A stretch of 63,726 nt of DNA, counting the filler, from Atractiella rhizophila (taxonomy: Eukaryota), in the NCBI GenBank assembly GCA_021432655.1. It is 16 parts of 15 records of this genome, joined end to end, with 100 filler letters (N's around TTAATTAATTAA, not from the genome) between each part and the next. Parts side by side here need not be neighbours in the genome. Positions count along the whole stretch, not along the records: positions 49,885 to 54,728 come from MU272421.1; 15 more parts are not named here. One strand, given 5' to 3'. The translations under genes and the position numbers were made by a program. Below the pieces are notes generated by a model. That model did not search any database, was not told where the DNA came from, and saw only the letters and a program-made list of their open reading frames with translations. Position 1 is the stretch's first letter. Each line of letters starts with the position of its first letter. This document shows positions 1 to 63,726 of this stretch, one piece after another.

Positions 1-612
<612 letters not shown>

Positions 613-1941
613 TGCGGTGATGTTAGCTAATGTGCGGCTTGTGGGAGATGAGGGAGAAGGAGGGATGGAGGGAGTGAGACAGGGAATAAATAGGGGAGAG
701 AGCGTGGTGCGCTTGGATAAGCGTTGTATAAGCGAATGGCGTGCCGGTGGTGTAACCAGCCGATGAGCTCTTTATCCGCTTATCCCACCACCACACAGAA
801 AATTCCAAGAATTAGCATCTTCGCATTTTACGATCGAATACGTAATTGGTGGATAAACAGGAAAAGAAAATGCCGGTGCTGCGCCGGGTGATGCACCACG
901 CCCAGGAAGCCGTGAGGCAGATGACACAGCGTTAGGATGGGATTAAGACGGTCATGGTTGCCGAGCAGTCATGAAGTCGGCGGCGAGGGTATCGCTCCGT
1001 AACAAGTGAAGTGAATCCGTTCCCTAGCTTATCGGCGGTTGGTGTTAGGAATCCTCTCCATGGTTGAGCGTCGTCAAAAGCCTCTCAACCAACCAAGGAC
1101 AAACTCTGATTGTTGTGACCTGATGGTCGCTTCGTCTGTGACTTCGTCCTCTTAATGGTGTCAGGAGAAATGGTGACAGGGATGCTCGCAGCCTCGAGTA
1201 CGCTAGCTCGTAAAGGATGGGCGAGAAATCGGTTTGACGAGGAAAATATGATTGTCTCTGTGACGAGGTCCTGTTAGCAATACTGCAATGCCTTTCTAGT
1301 TATCAGCAGGGGACATTGAGCTCTGTGCGGAGAGAATGATTGTTGGATTTTGCAGTCTAGTTTCGTGCCACTCAGTGGCAAAGTTCTTTAGTTTTCTGGA
1401 ATGTTCTACTATTTTCTAGTTGTCACTGCTGTAAGCTATATAAACACATAGAATTCCATTTCCTGGTGCTCATGCGTTTGCAAGAGCTCAGCCAAACGTA
1501 ACCAAGTCGTACTTAGCTCCGCTCCTCAGCCCGTCGATTTCCAACAATGATTGCAATTCAATCTAGCTACAGACGGTTTCTAGTGTAATCCAGCAGAATC
1601 TCTGTAATCCAATGTCTTAACCCCAGCGATTGTAAGCAAAATTTGGGGTAGACCGCCTAACATTTAATGATGTTGAGCTCGAATGAGTCTCCATTACGAT
1701 CTCATAGAATATGACGGAAGTCCCACCTTTTCGCGATTCAGAGACATATGAGTAACGCTCAACACTTCTTCTCAATGCTAAGGAGAGTCAAACTTAGAAA
1801 CAACCAATGTAATATGTATCTTGTACTACTGTGAATCCACGTAGTTGCTCAGACACACGCAAATATAAACCTCTTGTTCATTAATATACCAAACTACCAT
1901 CCCCAGGCAAATTTAGTGTACAAGTAAGGAGGTATTTGAGA

Positions 1942-1975
1942 ATATAAATACAAAATGTATATAAATACAAAATGT
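1942..1975. repeat. 17-bp tandem duplication (ATATAAATACAAAATGT x2)
   Basis: Read directly; AT-rich region 3' of the ORF ending at 2031. Confidence 0.85.
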
Positions 1976-2030
1976 TATGTTACTGGACAAACATTACTGA
2001 ATACAGCTTATTCTGAATCGTAGTCTACTT

Positions 2031-2805
2031 TTACTCCTCCTTTCCTCTCTCTGCCATAAAATCCGCCATGTCTGAGTTCATACGGTCGATTGTAAAGACG
2101 GTGAGTTCGGTCGATTCGGCAATGAGACGTTTTAGCACGCTCCATGAAACAGACGACCGTCGAATGTCCAGCTCTCGCAACTTGAGCATCTCGAGCTCTC
2201 TTTCTCCCTCCGGTCTATACGCATCCTCAAAGGTCTTGAACGACGGGTGCAAACATTCCCACTCGCTGTGGTACACGCCATCCAACTCAAGTCGCTCGAT
2301 ATTCGGAAACGAAGGGAGGGCGTCGAAGATGTCAGTCCATTTCCAAGCGTAATACGTTCCGAAGGAATCGAGGGGCAACGTAGTCCTCACACCCAACCTC
2401 TTCACTGACTTCCATTCCCCGCTCCGCAAACATTCAATCACCAGCCTTGCACGCGCATCCAGGAGTCCATCCACCTCCAGCAGCTCCAATCTTTGCCCAG
2501 ACAGCAGAGCGAGGATCTCACACGCCGCCTCCCATCCTTCCCTCGTCTCGAGCGCCAACCGAAGCTGTACCACCTGCCCACGCCTCATCTCAACTGTCCT
2601 CAAGACGCTTAGGAGCAGGGCAGCGTTAGACGCGCGGTTGAGGCCGATGGAGCAGTAAAGACGCAAGCTTGCGCTGTAGTAAAAGGAAGCGTTCGTGAGG
2701 CATAGTAAAGAAAGTGTGGAGGGAGGACAGAAGGACGTTATTTGGTGGAATATGTCGTATGGGAGGCGTGGGGATGCTGCTGATCCGTCTAAGTAAGTTT
2801 CTCAT
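2031..2805 (-). CDS. F-box/LRR-like hypothetical protein, N-terminus apparently frameshifted
   Basis: LCLTNASFYYSASLRLY resembles the end of an F-box, followed by LRR-like repeats (FPNIERLELDGV, LKLRELDIRRS, LTVFTI). The upstream part is in another frame. Confidence 0.45.
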
Positions 2806-3382
2806 TCGCAAATTGGACTATGCATCACAAAAAGTTGCTCTCACCACTGGCGAAAGGAAGGGACATGCCGTCGACTCAAAGAATACGAGGGAAGAAATAC
2901 AGATTGTCGTCTCACTCGTGTAACTGGGAGTTTGAGCTTGGCTTCTCCCTTTCCTTTATTCGTGGGTTCAACGCGGCACGTCTGCACAGGAGAATTGACT
3001 CGACTCTCGGGCGAACATATGTCGTCTTTGGACAATACATTCAGGTTATGGGTCCTCATGTAGTCTCAATCGGAGCATCGGCCCAAGAGGAGAAATTCTC
3101 GGGTGTGTTGTCCTGTCTCACCTGTCACCTGTAGTTGATGATAGGACTCGCTTTCGTGAAATTCGGCGAAGCACTCTCGTTCGCAAAAGTTTACCGCATA
3201 CCAACTCAACGACCGGGATTCTCCAGCAGAGCTTGTAATCAACCCGAAAGGATAAACATAAGCTTTGAATAGAAGTGACATAGGTAGCAGGCAGAAGCCT
3301 CGTATTTAAACACAATGGAAGGACCCATATAGTTCACGCTACCCGCCATATGCACATTGGAAAGTAAAAGAGCACTCTTGTC

Positions 3383-4432
3383 TCAGTTATTGGTTGAGGG
3401 CCACGAATGGGTCAAATTAAAAACTGGTTCGTTGACAGGAAGCCTAAGCGCACGCCGAACTTCAGCTCGCCAGCGGTTCAAAAGTGTCATTTTAAAGCCT
3501 ATGTTGACCTTGAAGAAAAGTCGACCAAAAGGGATATCCCCTTCTCCAGCTTCTTCTCCAGCAGACTTTAAGAAGGTATCCAAGGTGTACACCCTCGCTC
3601 GTTGAAACGAGAATCGTTCTAAGACCATGGTGACAAGTTGAGTGGATCGTGAAATATTGGGCATAACTTCGTAAAAGTTGGTGCTTTCCTGGCAGAACCC
3701 ATTTTGAACAGACAGCCAACGAAGGCAGGGAAATATTGCGGTGACAGGTGGAGGTTGTACCCTCCAGAGTTTGAACGAGAGCTGTTGTAGAGTATTGCAA
3801 AATGCTTCGAAAACATCATTCACACTGGTGCGGCTTTGGAATACGATGTCAGATATGCACAGACGGGTCAATGGTCGTGGATACGGAAACACGGAGTCAT
3901 TCTTCCACTCGTTTCCCCAGTCGTAGTCGTGAACGCTACCATCCAGCGTGAGAGAAACTATTTCCAGTTAGCCGACATAATGCAAGGAATATTTGACGAG
4001 CAAAATCGGGGTCCCATTGTGACTGTCATGTTGGATGTTCAAATCAAGAACTGTTAGACTTTTCTGATAATTGACCGGAAAGGCAAATGAAGGAAACATT
4101 TGCGCATAAACTGGGTGCCAGTGGATCTGCAAGGCAATTAGCTGCGCGGCATCCTCCAAAATTTGAAGAAGCTCTTGATCTCCTGGTTCATTCCATTGAA
4201 CAGATCGGATACGTTGGCACTTTTCTGGACAATATTTCAGGTGGCGACGAACGGAGGCAACGTCCAGGTTGATTTGTCTTTTGTATACAACGGGATCGAC
4301 CAAATCGGAGAACAGGTGAGAAACGGTTCGTAAGGAACACAGATACGAAAGTGACAGCGTAGGATCCAAGCAAAGCTCTGTAAGGATTTCAAGCAAGAGT
4401 TCGGGAGGAACGGTGTTCAAAGTGGCGGCCAT
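3383..4432 (-). CDS. F-box domain protein with LRR-like C-terminus (spliced or frameshifted near 3890-3970)
   Basis: N-terminus LNTVPPELLLEILTEL...LCSLRTVSHLFSDLVDPVVY matches the F-box pattern; downstream ORF 3383-3892 has LRR-like segments (LTRLCIS, LQQLSFK, FPCLRWLSV). Confidence 0.6.
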
Positions 4433-5037
4433 GAGCGCAATTTAGGATACTATAAACAAGAGCATCAGTCTATTCAGTGGGGAAGAAGGGGTGCCTGTAA
4501 AAGGCGCAAGAAAAAGGCCGTGTATTCGCTGCCAACGCTCCAGCATCACGATCAACGTCATTCCAAATCTGCTGAAAGCAGCCCATTCGCGTGCAAGTTG
4601 GAAAAGAATACACAGAGGGCGACGTTTGACGCTGCGAACCAAGATATATATATCCTCAGACCATAGAATGGTTTGTTTAGTTTCCACGTATTGGAGCATG
4701 AGTTACCCTGGGGAATAAAACAGCCCGGAAGATAATACTCTGACCGTGCTAAACCTGAAATTCGAAACAGACGCCTCATCTTACTGTACCAACAATCCCA
4801 ATGTTCACTGATGATCTAATGTGTTTGTCCGCAGTTGGGCCATTTCCGTCCGCTCCTTGCTTTTCGAATGTTTTGGCTTGAAGGCGAACGGGGAAGAAGG
4901 GACCATTGTGAATATATATTAAAACGGTGGCTCAGTTTGCTTGAGTAAGGTAGTATGATCACCCGGTATTCATATCCAGTACTGACGCAAAGGACTTAGA
5001 GCATCAGCACCGTCGGTTCCTCTATCGGATCCGCGAG

Positions 5038-5137
5038 NNNNNNNNNNNNNNNNNNNNNNNNNNNNNNNNNNNNNNNNNNNNTTAATTAATTAANNNNNNN
5101 NNNNNNNNNNNNNNNNNNNNNNNNNNNNNNNNNNNNN
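5038..5137. other. Artificial contig linker N44-TTAATTAATTAA-N44 (stops in all six frames); first of 15
   Basis: Identical 100-bp linkers at 5038, 10167, 15287, 20406, 25520, 30584, 31799, 36783, 41762, 43244, 44834, 49785, 54729, 59667 and 62148. A plain scaffold gap without linker lies at 6270-6453. Confidence 0.98.
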
Positions 5138-8100
5138 AGCATGACGCCTTCGTAGTCGTCTCCATGAGAATGACCACCGACCAAAGAGCCCTTCCTTCCT
5201 ACGACACTGAACCTGCTGGAACCGAAGGGCGACGTCTGAGGGGACAGTAAATAGCTGGTAGCAGCAGATTAGCAACGGCGCATTCGAGGTGGAGAGTGTG
5301 AAACAAACCAGACGTGTGCCGCGTCATTCCAACCATTATTACCCAGCGTATCTCCCAACGCTGTTAAAGTCGCCGAATCGCCATTTGGTTGATTGCTTAT
5401 GATCATAGCGGCCGTCTCTCTCCATTTGTCTAGAACATCATTCGAAATGTTGGAGTAAAGCGAAAGGTCAGGAAAGTTAGATGACATCGGAGTCGCCACG
5501 GGTTGGGAGTCATTGGGGCCATTAGCCGAGAGATGAGAACCGAAGGTTGGACCAGCATTTAGAGGTCGAGGAGGGAGGAACTCTTGTACTGCATGACTCT
5601 ATCAGGTCTGTTTGTATGTAAAAGAAAACGACGGACTGGAGTTAGCACCAGCGCCAGCAAATAAGCTGTAAGCAACCCTTAAGCTTTCTTTCCCGTTACT
5701 TCCACCCGGTCCAGCTCCAAGTTCGTGCTTGATGAACTCCTGCGCTACCTCCTTCCAAGCTTCTTGATCCACCGCGCTTGCGATAACGAAAGCATGAGCC
5801 CAAAGTTTCCTATCAATCGTATACTTAAGCGCTTTCTTCTTTTCTCCACAAAGGAGGATCGAGTGAATCTTCTCAATATGGCTCGGAAGGACGGTGTAGG
5901 TTGCGACTGGAGAAGATGATTGGGTGTTGAAAGACGGTGTGTTGGGTGTAAGGGGGTTGAAGCCGATTTCAGAAGCGAGGGGAAGGTCAGCATCTGTAAT
6001 ATCTGCTGCATTGGCAGCGTAGGGTACGAGGATTGCTCGTACTGCGTTTTCAGCTTTGGATGAACCTGTCAGACGTCCTTCATTTTCCACGAGGGCTTTG
6101 ACAACCTTGAAAAGGGCTAGGCGATCTTCGACCCTCCTTTCTTTCTCCATCGGCTGAATACCAGAACCAACCATATACTGTACCTCTTTCTCCAATTCTT
6201 CTATTCTTCCATCCAACCAAACCATCACCTCTTTCCTCTTCTTCCCCACATTTCCCTTCCCTCCATCCANNNNNNNNNNNNNNNNNNNNNNNNNNNNNNN
6301 NNNNNNNNNNNNNNNNNNNNNNNNNNNNNNNNNNNNNNNNNNNNNNNNNNNNNNNNNNNNNNNNNNNNNNNNNNNNNNNNNNNNNNNNNNNNNNNNNNNN
6401 NNNNNNNNNNNNNNNNNNNNNNNNNNNNNNNNNNNNNNNNNNNNNNNNNNNNNCGTCCGGGAAGAAAGTGATAATTTTCCCACCCCGTCCAAAACGCACA
6501 GACGGGACGGCAGGTCGTCTATCCTCTGCCGCCGTCCCAGCAGATGGACCCATGGAGGGGTTGATGACTTCGCCAAAAGAAGAAAAGGAATCAGTGCTCT
6601 GTTGGCGCATCATTCTTGCCCTTCGAGATTGGGGGTCAACTACGCTTTGGGGTCGTATAGGCTGTTGAACTGGTGGAGGTGCGTAAGGATCCTCTGAGAA
6701 AGAAGGCATGGACATCATTGGTCTGATACTCGTCGGAGGGCTTGCTGCAGGAGGAGGGGAGACAAAGACCCTGGGTGGGGGAGAGGCGACGTTTCTTGCT
6801 TGCTCGGCTTGGGGAGCAGAAGCAGGTGGGACGGATTCGAAGGACGAGGAGGGGACAACTGGACTCGCGTAGGGGTTATAAGCGTCGTACGAGTGTTGCG
6901 GTTGGGATCCATAGGACAAGGAAGTGTCGTAAGATTGATGTTGCGATTGATTATACGTTTGCTGTTGCTGTTGATGCCGTTGGGTTCCACTGTAGAAATC
7001 GGAACCATCGAGCCCTTCTTCCTTCATCTCCGCCCCTAGCCCTCCAAAGTCCCCTCCTCCAAATTCCTCCATTCCTCCACCCCATGCACTCTCCTCCTGC
7101 ACCTGCATGACTGCAGCCGCACCTCCTCCCTGTCCAGGTCTTATCGTCCCGCTCCGTTCTCTCCCCATCGCCCATTCGTCCTCTTCCTCCTCTGCAACCA
7201 TGAGCGATGCACCTTGTCCATGGCCTCCCGTCCCGCATCCGACAAAGAAAAGCTAGTTTCGCCATCTCCCAGGCGTTGAGGGTTGGAGCGCAAGTTCTGG
7301 AACGATGTTGTGCTGCGTAGTTGGCGGAGTAGAGACTGTAGTGCTTGTGGCTTTAGGAGGAGGGGAGAAGGTGCTCGGTGGGGGAGAGAAAGTGCTTGGG
7401 GGAGGAGGGGAGACAGTCACCTGCGCTGGAGGGGGTGAAAAAGTACTTTTTGGCGGAGGCGGTATGGTCGTTGCCTTTGGTGGTGGGCTGAAAGTGCTCT
7501 TTGGGGGCGGACTGAAAGTGCTTTTTGGTGGTGGACTAAAAGTGCTTTTTTGGTGGCGGACTGAAAGTATTCCTCTGCTGCTGAGGGGGAGGGGGCGAAA
7601 AACTGGTCCTCGGCTGCGTGCGGCTTGGTGGAGGGGTAAATGTCGATGGAGGGGGAGAAAACACATGTGCCCTCTTCGTTGTCGTGGTCAACGGCTCAGG
7701 ATCACCATACGCTTGTCTGTCTGGGTCATATACGGCATAGGGATCGTCATACGCTTGGTTGACAGTGCCGAAGGAAGGAGTTGTGGATGCGGGAGGTGGT
7801 GAGGTTGACGTTGTGTGGTATGACGAGGACGCAGGAGGAGGAGGAGGGAATGTCTTCTGCGCGGTTGGAGGTGGAGGGATGATCGATCCCGCATTCGCCA
7901 TAGTTGGAGGTGCATCCGACGCCGCTTGTACGGGTTGAATAGGAGCATAAGGATCGTCGTACGCTCCAATGCTGCTCGTTGGTGGTTTATACGGGGTTGA
8001 CACACGTTGTGGCTGGGCTGGTGGGGCAGGGAGAGAAGACGACGCGTTAGGAGAGAGGTAAGAGTCAGCCGGCGCTGGCGCTGTCCACACCTCCATTTAA

Positions 8101-9043
8101 TGGTTAGTTCTGGGTTGTACGAGTGAACTCACCTGTGGCAGCCTGTGCCTGACCATACATCGAGGGGTAGGCATCCGTCCCATTCGCGGCTGGGGCAGGA
8201 GCTTGAGACCCAGAATAACCTTGCTGGTCATAAAACGAAGAACCTTGACCGTGTGCTTGGTTTTGTGAAGGGTAGTAAGACGCTCCCTGCGCCGGGTCAT
8301 ACAAAGAGACCCGTGGGCTTGATCATGCGAAGGATGGTAGGACGAGAAGGAGGAGCTTGATCCTGCGGGGACGGAGGTTGTTGCTGATGATTATATAAAG
8401 AGGTATTCTGACCATAGGAGCTCGTCGTCGTAGGAGCATATGGAGAGGCAGCCGTTTGGGTCGCATAGGGATCAGAGGTTTGAGATTGAGGGTAGGAATA
8501 GTCCGCCTGTTGAAACTCAGGGTACCCGTACCCGTTCGTCTGCTGGGGCTGTTGCTGGTAATAATCCTGCGTGCTTTGTTGACCGTAAGGATCTTGTGGA
8601 TAATACGATGCTTGCTCATCATAACCGGTCCCACCTCCATGCGAAACAGAGTAGTCATACCCATTTTGCGCCTCCTGCTGCTGACCATAATATCCTCCCG
8701 TTCCGTATCCACCATATTCCAATCCATGTACCCCTTCATTCGCTACTCCCGCGTTCGACGAGCCTAACCAGTCCTCTCCATTGCCATCATCCCCGAAAAG
8801 GCCGCCAGCCTGCTGACCCGGACTCCTATCTTTCTCATTTTGTCCGGAAGGGTAATTCTCGACTGGTTCTTCTTCTTCCTGCACCGTTTCCGGCCTTGAA
8901 CCGAAATTCGAAGAGGAAGATAGAGAGCCAAAAAAGTCTTCTGAGCCAAGGGGTTGGCTGTCGTCACCGCTCGAGGAAGCGCCGAAGAGAGTCGCTGCGT
9001 CGCCTATTGACACTTTCTTCCGGTGCGCGTGAGGGGGAGCCAT
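5138..9043 (-). CDS. SEC16: COPII coat assembly protein Sec16; 3'-truncated, internal gap, several frameshifts
   Basis: Long Pro/Gln/Tyr-rich disordered N-terminus, then Sec16 central-domain motifs: PSVRFGRGGKIITFFP, LLCGEKKKALKYTIDRKLWAHAFVIASAVDQEAWKEVAQEFI, WRETAAMIISN...LTALGDTLGNNGWNDAAHV. Confidence 0.9.
7350..7665 (-). repeat. Coding tandem repeat (21-24-bp units) encoding (K)STFSPPP within Sec16
   Basis: Units such as GGTGGTGGACTAAAAGTGCTTTTT on the + strand at 7479-7568; translation KSTFSPPPKSTFSPPPKSTFSPPP...STFSPPPSTFSPPP. Confidence 0.9.
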
Positions 9044-10266
9044 CGTGCTGTACTCCCTCAGGAACGAGATTGAAAAGGGAGGTCTTGTTGGTTTCGTGTT
9101 GCGTGTGCAATTAGGAAAAAGGTTCCCCCGGAGCCGACGACACGTATCTCAGCCAATATCTGAACCAATATCAATAATATTCTCAATGTATCAATGTCGC
9201 AGGAAATAACACGAAGGAGAGGATGAGGAAGAAGAGTTTTACGTGATACGGGTGGGTGTGTGGAAAAATTGCTGAATAGGCGCGTAATTCTCCTGTACAC
9301 ATCGGGCAGCGGTGTCGCACAATTGACACCCCAAATGGATATCCCACGTCCTTACACAGTCAAGTACTTTCTGTTGATGTGCTTGGGACAATATAACAAC
9401 TCATTAGAAAGGATCTCCTTTCCGTTTATTTATCACGTGATTTATTACTGCACCATGCAAATGTACTTGTTTTAGGGTAGAGATCTGTAGTGGTTAATCT
9501 ACCTAGAACTGGAAGTGTGTACTATTCTGAGCCTTGTAACTGCAACATTCCTATTACAACAATAACAATTACACTTTATCGGCAGTCGTGTTTCTTCGGC
9601 AAAGAAAACGTCGCATGAGAGACCAACAGAAACTGATCATGTTGTTGCCGCTTTCTCACTCTCACATCCTAGTCAAGCTCCTGCCTCTCTCCTTCTCCCT
9701 CTCCTCCGCCTTCTCCTTATTTAAATCTGCATTAACGGGTATGAATACCCTCTTTCTCTTCTGCTCGGTCGGTATCTGTGGCAACGTTGCAGATGTAGAG
9801 GATATTGGGAATACTGGCGAGTGTCGAAGTCTGACATTCTCCTGCACTCCAAAAATAACAAGGGACGGTGGTCTGTCCTCGATAGGAGTCTGCCCCAAGT
9901 GCTGACCGAAGGCAGGTAGAGGCTCTGTAGATGACATTAATACTGCAAATCGACTAGAAAGCGATGTCTTACTGACTTTGCTTTGCATCCGGTTCTCTCA
10001 CCGTCATCGAAGGCTGGACTGGAACTTGGGAAGCAAGAGAATCTCCTCCGCAGGCGCTGATAGATAGACGCCTTTCATCATGAAGAGAGTTTCGGAACTT
10101 GTTGAAGGAATTAGACAGATTTTCTAACAGGATTATCAGGGATCTGGCTTTGCCATGAACCATTGGNNNNNNNNNNNNNNNNNNNNNNNNNNNNNNNNNN
10201 NNNNNNNNNNTTAATTAATTAANNNNNNNNNNNNNNNNNNNNNNNNNNNNNNNNNNNNNNNNNNNN

Positions 10267-10661
10267 CCTGGACAAGTATCGTAGCAGTAAATGCATCCTA
10301 TTCGTAAATTAAAAATTTGCTACCCCTCTTTAAGGTACGCACTTGCAGGAAGATGTCTTGGTTGAGTGAGACGTCTATGACATTATCGTCAATTTTGCTC
10401 GAAATAATGGACAATAAAGGAACACACAAGCCTCCTCCATCAACCTGAGGGCGAAGACAGAATGAGCACGTGAGACGCTGGGCAGGGATGACGGTGTTGC
10501 AATAAGTGCATTCTGTGAACAGTATTGGAGACTTGTCTCATCGAAAAATCAAGCTACGAACGCTTCCATTCGTTGCCCAGACGTAAATCATTATCTGCTC
10601 CACAACTCACACATTCGAGCCACGATGGGTGCAAGCGGCTGCCGCAGAATCTGCAGGACAT
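10267..10661 (-). CDS. Protein with two N-terminal C4 zinc ribbons (RanBP2/double-zinc-ribbon-like), 3'-truncated
   Basis: MSCRFCGSRLHPSWLECVSCG... then, after an intron near 10515-10560, CTYCNTVIPAQRLTCSFC; four CxxC pairs in total. Confidence 0.5.
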
Positions 10662-11477
10662 TTCTCCTCTGTTTGTTTCCCTCAGTAAAGGCGTAAGTGT
10701 AAGTAAGTGCGAGGTAGTGTGAGAAAAGACAACTATTAACAAATGACAAAAGGCAGAAAGGAGCAAATCCTTCGTGACATGTCGACCTTTTATGGGACGA
10801 GCGTGTGCAGTGGAATCACTTCCAGAAACATTCTTCTATCCGACGCAGGTGCATACATTGCTTTGTGAACAAAGTTCGTGGATGCGTAGCTCAACTGGGC
10901 AGATGCAATTTGAATTCGGAAACCTTTCTTGAAAATGATCGATGGTCCTAATCTGGCCCACTCGCAATGGAACCTCTTGCTTTCATTCCTCCGTCCAACA
11001 GCACGGACACTCGCGGTAAAACCCGTTTCGATATTCCCATTGAGAAAGGAGAATTCCCACATCTCGCAGCGAGCACGGGCTCCGCGGTGCAACACAAAGT
11101 TCGAGGGCAACAACCGCTTTGGGCGTCTCCGCCCTGCTTGTCAGCGTTAACCCAATTTTCTTATCATATGTCTTTCCCGACCGACTGAACAACATGGGAA
11201 GAAACTAATCTATGCAGTTGTTCGGACTCGGAAAAGCTGAGACGAAAACAAAGGGTTCTCAGGGAGTTCTCACTAAATTGAGTCCTTTCTCCACGCCTGC
11301 AAGCGATACGACAGCAGTATCGCAGCTTCGCCTCTCAATATCTCAAGCTCATCTATCATGTTATCTGATGTTATTTGAAGAAAATGAAGCATATGTCTGA
11401 AGCAATCGGAAGCAAATAAGTCGAAAGGTCGTTATGCACATCCCGGCTCCGAAGGTCCATTACACGAATGAATCTCC

Positions 11478-13017
11478 ATGTCAACTTCCAAAGCGTCGAA
11501 TCCACTTTACACGCCTCTTCCTCCTTCTTTGTTAGGCGGCAGTGGTAGCGGGGGTCCGACTTCTGGGACAGACCTAGCCTCTCTCTTCCCCTGCCTCTTT
11601 CCCTCAATCACCCCACTACAAAAGGAGAACCAGCAAACGTCTATCGCTGGGAGATTGGAGAAGAAGAATATAGTTTTGGAGAACGAGAAGGGGAAGAGGT
11701 CGAAATGGAAGCAGGAGAAAATCGATAGAGCGAGAGAGGACAGGGAGAAGAAGAGGAAGGCTAGGGAGATCGGGAAGAAGGAGAGGAAGAGGAAGAAGAA
11801 GGGAAAGGATACTAGTTTGAGGTGCGCTTTCCTAGTTCTAGAGCGAAGGGAAGTATGCCCACCGCAGAGCGTGGCTTTGGAGCGTATGGTGTATAAGGAT
11901 ACTGTGGCACAATTTGTGCTAGCCTAGCAGACGAGTTGGAGAATACCTGCCAGCTGTCCCTTTCGCTTTCTTCACGAATGGGATGAATTGCCCAGGTAGT
12001 CTGTCTTGTGAACTATTCTACATTCACTGTTTGACTCCCTTCCTGCAACTCGAAAGGATCAGAGTAATGTAGCTCTCCAGCTGTACCTTGATTTGTATAT
12101 TCAGTAGCCACACAATTCCTTGCCTGCTCTCCTTAATGCTCTACATACTACCAGATGACATCGGGCAAAGCAATACGAGACGCATGACTGGAACCGTACA
12201 GGGATAATTCGTCTTGCTGTTGTATTCTTTGTTTGTTAAGGGCTCGCGTTCCCTGGGGATCGTAGTACTTCAAAGTAGCTGATTGGGCAGCAATCCCACC
12301 TGTTCTTTTGTCCCGTGTGGACGCTTTTTGTCTATCCTCTTCCACGATGAAGCAGCAAGCACGACAAAGTGCTGAGCAAACGATGTTCTTTCTAGTTTCG
12401 ACACCATCCTTCCACTACACCATCTATGGTTAGGCTACATGGCAGAACTCCTAACGCTCCCCATCCTTGTTCCTCCCTCACCATCCGATCCTAAAACAAT
12501 GCCGAATCTGCACGTTCGCGCCGTCTCTTGCATTAATCATCATCTGACCTCCCTTCCAAAGTCGCGTCCTGCCCACACCGACGTCACACCAGCCGATGAC
12601 ACCCTCACGTCGAAGCTCACAAACTCTTCGATACAGTCGATGCAAGCCAAATTGCTCAAGGCAGACTTTCACGGTTGTCTGATCAAAGTGAAGCGAAGCA
12701 AGAATGCCTCGCTCATCGGAGGCGAAGGGATCGTGGTCAAGGAGACGCAGGGGACGTGGGAGGTCGTCTCGAGGAAAGGGGAGAGGAAAATCTTTCCCAA
12801 GTTTAATTCCATTTTCGAAATCGCCTTGCCACTTGTACCCAGTACGAATACGGCAGGAGCGGAAAAGGCGAATGGGATGGAGGTAGATGGAGAAAAGAAG
12901 GAAGAGAGAAGAGAGCTCCGGTTCGAGATTAACGGGACACAGTTTTGTTATGATCCCGTGGAAAGAGTAGGAAAGAAGTGGAAGGGTTCGGCGGCCGAGA
13001 AAGGTTGGGAACATTGA
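11478..13017 (+). CDS. POP4: RNase P/MRP subunit p29 (Pop4/Rpp29); exons 11478-11821 and 12396-13017
   Basis: FDTILPLHHLWLGYMAELL and AKLLKADFHGCLIKVKRSKNASLIGGEGIVVKET...KIFPKFNSIF are Rpp29 signatures; the GT-AG intron 11822-12395 joins the exons in frame. Confidence 0.92.
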
Positions 13018-13118
13018 GAATCATATTCAGATACGATGTTGAGAAATGTACACAGTCAATATTTTACTTTTCCATAGTACTCTTGCTCGTCTTCAGGCAA
13101 CCCATCCACTTTGGAATC

Positions 13119-14787
13119 TTAATCAGTTGCCCTGCGCCTGAACAAGACGATATTGAGGTTGAACGTCTCGCGGATCTTCTCGTGCCGATATTCGATCATC
13201 CAATCGATGAAGCCATGATCTCTAACCGTGTAAGGACACGCTTCGAGCATTTCTGGTTTCTTCGCCATAAGTTTGCCGTTTTGGACGAATTGAATTGCCA
13301 GCGCATAGTTTGTTACGAAACCGACTGTTCCCCTACAGAAAAACCTTGACCTTCAGGAAATGTAGAAATGAAACAAGCGAGAAACTCACCCAGCTTCGCG
13401 TACCTCTTTAGCAACATTCGCCGTCATGAAAACCCAACCTCTTCCTCGCTCGTCTGACTTGGTGGGAATCGTGCTGATAACTTCCGCGAACTCGTAATTC
13501 TTCCACAAACTAGAAAGTGCATCCTCCAGGCTCCTTTGCTGGGGGAAGTCCGCCTCGAGGTTTAGAATAGGGTTTTCATGGCCATGACAATGACATCGGG
13601 GGACGCACATCCCGTGCCTGAAGATTTTATACTTCGGACACGGGGAAATATATCGTTTCAAGACGAGTGGTATTGGATTGTTCCCTCTGGCGGGATCCCA
13701 CAAAGCATCTAGATCCCATCCCTGTTGATTCGTATCATAGACATGGCCAGCGTAGGAATGGATGTTCTGGAGCCGCGTGAAAGAGCCAAGATTCATCGCG
13801 TCTGACTTGTCGAGGAATTTCTGTCGCGAGAGGTAAGGGCAGGAGGAGGTGCCGAGACGCAGGGGATGGCGAATTATGAGTGCGAGATAGTGATGAAGGG
13901 AGTAAGTGGCTTCGAGATCTGATACGGGAAAGTCGTAGTTCTTGAGTACAAGGTCTTGAAAAGTTTCCTTGACAGCTTTCAACTGTAACCTGCTCCATCA
14001 GACTGCCAGGCATCCCGAAGAGATTACGGACCTGCTCATTGAACAGCCATTTGCACTTGGCGTTCACCCTTCCGTGCACCTCATTCAAAATGCTGACGAT
14101 ATTTTCTGTGTCTTTAATAAAAAGCTTCCTTTCCATGTATCTCGTAAGCATCGATTTTTCATCGCAAAGTCTCAAATGAGTTGCCAAATGGATCGCATGT
14201 TTTTTCTGTTCTCGATGGAGACATTTAGACGACAACGTAACCCATGGAACGTATATTCACTCACCCTCCTAATTTCCCATTCAGTGAAGACCAGATCATG
14301 TATCAGAGGATCTTTCGTCTTTTTGAGCTTCAACACCACCCTCCCACTCGCCATTCCGATTGCTTGCACGCCAGGTGGTTTCCTGATGAGCTGACCGTAT
14401 CCAGGTCTCTCCCTTCTCCTGAAAGGTGCATCCCTAAGCTCCAGCTGGTTCAAGTTTCGAGCCAGTGCCCTCAACTCTGACGGACTTTCGTCGCCGCGTA
14501 CCAAGCCTTCATAGTCGAGGGGATTGATAGTGGAAACCATAGAAGCAAGGGGATCAAGGCTTCCTCCACGAGCGTGTCGGCGAAGAAATTCGGTACGCGA
14601 GACAGAGTCAGAAGGCTCCAAGGATCCAAAGCTCGATCCATTCTCGTCGCCTCCTACCGAACGTCCCTCTGCGTTCCAATAGTCGTCCACGTCGTCATAT
14701 TCGCCATCGTTCGAATAGTCTGGATACAGGCTTCCGCTGTTCAAACTATCGTCACGGTCCCGATAACGGAAACCTCTTCTTTCACTA
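13119..14787 (-). pseudogene. Unrecognised ~530-codon gene, 5' end cut at a Helitron terminus, two frameshifts, one intron
   Basis: The frame is open right up to the Helitron CTTG at 14788. Overlapping ORFs 14172-14744, 13735-14235 and 13386-13982 chain via frameshifts. A GT-AG intron at about 13333-13389 leads to a last exon GTVGFVTNYALA...FRRRATD-TAA. Confidence 0.55.
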
Positions 14788-15286
14788 CAAGTGTGTCAGT
14801 GCCCTCGTCCCTCGGGCATCCCCCCCCGCCAGGGGCTTCGCCCCTTGGACCCCAGCCTCCGGCGGCCACTGCGTGGAGCTCTTGCCTCTGGCAGCCACTG
14901 CGTGGGGCCTCGCCTTCGGCGAGATCAGAGTTACACTTGTCCTGCAGTTGTCAAGTGTGAAGAGTATTGTCAGTCTATTTGCATACGTTCTTGTAGATTC
15001 AAAACTTCTCTATATACTACATTCTCAGTTTTCTTATTATCAGTCCCTTCCACTTGATGTAAATAAACTCTAAGATTCTTCACATTTGAAGCTCTTGACA
15101 GTCCGACATAAAGTTGTCCATGAGCAAACACAGGGGTGTCCAAGTAGAGGCCGACAGTCTCAACTGACTGACCTTGTGACTTGTTGATAGTGAGGCAGAA
15201 TGCTAACTTGATTGGGAATTGAAACCGGCGTAGGACAAAGGGAAATGAATTGGAGACTTTGCTATCCAAAGCGATGCGTGGAATGA
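14788..15286 (-). mobile_element. Helitron 3' end: Pif1-family helicase C-terminus (14970-15286), hairpin cassette, CTTG terminus
   Basis: RRFQFPIKLAFCLTINKSQGQS...PVFAHGQLYVGLSRA...TENVVYREVL is the RepHel C-terminus. Subterminal hairpin TGCCC..GGGCA, then CTGACACA-CTTG followed by T, consistent with an A^T target. Confidence 0.93.
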
Positions 15287-15386
15287 NNNNNNNNNNNNNN
15301 NNNNNNNNNNNNNNNNNNNNNNNNNNNNNNTTAATTAATTAANNNNNNNNNNNNNNNNNNNNNNNNNNNNNNNNNNNNNNNNNNNN

Positions 15387-16030
15387 TTCGTCGGATTGTT
15401 CAAATCCCAAATATAAATCTATAACAACTCAGCGGACTGTAGCTTCGATCAAGCTTCATTAACTCACTTCGCCGTTCACTGCTCCACTGACCAACAAATT
15501 TTTTCGTACTTTGTTGAAGTCAACTCCCCGAACAGGCCCATTGTGTTGAGTATTTTGGAAAATAATAGACTCCTCTCTACCGTATTGGATAGATAAGTTG
15601 CCGTGGGCAATGATGCTAGAGCACTCTTACCCAGCAAGGATTTTCTCAGGGTCATACACCGCAAGCTCTCCGCTCTCCATTCCAGCTGCGATCAACCCTT
15701 TTCCGTGAGAAGGGTTCCCCCAAGCGAGGCGATTGAACCTTCGACGTATCTCAACCACAACCATAACTCCCTTAAAAAGAACTCACTTAGAGTTTGATAT
15801 TACTTTCCCTACACTTTCTGAGGCCTTGTCAAAAGGGCTCCATATCTCCAGCAAAGCATCGTTGGAGAAGTTTTCATCCAGAGCTCCAGCAACAGTTCCG
15901 GTCGCGATGAGAGGAAGTGAAAGCGAGAGGGAAGAGGGAGACCACGCGAAGGTCGAGGTACGGGGTATAGAGCTAATTCAGCGTCAAGATCCAGTTCGAG
16001 GTGGAAGGTACAAGCTTACTTGAACCTCAT
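15387..16030 (-). CDS. SEC31: COPII outer coat protein Sec31, 5' part (WD40), multi-exon; not captured by the ORF track
   Basis: Spliced translation [16 protein letters not shown]...[25 protein letters not shown]...FNRLAWG...[23 protein letters not shown]...[11 protein letters not shown]...[15 protein letters not shown]; 11-nt first coding exon (16020-16030). Confidence 0.93.
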
Positions 16031-16334
16031 TGCAGGCACACTCCTGTGAAGGATTAGATGTTGGACGTCAGAAGCTGAAAATTCCAACTTGGACTCAAAA
16101 AATAAATGAGAACGCAGAACTCTCACCTTGAAAACAGTAGCGTGTAAGTCTAATACGTGGGCCGTAGGAACTTCCTTTCGTCGTTTCAGTTGAAGTAGAG
16201 ATACGTGGTGCTTGTCGGAGAATACCCGTTCGGGTAAGAAGACTTTTGTCACGTGCGCAGTAGCCAAAGAGTATCAAACTATCATCCAATGACATTCATT
16301 GCTCAGGTATTCAAAAGAAACGTGCATATAGATG

Positions 16335-18635
16335 CTACAACTTTGCGCGCACGTCATCTTCGTATTGCATTGATACTTCAACGCCCTTCGTGTCCTTCAG
16401 TAATCGTCGCAAAATCTTTCCGGAAGGCTAGACACGATGTCAGTCCTTCATATTCAAATTGCTGTCCAGAGTGGATACTTACACTCTTGGGGATAGCTTC
16501 AACAAACACTAATCCGCCTCTCGGCCTGATAAGATCACTACATTAGCTTGTCAAATGAAGCAATCAGGAAATCTTACCACTTGTAGTGGACTGTGCGAGT
16601 TTCAACAAATTTGCGGATCTGCATCGCGACCGCCTTGCTCTCTTCACAAGAAGAGCCTCGTTTCAAAACAGTTTCAAGAAGCTTCTTGTCGGAACTGAGG
16701 TAAAAGTCAACGTTAATAAGCAAAAAATGGTCGGAACTCACATCACGACCCAAGCTTTCGGCCATTCCGTAGCTTTCTGCTCATCATAAATGGAGCTCAC
16801 ACCTGCGTCAGCAACCAAGTCACATTCGCAAAGGATGGACTCTAGATCTGCTGGTGATACTTGAAACCCTTTCACTTTAATCATCTCTTTTATCCGATCC
16901 GTAAGCCAGAGATTTCCATGTTTATCGAACTTGCCAACATCACCTGCTTTTGATTAGGTCGGGAAATGCTATGGTTGGAGACTGACCAGAATGTACCCAT
17001 CCTTCGTCTTCCAGAGTATCTGCCGTTGATTCAGGACTGTTGAGATAACCCATGAAAGCACCAGGTGACCGGATTAGAAGTTCGCCTTCTTCCTCAATAC
17101 CCAGTACTTCAGACAATAACATCAGTGACTTTAAAGCTCCTATGATTGCTCTCATACCTTTCTTGCTCTTCCCGCGAGTTCCGACTTCCACTATAAGGCC
17201 CTCTTGACCAGGCATAAACTTCCCACAACTCCCGAGCATGCGTTCAACTTCGTCCCAGTTTTCACCACCGACGGTAGTATTCCCACCTTTGTCATAAGCT
17301 TAGCTCCGAGGAGCCTGATTGACAGAGACACAATACCTGTCTCCGAAGCACCATAACCCATATGAATGATCAAGCCCAGTCGGTGGTAAACCTCTTTGAT
17401 AACATGAGGCGAAAGCGGTGCGCCGCCGCTTGTCATCGCTTCCACTGACGAAAGATCGAACGATTCGAGAATGGGTGATTTGGCCATGAGAACTGCAACG
17501 GGAGGCGCAATGTGGAGGTGAGTGATCTTATACTTCTGCACGAGTGAAAGGTAGAAGACAGGGTCGAATTTGTGGACGATCGTGGCAGTTATTCCAACCG
17601 CAGGACACATGCACAGAATATTGGCGAGAGCTACGAATGATGAACATGATCAGTCATTAGGAAAACACTGGAAGAGAACATACCATAAATATGATAGAAT
17701 GGAGGCAAAGCGAGGAATCGCTGGGGTCCTGAATATTCTGGGTGGCCCCAACGCAAGCTCACGACGTGAAATATTCCAGCTTCGTGGCTTAATACCACAC
17801 CTTTGCTTTTCCCGCTCGTCCCGCTGCTCCATAAAATATAGGCCACCCTTCTTTTAGCTTCTCCTTTCTGGAACGGTCGTATCTCATGCTCTTTTTCGGC
17901 AAGCAAAGTGGTCCAGTCATTCGGCGGTAAGGAAGAAGGTGTCCCGTAATAGTCTGTGGGAGAAACGGTGAAGAGGTATTTCGAATTCCCAGAGAAACGT
18001 CGAGACACCTCAGAATCTTTTAGTTCGGAAAATGCCGCCTGCAAAGAAGATATAGCCGTAGTGTGACAGAAAATGACGCTAGGCCGCGAGATGGAAAGTA
18101 TATGCGCAAGCTCTGTCGGTGTAAGCAGTGGATTCGCCATGGTCACCTAACTGACCATCAGTTAGCAATCACAAATGATGACAGAAGACAAACGGTCAGG
18201 GAAGCAGCAAGTACCCCAAACATGATTGAGGGAAAGACAAGGCTGTTGGGAACGATCATCAAAACAACAGGGGAGAGAATTTGACCCTTCCCCGGCTTGT
18301 ACGGAGCTGGTTGAACTGCACATTTTGTGACGAGGCCTTCGGCTAGTCTGAGAGAATCTCGTTGTAGTCGCCCATGAGATAGTTGCGAACCTAGTCGAAG
18401 GAGGCACGGTCATTTATTTGACAATAATCAAATCGGGGAAGAAACGCTCACCAGTCAGAGGATCAACGAATATAGGCTTTTCAGGTGGAATAAGTTCGTT
18501 AAAGGCATTCTCCCCCAGCTCTTTAGGCGTATCAAGTAACCCAGATTTTTTATGGAAGGGGTTTGAGAACAGAAACTTGGAGAGGTTTACGTCGGGGCAG
18601 GAAATAAAGAAAGGTGGTCTATGTTGAGCAGACAT
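16335..18635 (-). CDS. 4-coumarate-CoA-ligase-like acyl-CoA synthetase (adenylate-forming), peroxisomal PTS1, multi-exon
   Basis: AMP-binding motifs YILWSSGTSGKSKGVVLSH, GYGASETG, GWVHSG|D..., DRIKEMIKVKGFQVSPA and PSGKILRR; C-terminus ...DDVRAKL-TAG. Confidence 0.92.
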
Positions 18636-20505
18636 GTTGCAAGCATCAACAGGAACTTCAGACAAGGGGGAGCGTCCACCACAATCGCTAGGGCTAGAAA
18701 TATAAAGCCCTCCCAAGCCGAATCAAGAAGCAGCCTGGACAATTAAGAAAGGGTAAACCGCTTTCCGCTTTGCCTGCAGCGCTGACCAAGTTTTGCCGTT
18801 CATTGACCTTGTAACGTCCGGTTCCGCCATACCCGCCCACGCGTTATAATCATGTGACTGGCATGATCTTGTCAAGGTTCTCTCGAATGAGTGCACCAAT
18901 CAATCAGTGGGTTGCTGGCCTCCAACTTGAGAGTGCCTATAAATTATTGTCAAGAAATGAGGGCCAGATTTGACGGGATGAAACCTGACTGGTCACTTAA
19001 GTTGCTTTGCGATGTATTGTTGTGTTGTTTGGGGGATGTATTACTCTGCGATTTATTGCAGTAAGTGCAGTTCTAGTTCTGAGTCGTGACTTTTGTGAAC
19101 CTTCTGGTCTCGGCAGTAGCAATTCGCAAGGCTCAAGCTCTGTTGCGACTGACCCTCACTGCCTCAGCTTTGGATTCTTGTTGAGAGGAGCGTCCATTTG
19201 TGGTTATTACATTTTCAACTCTCCTTCACATCCTTATAACACGTCTACTAAGTGTAACGAAAAGCAAAGCTACAGGACAAAGCAACTGAATGATTACGAT
19301 TATCGCCAACCACAACTGATGTGCCCAAAATTGATCTTCACAGATTTATTACGTTCCCTCTCTTGAACTTTCCATCCTTCGGTACTCGGTAAACTTCTCC
19401 ATTGATAACTACATGCACTGCCTTCTTGTCCGCTTCGTTTTGATATGGTGCCCTTTCTTTTGGAGAGAGGAGAGGGGTGGTGCACGTCGGTATTTCTTCA
19501 TAGGATGGCGGATCTCCTTTATAGTACACAAGCTTGAGAGCGTAGAAATAAGGAAGAGAAGGATGAAACGCGTACTCGATGTTTGTCCTTTTTCAGTGAA
19601 CACTTGCTTCTCCCCTGACCGCTTCGAGGAGGGGACTTCCGTACCATTCGGCTGTGATTGTGGTTTGCACATGCTGCCAGACAGGCTGACGCGGAGATTG
19701 AAGGCAGGATGCCACTTTTGCTGTGCTGAGGACAATGGTTCAGTGTAGCGGGAAAGATGAGGAACGGGTTCTTTTAAGATGCGGGAGCCCTACGGTGGGT
19801 TTCCGGCTGTTCAATCATGAAAGAAATTCCTAAGAAAGCTCAAGCTCAGCCATCAATGCACAAAATTTCACAATTCATGCTGCACACATAGCTTGCAGCC
19901 TGCGCGCACTAAGGGCTACTTTTGAGTGGAGTTATGACAGCTCTGCGTGGCTGGAATCAGCCTGGAGTCGCTAGAGAACAAAGACGTTCAGGAGGCACAT
20001 CTCGGACGACGTGACGTTTTAATTGTTTTGAAAGACTACATCCGCTATACAAAAGTAGCCCGATGGCACAGTTTAGCAACTAGCTGCTCTCCGTATCCCC
20101 TGCGTGACTGCATGACGTTTCTGCACTTATGACATCTGTAATCACTTGATTCAATTGGGCACTCGGAGAGTCTAATGTTGAGTCTAGCTCAACTCTCGCA
20201 CAGTCGTTTCCCATTTTGCTTCTAACAACGTATCAACACTAGCCTGATAGTCCTACATGGACTCGAATGTGCAGACGATGAAGACCGGGCGATTGACATG
20301 GCTACCATCTTATTCCATCTCACATCACGATTCAGCGGCCTTCGCAAACGGAAGTCATCTACCCAGCCATCTAGAGCTCCGTGCTAGCATTATTTAGAGT
20401 GACATNNNNNNNNNNNNNNNNNNNNNNNNNNNNNNNNNNNNNNNNNNNNTTAATTAATTAANNNNNNNNNNNNNNNNNNNNNNNNNNNNNNNNNNNNNNN
20501 NNNNN

Positions 20506-21957
20506 ACCGTGGCTGTAGATTGGAATCGTGGGTTTGGAGTCCAGGTTGTGCATTCGAGAGAAGTGGAGAAATAATCGTCGAAGGCAAGAGACAGCTCGGA
20601 GGACCAAAGTACTATGAATACTAGGTCGATGAGCGTGTGTGTCATCTTCAGTCGCACCGACCTATATGAACGCGAGGAGGTCTCTCAGCAGGACGGGATA
20701 CAAGACAAGGACCAACATACCAGATACCTATCGGACGGCCAAAATATTCGAGGTAGACAGAACCCAGGATGTGGCATAGAGTGAGGGGAGCGATGATGAG
20801 AGCTAAAGTAGTGCTGCTGCCGATAATCCCTCGTATATTGTGCTGATTCTCCACGACCAAGACCCTAATAGCGAGACCAAGTACACAAGCAGTAAAGGAG
20901 AGGTTGAGGAGACGAAAGAAGAGGGGTGCAAAAACGGAGTGCAAGAGAAAGTCGACGACCTTCTTTTTTATCGTTCGCCTGTTTAACAAGTCCCTGATAT
21001 AGTGACTTGTATCTCCTGTCAGATGTCCAGGAGTTTTCCGCTCCAATCCTTCCTTCTCAATCGTGCCAGTAAGGGGTATAGCTCCATCCGGAGAAGCCAA
21101 GGATGAGCCGAAAGGATTATGATCTGTGAGTCGACGGAAGGGAACCCAAGGCGATGACCAGCCCGGAGTGGTCGCATGATTGGAAGAGAAGACGCTGGTT
21201 GATATCCTTGCCTCCATCCTCATACGATCATCCTCGTCTGAAAGCGGCATCCCAGGCTTCCAACCGCTCCCCCTCTTTCCCTGCTCCAAATCACCCAATC
21301 CATCCCTCCTCTCCCTATCCTCATCGCTTTCATCCTCGTCCTTGTCATCAGCTCCCTCGCCAAACTTCCTCAGGTACTCCTCAGCCCTCCGCTTGTACTT
21401 CGCAGGCATAGTGAAGGTCCACCATGTCGCAGACGCTGTTGATTGGTCGCTTTCTTTCCGATGAGCGGGTGGTGGAGGTCTTGGCGTGGTGGGTGAAAGC
21501 GGAAGGGAGGAGCTAGAGGTGGACGGTCGGGAGGTTTGTTCATGGTCCGGAGATTGAGGGGTAGGGTGGGACTGTGCGACGGAAGATATGGAGGGAGGCA
21601 CGGCTACGGAAGGACGGCCCTGCGTTTCTGTAGGCGAAGTAGGTCGGGAGTAGGAAAGGAAGTGGATATCTTCGTCCGAATCGTTCGCCCAAGCTTCGTA
21701 CGGAACAAATGCAAGTTCAACACCTTCCCTATGATGTAAAGGAAACAAAGGAACGCACCAGGTTTAGTTGCTACCTTTCTCCTTCCGCTTTTAATTGTGG
21801 AGCCTCCAATTCCATTCCCTCCATTTCCGGAAGTCGCGGAAGGCGGAGAACCAACCGTGAACTTGGAAGTGGAGGGAGTAGCGTTTCCGTCGCGACTGCT
21901 CTCGTAGGCGTGTTGTCCTTGTGCAAGATTCGAGGTTGATGATGAAGGTGCAGCCAT
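20506..21957 (-). CDS. SRF1-like regulator of phospholipase D (C-terminal multi-TM domain), 3'-truncated
   Basis: Disordered N-terminus, then PLFFRLLNLSFTACVLGLAIR...YLEYFGRPIGIW|...KMTHTLIDLVFIVLWSSELSLAFDD, resembling the yeast Srf1 family. Confidence 0.7.
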
Positions 21958-22672
21958 ATATTTCCCAAATTATCAGCTAACAATGTCGTTTCCCTGATTC
22001 CAGACCAGTTTCTAGCCTAGTAAATATTCGCAGTGGATGGGATACAAGCGTAGAACCTGCTTTAGGGAAGATGAGGGGGAGGAGTGGTGGTTGCTCGGGA
22101 GAGGTATCGTCGTTTTTGGATGTGTGAGTTGAAACGCTCCGAAAATGCGAACACACCGCGCGAAGCAATTTCACGGACACACTTTGAACGAGGTGGAAAG
22201 GTGGACTTTGTGCTACTGTATAACGCCAATAAACACTCAGTCGAATATCACAATTTATCACAGTGACGAGAGGAAATAAACGGTGCGAGCTCGATTTCCC
22301 CTTTCATCACATGCATCACCTTTCACCCTTCTATACAGGGAGAGACCTTCAAGGTCGCGAGTACTTTGATGATTCCCTCCGCCGTGCTTGGCCTTTTGAT
22401 TCAGAAGACACTCAAGAGCTCAAGAGTTCTTACCTCCTTAACCAAGTAAAGCTGCCAACAGCGCGTTTTAAACGACGTCACGTGACCAATCAAAGAGGTC
22501 ATGAATTGACAAAGGGCATTATCAACGAAGCGGTGTTGTTTTCTATTGATTATTCTTTTAGGCGGCTCGCTAGCTCCTCTAAGGCTATTTGAGAGGTCTA
22601 ATCCTATTTGGAATATCAGGAGCTACCTTCGCAAAAGTTCAGCAACGACCCATTTCCGTTTCGCTTTGGAAA

Positions 22673-23962
22673 ATGCCCCGTCCGCCGAACCTCTTCCGTC
22701 ATTCTCATGCGTATCTCACTTGGGCACGAAGCGCCCTCGTCAATTCCAGCTCTAAGCTAACTGATGCTCACTGTCGGTCCGTATTGTGTTCATGCTCATT
22801 ATTCGAACTGACCGTCTTTACATGGGCTGCTATAGTGATTACTTCACGCGACTTACTCAATCCATGTACTCAGAATACGATTCGGATTTGAAAAAGCTCA
22901 AAGACCCAGTTCGACGGAAGAATCGAGAGCTATCATTCAAGAAGAGGACATGGCGGGTTCGTTCTCCATTATTTCTCTTCGCTTTGTCATGAAACAACAG
23001 TAAAGGAACCATGACAGCTCCTCCGTCTACTAGAACATGCACACTCCGGTTCACACGCAGCGCTCTCCAAACTCCTCTCCCTCGCCTACGGTCGGACTGG
23101 TGCACTGCGACACGACCTCCTCGCCCCTTTCGCTGAACCATCACAAAGCAATAGGCGGATAGTCAATACTCTCCATCGCACACGATTGCCTTATTACCCT
23201 CCCGCGCTGATAGCGTTGCTCCAATCCCCCTTCTCTTCTAGAACCACCACACTACAATCCCTGCTTTACCCTCCCTCACTCCCCGCAAGAGGGATACCGG
23301 GAACGGAAGAGAGGATGAAGTTTGGTGGTTTGACAGCGAGGCGACAAACACGGCCGCGCTGGAGATTTTACAGGACTCGAATTGGGAGCTCTTTGCTTCC
23401 GCCGCTAGAAGTGAGAGTGAGGAAACGTGATGGGACGGTGATGAGAGGTGAAGAAGCGGGGAAGGAGTGGACACGATGGGGAGGAAGACTTCCGCAACTG
23501 CAGGCAAATGGTCTTGTCGAAGAGCTCGAGAGGAAGGCGGCAGGCATCGGCGACTCAGATTCTCACACTCGAGGATGGAAGAAGCCCATTCATCGACGGT
23601 TGGGGAGGACGGCGATACGGACTTCTCGTCTAGTTGTCGTCAACCGCTCGAGAAGGTATATTCGCCGTCGCTACCGCTCCTTGCTCAACAACATCCCGAT
23701 CCTCACAGTTACTCCTCCGGACGAAGAACCGCCAACGAAGGAGATGTCGGAGGGGAAGGAAGAGCAGAAGCAAATAGGGAAAGCACATCAGCATTGGAGG
23801 TTGAAAGGGCTGGAGAAGTTGGACTACAAACTCTCTTATTCGGATCTTGCGCTAGGTGGAAAGAGTGGATGGAGGGAGCTCGACGAAGAGGAGAACTGGT
23901 GGATCGAGAGCGAGAGGGAGAAGGAGAAGGAAAAAACAAAAAGTAAAGGGCGGAGGAAATAG
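22673..23962 (+). CDS. Conserved fungal hypothetical protein (basic; possibly LYR-like/mitochondrial), multi-exon, start uncertain
   Basis: 258-codon ORF 23186-23962 with PPALIALLQSP...PPSLPARG...RWRFY...LPPL; upstream exons inferred from ATG 22673 and GT/AG sites. Confidence 0.5.
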
Positions 23963-24265
23963 AAGGAAAATCGTCCCATTAGGAAGAACCCCAGCTCCTT
24001 TCGCTGAGCGTTGAACGTTGAGCCACTGGACGTGCAGGATGTTATATTACGGTGCCCATCAACCTGATCACTTCAAAAACGAAGATATTTTGTTTCAGGC
24101 CATCTGAGCAACCTCTCATTTACTATCTAAGAATATTCCTTTACGTAATTGATCACATGATGTCGCATCGGATCAATCCTTACTTCAGTTCAAATCGTGC
24201 TTGGTCCTTTGATCTTGCTCCATCTTTTCACATTTTGTCGCCAACTTTCTCTATCCCAACAGAAG

Positions 24266-25481
24266 ATGAGCGACGCGATCCCACGGCACACTTCCCTCTC
24301 CACGATCTACACCTCAAAAACACTGCTGCATCAGGGAGAGAGATGGGATGCTCTGTCCAAGAGCTTTGAGCAGGAGTTTGGAAAGAAGCCCATCAAAATT
24401 GCTAGAGCGCCGGGAAGGGTACGTTTGTCTTCGTTTAGTGGACAATGTGGGCTGCAAACGAGCCTTGAAGCTGTCGTTTTGTTTCAATTTATTAAAGCAC
24501 AAATGTTATCGGCCCACCGAAGTTGGGAAGGCCCTGCGCAATGTTGTTCTCACTTCTACTAGCCGGACTACTAGTTGGACCCATATTTCTGCTCTGGTAT
24601 GTAACAGTCTTGCAACTGTTTGAAGGTTCATCATGAATGTCGCCTGATGTCTTCGCTCAGTCGCACCTAGATCAGCGAATCTTGGACCTCATGAGGCATG
24701 GACTATCTAGTGTATTTGCAATCTTGGGCTCCAACTTTTACATCCCACATCGGTTGATATGTGTTAGACCTACGAAATTATTATACCTGATTCACTGAAT
24801 GTTCATTCATTTGATTTACATCCTTCATAATGAAATGGCTCTGAATCTGGCCTAAGAGACTTCACGGTTGTCTTCGAGCAGCGTCAGCATCTTCAGAATC
24901 CTTGATGCTGTTGATGATATCACTTGAACATCTGAAGACACCATTCTAGTCTGTCTTCCATATGTAGACGACCTTTCTGGTTTATTTTCACGTTCAGCAG
25001 TCCTATTTGACGAATCACAATTTGTTTCCTAAATTTACAGACATTGGCAAGATGGAGACCCATGAATTCAACACCTGTTTACATTCTATGACAATAGCCA
25101 GCATAAAATACTTATTTTGTCAATGTCAAGATTGCTCTGCTCTCTAGCCCGTTGATATTTGTGGATGCCGTGACACTGATGTCATACGCTACAGGTCAAC
25201 ATAATTGGTTTGTGACGAGCCTCACTACGACACTCTTGCGAAGTAACGCTCGTATTCTAGGCGAGCACATTGATTACTCCGGCTTCGCTGTTCTTCCCGC
25301 TGCCATTGAGCGTGATGTCCTCATAGCAATTTCATGGGCGCCATCCTCCTCTGGTAATCACACGATTGATTTACGAAATGTGAACCCTAAATACGAGCGA
25401 ACCGCAATCTCTTTCCCCGCGTCAGATCATAAGGCTGAGAGCGTTGATATGAAAGAGCACGCATGGGGCAACTACTTCAAG
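24266..25481 (+). CDS. GAL1: Galactokinase, 5' part; exons 24266-24418, 25195-25207 and 25261-25481
   Basis: The spliced galactokinase signature ARAPGR|VNIIG|EHIDYSGFAVLPAAIE is reconstructed only with the 13-nt micro-exon; downstream W.NYFK motif (HAWGNYFK). Confidence 0.92.
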
Positions 25482-25619
25482 GTAAGAGTTCCACCTGTTC
25501 CTATGAGAGTCATTGATAANNNNNNNNNNNNNNNNNNNNNNNNNNNNNNNNNNNNNNNNNNNNTTAATTAATTAANNNNNNNNNNNNNNNNNNNNNNNNN
25601 NNNNNNNNNNNNNNNNNNN

Positions 25620-26224
25620 CCATCTGCTGGCCTGTGCAATGGCACACGCCTCATAGTCACTCAGCTTCTCCAGCGAGTCATCGAAGCAACCATCATTCTA
25701 GGTGCACCAGTGGCGAATCAGTTCTCATTCCTCGAATCGGCATTGACAGTGTAGTATTAAACCAGCTTCCTTTTCAATTCCGGCGCTTTCAATTCCCTGT
25801 GCGCTTAGTGTTTGCCTTAACTCTGAATAAAGCGCAAGGACAATCTGTTGGACATGTGGGTTTGTACTTAGAGTCTTCTCCTTTCTCTCATGGGCAGCTT
25901 TATGTTGGTCTTTCAAGGGTTTCAAACACGAACAATTTACGAGTATTGGTCAAAACAAAGCAAGGAGAGGAAAACAAGCAAACAGATAATGTAGTTTACA
26001 AAGAAGTGTTACAAGTACTCAATCACTGATCATCTCTCAGCATGTTCCTAACAGTATAGGCACCACTCAGCTTTTCATTGTTTTTGAAGACAGCAGAGTA
26101 CATATGGTGAGTCTGTGCTCGCCTTTGGCGAGGCCCCACGCAGTGGCCGCCGGAGGCTGGGGTCCAAGGGGGATGCTCCTGGCCGGGGGGGGATGCCCGA
26201 TGGACGAGGGCACTGACACACTTG
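25620..26224 (+). mobile_element. Second Helitron 3' end: helicase C-terminus (25620-26029, one frameshift near 25706), hairpin cassette, CTTG
   Basis: GLCNGTRLIV...IPRI...RRFQFPVRLVFALTLNKAQGQS...PFSHGQLYVGLSRV...TDNVVYKEVL; terminus GGGCACTGACACACTTG is identical to the copy at 14788. Confidence 0.93.
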
Positions 26225-26309
26225 AGGGTCAAAACAAAGCAAGGAGAAGAAAACAAGCAAACAGATAATGTAGTTTACAAGGAAGTGTTACAAGTACTCA
26301 ATCACTGAT
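25948..26309 (+). repeat. 83-bp direct repeat (25948-26030 and 26227-26309, 2 mismatches) flanking the Helitron 3' cassette
   Basis: GGTCAAAACAAAGCAAGGAG...TACTCAATCACTGAT read directly twice. Confidence 0.95.
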
Positions 26310-26580
26310 ATAATGCAATTAAATTACGGCAAAGCCCACGCTGCACAAAGTAACCTCGATTCAATTATAAGCCCCAAGGAGCACATTACGTTTGCTTAAA
26401 TTACGACATTACATTATAATATAATGGTGGGAGCGCTGCTTTGGAGCGAGATGGGTTGCTGTAGCGTAACACCAAGTAGTTTACAAAACATGTTTCACCA
26501 GCAATCCGTCAGTCTTAATCGCCACCTGGGACCTTTCAAAGTAGGGGCTACATCGTAGGGCAGCCAAAATTAACTCTTGC

Positions 26581-27720
26581 CTAGCTGCCTGTTGTCCGAA
26601 ATGTCATGGATGCCCAATGTCGACGAAGACCTCTTGCCTCAGTATCTCCGAAAAACTCACCGTCCTGGATAACTTCGACGGTCCGGGCAGCTTCACTGTT
26701 GGGGGCAGCCACCGGTGTCAATTTGTCGAGCAATGAGTGGCGGGGCTGAGTTCTGCTGATGAAGGCAAGTACGCTGTCGCCATTGGTGTGAGCTTGTGGC
26801 ATGTAAAACGTCAGCAATACCTTGCAACAGCTGCCTTGGTGCTGATAATGATTGCTACCGCCAGAATGTCAAAACGTGATGTTACGTTGGAACAGAATTA
26901 CCAGCGATGCGATATACCGGTTCATGAGCAGAGAGGAAAAAGACCAATTTGAGAGTATGAAAGGAGCTCATAGGAAGATTAGTCCCGGTGACGAAGTGGA
27001 CTGGCTGTGTCCATTACATTGACTTAGTTTGTCGCACGTCTCCAGCAACGGAATGTAGTCACCTCTAATAATGCTTCCTGGCATGCATGTGTCGATGCAC
27101 AGAGAATAAGTGAAGCCGGTAGACTGACCTGCTTAAGGAGAATGGCTAGAAGGATGCTGAGAAGGCAGTCTGCTACAGACGACCCACCAAGATCCATGGT
27201 AATGCCTACATACAAGTTATTTCTCATCTCCTTTGAAGAAAGGGAACGGACTAGGAATCATAGAAGGGACGCATCGTGCCTCTTCAAACCATGTTTTGTG
27301 GTTTTCACAGATGGGAGACGACAGACCAGGTAAAGTGATGGAGGCGCAATTCACTGCTGCTTTCTGTTAGCCGAAAAGTTTGGAGCAAAGGTGATTTAAC
27401 CGAACAGTGACCAACAATGGTTGAGGAAGAAGAAAACCGTGGCAACGAGAATAGAAGTCCAGAAGATTTTTTTTGGATCTCCCTTCCTAATAACGCCGAT
27501 GTGGCACATATACAGGGCGTGGCAGATGACAGTGATTGAGGTTCCAGTTGACAGCCTTAGGAGAGGTTAGAGAACAGAATTGGCAGAGAGCAAGAGAGCA
27601 AGACGAACAAAGCAATCATTATGTGATCTGAGGGACTGAGAAAACCACAGTTGAACAATGAATAGAAGAGAGAGGAAGTCTTACACCAGACCGCTCAGTC
27701 CACAAAGGGCATCTTCTCGA
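26581..27720 (-). CDS. DUF6534-like fungal multi-pass membrane protein, many small exons, boundaries approximate
   Basis: Hydrophobic exons DLGGSSVADCLLSILLAILLKQ and ILAVAIIISTK..TNGDSVLAFISR resemble the DUF6534 pattern. Confidence 0.4.
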
Positions 27721-29529
27721 ATAAATCGTTCAAACCAGGTGAGCTTCTTCAACCTTGGTTAATCGCTCATCATAATTCTGACAGGTTGGGCGCACAATGA
27801 AAACAAACGAGTCAATAATGTCGGCAATGAGCAGACCTGTGAGTTGGAGAACAATGAACCAAGTTGTCTACCCTAATACTCAGTCTTTCTGTTCTCATGC
27901 CTTCCAGAGAAAATTGGTTACTTCGCAGCGTTTGGACAGAATAGCTTTAAAGCATTGGTAAAACTAGGCCAACATCGGAAATGAGTAAACTGGAGGATTT
28001 GAGTGAAGTAGGGACAAGCCTGAACGATACATATTCCTCCAAGACAGAAAAAGAGGAACAATGATTGGGCGAATGCCTTCAAGGAACTCATTTAGATAGG
28101 TAGCTACCACTTTGAACATGACGGATGTCGAAGGGGGTAGAACTTTCAAATCGTTCTGGCACGCTCGGCATAAAAAGTAAAAAGCGCGACAAGCGGATGG
28201 ATAACGCTAATTTCGGCTTCCGCAATATCAGCCGCTGGTTTACACCTATTAGTATTTACTTGGCCATTGTTCTTAGGTTTAACTGAAGAACTAACTTCAG
28301 GAGCTCCGGAATGAAGGTCAATATTATTACGATCGTCATCCATTTGGCTCAGACGGTGAAATTTCAGAAAAGAACCGTTTTGACAATTGCAATTGGATAA
28401 TCTTGACAGATGGAGGACGGAGGACCAGGGTCAGAGGTCCATGGTTGTTGTCTCAACTTCGAGTCTAGAAGATTTGAAATCGAGGGTGGGAGGGGGAGAG
28501 TGCGGGAGAATTAGGGTCAAGATATCGGCTCAAGAGATGATAAACCAAAAAGACTGTAACAGAATTGAATAGTCAAAGGGCTATCTTCAACTCGCTAGGC
28601 GCTCCGTTTCAGCTTCAAGTGGGAATTTCATTTCCCAGGCGTGAAGATGTTTGTATCTACTCTTAAATTCAGGTATGATTTCCTAGGTCTTTTTTCGGGC
28701 TAACTGTTTAGAGCAGAAGGCATGATTCAGGACAAATTTGACGACGTCGTAAGGCATCTAGTCTCGTCCCTTCGAATTGTCAGACCCTAAAATCATAAAG
28801 TTGGGTAAAACGCATCTTCAGCTGTTATCTTCGTTTCAAGCTTGGAGAATTGGAAAAGTGGAAACGATCGAGGTTCCTTCAAGTCTTTCTTCTAGCAGAT
28901 GCCCCTAAGGTCAACAATAAACCTCTCTAAAGATCTCGACCAGTTTTGGACCCAAATCTTCGCAAAACTGACGGTTTTGAGCGAGTGCAGAGGGCGATCA
29001 GATTAGGAGAAACTATGCGATTCATGAGCGGATTTCGGAGTACCCCTTGTCGGCCGCTCATTTCACCTTTGATTCGACTGACAAGCCAAAGAATATTTGT
29101 GTTCATTTAGAACGACGGCCCATGAAGTGAATGCCAAAATCCGCACTGTTTGCCTCATTACAAGTGGCGGCCGATAGGGAGGATGCCGATTGGAAACCTT
29201 TCTTGCGTTTGCATCCCAACAGCTCAGTCTGAAAATGCCAATGGACTAGCTTTTGCGGATTTCGGCCTGATTTTCATCGGCCACCGTTTGGCAGAACGCT
29301 TTTGTGCAGCACATCAGGTTTAATCAGTTGACTCCGATATGCTTCCATGTGGGATTTATGGATGAACCTTTTTCTGTTTCAGTCAAGTCAGCTGGGATTC
29401 CAACTTACGTACTTGGCCTTGAGTTTACTAGTTTCATCTCGAGGGATCGCTCATGGAAGATCAGGCCAGGCCTGTTCTTATGTTATCGCCCATCAGAGAT
29501 CAAACAGCGCTCATCCCATAATAATACAG

Positions 29530-30583
29530 CACCGCAGTAATGTGAGGAGCGGAACTTTGGCTTCTGTGGATTTCGGCGTGAGTTCCGAACAGCATACCCT
29601 CAACGTTGAGAGATAGATGATGTCCACATGCTTCATTTGTGAAAAATGTTCTGGGTCGTGTGCATTTTCAAGAGCTGCTTTGTTATCGTTAAATATCGGT
29701 AGTGCCTGTTCTTGCTTTCTTCCCATTTCCTCAAATAAACTCCGATACCAAACTCCTTCTACTCCACCATGTGTCATCACTAAGAACTCGGCATTTCCTG
29801 TGGAGAGTGCTACTCCATCTTGCCGTTTGCTACTCCAACTGGTCGATCCTTTGCCTAAGAAGAAGGCAAAACCCAACGTTGATTGTCGTGTGTCTAAGTG
29901 TCCGGTATAATCTGAGGCTGTGTACCCACAGAAAAAAAGGACGGGAGTCCCCTTCACTTTGTAAGCCATATTCCAAACAATAATGTTTCATGGTTCGCAG
30001 GTGACATAAAACTCTCTTGACTGCCTCCCAATGCTTTAGGCCCTGGATTAGAAGAAAATTTCCAGAGGTGACCCACAACCCAAGCTACGTCAGGGCGTGT
30101 TACGATAGCAAGATAGATTAAGCTTCCTATTGCATTTAGATATGGGACCTTTTTCATGTATTCAATCTCTTCTAGTGTGTTTGGGCAGTTTGCTTTTGAG
30201 AGCATGCTTCCTGAGTCGTAAGGAGTGGAGACTGGACCGCCTTCATCTGTCATATTGTACCACCCCTTCAGCACTGCATCAATATCGATGTTGGTGCAGG
30301 TACAGTTGACGATGTGGACGATCTCTGGCTATCTCAATTCCAAGGTAAAGGCTGGCATCACCATTTTCAACCATTCGATAATGAGTGTGGAGCTTCTGTT
30401 TGACACGATCCATTAAGCTCGGTCATTTGAAGCAAGAAGAAAGTCATCAATATGTACTGGTGTTATAACGAATTTTCCGTTCTTTTCCCAGACATAGATT
30501 GAATGATCACTTTTACACCTCTTGAAACCATCCTCAACAAGTGTTTTATCAAGGTCTCTGTTCCAGCAACGTGCTGATTGATG
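29530..30583 (-). mobile_element. Degenerate Ty1/copia RT-RNase H fragment
   Basis: QSARCWN...GFKRCKSDHSIY...VHIDDF, VPYLNAIGSLIYLAIVTRPDVAW and SWSSKRQDGVALST..AEF...KHVDI; stops and frameshifts present. Confidence 0.9.
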
Positions 30584-31662
30584 NNNNNNNNNNNNNNNNN
30601 NNNNNNNNNNNNNNNNNNNNNNNNNNNTTAATTAATTAANNNNNNNNNNNNNNNNNNNNNNNNNNNNNNNNNNNNNNNNNNNNATTACCCTTCCAGATGC
30701 CCTGAGCTCTTTCAGACCAGCCTCTTGTTGATGATGGTCGTTCATCCACGCCAACTCACAAGTCGGATCCGCTTCTTCCGTCCATCTCGCGTCGTTTCTC
30801 ACGTGACTTTGACAACGCGGCTTTTGCTTGATAACAATACTGATGCTCTTCTCTCCTCAATAATGAACTCAGCGAAATTAATCGTCAGATGATTTAGAGG
30901 GTCGGAAAAAGTGTATTGAGCGTTAGGGCTGCTTTAGGAACGAGGATTACAAATGTAGGAAGTCATGTCGTGGTCGCAGCCGCTTCACAATTCATTGAAT
31001 TCCCAATGGAAATAAATATTAGGGCTGTCACCAGCTGAGAAGGCACGTTAAGTGTGGTTGATATTGTTTCAATGGAAGAACGGTCGAGTACACAACTTCA
31101 TATTCTCGATCAGTCAATGTTGTGAAAGCCCTTTGACTCTATCCCATGTGGCATCCCTAGGACAGGTGGACAGTGTCATCAGGCTGGCCTCAATCCTTAT
31201 GTTTACGGTCCTGTGAAACGGGTAGGGCCAAAAGGTGTCGATCAGATAACAAATGCACTTCCTCCCTCTGTCATCCTTGGGTTCGACACTCAGACCATCC
31301 TTACTGCATTTAATGTCAATGCAACCTACAAAGGACCTCCAGTCCTTCCTGACCAATGTGCTGTAAAGACAGCAGAATTTCGGTAGGTTACGAGATACTA
31401 GGCAAGAACAGCAGACAGTCTCAACTCCACCCTCAAATATGGGAGAATTCCTGCTTCAATCTAACTCAATGCAGAGGATGAAAACTTTGAAGATAATCGG
31501 TGCATCTGACTTACGAGTTCTCAGCCAAAGCTTGAGTGTGAACGGTCTGCGAGCTCAGGAGGTTGACTAGTTCCATACAAGAAACGCGATACAAATCTTT
31601 GCTGAAATTCAATCAAATACACAGAGATTCTCTACATCACAATATTCTCTTAATCTCCAGGC

Positions 31663-31753
31663 TCATCGGAGCATTCCACCTCTCAAGGCCAACACAAGGT
31701 GCAGCACTGAGCCAGCTTCGATGTTGAAGTCTTTGGCTGTCTTCTCGTCCGCC
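31663..31753 (-). CDS. NEDD8: NEDD8/Rub1 ubiquitin-like protein, last exon only; absent from the ORF track
   Basis: After a CAG acceptor: [42 protein letters not shown] (Ala72) distinguishes NEDD8 from ubiquitin. Confidence 0.9.
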
Positions 31754-31898
31754 CTGAAGAAGTTTAGAATTGTGGTAAGCACATGTTCCTCTCACGAANN
31801 NNNNNNNNNNNNNNNNNNNNNNNNNNNNNNNNNNNNNNNNNNTTAATTAATTAANNNNNNNNNNNNNNNNNNNNNNNNNNNNNNNNNNNNNNNNNNNN

Positions 31899-32745
31899 AG
31901 TTTGGGTGACGGCTGCATCGCGTTGGACACTCGTACAAGCTCAAGGCAGAAAGAGGCAAAAGGACGTACACGAGTCCCCAAAGTTGCGTATTGTCAATCT
32001 TGCCCTTGTTCCTTGGATCACGCTTGAACTTCTTTCTCGTCTCTTCAGCATATAACTCAACGCCTAGCCCGATAAGTACTAAGGCGGCTCCAAAATACCT
32101 CCAGTTTCTTCGTCAAAAGCAGGACATCAAGGTGGATATTGACGCACTGTTTCCATCCCAGCGCATCGGGAGTGCCAGTCGCCAACAGATAGCTGCATAT
32201 GGCGGATACGGTTGTGTCAAAAAGGTTGTTATAGACTGCGACGCCGATGGAGGATGCGACAGGGAATTTGATGCTGCAGGTCTGACTAATCCACCAAGCC
32301 TGACAAATCAGCAGTCAGGAACTGAAAGTCGCAGAGATGGAGGGATTTCGTACATGGCGCATGGCCGATAGGGAGTAAAGCACAACAAGCAGCGTTGGTA
32401 GTGTTCCAAGTCCTCGAAATGGGACTATCTGGTAGCCGCGGACGCCAGAGTTCGACGATATTAGCCTGTCATCCATTGAAGGAGAAGAGTTCTACTTACA
32501 TGGATGCCCAACTGCGCAATCCAGGTCTCTGAGTTGTGAGACAGCACAGGGAAGTCCTTTGAGGCTATTCCGACCTTTTGAAAGAGTTTTAAAAAAGTCG
32601 AATTTCTGAGGAGCACTGCCTGGATGAAAGGGGAGAAAGCGCGGCCCCCGACAAGACAAAGCTGGGAGAGAACGCTGGGATGACCAGTTTTAGACCGTGG
32701 CATCATTGGGTTGTCTTTCGACCCGGACTGAGGAGTGCTGGACAT
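31899..32745 (-). CDS. DUF1295 / steroid 5-alpha-reductase-like membrane protein, 3'-truncated
   Basis: ALGWKQ...GAALVLIGLGVELYAEETRKKFKRDPRNKGKIDNTQLWGLV, the segment that precedes RHPNY in this family. Confidence 0.7.
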
Positions 32746-33925
32746 GACTTTCTACAGGCAGATACCACGACCTGAAGGAAAGCTGTGAGCGGATTTGGGC
32801 TTTAAACGCCACACTTGACGACAGGTGGTAAACGGGGATTGATGGCCATCGAGACAGACATGTCAACTGCTGTCAGCAGCATGAGAGAGAGAACGGTTGT
32901 CGCCGCACGCCGCGCAACGCCGACTCTCTCTGATGTTGTCTAGCTGAAAGGTTGCGGTCTCCGGGACCAGACAGTAAAGGGAGATGGGAACAATCTAATC
33001 CTTCAACCACAGTTTAAAAGTATTGTCCAAATAGATGAGTTCCTAAAAGCTTTTCACAGCTAGGGCTATTGAAGAATTTTCAAAGCAAGCTAAATAGGGG
33101 GTTTCAAAGCACCTCAGGTAGTTCCAGCACCAAGCAGGCAGCAAACTCTTCTAAGCAGGATGCGGCGAGATCGCTTGTTGTTTGGATGCAGCTTCTCCTC
33201 TCTTCAACTTTTCCATAAATTTCATCGCAATAAAATTGCCTCTATTACTTCCGAAGTTCTGATTTTAGTACCCAAACTTGGAGAAGCCAGCGGCTAATTC
33301 GGCAATCATACTTTCACACAATTGCAGCTGGGGTTGCAAACAACTCAGGGTTCGAACGTTCAGGAGAACCCCTCCCCAGTCGTGACCGTCCGTCGAAGAG
33401 GCGGAGGGACCGCTTCGACTCGCCTTGCAAACACCTTAACCGTTCTCTTGTTCAAGTACCCTGAGGATCAGCGATCCGCAGGTCAATACTGTGTGGAACT
33501 TGAATAAGAGCAGGAAAAAGGCGATAAAGTTGGGTGGATTAAACAGGATTTACCTTTCCGTCCACCGAGTGGAAAGTCATGGCCAGCATCATGACATCTG
33601 TTTCTGGTTGAGAGGGGGTGAAGCATCGATGAAAGCCCGCCAGATATTCCCTACAAACAAAGTTGGGTTATGATCCATTTCAACATCGGACTTGAGCAAT
33701 TTGGGTACACATGAAAGTTCTGCCGAGTCCGCCTGCGTAAGTACTATATCCAACCCATCGAAACTTTGAGTAGCATGGCCGAACCAGACCTGTGCAAACG
33801 TTCAAAGAGAAGGTGAAACGAGAAACCACCACAGTCCCTCCACACCTTCCCCAGTGGAAGCAGCAGTTTATATACCTACCGAAGTCTTGATAGCCTTCTT
33901 TCTCTTCCAGCTTTTCACCGTAAAC

Positions 33926-35700
33926 ATGGCCACATTTATCCCCGTCCCGACTAGTGTGAGTCTCCTTCATCTTCATCCCTCGTCGTCAACTGACATGGCT
34001 TTGGCAGGCGTACAACCAAGGAGTTTTGCCCATTGTCATAGCTGCACACATCTCTAATGGTACGTAACTCCAAAATTGTCTGAGTATGCGAGCTGACGCC
34101 TTGAATATCTTAGTGCTCCTTGGGGTCAACATTGCCCAGTTGTACGCCTCCCTTCTCCTTCAACCCCAGAAACCATTGGGATTCATAATTTCATTGCAGC
34201 TTCGTCGTGTCACGATTGCTAGTGCGGAGATCAGATCCAAACAAATTCATTTGGGGCATCTTGACCTCGCTGCTGCTGTGGGGTCTTTGCGACAGGTCGC
34301 TCTCCCTCTTGATCCTTCAAGTCTACAGCTGACATCGACATCAACAGCATTGCGAAAGAACATTTCGTCACAGAGTACGGTAGGAGGGCTGCGATCAGTG
34401 GTCTTCTCAGCTTCGCCGGACATCTACCAGAGTCGGTCAGTCTTCATTTAGCCATCCCCTTACGTCCCACGCGCAGTCTCAACTTACTTCCATCTTGACA
34501 ACGCCGCCCTGCAGGTGGTTCCGTTTTTGGTCGCAGACGCTGGAATCGTGATCACGACTCATGTCGTGTACATCACACGGTAAGAATTCCCGATGTTTCT
34601 GTCAGTTTGGGCTAATGTGTGACGATGAAAGGATATGGAACATGCTTCCCGCTGTCGATATCTCTCGCGCCGTCACTGGAACGAAACGAGGCCGACACAT
34701 CTTCACCAAACTGTCAGTTCCTTGCATGACAGTCTGAATTTGATACCCATGATCTATGCCAGCACCCTCCTCTTAGCCGCCTGCCTCTCCCTAACTCAGG
34801 TATGACACACGTCACTGAGCCGTCATGTCATAATTGTTCCTTCTATCAGATTCCCTTCACCATCCTCGTCACCATACGGCTCACCAACAAGCTTCCCAGC
34901 GAGTGGTTCCCAGGACTCACTGCCATCCTATCCTCCTACCTCGCCTGCGCTGGTACCCAACATTCTCTTCTTCGACAAATTCTGATCTGATTATGTGTGA
35001 CATCCAGCTGGAGCCGACTTGATTCTCTGCATCACCTTCGTCTACAATGTCAAAGCGCAAAAAGGAGGTTTCATGGACGCTCACAGCTGGTGGGTTCAGG
35101 TGCGTCATTTTCCTTCCCACCACATTTTTCAGGCTCAACTCATTGTACTTTTTGTGCTCTGACAGTGGGCTCGTATCGGAATGGAGTGTATGGGTATCCC
35201 AACTGTTCTGCAAATCGCTCGATGGGTCCTTGTTCAAACCATGCCTGTCTGTCTCTCTTTTCTTCAACGGAAGCTTACTGAGGCGTGTCTCATATGTCAC
35301 AGGAGAAAGCATACCATTACGCAGGTTTGTGCACATACTCTATCGTTGAGGCGAGCGATCCTGAAATCAAATTGCAGTTACATACGTGATCACAAAGCTC
35401 TATACAGCTTCCGTACTCGCGCTCTACACGACTGTTCTCAGCAAACCCGAAGGAGGAAACATCAGCGAAAAGCGCTCGAAGATAGGCGGGACGACCTATG
35501 GAAACGCGAGCCACATTCAGGCAAGTATTCCTCACTCCTCCCTCGCTAGGTGCAGTTGTTGAACGAGGGTAGATGTCGCAGGTGACTACCATCCCTCGGA
35601 ACGGGGCAAGGTCAGCATTGGATGAGGATGAGATTGAGGTCGATAGGATTCACTTACAGCCTACTTCGAGACAAGTCGGAATGAAGTCGGATGAGGAGGA
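33926..35700 (+). CDS. DUF6534-like membrane protein, many small exons, boundaries approximate
   Basis: Exons give PFLVADAGIVITTHVVYITR|IWNML, LSSYLACA|AGADLILCITFVY and VITKLYTASVLAL (KLY..S.LA.L motif). Confidence 0.5.
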
Positions 35701-36088
35701 GTGGAAACACGATTCGTCCTCCTCAAGCCCTACTGCTTATTGATCCCTTTCTTCCTACTTGGCGTCCTCATAGAGGCAGAGCGGAAAGTCAAACTTGGAC
35801 TTTGGGCTTGAATGCTTTTAGTGTTGTTATTTATCTCTGTGCTGGTATTCGTTGTAAGCAAGCTTCACGGCGTGCTGTTCTTGTGCATGTTGTGGCAGAA
35901 AGCAAATACATTCTTTTTAAAGTCAATGGCGTTGCAGCGAGCACACTTATATCCATCCATCGACGACTGAGAGACTTGCAGAAACTTCCACTATCACAAC
36001 CTTGGCACACACGTCGTGCCCCTTGCCCCTTAGCCTCAACCAGCAATGAAAACAACCGACCATGGGTGCCTTTCAAATTGTACCATCC

Positions 36089-36782
36089 ATGAGTCCCACA
36101 GAAGGTGCCTTGAAGGAAGTCACCACTTTCCTTGACCAATGGCTTCTCAAATGGGGCAAAAGAGTCAAATTCGACGGAACGGAGCCAGACCAAGAGCTGC
36201 AAAGAATGTGGTCCATGGTTTGTGAGGTGACTGCTACACTCTCGTACGCCACTCAAAATCGTTCAAAACAGCTAGTTGATCACAGTTACAATAAGTACAT
36301 TTCTTGAATCGGAGCCTGAAGAGAGAAGGGAACTCGAACGGTGGCACCATGAACATAGCTCACTTTTGGACTCATCATCACCTGATGCATTAGCTCTATG
36401 TCTACCTCAAGTGAATTCTGGACAAACTAGCAGCTTGGAGAGACTCCCAGACGAAATTTTGCAGATCATCTTCCATAAAGCGGTTCCTGAGTGGGACCAG
36501 CATTCATTCGAGCTCTTGTGTTTATCGAGGTCGTTGTATCCAGTTGTGCGCGCTCTTTCATTTGGTTAGATGATGTTGCTTACCCCTAGAGGTTGAACTT
36601 AGGTTCGAAGAGCGTTATACCACACTCCTCCGACTCTGTTCACCGTGCACGACGCCTATTCCTTACTTCGAAAGCTCCAAACATGCCCTACGACCGCCAC
36701 GTTTGTTCGACACCTTCGGTATGCTATACCTTCGAAGCCCCTCGATTTGTTGCAGCGTATTTCGATTTTCAAGCTTTTTTCA
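36089..36782 (+). CDS. F-box domain protein, 3'-truncated, spliced or frameshifted
   Basis: LERLPDEILQIIFHKAV...LLCLSRSLYPVVRAL is F-box-like. Confidence 0.5.
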
Positions 36783-36882
36783 NNNNNNNNNNNNNNNNNN
36801 NNNNNNNNNNNNNNNNNNNNNNNNNNTTAATTAATTAANNNNNNNNNNNNNNNNNNNNNNNNNNNNNNNNNNNNNNNNNNNN

Positions 36883-37007
36883 GTGCGAGACCACAAGCTT
36901 CATGCTTTACCTTGTCTCGCACCTTGCAGGTAATGTATTTCTCTACCTTCATATAGACTCAATGTTAACACAAGCTTCATGCTTTACCTTGTCTCGCTAC
37001 CTTGCAG
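36883..37007. repeat. 38-bp direct repeat (36892-36929 and 36969-37007) overlapping a hairpin at a contig start
   Basis: CACAAGCTTCATGCTTTACCTTGTCTCGC(T)ACCTTGCAG x2; GTGCGAGAC...GTCTCGCAC inverted repeat at 36883-36922. Confidence 0.85.
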
Positions 37008-39671
37008 CCCTTGATCGCGCTCGTAACATTTATCACAAGGTACCAAATACAGCATCGAATGGATGCATGAACTTGCTTTGATTCAAGCTCACTGCTTTGC
37101 TCGCAGGAAGAATCTTGAGGGGTTGGACTTGGAGAAAGTTGTGGCGAAATGGAAGCATTGGGGACGGTGTGCCTTGGCTAATGGAGAGGTCATGTAAATT
37201 CCAAGCAGAGAAGACACCATCTCCCGCAAACATTTGCATTCTTAATCAAACACCGGAGAAGTCCTGAACTTTCCGTTCGCGGTGCCTTCAGTTGGACCAG
37301 CAACAGACAAGTGAGCTAGATTATCCTATGGGAAGCCGAAAGGGTCTGTCGTACAATAGACCGACCAAAAGTAGTCATCTCTATGAGCAAGTCTAGGAAA
37401 GTGGAATTGAGAGAAGGGCCAAAGGAACTGCAGACAAGTAAGAAATGTATAAAACATGATTCGGTGATGGACAAGAGACGACTGTATAGGTCCAGAAAGC
37501 ATGGGACGTCACGTCGCAATCACTACCTGTCTCTTTGATGAAGCACTCATCGTTGTCCTTATCACAGATCACGATACACTCTGACTATGCAAGGTATTTG
37601 ACTAGCGCCTTATCCCATCCTTCAGCATCTACCAGAGGGGATGAAGCGAAGGAACACACAGGTAAGCAATCTAGCCAGAACACACAGCATCATTTCTTCA
37701 GGGAAAAAATGTCGCTCCCCATTCACTTCGATCGCGTATCCGCCTTCTGATTTTTCCTGCAAAGAGGTATCAGAGGGATGACGAGAGGAAACGAGGCACA
37801 CCTACGACGAATCTCTACTCGCTAGCATCGGGTGATGATCCCATACTGACAATCTAAGTGCAAGGGACACGATTGGCCGACTTTATGATATTGCGAGCTT
37901 AGAGGTTTAAACAGAGTGCTTTTATATCATTGCTCTCCTCTAATGTTTGTGTCTGAGTAACAACAATTCCACATAAAAATGTTATCACTAACAGACGTAT
38001 TCAATATCAATCGTAATCGTAATCGTGGTTCGTGGCCAGATGAGCAGGCGAACAAGGAGAGCGAGATGGACGGATGTCAAAGTTAAGTTCATCCATGGAT
38101 GATTGACAGATTCTCATCGATCATCACTGACGTGAGCGTGCACCTCCTCCTTTCCTTTGGGCAATTCCCGTTTCTTTCATTCTGGAAAAGGTCCACTTTC
38201 ATTCGCCACAGGGATCTTAGCTACAAAAGCCCTTCCACCTGCACGTGCCAGACTCATACTTGTCAAAGTGTGAGATAACAAGTTGCTTCGCAGCACTCAA
38301 ATTATGGTTTTCCATCCAATAACAGACTGCTCCGCCCTAATAAGTTGGAAGTTATTCACATCCAAACTCGTCCTCTGAGAGGTTTCATACTCTGGCTCCG
38401 GGGCCCTGAGCCTTACTGGTGAAGCCGTCATCACCCGACCCATACTCTCTACCAACTCCACAATGTACGCACGGGAACACAATCTTGGCACCCCAGGTAA
38501 TAATTACCCATGCTTTGCAATGACTGTGTAGCATGACAAATGCACGGCCACGGCAAAAGAAGGCAATGGATGTTACACAGAACCTTAGTTTGAAGATTTG
38601 TGCCTAAAACCGTCGACCAATCAAGTTGGTCGAACGACCAACTGTACCTTGGCGATGGGACTGATTTCGTCATCTATGGTTTCGGCTGGAGAGATCCTCT
38701 CCACTACTCTGAAGGGAGGCTTTTGTTGCTACGACGAACCTCTAAGTATCCCTGCACCAGGGAAGACTTTCATTTGACAACCGAAGGAATCAACTGCTCC
38801 TGTGCCCATGATGGCATGACAAGGTTGACAGCTGTTCTGCAGAACCTGCAAGTAGTCCACATTGAAGATTGGAGGATTAATGCTGCACCTCGTCAGTCAC
38901 GAGGCCTCATTGCATCGTTTCGGCATGCCTCAAGTTCTGCCTGGTCGGGTCAAAATTGATTGTTCCATGTGGGGACGGCAAATGCAAACTTTTTGGCTCC
39001 TGATAACTTAGAGCCACTGCTACGAACACAATCCGGATGAACGGTGCTAGTTGGGCAGCTGGGCACACTTCGTCCACAAATACGACTTCAACGGCAATAA
39101 ATTCGCTACAATCCTGACACCTTTCCACAATGTTTGGCGGTAGTGACGGTGGTTTATCGATCGATCAATTAGATTCTCAGGGGAGCAGAGCCCACGAGTG
39201 GCAAACCTCCTTCTCTTCCGAAAGGAGCCCATTTTATCAAGCACATTCTTTTCATTCGAGTTTACCATGGTTTGGGAGCGAGCGACTCCGTAACCAGTCG
39301 TACAGTTTTCAGTTTTCAGTTTTCAACATTCGAAGATTCGCGTTGTCGAGGATCCAAGGATGTTCACAATCTTCTATGCGGGAGTCGGCGGAGTTAAAAC
39401 TGGTCAACCTGTTTTGAGCGCGAAATTACCCACAACCGAAGTACAAAACCACAGAGAGTTCGCGCCTTCGGCAGGTATCAACCGTATAGGCGACGGCCGC
39501 GGGTCTGCTGGATCCTGTTCCTGTCTGAGGCACGGTTGTACCGGTTTGACCGGATTTACCCAGAATATCTCACGTTCAACAACGAGTCTAGGTCAATCGT
39601 TTTCGATTCACCTCATGCTTCAAGGCAATGGACGTCTCAGCCTTCGGAAAGAAGCTTAGGCCTTCTTCCGA

Positions 39672-40790
39672 ATGACCAAGGCGTCCAAATCCACGCTATT
39701 GACAACCTGTACCTTTTCCACTCTTTACTGGCTATAAGTCGTCATGTTCCAAGTTGGAGAGCTCCTCGGCATTCCCGAAGGAAGAGGTTCCACCTGGTGA
39801 CGTTTTCGATCTCATTGTGACACTTCTACGGGAGGATGGATTGCCCCACGCTTAAACGATTGGGAATGACCGTTCGAGAATGCATCCGTGCATACGAGCA
39901 GATCGTGCAGCAGTCTTCTTTGAAGATGCCCCAATCGCGAAAGAAGGCTGCGTGTACCTGCGGCAAGGCTCGAAGCCGTCTTCCTCGACATCATTACTCG
40001 ACATACCTCATTATCTGTGCCGTCATCCCATCATCCTATGAAGGATGACAAGATCGGAGGTCGATGTAGAACTTTCGTCCTCTCAAGATACGAATCAGCC
40101 GCCGTTGTTTCGTTGTTTCGACAGAGATACGCACATACGACGTGCGTCATGCAGCTCGCTTTCGCTGCTCAATGTGCAGCGGGAGAGGCAGCAAGAGCAA
40201 CTTCCTCTGATCTGACTTCTTCCCTCCCATCGTCATCGACAAAGCGAAATATGTAGCCACGGAGACAATACCCCGGCAGCATTAGCAATTGACGATTCAA
40301 AGAGAATTTGCGGCCAAAAAAGCTAGGTCGTCTGTCTCGTTGTCTCTCTAGGGTCAGGGATAACTCCTGCTGTCAAATGGGTTCGTACTCAAGGCGAGAT
40401 GAAGTGGCTGTGAAGGCAATTGTCGAAGATTGTTCCTAGGTAGAGGATTAGGTGAAGACGAGCAAGCAGGAATGACATCTGGCACATCGGTACCATCACT
40501 TTTCAGTCCATGCAATGGGCAGCATAAAGTAGGAGGAGTGGAGCGAACGCAGGACGTTGTAGGCTGTACGAGGTTTATATGGGAGTAATGGGTCACGGAG
40601 CTCGAGGTGCTGCTGAATGTCTGGTGCCGGGTATGCTCTCTTGCATCTTGTGTAGATATTTTGTTGACGTTGATGCCGTTGCAGTGGGCAGTGAACGGTT
40701 TGTGATTCGTCGACAGTTGCCATTACCACCCCCACGCTCTTGTTTTGGCCGCGAAGACGAGATCCAACGTGTTACACACCCAAATTGCAA
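39672..40790 (+). pseudogene. Decayed patatin-like phospholipase followed by the start of a P-loop NTPase (NB-ARC-like) domain: fungal NLR-like relic
   Basis: Across frameshifts: PGDVFDLI-(D)TSTGGWIA-LKRLGMTVRECIRAYE, CRTFV, GEAARATS, then LPLPPPRSCFGREDEIQRV. Confidence 0.7.
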
Positions 40791-41861
40791 GCAATGGAAT
40801 ATCCCCTGTGATCACGGCATCAGTACCGGACTGCACCAAGCAGCTACAGAGCAATGCTCACGACGCTGAGGTTTCAATGCGTCTTGAGCAACGAAGTAAG
40901 CATTTCCTTGCAGCTCGAAGGGTGATGCTGACCGCGATATGAGTCAGACTGTGCTGCAAGGTCCGAAGGAAGTAAGTTCTTGCAAAGAGTTGGCTCCTGG
41001 TCATCACTTACCCACGGTCGGCTCAGTAGAAGCACATTGTGTCCTGGACATCCAGTTGGAGCCCCCTTACGATCTGTATCAGCCCACTGATGGAATCTTT
41101 TGGAATCCTTCCAGAGTACGTTTCTGGAATCTAACCCACCATACAAATTCAGTGAAATTAGAGACGCTTCAAATTAACCAGATATGAGGGAACTTCCAGG
41201 GAGTGAGCCGCGTCTCATCGTCATTACTGTTCTCACGTTCCCATCTTAGTTCCGGACCAATTCATGGGGCTGGACTGTGCTGTTTGGGTTGGACAGCCTT
41301 AGAACTTGGAAGAGATTATCGCTGTTAGGACTCGTACCGAGCTGTCCGTAACCCCGGTCGTTTGGCGGTCGTCCCTCACGCAAGATTTAAAGACGCGACC
41401 CTCTCAGCTTTGCTCTTGTCATCCAACCTCAGGTGATTGGCAGTCACACCGGACTCCGTCTCGCATCACCACTACGCCCGATTCGAGAATCCATCCCGCA
41501 AGAGGCTTAAACGGCGTTGAGCCATCCAGTGTGACTCTGAAGCCAACAAACGGGACGAAAGGCAAGACAACAAAATACCGTTTAAGGAGTCGGCCTATTA
41601 GGCAAGATTGTTGGCGACCATCAATCCATCCCTTCTACAAGTTTACGCTCCTCAGATTCAGGCAGGGAATATGGAGTTCACGCTCAATCCCCTCCTGCTC
41701 TCAACAGAATCCAACTCCTCACATTCAGCTCCACAACCTCTCGAAACTGCACAGTCTGAACNNNNNNNNNNNNNNNNNNNNNNNNNNNNNNNNNNNNNNN
41801 NNNNNTTAATTAATTAANNNNNNNNNNNNNNNNNNNNNNNNNNNNNNNNNNNNNNNNNNNN

Positions 41862-42936
41862 TCTGCATAAAGTGCTCAACCTCCTCCTTCGTCCACTTTC
41901 TAGAACCCCTATCGCCAAAGGTCACTGTCTCCAACCATGTCAAGCCTTCAAGTGCACTCAATACAAGCTTCACTTCCGCTTCGTTCCAAAACGCATCCAG
42001 ACAGACTTCTGTAACATTCGGCGAGCCTTCGATGACCTCTTTCATCATCCGAATACTGATATCTTGCCCAAATCGGAGCTGTTTCCATTGTCGACCCGCG
42101 CCAGGGTAGAGTTTCAAGCGAGCAAGCTTGGTTTTCGCCGAGGTAGGTTCTTTCCAATAAGCAGCTGAAACGGGTCTCCAAAGCAGACAGACGTCACGGA
42201 GCTTTGAAGCTGTATGGTAATAATCGCCGACTTCACTCGCAGCGAGGAAATCGAAGATGAGGGTTAAAAGTTCGATTGGGAGGCGCGATATAGAGCATGG
42301 GGCAACCCCGCAGCTTGGGGAGCACGAGAGCTGAATAAAGGTCGCAGCGTCTTGACTGAGGGATGGGACGGTTGATGAATTGTCATCACTGATACGCTCG
42401 AAGCGTCGATCGTCTCTTGGGTATAATAATGCAACCGGCGCGATGAGGGCAACAGCGCGATTTTCCGGGAGGACAGGAAACGTGCGACTGAACGGCTCGG
42501 CGTCTGGGGGAAGTTCATTTGAAACGTCGGATGCCTGCCCGTTGACCTCCCCAGAGGTCACGGTAATATTTTTCCAGTCGAATGCAACCCGTAGATTCGC
42601 TACACCACTACTTTTGCCATTTTCTGCTGCAGCTTCGAGACAATCAAGTGAGAAAGAGGACAATTTCGACGCCACCTCAGCAGGAGTCTCGTCCGCGAAT
42701 CCAAGAGGCAAAACAAAGGTGATCCGAAGTTTGCTAACTGACAGAGGCAGCCGAGATAAGAACGACGGAAGAACGGAAACTTGGAGTGAAGTACTCCGTT
42801 CTGAGGGGGTGATGAGGTTGGCCAGTGCGGTTAACTCGGGATCTTGCGAGGGCAGGTCTGACATGCACATGGATGTTTGCTGCTCCATCATTTTCAAGTT
42901 CTGAAAGAGTACATCAGACTGTGGGCCATAGATCAA
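41862..42936 (-). CDS. F-box/RNI-like protein, 3'-truncated
   Basis: Long open frame containing ISRLPIELLTLIFDFLA...LRDVCLLWRPVS, then LRR-like PNVTEVCL and LTWLETVTF. Confidence 0.65.
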
Positions 42937-43343
42937 TGATTGTTACATGCGAAGAGAAAAGACAAGATAACGTCATGCCTGAGTTATGCATTGAATCTTC
43001 ACCACCGAATAGTCGACACTCAGAATATAAAGTGTTTGCAGGAGAAAGATAATGTGTACACTCGGCCGCGCACTAGTCACTCGCATGACTTTAGCAGAGA
43101 ATTAACGCATAGTGTTCGGGATGAATACTAGCATTGGTATTGGTATTGAAGCATCTTCACTTGATGCGTTTGCCCGATATGTTGGGTGTACAGGCAGCCA
43201 GCAGAATTATCACTATCTCACCGAATGCTCATTTCTGAGAAGCNNNNNNNNNNNNNNNNNNNNNNNNNNNNNNNNNNNNNNNNNNNNTTAATTAATTAAN
43301 NNNNNNNNNNNNNNNNNNNNNNNNNNNNNNNNNNNNNNNNNNN

Positions 43344-43659
43344 AAAAGAAACTCACAACGAGCAGCCTGCCCCGAAATCTTGCTCTCAAATCCCCCTGCC
43401 TCCTTCACCTCTTCCTTCTCCTCCAACCTATCGTAAACAGCTGCCGACTCAAGGATGTCCCTTTCGCCTTTCCATTACACCCATGCAAACAAACCAAAAC
43501 CAAGCCAGCCAGAGCCAATGTCAGAATCGACACCAAGGCAAAACACCACACCGTGAACATTTGTCGGAGGAAAGACATACCTCCGCCTGATTTAAAGCCA
43601 CGTCCTTTACGCCTCACGGAAGGCTCGTCGATGTCCATGCGCTCTTGGTCTACGTCCAT
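43344..43659 (-). CDS. RBM8A: Exon-junction-complex subunit Y14/RBM8A, 5' part
   Basis: MDVD...MDIDEPSVRRKGRGFKSGG|...YDRLEE...GQAAR|. RKGRGF and AAR(S) just before the RRM are Y14 hallmarks; the RRM itself is lost at the contig end. Confidence 0.7.
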
Positions 43660-44051
43660 CTTTCGGTTCTGCTGGTGAGGAAAGAAACTTGGTTGGTTCT
43701 CTCCTGATCGTGGTTGCGCAGGATAGCGCGGGGAGACGCGTGCACACCGTGGCTGGACGATAATCAAGACTAACTTATTCTTCTTGTTGATTGGACATCT
43801 GAAGAGCCTTGCCTGCCAACTATGGGCTACAAAACAAGCTTATGTCAGGAGGATTGTTAATATATCTATTAATGACATCTGGTTGGAAGGAATTTACAAT
43901 CAGGGTAAGAAGTGATGAATCAATCGGGGAGAGAGGGACGGAGGCAGTCCAGTAAAGGGGGACCTTGAGCAGAGGTAGGTAGAAAGGTAGAAAGGTAGAT
44001 GTAATGAGAGAACAAGGGAAACGATAAACCGTACACAACATTCTTCCAGCC

Positions 44052-44833
44052 ATGCAGCCCAATCCTGTCCATCTCCACCTCCATCTCCAACCTAAAGACG
44101 CACGAACACCAGGTTCGGGTTCTCATTCTCAACGCCTCGCGAGCTACACGGCACAATGCATCAGCTTACTCTCTTTTAATGCGCCATGCCTTAAAAAGGG
44201 AAAAGAAAATGGAGGAGAAAAGACATACGTTCCCACTAAGCCTCAACTCATAACCCAACAACTGAGGCTGTTTATCTCCCCTATAGATATTATGATGCCT
44301 ACACAATTCTTCCCTCAGCTGGCCAGCCATATCCATCCTGCCAATCACTATTCCCATCACGTCCTTGAGCGTCTGGGTCGAGGTCGCCGTGGGAAACATG
44401 GTGAGAATCACTAAATCATATTGTCATCAGCTGGCTCTTGCTTATGCAACTTAAGCCGAAAAAAGGAAGAAAAGGAAGGATGGATGACGAACTTCCAGGC
44501 ATGGCTACGACCTCGTCTTTCTCAACGGGTATCGGTATCCTCTTCAGCCCTGGGAGCATGAGGTGGAGGTGAGCGGACTTGGGGAGAAGCCTTCCATCAG
44601 AATCACACGCCGAACCCGACAATCTACATCAGCGACGGATTATGCGAAAGAGGGAGGAGGAAATCTCACATGTTCACTCGTCCCCATTCAGGAATGGTAG
44701 AGTTCCAAGTGGCCGTGTCGACGAAGGGTACCATTTTTCGGAACATATTCTGGTCTCGCCCCATCAGCTTCTCCTTTGCAGCAGATAGTATAGAGGGCAG
44801 TGGATGGGGAAGGAAACGTACAGCCCACATGTC
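44052..44833 (-). CDS. Hypothetical multi-exon protein, 3' part; family not recognised
   Basis: In-frame exons joined by GT-AG introns (EKLMGRDQNMFRKMVPFVD...|LSGSACDSDG...|ILTMFPTA...). Confidence 0.4.
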
Positions 44834-44933
44834 NNNNNNNNNNNNNNNNNNNNNNNNNNNNNNNNNNNNNNNNNNNNTTAATTAATTAANNNNNNNNNNN
44901 NNNNNNNNNNNNNNNNNNNNNNNNNNNNNNNNN

Positions 44934-45888
44934 TCGTTTGCAGATTATCAGGAGAAGAGTACAATTCAAATGTACTCTGATGCCTTCTGGAAGCTTGCAG
45001 CCTGCCGACTCCAGTTCAAAGCTACTTCGCATCAACTGGTAAGCAAGCATGATTTTGGATTGTGACTTCTCACGATATCGCTATAGGCTTATTTCCCTTG
45101 CCTTCTACGCATATTCAATATGGTTGTCACTCGCCGTTATTACGTTGTGGCAGCCGGACTCTTCATTCTTCAATAAGTTGTTTACGCCGTCTATGTCGTC
45201 TTTAAAGGCGTCCCAACACCTATTGCTCTCGCTGTTGGCGTTGCTCGAATTCCGGATACAGTCCACCTTTTCGCTCTAGGGCTCATCGCCGGAAGCTTGT
45301 CATTTGGAGGTGCATACACTGCCATTCCGTTCATCCAAGCCGAAGCTGTCCTCCTTGGTGCATGGCTACCGATGGTATTGCAATTGGAAATATCATTCCC
45401 GCCCCTTTGGTCATTTTTGCGACATTTGTCGGATTTCAAGGTGGAAAAACGCTGCGAGGTGTTGGATACGGCTTTTCGGGTGCCACGGTCATCACCCTGG
45501 GCATGTTCTTCCCATGTTTTCTATTTACAATAGCCGGTCATGATTTGCTCGAAAGACTATGTCGCAACAAGGTAACCATTATCCGCAACCTGTGTAGCCC
45601 ATACTTACATATTGATAGTTTTTATCTGCTTTCTTTGACGGCATCGGTGGGGCAGTTGTAGGGGTTATAGCTATCACTGCTCTTCAGTTTCTCAAAGCTT
45701 GTGTCGGTGCCATACCTGGACAAGAATTGACCACGGAAGACACCGCCCGGACGCTATCCTACGATGCGACGGCGGCTGTCGTCTATGTAGTCACTCTTGT
45801 TGCCCTCTACAAGGCTAACCACAAATATGCAGTGATTCTAATGATTGTCATCGGCGCGTTGTCAGGACAGTTTCTCTTTGTAGAATGA
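44934..45888 (+). CDS. Chromate ion transporter (CHR/ChrA family), C-terminal half, frameshifting deletion near 45368
   Basis: LGLIAGSLSFGGAYTAIPFIQAEAV..GAWL / DGIAIGNIIPAPLVIFATFVGF / FFDGIGGAVVGVIA. Confidence 0.88.
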
Positions 45889-46213
45889 AATATATTGACG
45901 AAAAGGAAATGGAGCTATGTTTCAAAGGGACCAAAGTTTGGTCCTAATGAGAAGGACAGGTAATCTGACGAACGTACTGGCAAAGCTGTTATTGGGGGTT
46001 CTGCCGTAGATATTATATCGCTCAGCCCTTCGCCGTGTCAAGCTATTTTAGTGCTCGCCAAATTCTACGAAATAAGATATGGAGCAGGAAAGGAAATGGT
46101 ACAAAAAAGGAGAGGACGTAGAGCGGATGTTAGTTGGAGGAAGAGGTGGTCCCGTTCCTTGTCGTTACTCGTCCATAAGAAGAGCTTCATGACCAAACAG
46201 GTTGCAGAAAGCT

Positions 46214-47426
46214 CTATAATATGAATTCATCCTCATCCTCATCAACCTCCTGGATTCAGCCATGGTCTCAGTAACAGCTCATAATCGATACTGATGTGCT
46301 CAAGTTTGAGATGATTGTGCACTGGGCTTTGGACAACATTTTGCTGCAGCAACGTTGAATTAGCAAGTGCTAACAGGGCGACGTACAAACCCAATTCTTC
46401 ACCCAATATTCCACCTCTTTTGCTCGAACCTCTTCATACCCGGCTGAAAACGGTGAATTCACTTCGATCAAGATGTTATCCGGCGTAAGTTGGTCCACAA
46501 TACTCTGCAAGGCGAGACCTTTGAGGTGATCGATGCCATATGCTTCACTGAACATCAGCTTTCCGGTTTCAAAGCAGGAAAGTCCCCACCATGCGCAAGC
46601 TTGTACATTGACTTCGGAGAAACCTTCAGATAGTGCTCTGCGCCACCACATCACATTAGTGCTGAGAGAAAATGAACGAAAAAGTAAGCCATCATACGTT
46701 TCAGGCCAGCAAACGACTGGCTTGAGAAGGCAGATGGCGTGTAACCGTGAGAAAACGTGTCCGCAATTGTGACATCCTCGTCAACTTCTTTGTTGCGAGC
46801 AATGGAGCATATTCCCAGTGCTTTGCCCCTTGATTTTAGCGGTCCGAAGTCAATTTTCCTAGGTCAATATATCAACTTTAAGTCCCTCTATTATGCGGGT
46901 AAAGAACGAGCCCCGAATACATGTAAAACAACAGCGCGCGGTAAGTTGTATAACAAGCATGCTGGATCGGGACTTCTTTGAGTTTGATAGGCTCATGTAT
47001 TGTGGGCTAGGAATTGACTTAGAGACATTATTAGATGGGCAGGCACAAACCATGTTAAGCATCAATGCTGTGTCACGATCATTATCACTATCTTCGTCTT
47101 CAACTTCGACCAGAGTTTCCTTGGTGTCGGATTCGCGGTCTGTTATATCCAAAGACTCGTTAAAACCGCTCGACATAAACACTGCAAGAAGGTCAGGTGA
47201 TTGTATTCACTTGTTAAAAGCATGCCCACTTGTCTTGAAATGGTCAAAACCCACTCAGTAACCCTCGAGAGGAGTACAAGCGTAATGAGTAGTTGTCGGG
47301 TCGAGTGAAAGTAAATGCAATGTCGCTATATAATGGGTTGTCGAATATTTGGAGGAAGTTTCTGAAGGCTGACCCCTCCTGCTCAAGCTGTCGCAATGCC
47401 GAGGGTCCATTATCGATCACCGTCAA
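46214..47426 (-). CDS. BTB/POZ-domain protein, multi-exon; N-terminus probably extends further upstream
   Basis: FDNPLYSDIAFTF...LYSSRGLL..DHFKT|FMSSGFNES and AYGIDHLKGLALQSIVDQLTPDNILIEVNSPFSAGYEEVR. Confidence 0.7.
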
Positions 47427-48308
47427 CGTGAGCTTTACTTCTCCTTTCTATGGTCCATTTATCATTTAGTTCTCCCGAGGGTATAAGATGGCAAACCTAC
47501 AGAAGGAGAACAGATAACATCAATTCCTGACGCATTTTGTTCGCTTCCACAAAAACTCTGCCACGAGGAACTATGAGCAAGGTAATGACAGAATCCGATC
47601 ATAACCCTGTCCATCTTCCGTGTACTTGAGATCCACCAATGCTGAAGATGGGAAGTCTTGCCTCCAGCATACAAATCCGATCGTCACCATACAAACCTCG
47701 AGAACGTATTTCCTTTTTGATGACACATCCCTGCTGTTGGAGCCTCATCTGTCATTCGGTCAAGCTTTATTGGGCGATCTACGAGTCAGTGCTCACAGAC
47801 CATGGTCCTTGTTCCATTAGAATGGAAGTTGCTTCCGCCCAAACTGAGGCATCAAAAGAAAAAGAGTAGGTCTCCTGCCAAGGAACAGTCTTAGTTGCTT
47901 TCATCATACTGATGAACGTAAGAATATTGCTGCCACTCTCTTAATACTCATGATGAGAATAATTAACTCTGAAAGAAGCGAGAGATAACCCTAACCTTAC
48001 CTGCCGGCCTTCTAAGAAACTTCAGCAACTTCCGCATTCATTCGCCGAAGTTCCGGAGCACTTTCTACAATCATTGCACATTTTTTTTTTTGGTTATTTG
48101 CACAGGAGAAACATACACAGTGACATGGAATGGAACAATATTGCATAAAATTGTGCCTAACACCGATATCAAGTCAGGAAAACATAAAGGAGGGACGGAA
48201 GAAGTTACCAGAGACAAGCGAGCTTGTTGTAAACGTATAGGCAGCGAGAGGCTTTGGCCCCACACAGGCTGACAACTCGTAGGGTCCCTGCTGACAAATG
48301 TACGAACG

Positions 48309-48396
48309 CTGCGAAGTGTGAGATAACACTGAGTGTGAGTTAGATTCAGTATGTAAAGAAACTACATTATCTGCGAAGTGTGAGATAACACTGAGT
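48309..48396. repeat. 26-bp perfect direct repeat x2 with a 36-bp spacer
   Basis: CTGCGAAGTGTGAGATAACACTGAGT at 48309-48334 and 48371-48396; the 15-bp core also occurs at 38266-38280. Confidence 0.9.
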
Positions 48397-48601
48397 AAAA
48401 GTCTCGCACTTGCAGGTTTACAAGCTTTTATAACAGAGAGATCCCTGTGGCAAAAGATTGCCAGTGGGCACAGTTCCAGAAAGTGCTCACTAAACGCACA
48501 AGTGCGCAAGTGCCGAAAGGAGGAGGCATATGATTCTGTCACCTGCCTCCGGTCACATCCCCTTCCCTCACGGGGTTTCCCCCGCAGGCCGCCTGCACGG
48601 G

Positions 48602-49784
48602 TAGCGATGGCTATCGTCCTGTCCATACCCGGCTTTTGAATTTCCGGCCTGGACAAGGTTTTCATCGTCCTCGTCCCGTCCCAAGCCTCGTCCTTGAGAA
48701 TCAAGGTTGGGCGGTTTGAAGAACGGGACGAAGAAGGGCGGTGAGGACGGTTAAAGGACGAGGGGAATATGTGATATCAGTGTCATTGCATTGTCAAAAC
48801 AGTAATTCTGACCTCGGAAGATCCATGCAATGTGAGAAACCAACCAAAAAAATTGAAGATGAGAAGGAATATCAAGCCGCCTTACATAGCACATCAGAAT
48901 TCATTATCTTCTCTATCTCCTGTTTGACCTTCACTATCTTTTCTCCTGTTCCACCCGAAGAGTGACTTCGAGAAACATCAGAGCTCGGATGGATTCAAGA
49001 TCCAATAGAGCCCTTCGGATGCCAATAGTATCACATGCACTAGAAAAGATATGTTCAACGGCGACGGCACTGCAGAAGATCATCTATCAGTGCTACAGCC
49101 CATTGGCATTTGGAATGACAGCATGTGCATACCTGGAATAGAAAGAATGTCCCGTGCCATCCGAGAAAGGTTTGGAAGATTCTTCTCAGACTCTTCTTTC
49201 CAAAATTGAAGCGGATTGCAATCCCAAGGAAGCCTTTCATGCCGGAAGAGATAATCAAGCTCCTTTTGTGCCAGATCTTGCAGCCGAGAAACACTTGCAC
49301 TTGAATGGGCTTCTATCAGAGCGGCCACAAGGTTGAGACGCTTCCTCTTCTTGACTTTGCCATGAATGGGATTTTCACCTGGATGAGAACATCAACGATG
49401 TTCAGCTGCTCTTGCAAAGCGCTTGGTTAAGGAGATTCTCTTGTTATTGTTGTCCTGGTTGATACACTTTTTAAGATAATCGATCATTCCCTCCATTGGA
49501 GTAGAGAATTCCTGGGCCCCACCAGAGAATCCAATCGGCAATGTGCAAGAGATGGTGGATGCACATGGGCATTCGAACAAGTCGAGATCGATCCCCATGT
49601 ACAAATACCTTCTCTCAGCCTGTAACGAAATTGGCAAAATATTCTCGAATTTTGAGCCGCTCCTCTTCCGTGATCTGATGCTGCCATACGAGCTGGCAGC
49701 CACAGACAAAAGAGTCAATTACGTTTAGGACATTGAGAGGAAATCCAAGGAGGAAAGGCTAGAAAGAAGCAGCCAGTCGTAAAC
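48602..49784 (-). mobile_element. hAT DNA transposon, 3' end: degenerate transposase dimerisation domain, subterminal repeats, putative TIR
   Basis: NPLQFWKE..KNLPNLSRMARDILSIP|..AVAVEHIFSSACDTIGIRRA. Putative TIR TAGCGATGGC at 48602 resembles the Ac-type TAGGGATG. Clustered CGTCC then GGACG motifs at 48615-48760. Confidence 0.8.
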
Positions 49785-49884
49785 NNNNNNNNNNNNNNNN
49801 NNNNNNNNNNNNNNNNNNNNNNNNNNNNTTAATTAATTAANNNNNNNNNNNNNNNNNNNNNNNNNNNNNNNNNNNNNNNNNNNN

Positions 49885-52240
49885 CTTGTTGCAGATGGAA
49901 ACTGGCACAACTTCCTCAGATGAATTATACATCGTCGCATCAACTTGGAGCCGACGTGGGGAGACTGAAGAACAAGCGACGTCGCGACCCCGAAGAAGAT
50001 TTCTCGTCTCCCATCGCTCTCGACAAGACATTGCAATCCAAACTGTCGAATACCGCTCGATTGTACCTCGCCATCGTTTTGTTGGAGCGTTTGCTTCGAA
50101 ATGAAGTACCATTCTCGTATGACGATAGCCTGTCGAGCTCAGAGCAGCAGCTGAAGTTTGAGAAACATCTACTGCAGGGTTCGTCTTCTTATACACGGGT
50201 GAGATTCCTGAATTAATGGGACAAACAGACGTTGCGCCACTTGCATTCGAACAATATTACTCGAACGAGATAAAGACAGTGGGATACGCGCTTCAAACGG
50301 AAATGGAGGTGAGCCTAAAGCTTGTTACCGTCGTAGGATGTGTAGGACTTACGAAGGCGTAGATCTGGCTTATTTACACCATATCTGTTGGAATCTGGTT
50401 TGCTCCAAACTCTGTGGGCCCTAAATTACATCCTGATGAAAAGGCCATTGTTGACCGACTCTGCAGGATATTGTGCGATCAATACCTTGGCGGTTTTTGC
50501 CTACCAACGCTTTATCCTCACGGGAAGGACAAGGGAGACGAGAATCTTCATTACTTAAACTATTAGAGTCATGCCTCTCCTCGTCCTCGTCACTCCGGAA
50601 GACAACTTTCGACAACTTATCCATCATCCTTCAGCTCACACATGCATTTATTGATCAATTGCCTCGGCCGGACGTTTGGAAAGCGATGCTCGAACTGGCT
50701 CTGGAACATTTTGGTGCGCTTTGGCGGAGAAGTGTAACCGAGCGAGAGTGGCTGAGAAAGCGACAACTTGCCCATTTGATTGTAAGTCTCATTCCTGTCC
50801 TTGGCAAACAGGCTCATGCTAATTGTGGCCCAAGCGACTGTCTAACTCTTACACCTGTCGATTTGGTGGCTCCCCTCTGCTGTACGTCCACATTCTCAAA
50901 CAGGCCCCATTATCCTAAACGGATGTTTAGTTCGGAGAAACATTACAAACGATTCCTCCCACAAGAGGGCAGCATGGATTGTCGTCTCTTCACAGATATC
51001 ACATTTTATTCTACATTAATTACGGAGGCGGCCGAAGATCTCACAGCCATCGACGGACACCTCCAGTGCACGAGTCGCCAGCTTGCCTCTGCCCGTATGT
51101 CCTAACGTTTCAACTTGCCTGTAGGGAACCTGTACTGACCGAAAAGCAAGGTTGTCTGAATGTCAATATTTCGGTTGAGAATACGCTGTCTGATCTCCTG
51201 CACGCGGTTCAAGGATTTCGCGAATCCTGGAACCGGCGCTTCCCCCTTTCATCGCTCGAGTTCTCAGCAGCCAATAGCCCATCGAGCTATAACGTGGAGA
51301 GCCCCTCGTCACCCATGGCGACTTCGTTAGGCGGAACACAACTTCCAATGCTCCAGTCCGTCATGATAACCTCACTAATGACGCGACATGCCCTCCTCCT
51401 TGATACCATTTCCCGGTCTTACATCTCAGTCTTCCCCACCAGCACCGAACTGCAAACCCTTTCGCAAGAGTGCGAACAACTCTGTCGTCAGCAAATTGGA
51501 GACAGTCTTCGATATCTCGATATATTATCCAGAACACGGCAGGACCAAGTTGGTTTAGCCTGGGCTTCCATGATAATGATGGAGTTTGACTGTATGGAAG
51601 GCGGGTGGAGGGGATTGGCAAGGTGGTTGATCAACCAAGAGGACGATGAATTGCGACAGCGCACACTTAGGTTTGTCTTCATTCAACTAATTTATTCGAT
51701 CCTCTAACGCCGCTTTAGTGTAATACTGAGGAGTAAGGCAGCATGGTGTTCAAGCCTGATCATCGACAGGATTGATGAGTTCGAGGAGGAGTTGTCCCAC
51801 CATTGTTTCTTCGTTAGTCTTCCTTCATTCCGCCCGATTTGTTAGTGCACTTATGTCTGTGCGTCAGGAAACATTCTCAGATGTTACATCTCCAGGATCC
51901 ATGATATCTACGGAAGGATCTGGGCCAGAGCAGAACCTCCAAGCCTGGATGGAATTGGAGCAGGCGCTTCTCAACAACGAAAAGTTCGATGATCTTCGCC
52001 TCTTAACTGCCTCACCCGTGCTCTCTGATTTTCAAGGGACAATGGACGATTTTGGATCTAAATTTATTATGCGAATGGACACTATGTGAAGCTGTATGGA
52101 AGAAGTATGCATTTTGTAGCAGATTGCAATTAATTGTCGTTGTTCACATTCACTATCCTCTCTTATGCCTCCGTCAGCTCACTCTTCAAATTCTGTCTCG
52201 ACTCCATATGTGCTTTTCTAGGTTCGCCTTTGAAGTATGA
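49885..52240 (+). CDS. Hypothetical multi-exon protein, 5'-truncated; possibly a fungal transcription-factor middle region
   Basis: Successive long + strand frames (49920, 50473, 51125-51670, 51870-52089) separated by GT-AG intron-like gaps; no diagnostic motif. Confidence 0.4.
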
Positions 52241-52295
52241 GAAGACCCAGCACTCGAAACTACAAGTGATATGAGTAGAGGTGACATCTTCCTTG

Positions 52296-52321
52296 ACGCG
52301 TCGAAAAGAAAGTCGACGCGT
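52296..52321. promoter_or_regulatory. Two MCB (ACGCGT) boxes within a 9-bp inverted repeat upstream of the H3 variant
   Basis: ACGCGTCGA-AAAGAAAG-TCGACGCGT, about 260-285 bp before ATG 52582. Confidence 0.5.
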
Positions 52322-52581
52322 GACGTATTATGAGTATTTCCTGTTACTGTATGCATGTCTTGGATTTAATTCAATGGAGCCTAAATCGACATTTTCAACT
52401 TGAAAATGACTAGCTTGTGAACCACCTTCACAACACGCTCCTGAGAAGCAATTCCTGAGCTTTCCATCTGTTCCCCTCCCCTCTTGCTGCCTTCACCTCC
52501 TCGTTCCATCCTCTTCTGTCTATATCTTCAAGCGAAAGTCCCAATACATGCACCCGATTCGCCAGGTTTAGAAGTTCCAGC

Positions 52582-53468
52582 ATGGCACGCACCAAAGTAC
52601 TGTGTTCTCATGTTCCCAAAGTCGAGAAAATTTGACATCCTGCTGCCAGCAACAAGCAAGAAAATATGTCCCAATTAAAACAGACAAGAACCTGAGCCAA
52701 AAGAAAAAAGGGTGCGCCGTATCCTTCGTTTGCTCCCCTTCTACCAGTGAAGGGATAGATTTTGCTGAAGAAATCGATGGAACAGAGGCTGGCTCGAAGC
52801 ATCGCCGTTATAGACCCGGAACTGTAGCGTTGAGGGAGATCAGGAAATACCAGGGAAGTACAGATTTCCTAATCAGAAAACTTCCGGTGCGTTCCCCTCA
52901 TCCCCTCTCTCTGCTAGCGAGAGTGAAGACATTGATGGGCTCAACACCTCTTGGTGGTGGATGTAGTTCCAAAGACTCGTTAGAGAGATCGCGACCGAAT
53001 TCAAACCCGACATCCGTTTCCACGTGTCTGCAATGGACGCATTGCAGGTCTGTCTCCATCTTCTTCCTCCATGAATAGAGCTGGCGTGAAGACCACCCTG
53101 TTCCTTTGGCGTGAGGAAGGTATCGGCTGAACAACATTTGGTCGATTTGTTCAGTGACGCGAACGTGAGTTCTCCCTGTTGAGGCAGTCGCCGAGACCCC
53201 ATCGCACATGGTGACCCATCGTCCTGCGGTACAGCTATGTGCCGTCCACGCGAAACGCGTCACAGTGATGCCAAAAGATATCCTCCTGGCTCGTCGTCTC
53301 CGAGGGGAGAGCAACGACATCTTGTCCACGATTCCTGGATCGCATCCAAGGAGGGGAAGCGGCTCTAACGGTTCGATAGGGCGAGGATCTATGCACGGGA
53401 TGGGCACAAGAAGTAGCGGAGAGAAAGGGGGGAGGCCGAGGGGAGGTAAAACTGGAGGGAAACATTGA
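52582..53468 (+). CDS. Divergent histone H3 variant with ~50-aa C-terminal extension; exons 52582-52596, 52650-52711, 52748-52886, 52967-53047, 53120-53164, 53235-53468
   Basis: [15 protein letters not shown]...|[113 protein letters not shown]+52 aa. All introns are GT-AG and the frame is intact. Confidence 0.92.
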
Positions 53469-53782
53469 AAGGCGGAGGTAAGCACTTTGATTTGTTCTGG
53501 GTGCAATTATGACAAACCGTAATAATAGGGCAATTCAAGACATGTTAACATGTTGACCATACTGAGGCATTCGGTATTCGGGTTTAAATATTGGCATAAA
53601 TCCTAGCAGAGCCCCTAAAGCCCATTGTTCGAGAAATTGTACTTTAGCAAATATTATTCGCATGTTGTCAAACAGGCATTAGCAGAGTTTGAGCACCTCG
53701 CTTTCCGGGCGTGCTTAGGCGCTGTTGATTAAAGGCAGACAGTAGACACACTTTATAGCGCGACAGAATCTAGCATCTGTCC

Positions 53783-54360
53783 TCAAATCGTAAGTGTCGA
53801 TACCTCCAAGTCGGAGTGATCCAAAGGCCATGAAATAGCGCACCAAAGCGGACTGCAAATATATTCTGTGACAAGGTCGGCTTTGTCTCGTGTATTGTTC
53901 TTCACTGATGGAACAATAACGGAGAGAGTTAAAAGAATCATTTGTTCTTTTAGGCAGTGATTTACAATGGGTTTAGATAATGGTCTTGGAAAGCTCTGTC
54001 GCATCAGTTGCCTAACTTTGTAGATAAACGTAGCTGCCTCTCTCCCCTTATATGGTAAGCTCCTTCCTCTCAGCTTTAGACGCCTTCTCCTCCATTCGTA
54101 GTGTGAGAGATGAGATGTTGCTACAAAACACGTGATAACTCGTTTTAGAGCAGTATTATGCTTTTCCGTCAACATTATCATGTAAACTAACCATAGAGTT
54201 AGAGAACAGCATTCCATATCTTTGATACTACCAACGTGTTTATACTGAACTGGGGTACCCCTTGTCGCAACCGAGTGAATTGCGCACCAGCATGTTCTTT
54301 CTTTCGAAACACCTTTATAAATGCCTCCATTGCATTAATAGTCTTATTTCAACCTGTTCT
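53783..54360 (-). mobile_element. Probable decayed LINE (Tad1-like) post-RT fragment
   Basis: ATRGTPV...MECCSLTLW...EKHNTALKRVITCF resembles the LINE pattern RG....EY.S.VW...QN.ALR.I.G.F; AT-enriched region. Confidence 0.35.
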
Positions 54361-54404
54361 ACACCAGCTACGTTGCCCGACCTTGCTCATGAACTTGCCA
54401 CACG

Positions 54405-54532
54405 AATAAACAAATAAACGAATAAACAAATAAACACCACTTCCACTCAGTTGAAGCTGGTTGATGCATCCAGCATTCTGAGGATTGTTGCTTCGCTCCG
54501 CCAGCCACGTATTTGAGCCAGTATTTGAGCCA
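54405..54532. repeat. Short tandem repeats: (AATAAAC-R)x4 at 54405-54436 and GTATTTGAGCCA x2 at about 54509-54531
   Basis: Read directly, upstream of the ERG26-like start. Confidence 0.75.
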
Positions 54533-54561
54533 CTCCAAGTCGCCCTCTTCCACTCAGGACG

Positions 54562-54728
54562 ATGCCCTACAACCCCTCTCCACCCGAAGTCTACGCCGTC
54601 ATCGGCGGCAGCGGCTTCCTCGGCGGAAACCTGCTCAAGGCGCTCTCCTCCCGCTACCCCACAGCGACCATCTACTCCCTCGACCTCTTCCCCGCGCCAG
54701 CCACCAGCCCGCTTCCTCCTCGGTGCAC
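54562..54728 (+). CDS. 3-beta-hydroxysteroid dehydrogenase / ERG26-like NAD(P)-binding protein, N-terminus only
   Basis: YAVIGGSGFLGGNLLKAL...IYSLDL: extended-SDR GGxGFxG Rossmann motif. Confidence 0.65.
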
Positions 54729-54828
54729 NNNNNNNNNNNNNNNNNNNNNNNNNNNNNNNNNNNNNNNNNNNNTTAATTAATTAANNNNNNNNNNNNNNNN
54801 NNNNNNNNNNNNNNNNNNNNNNNNNNNN

Positions 54829-55766
54829 TCCCTCCCGCGGAAACTATTCCTGGGGATGGAATGCAGGAAAGTGTGTGGAAGTTACTCCCTGTCACTCTCA
54901 TCGTCCAGTATGCCGTTGTGGCTCTTCATGGAACCACTTGCGACCAAGTCTTCATGTCCGTAATTCTGTTCTGTTCATGCTATGTGCGGGCAAGGGAAAG
55001 TGACCGGGGTAAAACAGGTCGTTTTTGGTAACTCCTGTTGCGAGCGGTGGATTGGGCCTGAGAGCTTCGGATTACGCCACACTCATCGCACTCGTGAGTT
55101 CCATTCCGTTCACGATGGATTATTTTTGACTGGCTAAACAGTTATGCTTCTTCCAAATGCTGTTTCAATTCCGCTTCGTGAGATATAACACTCGTCCACA
55201 ATGTTTCTACTCTAATATGTGCTAACAGTACCCTAATGTCGGACCACCAAGAGGCCACTTCTCTCACCTCTTCATGTTCCGTTTCGGACTGTTGCTCTAC
55301 ATTCCAGTCTACCTCCTCTTCCCAGAACTTCGAGGACTGCTCCACCAAAATACAAATGGGTTTGTAATGTTTGGAATGCTCCTGCTCATGGGTACGTATG
55401 CCTTACCTGCTATCAACCGGATACTGACGAGGGCTACCAGTCGTCCGAAGTTTAGCCAGTGTCTGCTCATATACCGCCATCATGATTCTCGTCAACGCGA
55501 TGACGCCAGCACCTCTCGTCTCTTTGGCAAACGGTACCGCTCAGAGCGTAGTATCAGGTATCCTTGTCGTTTACCTTTCATCAAATTGCTGACATACTTT
55601 TGCAGCTGCTCGCTTCTTGGGACCTCTTATTGGCGGCGCGATTTGGTCGTATTCCATTGCGGATGGTCCTGATGCGCGAAATTACCCCTTCAATTACGCT
55701 CTAGGCTTCTTCCTCGTCGCCATCGTGTGCTTCATCGGCTTCGTTCATAGCTTTTGGATCCGTTGA
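54829..55766 (+). CDS. Major facilitator superfamily transporter, C-terminal half, multi-exon
   Basis: FLVTPVASGGLGL, SYTAIMILVNAMTPAPLVSLANGTAQS and AARFLGPLIGGAIWSYS...FVHSFWIR-TGA. Confidence 0.8.
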
Positions 55767-56455
55767 TAACCCCTCATACTTCAGTGCCTGCGCACATCCT
55801 CCTTGACCCCTTCATTGTAACATCATCCACTTAGACGTATCCTGTTTATGCTTATGTCTTCGGCCAGTTCCAGTCGTTTGAGTAATCAGTTGTGTATCAT
55901 TAGTGTATGATATCCAGCAACTTTCCGTCCGCTCCAATTCTATGTCTTTTTTCTTTACTAAACCTGCTAGACCTTCGCTTTTGCCATATTCACAATGCGA
56001 TGAGGTTGACAGATAAATTTATTGTTCTATGGCAGATGATTACTATTTAGGAAACAAAACAAGAATCAACAAAAGGGATTCAAGCAATAGAAAGAGAAAG
56101 AAAAAGAGAATAATGATACGATGCGATAAATGTGACCATGTATAGCAATAATACAATTGAACATGGGATCAGCAACAATCTGGCAAAGTACAGGTATACA
56201 CTTGTGGACGATAGAGGAGGATCTGTTTATTTAGATAGTGGGAGAAGCAAACTCACATAGAGCCACAACAACATTTGAAGACTGAGCATGCAGTCAAAAG
56301 GAGAAAGGAAATACTATCGAGCGCATGGAAAGGGAGGAGGAAGTCGGAGGAAAAGATGCAAGCAGGTTACAGTCACGTTGGTATAAACGAGTGAAGAAGT
56401 AGATGTACCGTCGCATCCCTGCAATGAATGTCCAAGTAGCTCTTCTGCATCTAGT

Positions 56456-57310
56456 TGAACCTCTTGAAGGCGATAGCAGCTTAAGATGAAAGAATGATAG
56501 GAGGCAGAAGCTTGACTTCGACTTTCGCCTTCTTTGGAGCGCGTCTTGCTTTCTGTCCCTCTTGGTCTTGATCTTCTTCACGGGACCTCTTCCTCTCCAA
56601 ATGGTCGCTCTTTCCTCCCGATCGGATGATATAATCACGATACCTTCCATTGAGAATCTTGGGCTTGGCTGCTTTTCCGTCTTGATTTCTCTGTTCTTGC
56701 CCTTCAGCTTGCCCATTCGTTTGTGCCTGACTGCGAACATCGCGGACGACACCACAAGTATAGACAGCATCGGAGAAGCTAGTGAAAGAAGGGAGGTTAC
56801 GTTCCTCAGCAAGAGTGTAATAGCTCCGGCCAGCGAGTGGGAAATAAGACCAGTTAGGGAAGACGACATATGTGGCGTACTGATGGCCGTAGCATGGGGG
56901 AGGGAGAGGAATAGGACACCACCTTTCACCTGCAACTCGTCATGTCACTGCTGTCACACCGGAGAGAAGACAGACTCACCATTCCAGGCAAACCAACCCA
57001 GACAAATCGATTGAAAGTCATCATCCGAAGGACAATCGAGCGAGAAACCCCCGGATTCCTTCAGGGTCATTCTTACGTATCCAAGTCCTTCAACTTGTTT
57101 GATTACATCCTCGTGTCCCTTGCTGATATCCGTCCCATGACCGAAGGTCGTGAATCTCATCCCTCTGCCCTTAACTTCTTGATATACATTCTTGCGGGCT
57201 GCAATGGCTTGAGCATCTGGCTGAGGAGATGGAGATGGCTCGAATTTCGGAGTCTTGTCCCAGGAAGGAGACCAAGGTCGACTAATCTGAGCTTTGGGAG
57301 TCTGAAACAT
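56456..57310 (-). CDS. Hypothetical protein, head-to-head with SLX1; boundaries approximate
   Basis: ORFs 56954-57484 and 56294-56935 can be joined by an intron near 56940-56975; Lys/Arg-rich C-terminus. Confidence 0.4.
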
Positions 57311-57516
57311 GCTAGGAGAGAATTTGTGAGCAGTTATTATGGCTGGTGGAGGAGAATCAAAGTGCGGCTTGTGCTGGATTTGGTTGTTGCAACTGTGGTT
57401 TGTTGTCGTCGCTGTATGTCGCGGATCGCGTGCGTCGGCGCATCCGCTCCACGTGACTATGATAAGCAACGCAAGAGCCATCAAGGCATTAGCATTTGGT
57501 CATTAGAAAGAGCGTT

Positions 57517-59032
57517 ATGAAAGACGCGTCAAGCTCTAAAATTCTTAGTGTGACCTCGTCGCAACCTTCGCGTTCGACGTTGACCAATCATACCGTCCCG
57601 CCTTTCTATGCCTGCTACCTTTTGCGTTCTCGCCAAACCGGGAAGAATGGACGCCTCCTCTCCCGCACCTATATAGGCTCAACTCCTGATCCATACCGTC
57701 GAATCCGGCAACACAATGGTATTCTGAAGAATGGAGGTGCATGGAAAACAAAACGAGGTCGTCCATGGGAGATGGAAATAATAGCCCATGGATTCCCCTC
57801 CAAACTCACCGCCTTGCAGTTTGAATGGGCATGGCAGAACCCGGAGAGGAGCAGGCATCTTGCGCTGGTTGTAGATGAGGAAGGAGAAGACGTGAAGAAA
57901 GCCAGGTTCAAGAAACACCCCCTGGCATACACCATGAAGAACAAGATTCTGGTGCTTCAATCTATGCTCTGCTCGCCTCCGTGGGATCGATATTCTCTCG
58001 AAGTTACGATCTTTGGGGAGGATAGCTTGGCCGCATGGGAGGATAACCTTGAACCAACGAAGGAGCCCGGGAGGAACAAGAAGGTGAAGAAAGCAGCGCC
58101 GGCGGTGAATATTAAGCTAGAAGAGGAGGAGATATCCAAACTCAAGCTAGTGAAGGTCCACAAACGCTTTGAAGGTGTGGATGGAGGTCGAGCCCAGCGC
58201 GAACCAGGCGAAATGATGGGTTCGACAAATCCTTATGTTGCGAATGACGGTATGCTCCTTTTTCGGCCACATGCAGGACTTACTAATTGGATTTCATGAT
58301 GCAGATGAATACACTTGTGCACAGCTCAAACGCTGGGAATCTTTTCTTCCAGGATTTGGTGGAGAAAAATGTAGCGTCTGCAACCTCGACGTCGACGTTC
58401 GAAATCACCTCACCTTCGCCTTCTGCCCTCACCAACGTTGCACAAGTATTTCACATCTCTCATGTCTCGCCTCTTCCCTCCTCAAATCTGACACCACCGC
58501 TCTCATTCCTGATCACGGCGCATGTCCCGCTTGCAATGGAGAGCTAGTTTGGATCAATCTCATCCGCTGCAGCTACCGCAGGCACGAAGTCTACACTTTG
58601 GGAAAGAAGCAGAAAAAGGCTCGTAGAATGAAGGCTGCCATTCCTGACAGCGAGGAAGAGGACGAGGACGAGAGTGAAGACGAAGAACGTGCCCTGGCAG
58701 TTGAAGACGCAGCTTACGACGCTTTACCAGAAGAATTCGAGGGCGTGGATGAAGCAATCCTGGTTGCAGGTGGAGAGGAAGAATACTGCTGGGACGATGA
58801 GCCTCAAACGAGGAAGACGACGAAGAAGGAGCAAAAGAAGATAGGATCCGACCTACCAAACGCCTTGGAGAAATTGCAGCCAACGACAGCGCCAGAGACA
58901 TCCAAACGGAAATCCAAGCCAAAGTCGACGAGCTCACTGCCCACCGTTCTCGACACCCTCAATGTCGTCAAACCCCCGTCAAAGTCTCACATCAAGAAGA
59001 AGAAGATTGAATATCTCGAAATATCCGACTGA
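57517..59032 (+). CDS. SLX1: Structure-specific endonuclease subunit Slx1 (GIY-YIG plus C-terminal zinc finger); intron 58250-58304
   Basis: PPFYACYLLRS...TYIGSTPDPYRRIRQHNG...GGAWKTKRGRPWEM...GFPSKLTALQFEWAWQ; CSVC...CPHQRCTSISHLSCLA...CPAC. Confidence 0.95.
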
Positions 59033-59478
59033 AAAGTAGGACAAATTTTGAGCTCTCCTTTAGCTAAGGAGTTCTCTCGCATACTACCACTTCTCTCGCT
59101 CCATTGTCGCTATCGCACCAATTCCAACTGTCTGTCTCGCCGCTCATCCACAGCTATTCTATGATACCCAGACCTCTCTTTCAGATGTCTGTCCCTTGGA
59201 GCCTCACCGAACTCAAACGAGCATCTCTGGCTTCTAATCGCACCACAGCTCTGCTCAGACGCATTTTCTGTATCACCCACCCCAAACGCAGATTACAATG
59301 TGCATCATCTAGCTGCATCCATTCAAACATGCAGCTTGATGTACGATGATGAGTGAACCTGTGATGTCACTTCTCGCAAGGCCATTCTCTGCGACCACTG
59401 TCCATTCCGTGACAATACCAGACCTTAGCAGAGCTTCTTAAACAGCCAAATTCTCAATAGATATAGAGCCAATTGCGC

Positions 59479-59666
59479 ATGGCACCACCTAAACTTCGAG
59501 TTCTCGCTGGTCCCAGTCTTGGCTCCCTCTCTCCTGTGGCCGTCAATCAAGATGTGTCTAAGCCCTTCAAAATCAGCTCTTCCTCCTTTGAGGGATTCCT
59601 GACTGTTCGAATACGGGGATTTGAAGAGTTCCCGGATCCTGAAAGCGGTTACTTTGATAAGGAAGA
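59479..59666 (+). CDS. DUF1769-family protein, N-terminus only
   Basis: KLRVLAGPS....VAVN....FKISSSSFEGFLTVRIRGF......YF pattern. Confidence 0.65.
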
Positions 59667-59766
59667 NNNNNNNNNNNNNNNNNNNNNNNNNNNNNNNNNN
59701 NNNNNNNNNNTTAATTAATTAANNNNNNNNNNNNNNNNNNNNNNNNNNNNNNNNNNNNNNNNNNNN

Positions 59767-61200
59767 TGCATTAGGGCTTGCCATCGCTCTTGAATATGAC
59801 TGAGGGACCTCTACTCCTGTTGCTGCACTCTTGGCATGCTCTTGTGACAAGCATATAGCCATATTCCATCGCCTCTGGCTCAGTGAGTACGTCACATTCC
59901 TTTACCAACATCCCAAGCTCATCTGTTAACCCTTCGTCGTTGTTTTGAGGGGCTTCTGGGGTCCTAAATCTGTCGACAGGTCGTCCTCTACTCGTAGAAT
60001 AAATTCTTGAAGGGCCTGGTGACAGGGGGAGGTGTTGAAGCTGCTGGAGGAGGTCGATCTGGTGTTGTTGGGTGGATCTGGAGTGGATCTGGAGACTCTG
60101 AGAATCTAGGCATGTGAACTCCTGTCCAAGGATCTCTCTGCATGGTGTACTGACGAGGTGGTGTCCTAAGGCGTTCAGGCACAAGCTGTAGTGGGTCTGG
60201 AGGACGGCTTCTCTTTCTTTCTTCTGCTTCTTTCTTCTTCGACCTGAAGGGGCTGAAATCGATTTGGAGACTGTATTCCAAGCGGCCTGGGTTGTTCCTG
60301 AGGTGTAGGAGGTGCTCCTGGCTGTTGAATCCATCCATCTTCTTCTTCGTCATCGTCGTCTAGCGAAATCCTGGCTGGAGGAGCAGCTGGAGCATTGTTC
60401 TGTCCATCTCCCACCTGATCCTGACGCTCCTTCCACTCATCAAGTGGTCCCTGTGGCTCTTCCAACATAATCTTCTCCTTTCTGACCTTGCAGAGCATCT
60501 CTCTCTCATCAAATCTGGCAACATCTCGGACGTAGACCTTCTTTGCAACAGGATCCCAGAACTCCCACCCTTTCGCTGCAAGGGAATAGCCTATAAATGC
60601 ACATTTTCGAGTATGAGACCCTAAGCTGTGTGGCCTTTCATCCTTCTGAACTTGAACGTAGGCAGTGCATCCAATGATTCTGAATCTTGAGATGGTTGGA
60701 GTAAGTCCAGTGAGTTTCGTATGGGGAATAGCGTGGTTGATCGAAGCTGAGGGAGATCTGTTGCGGATGTGGACGACCGCTGAAGCAATAGACGGCCAGA
60801 GAAAGAGTCGAAGTCCAGATTCTTCAAACATGGCGAGCATAGTCTCCTGAATCGTCCTATTGGCTCGTTCTGCCCTGCCATTCTGGTGAGGAGAGTTCCT
60901 GATCGTCTGTTCGCGCTGAATACCACAGGCCTTGAGGTATTGATCGAATTCCTTGGAGGAATAGGTGCCTTCCTTGTCCTCTCTAAACTTCTTGATCTTC
61001 TTCCCAGTGACATTCTCTACCCAATTCTTGAAGGTCTTGAAGAGTTCTGGGCCTCTGATTTCTTCTCAAGGAAGGCGATGGTGCAATGATTTGTTGCTTC
61101 GTCGATGAAGGTGACCCAATATCGATATCCTTCTCTGGATGTGACTGCAAGAGGTCCATGCAGATATGAGCTAATCCTGAGAAGAATAGACGCTGGATGG
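59767..61200 (-). mobile_element. Degenerate Ty1/copia integrase and linker fragment
   Basis: RISSYLHGP...YRYWVTFIDEAT (first catalytic D appears as Y), QNGRAER region, RFRIIGCTAYVQVQKDER..LGSHTRKCAFIGY...KGWEFWDP; frameshifts present. Confidence 0.9.
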
Positions 61201-61972
61201 AGCTAGGGGACAGGAGTTGGTGGTCAAAGATGATGACCACCAAGACTGCCCCCTAGGGAGAAAAACTACGAAGTGAGTAAACACAGCGAGGGTGGCTGAC
61301 CACACAAAGACAACACCATGAAATCTAACAGCTAATCCAACACTCCCACCTGGGCAGCCGCCTCTTGAAGCTCCCACCAAATCCAATAATCGTCCAAGAA
61401 AGTTTCCACCAAATATACACAGCGTTGAATAGTATGACACAAAGAAAACATGTTAATTGATTGTCTAAATCCACTGGAGAGATCCTCGTACCGCTTAGAG
61501 CGGCGTCTTATAACCCCCAGAAGGAGGACAGAGTTTTATTGCGCCCCATAACTGCCTCATGCACTTGGGTAGGGGCGCAGACCCATCATTTCTCGGAATT
61601 TTGCAACTCCAGCAATCGGTAAAGCCTTGGTGAGGAGGTCTGCGGGCATAGACTCGCCAGGGCAGAAGACTGGGGTGATGAGTCCAGATTCTACTGTGTC
61701 CCTGAGCCAGTAGAAGCGAAGATCCAAGTGCTTCATGCGTCCATGGTGTTCAGGATTCTTGCTGACTTGCAAAGCGCTGTTGCTGTCCGTGAAAAGTGTT
61801 GTCGAACCTTTTGGAGCGAAGCCAATCTCTTGCAGAAGACTTCTGAGCCAAACCACCTCTTGCCCTGCTGATACCCCTGAGATCTACTCCGCCTCTGTGG
61901 TTGAGAGTGCCACAAGAGACTGCAACTTGCTACTCCAGCTAACAGCTCCTCCTCCAACGGTTAAGGGGTATC
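61200..61972 (-). mobile_element. Second copia element 3' end: RNase H C-terminus (61557-61972), PPT (about 61343-61353), 3' LTR starting TGTTG at 61342
   Basis: GGGAVSWSSKLQSLVALSTTEAE*ISG..AGQEVVWLR...HHGRMKHLDLRFYWLRD...MPADLLTKAL; AGGTGGGAG|TGTTGG PPT-LTR junction. The LTR end (61178-61205) is uncertain. Confidence 0.8.
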
Positions 61973-62147
61973 TGTAAGGATCTAAGGCTAGGAGTGGTTG
62001 GTGGTCAATAATGAGCACATTAGAGAAGTATAGAGAGACATACCTAGGAGTGGTTGGTGGTCAATAATGAGCACCAACACTCCTAGGCAGAACTAAACTA
62101 CATAGTGATGACTCATACGAGTCATAAGAGTCATAAGAGGCAGATGA
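61973..62147. mobile_element. LTR-like sequence interrupting the RNase H, truncated by the contig end
   Basis: Begins TGTAAGG exactly where RNase H similarity stops; 31-bp direct repeat (61988-62018, 62044-62074); hairpin 62043-62087; GAGTCATAA repeats. Confidence 0.55.
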
Positions 62148-62247
62148 NNNNNNNNNNNNNNNNNNNNNNNNNNNNNNNNNNNNNNNNNNNNTTAATTAAT
62201 TAANNNNNNNNNNNNNNNNNNNNNNNNNNNNNNNNNNNNNNNNNNNN

Positions 62248-63726
62248 GTCATCACCGGTGCTGATCCCTGTCTCGGCATCAGCTCAATCTAAGTGGAGAA
62301 AGAGTTCAAATACCTCGACGTAGCCAGTGGTCTTCGCAATGCGCGTAGTAAATCGGGAATAATCTACTGGAGAAGGGAACGCCCAGAATCGAAAGAAGGC
62401 TCCCCATTGAATTCGGCAGTAACTCAAAGAAACAGGATCTGTCGACACTTCTTTCTTCGCATGTCGCTGTTTGAGTTCCAGAAGTTCCTTAGAATCTTGT
62501 TGGATATCTTTTCGCACGACATATCGTGGAATCTCTTCTTTCATTTCCAGTCGTACCGTTTCTGAATTGGAGTTGAACTTTTTACTCAACGTTATTTCCC
62601 GATCCATGAATGAAAATGGTGGAGGTCGAGGCGCTCCTCTAACAGAGACGTGTTGAGGTGTTCCGATTACGAATGCATTTCTTTCAATCGAGAGATCAAG
62701 GCGGGACAGAAAATACTTTTTGTTGTCAGAATTCACAAAGAGCTCTATCATCGTCTTCTTTGGGTTCTCAGCTAGGAGCTCTGACGGAACGAAAGTTTGA
62801 ACAATGAGTGGGGCAGTATCCGAAGCCATCCTGTCCTCAGTGATAACTAGTGTCCTTGCATCTCCTACCCCTTCGCTGCGAGCGGTGCCGAGGGTGACAG
62901 AGAAAGGTATGAAGGAATGAAAATGTTCGAGCTTGCTCTTGTCAATAATATCCATTTGAATCTTCGCCTGACCGGGGATCCGTCTTGCTTGGCTCCCTGG
63001 GACTAAAATGACGAGCACAACTACTGCGGGGACCATCTTCCTCCATTCTCTATAGACAAGATCTACGTTTTCTTCAAAGAGCATTCGTCCAAGATTGACA
63101 GTATAAGGAACTTTAGAAATTGTCTTATTGAGAAATAGGCGGACCCGTGTGTCCAGTAAGAAAGGAGACGGAAACGAGTCCAGGACTGATGCAAGGTCCT
63201 CTTCCCACGATGGTTGGACGTCGAGCCGCCTTTTGATCAGGCCCAGCAAACTCGCAAACCCGGTCCTCGATCCTAGATCCTCTTGTGCCCCCAGTGGCTT
63301 CAACAATGATACAAGAGGCTCTCCTGAAAATTGGAGCTGAAATTTGAGCTTTTTACGTGAAATTATGGGGTCAGCCATGTCAGTGCTCTTCCATCCAACT
63401 CGCTCGAGAATATCTTTCGAGGGTCTGGAAAAATGCCGTGCAGATGTAATTTCTGCAGTGTTCTCTCGAGTCGAAAAACCAGAAAGCATCGAAGTTGGCG
63501 CAATTCCGAGTAGCAATATAATGGTTTGCATTCCTCCCTTTAGTTTACGCTCCAGTTCAGCCAACGGATCACCGTCGAGGGGAAAAGATAATATTGCATA
63601 CAGTTCCGCCGAAGGCGACTTTTCGAGTAAAGGTGAACAGGCAACGAGGAGGTCCAATAATTCCATTGAGTCGCGTGGTGTGGAGGTGTCGATAACGTTA
63701 AACGTCATTGGAGCTCCACTACCATT
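62248..63726 (-). CDS. Fungal DUF4470/MYND-zinc-finger family protein, internal part
   Basis: 474-codon open frame with FNVIDTS...LLVACSPLL, LLGIAP...SGFSTR, ERVGWK and FPSPVD...TRIAKTTGYVEV, matching my recollection of this family; the zinc finger is not within the window. Confidence 0.55.

Follow-up and report, generated by a model that had tools for sequence, protein, structure and literature searches.

Atractiella rhizophila, a root-associated basidiomycete (Pucciniomycotina), encodes a histone H3 variant with a C-terminal extension. The gene is located at 52582–53468 on the + strand of the window, as the whole analysed stretch of 63,726 nucleotides is called here, and its six exons are spliced to a product of 191 aa. 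An H3-type fold is followed by a tail of 52 residues, which is conserved in a second copy of the species and absent from all other proteins searched. The best explanation, with a probability of about 0.5, is a lineage-restricted H3 variant gene of A. rhizophila, derived from an H3-type gene through the loss of its stop codon, the product of which is expected in nucleosomes.

Genomic context and gene structure

The window strings together small contigs that are not linked, and the 4,844-bp A. rhizophila contig at 49885–54728 alone represents the true context of the gene. It is bounded by 100-nt linkers (N/TTAATTAATTAA) at 49785–49884 and 54729–54828 and encodes GenBank KAH8913764.1 (P0012), named "histone-fold-containing protein". 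This 4.8-kb contig is unplaced. Its other ORFs matched no Pfam family. Carriage of the gene by a transposon was considered and rejected, as the hAT and copia fragments of the window belong to other, unlinked contigs. A contribution of local repeats was likewise discarded, since self-BLAST gave no repeat touching the contig. Codon-usage log-odds, trained on the Pfam-supported ORFs of the window, amounted to about 0 bits per codon even in the fold exons and have no power here.

The gene model of the original prediction holds with regard to its splice sites: all six exon borders follow the GT-AG rule, the frame is kept, and the stop codon occupies 53466–53468. All exons lie on the + strand. Exon 1 (52582–52596) encodes Met and ARTK and runs to 52603 in the deposited model, while exon 2 (52650–52711), which starts with QQARKY, corresponds there to 52697–52746 in another frame. 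Exon 3 (52748–52886) is composed of a 5' part at 52748–52787, the "acidic patch", which is intron in the deposited model, and a 3' part at 52788–52886, which is common to both models and encodes the segment preceding αN, αN itself and the start of α1. Exon 4 (52967–53047) covers α1, loop 1 and the start of α2 and is alike in both models. The same applies to exon 5 (53120–53164), which by alignment to H3 encodes the middle of α2 and is the most diverged segment. Exon 6 (53235–53468) consists of a fold part at 53235–53309, aligned to the end of α2, loop 2 and α3 up to RGE, and, in the splice model, a tail part at 53310–53468 with 52 Gly/Ser/Arg-rich codons and a TGA stop.

Two candidate elements flank the coding region. 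Upstream, two ACGCGT cores resembling the MluI cell-cycle box form an imperfect 10-nt inverted repeat at 52294–52323, 286 and 266 nt before the ATG. The whole window contains eight ACGCGT sites, two of them in this pair. The pair is possibly a G1/S promoter element, by analogy with the MBF/MCB control of cnp1 in fission yeast described in passages of PMC8424319. Downstream, a candidate 51-nt intron of the 3' UTR (53478–53528, + strand), proposed on sequence only, has a strong GTAAGC donor 10 nt past the stop and its AG at 53528.

The histone fold

The predicted intact H3 fold was confirmed by a gapless alignment to residues 37–133 of canonical H3, with 71 of 97 positions identical (73%). The Pfam family Histone (PF00125) matches P0012 with an E-value of 1.9e-36 and 125.4 bits (cutoff 26.4), and single exons match too. 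A sequence search of the PDB matched 179 sequences, of which the best 60 are all histone H3 (149–153 bits), with no CENP-A or Cse4 among these 60; the three alignments printed are all gapless. The AlphaFold model places helices at residues 36–45, 55–69, 77–104, and 112–121, with a pLDDT of about 95 in the fold. When this model was compared with the PDB by Foldseek, all 50 matches listed were nucleosome entries, with target TM-scores of 0.74–0.90. Identities of 60–76%, as for canonical H3, were found in 49 of the 50 listed, many of them with an rmsd of about 1.5 Å over 94–95 residues. The exception is 8xjv_n, with 66% identity and an rmsd of 8.1 Å.

Residues that contact DNA or form the four-helix bundle are largely preserved. 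Among the 21 checked, 19 are identical to H3 (R40, R42, R49, R52, R63, K64, R69, R72, R83, K115, R116, T118, K122, R128, R129, R131, C110, H113, and L126), and the remaining two show the conservative changes R53 to K and I130 to L. The differences from H3 are concentrated in α2, as its 30 residues hold 13 of the 26 (Fisher p = 0.024). The original observations that residue 56 is Gly, that K79, Q68 and F84 are retained and that loop 1 has canonical length all proved correct.

The H3.3 signature for chaperone recognition at residues 87–90 is of the AAIG type. The variant has SAMD at these positions, with V89M and M90D relative to an H3.2-type reference, and does not carry that signature. The modification sites K27, K36, and K56 of canonical replication-coupled H3 are absent in their contexts as well. 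The assignment of the protein as an H3-fold variant and not a canonical H3 is supported.

The N-terminal tail

The splice reading on which the original description of the N-tail was based is one among at least three possible models. The deposited protein KAH8913764.1 has a different N-tail, while the last four exons are concordant (exon 3 in its 3' part). The window yields its exact sequence when the first three exons are taken as 52582–52603, 52697–52746, and 52788–52886. The start of the second copy, P0001, matches another frame of 52759–52775 and then joins the frame of the earlier model, which implies a 1-nt indel at about 52775, within the "acidic patch".

In the earlier model, the first ten residues after splicing resemble those of H3, as seen against P0196, with all but two positions matching canonical H3, and the K4 and K9 motifs are present. 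The ARKS context of K27 is absent from all three N-tail models, and position 36 is Ser. The described loss of K56 and of the K27 and K36 contexts stands for the fold-proximal part, while S10Y, the acidic patch and the two isoforms are features of one splice model, which disagrees with that of KAH8913764.1. Intron 2 of that model (52712–52747) is indeed 36 nt long, in frame and without a stop.

Distribution and phylogeny

Within the reach of the searches, the variant is limited to A. rhizophila, in agreement with the proposed lineage specificity. A search over 5.8 billion clusters and one over 1.84 billion representatives found no other protein with the tail sequence. The tail is covered by one of ten matches at E ≤ 0.001 and by one of 470 at E ≤ 1e-30. 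In a metagenome scan, none of the 80 loci kept covers the tail, and all 80 match the fold end only. One metagenome locus, L012, shows a 46% match to query residues 1–53. The ESM Atlas returned generic H3 clusters only. A search with full-length P0012 revealed no further A. rhizophila histones among the 120 rows listed, which are mostly H3 models of 227–308 aa and apparently fused or tandem, judging from length and score. The literature search found no report of an Atractiella histone or of a fungal H3 with a long C-tail.

In the phylogeny, the Atractiella pair forms an isolated branch within a poorly resolved H3 polytomy. The environmental P0152 family is the sister of the variant in the best trees, with negligible support (bootstrap 20, SH-aLRT 38.8), and this placement is given no weight as evidence. 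Overall, the gene is judged to encode an H3 variant that is restricted to this lineage and extended at its C-terminus.

The C-terminal tail and the second copy

As originally described, the reading frame continues for 52 codons beyond RGE without an in-frame stop. The encoded tail is rich in Gly, Ser and Arg, carries a net charge of +7, and is mostly disordered in the AlphaFold prediction, with a short helix at its start. Read in the other two frames, the tail region meets a stop after 22 and 18 codons, and the chance of an open 52-codon frame at this composition is about 0.08–0.10, or roughly 1 in 11. The tail ORF is by itself only mildly unlikely to have arisen by chance, and its conservation in the second copy adds support.

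The proposed echo of H3 K9–K14 and of the H2A and H4 tails did not hold up, being a compositional likeness only. H3–H4 fusion models with a real H4 tail score 38.7 (P0209) and 40.7 bits (P0169), typical H3-only matches 37–39 bits. A downstream H4 remnant as the source of an H4-like tail was rejected, as tblastn finds none.

The second A. rhizophila copy, P0001, is identical at 147 of 155 positions. Its tail is in frame, with three substitutions and an in-frame insertion of 3 aa, and the partial protein P0011 has the same C-terminus. The three loci lie on contigs of 4.8 kb, 9.2 kb and 91.5 kb, in the assembly that encodes KAH8913764.1, KAH8923262.1 and KAH8914215.1. Two differences between the copies fall in the fold, Q85H and Y99H; both are derived in the window's copy, at positions that are otherwise conserved, and could reflect relaxed constraint. 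The two forms may be alleles instead of paralogues. As proof of selection, tail conservation across a protein divergence of about 5% is weak.

Part of this evidence would also be expected from a young duplicate or divergent H3 allele under relaxed constraint, with a tail that is functionless read-through after stop loss and a protein that is rare or absent. The variant is known in a single species and from small unplaced contigs, its N-terminal region is out of frame between the copies, histidines have arisen at two conserved fold positions in the window's copy, and the tail is of low complexity, with an open frame of a length that chance provides about once in 11 cases. However, all five introns of the earlier model are GT-AG (including the three fold introns common to the deposited model) and the spliced frame is intact. 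The 26 changes from H3 leave the contact and bundle residues checked untouched, apart from two conservative swaps. Furthermore, the tail frame is kept in both copies, the sole length difference being a multiple of three, and a structured promoter element is present in the form of the candidate ACGCGT pair. Drift of this kind is an unlikely but credible account of the gene.

The question of a centromeric histone

CenH3 proteins are distinguished from H3 by an extended loop 1 and the absence of a conserved Q (Q68; Q69 when counting Met) and a conserved F (F84/F85), and further by the absence of a conserved threonine, printed as position 118 (PMC4359364). In the variant, loop 1 has the length of H3 and aligns to it without gaps, and both Q68 and F84 are retained. 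T118 is retained and T107 is replaced by Ala, the numbering of the threonine criterion being ambiguous between the two residues. The original statement that the protein is probably not CenH3 is thus borne out by the three classical features, loop 1, Q68 and F84, and falls short of proof.

The protein could nevertheless be the CenH3 (CENP-A/Cse4) of Atractiella in an unusually H3-like form, with the hydrophobic start of the tail (SNDIL onward) binding CENP-C/Mif2 and the remainder serving as a basic arm. Consistent with this, the N-tail departs from H3 after about ten residues, the CATD-equivalent α2 is the most diverged region, and K56 as well as the K27 and K36 contexts are lost. In the AlphaFold model, the short helix is formed by the first tail residues. 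The tail start also fits the pattern RG[DE]-x-N-x-I-[LW], which is complete in two of the four members of the P0152 family (P0152 and P0302), partial in P0316, which is without the N, and not found in P0339. This sister family of the best trees has long CenH3-like N-tails, yet it retains Q68. Atractiella should possess CENP-A, because CENP-A is reported to be conserved across Basidiomycota (PMC7794384, in its available text), where the CENP-A table does not include Atractiella. The paired MCB boxes, moreover, recall the MBF control of fission-yeast cnp1, as far as it is set out in PMC8424319.

The diagnostic features of PMC4359364 argue against this assignment, given an unextended loop 1 and the presence of Q68 and F84. 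T118 is present, and position 107 is Ala. The variant shares its 73% identity with H3 without gaps, whereas the CenH3-like proteins compared are 48–64% identical to it and require gaps. The best 60 of its 179 PDB relatives are all H3, with CENP-A and Cse4 missing from them, and a bootstrap of 20 and an SH-aLRT of 38.8 lend negligible support to a pairing with the P0152 family. At least two diverged copies exist, and the K4 and K9 motifs are kept at the N-terminus in the earlier splice model. A centromeric identity is accordingly doubtful.

More doubtful still is the extended form of this proposal, in which a centromeric histone that breaks the classical CenH3 criteria would present a basic arm of 52 residues just where the C-terminus exits and CENP-C docks, possibly as a stand-in for a lost contact between kinetochore and chromatin. 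According to PMC7794384, CCAN linkers were lost several times in this phylum, where bridgin holds chromatin through its basic domain.

Origin and possible function

The stop or extra intron just after RGE that would have shortened the protein was looked for: the first 14 nt after RGE contain no GT, and no GT-AG pair of 40–200 nt restores the normal H3 end. Although databases contain many H3 models with read-through or fusion, it is very improbable that the tail stems from faulty gene modelling or assembly and that the real protein stops near RGE, as independent contigs of the assembly carry the same open frame, the 52 codons contain no in-frame stop, and any possible GT-AG intron leaves at least five tail residues.

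According to the preferred reading of a lineage-restricted H3 variant, an H3-type gene would have lost its normal stop, with the result that purine-rich sequence of the former 3' region came to be translated as 52 codons. The fold appears to retain the requirements for pairing with H4, for the H3–H3' four-helix bundle and for holding DNA, so that entry into nucleosomes would be expected. Changes concentrate in α2, the surface read by histone chaperones, and K56 is gone; both suggest a deposition route other than the bulk replication-coupled route by K56 acetylation.

The C-terminus of H3 normally ends two residues past the fold, in a crowded and functionally important place on the side of the dyad, with the acidic patch and the binding site of CENP-C. 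The extension would leave the nucleosome at this point, on the disc face adjoining the dyad and the acidic patch. As a basic and mostly disordered tail, it may act as an extra arm to DNA, to the acidic patch or to a reader protein.

Comparison with known systems

Compared with canonical H3 and H3.3 (PDB 1aoi, 1kx5, and 5b0z), the variant shares the fold, and none of its fold elements differs in length. It differs in the Gly at position 56, the SAMD at 87–90, the change of 13 of 30 α2 residues and the lack of the K27 and K36 contexts. Past the fold, it continues for 52 residues, in contrast to two in H3.

Proteins of the CenH3/CENP-A/Cse4 type resemble the variant in being H3-fold variants with a divergent N-tail, a divergence focused in loop 1 and α2, and a C-tail beyond the fold. 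In CenH3, this C-terminal tail is the docking site of CENP-C. The variant differs from CenH3 in its normal loop 1, its Q68 and F84, and a far higher identity to H3. The short, hydrophobic tail of CenH3 contrasts with the basic tail of Atractiella, which has ten times its length.

In the papers found, an H3 variant extended at its C-terminus has a single precedent, human H3.X. This primate-specific variant has an unusual extended C-tail, the remaining modelled nucleosome being almost unaltered (Wiedemann et al. 2010, PMC2935562, available text). The extension of H3.X was modelled there as an additional helix that packs into the core, whereas the Atractiella tail is basic and predicted to be mostly disordered. 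H2A variants in which a basic C-tail is extended, as in plant H2A.W, offer an analogy for the gain of a tail that alters nucleosome or chromatin properties (parts of PMC6125630 and PMC11239853). However, this would be an analogy between different histones with different nucleosome exit points and no sequence relation.

Several environmental H3-like proteins (P0203, P0006–P0009, P0218, P0173, and the P0152 family) continue for 10–55 residues beyond RGE or RGD, as the variant does. None of them has the tail sequence of Atractiella, and they are known from models only. P0173 has a Gly/Arg-rich extension, but its overall identity is only 41%, and its fold is CenH3-like. P0218 originates from Cyanophora paradoxa.

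Should the gene be a drifting duplicate, it would show that small unplaced contigs can hold oddities whose seeming neighbourhood in a concatenated window is not genuine. If the protein is a centromeric histone, the standard sequence criteria for CenH3 can fail. As a lineage-restricted H3 variant, it would illustrate how the loss of a stop codon can give rise to a histone variant. As a natural H3 that carries a basic tail of 52 residues, it would also provide a ready-made probe of what is tolerated and read at the C-terminus of H3.

Histone fold

The gene at 52582..53468 (+) encodes a histone H3-like protein, deposited as KAH8913764.1 (P0012, 176 aa), which matches the Pfam family Histone with an E-value of 1.9e-36. 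A search of PDB chains gave 179 matching sequences, of which the best 60 are all called histone H3 and score 149-153 bits; the three printed alignments contain no gaps. With the first 136 residues of P0196 serving as the canonical H3 reference, 71/97 positions are identical across residues 37-133. The residues for DNA contact and the four-helix bundle that were checked number 21, and 19 of these are identical, the two changes being R53 to K and I130 to L. The intact H3 fold of the original prediction is thus borne out, and mapping on P0196 likewise gives Gly at K56 and retention of K79, Q68 and F84. The predicted AlphaFold structure, computed from a 38-row alignment, reaches a pLDDT of ~95 across the fold. 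All 50 Foldseek hits listed from the PDB are nucleosome entries, 49 of them showing 60-76% identity, like canonical H3, and many of the listed rows an rmsd of ~1.5 Å over 94-95 residues. The outlier is 8xjv_n (66% identity, rmsd 8.1 Å).

The differences from canonical H3 are concentrated in alpha-2, whose 30 residues hold 13 of the 26 fold differences (Fisher p = 0.024), including residues 89-90, E94, Y99, G102 and E105. At two conserved positions the window's copy carries a derived His (Q85H and Y99H). Both weigh against function and favour a less probable rival explanation, namely that the gene is a drifting duplicate or allele and that its tail, the 52 residues following RGE at the end of the fold, has no role. 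A codon-usage test had no power.

Relationship to CenH3

According to one source, CenH3 is recognised by a longer loop 1 and by its lack of conserved Gln, Phe and Thr residues (PMC4359364). In the H3 variant, loop 1 has the length found in H3, Q68 and F84 are present, and T118 is present with T107 replaced by Ala. Identity to the fold of the variant is 48-64% with gaps for CenH3-like proteins and 70-75% without gaps for canonical H3 rows. The assessment that the protein is probably not CenH3 holds with regard to loop 1, Q68 and F84, which argue against an atypical CenH3; that reading is unlikely but keeps a minor share of the probability. CENP-A is described as robustly conserved in Basidiomycota in a paper whose table does not list Atractiella (PMC7794384).

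In two trees, one built on 50 and one on 45 fold sequences, the window's gene and the second copy of A. rhizophila, P0001 (KAH8923262.1, 165 aa), form an isolated branch of ~0.3 substitutions per site, which falls in an unresolved H3 polytomy in both trees. Their nominal sister is an environmental family from JGI/Logan records (P0152, P0302, P0316, P0339), a grouping supported by 82 SH-aLRT in the quick tree and 20/38.8 in the careful tree. This family has long acidic/serine-rich N-tails, a retained Q68, a nearly canonical loop 1 and, in 3/4 members, a conserved hydrophobic IWGL C-end. The family looks like a CenH3 that likewise breaks the classical criteria.

Gene model and N-terminal tail

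Direct reading of the region and rebuilding of the exon model confirmed GT-AG borders throughout the proposed six-exon splice (model A: 52582-52596, 52650-52711, 52748-52886, 52967-53047, 53120-53164 and 53235-53468, all +). The introns measure 53, 36, 80, 72 and 70 nt, and the frame remains intact over 191 aa to the TGA at 53466-53468. P0012 was reproduced from the window letter for letter with exons 52582-52603, 52697-52746 and 52788-52886 plus the three final exons of model A, and therefore the window carries the deposited gene. A tblastn search with model A revealed no second H3-like gene within the window.

Three splice readings exist for the N-terminal tail: model A, the deposited model B, and model C, which is model A with its 36-nt intron retained. 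As proposed, this intron is in frame and free of stops, giving a 203-aa form if retained. The start of model A equals the first ten residues of H3 except at two positions, a strong argument for its first intron. In model B, the second exon has different borders and lies in another frame, and 52747-52787, the 'acidic patch' of model A, becomes a 41-nt intron. Both models A and B require a very short intron (36 or 41 nt). The start of P0001 matches a different frame of 52759-52775 before entering the frame of model A, implying that within the 'acidic patch' the copies differ by a 1-nt indel; because of this indel, the patch cannot code alike in both. The N-tail claims of S10Y, of an acidic patch and of two isoforms depend on which splice model applies.

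C-terminal extension

As predicted, 52 open codons follow RGE, which has a chance probability of ~0.087 in 20,000 shuffles (0.078-0.098 from base composition); in the remaining two frames a stop comes after 22 and 18 codons. The tail contains G15, S9, R6, K3 and H3 and has a net charge of +7. Its predicted structure comprises a short helix at the first tail residues, the rest being disordered with pLDDT below 55. The 14 nt next to RGE contain no GT. Among GT-AG pairs spaced 40-200 nt apart, none yields a normal H3 end, and any such splice would still keep the tail's first five residues or more.

A search with the last exon returned one GenBank cluster of three A. rhizophila proteins: P0012 on a 4,844-bp contig, P0001 on a 91.5-kb contig, and P0011 (KAH8914215.1), a partial protein of 81 aa that comes from a 9.2-kb contig and repeats the P0001 C-terminus. 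P0001 is identical to the window's copy at 147/155 positions, its tail differing by three substitutions and a 3-aa in-frame insertion. That the tail is a modelling artefact is unlikely, since independent contigs carry the same frame.

Among 5.8 billion clusters, 10 of 128 candidates match at E <= 0.001, and P0001 alone covers the tail; among 1.84 billion representatives, 470 match at E <= 0.001, with P0001 the sole match at E <= 1e-30. Of 94 relatives confirmed in JGI/ENA metagenome contigs, 80 were kept, and no match goes past query residue 53. For metagenome locus L012 (match 1077-1244), tblastn gives 46% identity to residues 1-53 of the last-exon query, an alignment extending 28 residues into the tail; all other metagenome loci reach less far.

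The tail was originally read as echoing other histone tails. Ten rows entering it in the 1.84-billion-representative search were inspected, two of which are H3-H4 fusion models (P0169, P0209) with a real H4 N-tail aligned to it. At 40.7 and 38.7 bits, these score like typical H3-only rows (37-39 bits), so the likeness is only compositional. An H4 remnant was also sought downstream of the gene, where there is none.

Several putative H3-fold proteins in the databases (P0203, P0173, P0006-P0009, P0218) run 10-55 residues past the fold, P0203 combining a near-canonical N-tail with a 53-aa extension. In P0173, which comes from a metagenome, a CenH3-like fold is joined to a Gly/Arg-rich extension; overall identity to the H3 variant is only 41%. 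The nearest precedent found for a C-terminally extended H3 is human H3.X, to which one report ascribes an 'extended C-terminal tail' (PMC2935562).

Flanking signals and contig setting

Two MluI-box-like ACGCGT cores at 52296 and 52316 (within 52294-52323), 286 and 266 nt ahead of the start codon, lie 20 nt apart within an imperfect inverted repeat; the window holds 8 such motifs against 7.2 expected. Since MBF confines cnp1 transcription to G1 via such boxes in fission yeast, as stated in a review (PMC8424319), the pair is a lead for cell-cycle control. It favours none of the explanations. A strong donor-like GTAAGC lies 10 nt beyond the stop and is followed by an AG at a distance of 51 nt, which suggests a 3'-UTR intron at 53478-53528.

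The window consists of 17 stretches of ~1.1-5.0 kb in roughly descending size, split by sixteen N runs. Fifteen are linkers of 100 nt centred on TTAATTAATTAA (e.g. 5038-5137, 49785-49884, 54729-54828), and the sixteenth is a plain 184-nt N gap (6270-6453). The gene lies on the 4,844-bp piece 49885-54728; features on different pieces are physically unlinked. Upstream on the same contig, three long open frames (50455-52086, +) look like exons of one gene. Neither these frames nor any further ORF on this contig outside the histone gene matched a Pfam family, and self-BLAST of the window found no repeats touching it.

Other contigs carry a hAT-transposase dimerisation-domain fragment (49083-49391, -) and a copia-type retroelement fragment (SH3_retrovirus; 60178-61065, -). 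RNase P/MRP p29 (12376-13014, +), an AMP-binding enzyme (17194-18146, -), a chromate transporter (45206-45658, +) and SLX1 (GIY-YIG plus SLX1_C; 57493-59029, +) are likewise found on small contigs, which, given such ordinary genes, do not consist of repeats only and may be alternative haplotype pieces.

Interpretation

A lineage-restricted H3 variant is the best-supported reading. A. rhizophila belongs to the Atractiellomycetes (Basidiomycota, Pucciniomycotina), and non-canonical H3 variants are stated for Basidiomycota in one source (PMC6703697). The literature search found no Atractiella histone paper and no H3 from a fungus described as having a long extension at its C-terminus; the protein itself is already deposited in GenBank under a generic name.

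On this reading, the variant retains every feature required for nucleosome assembly, has an altered chaperone-facing alpha-2 surface, lacks K56, and has gained a basic, mostly disordered C-tail of 52 residues. The simplest origin of this tail would be loss of the stop and readthrough into purine-rich 3' sequence. As the H3 C-terminus exits the nucleosome next to its dyad and acidic patch, the tail could contact DNA, this patch or a reader. So far a sequence-level observation from one species, the H3 variant is both unusual and testable.
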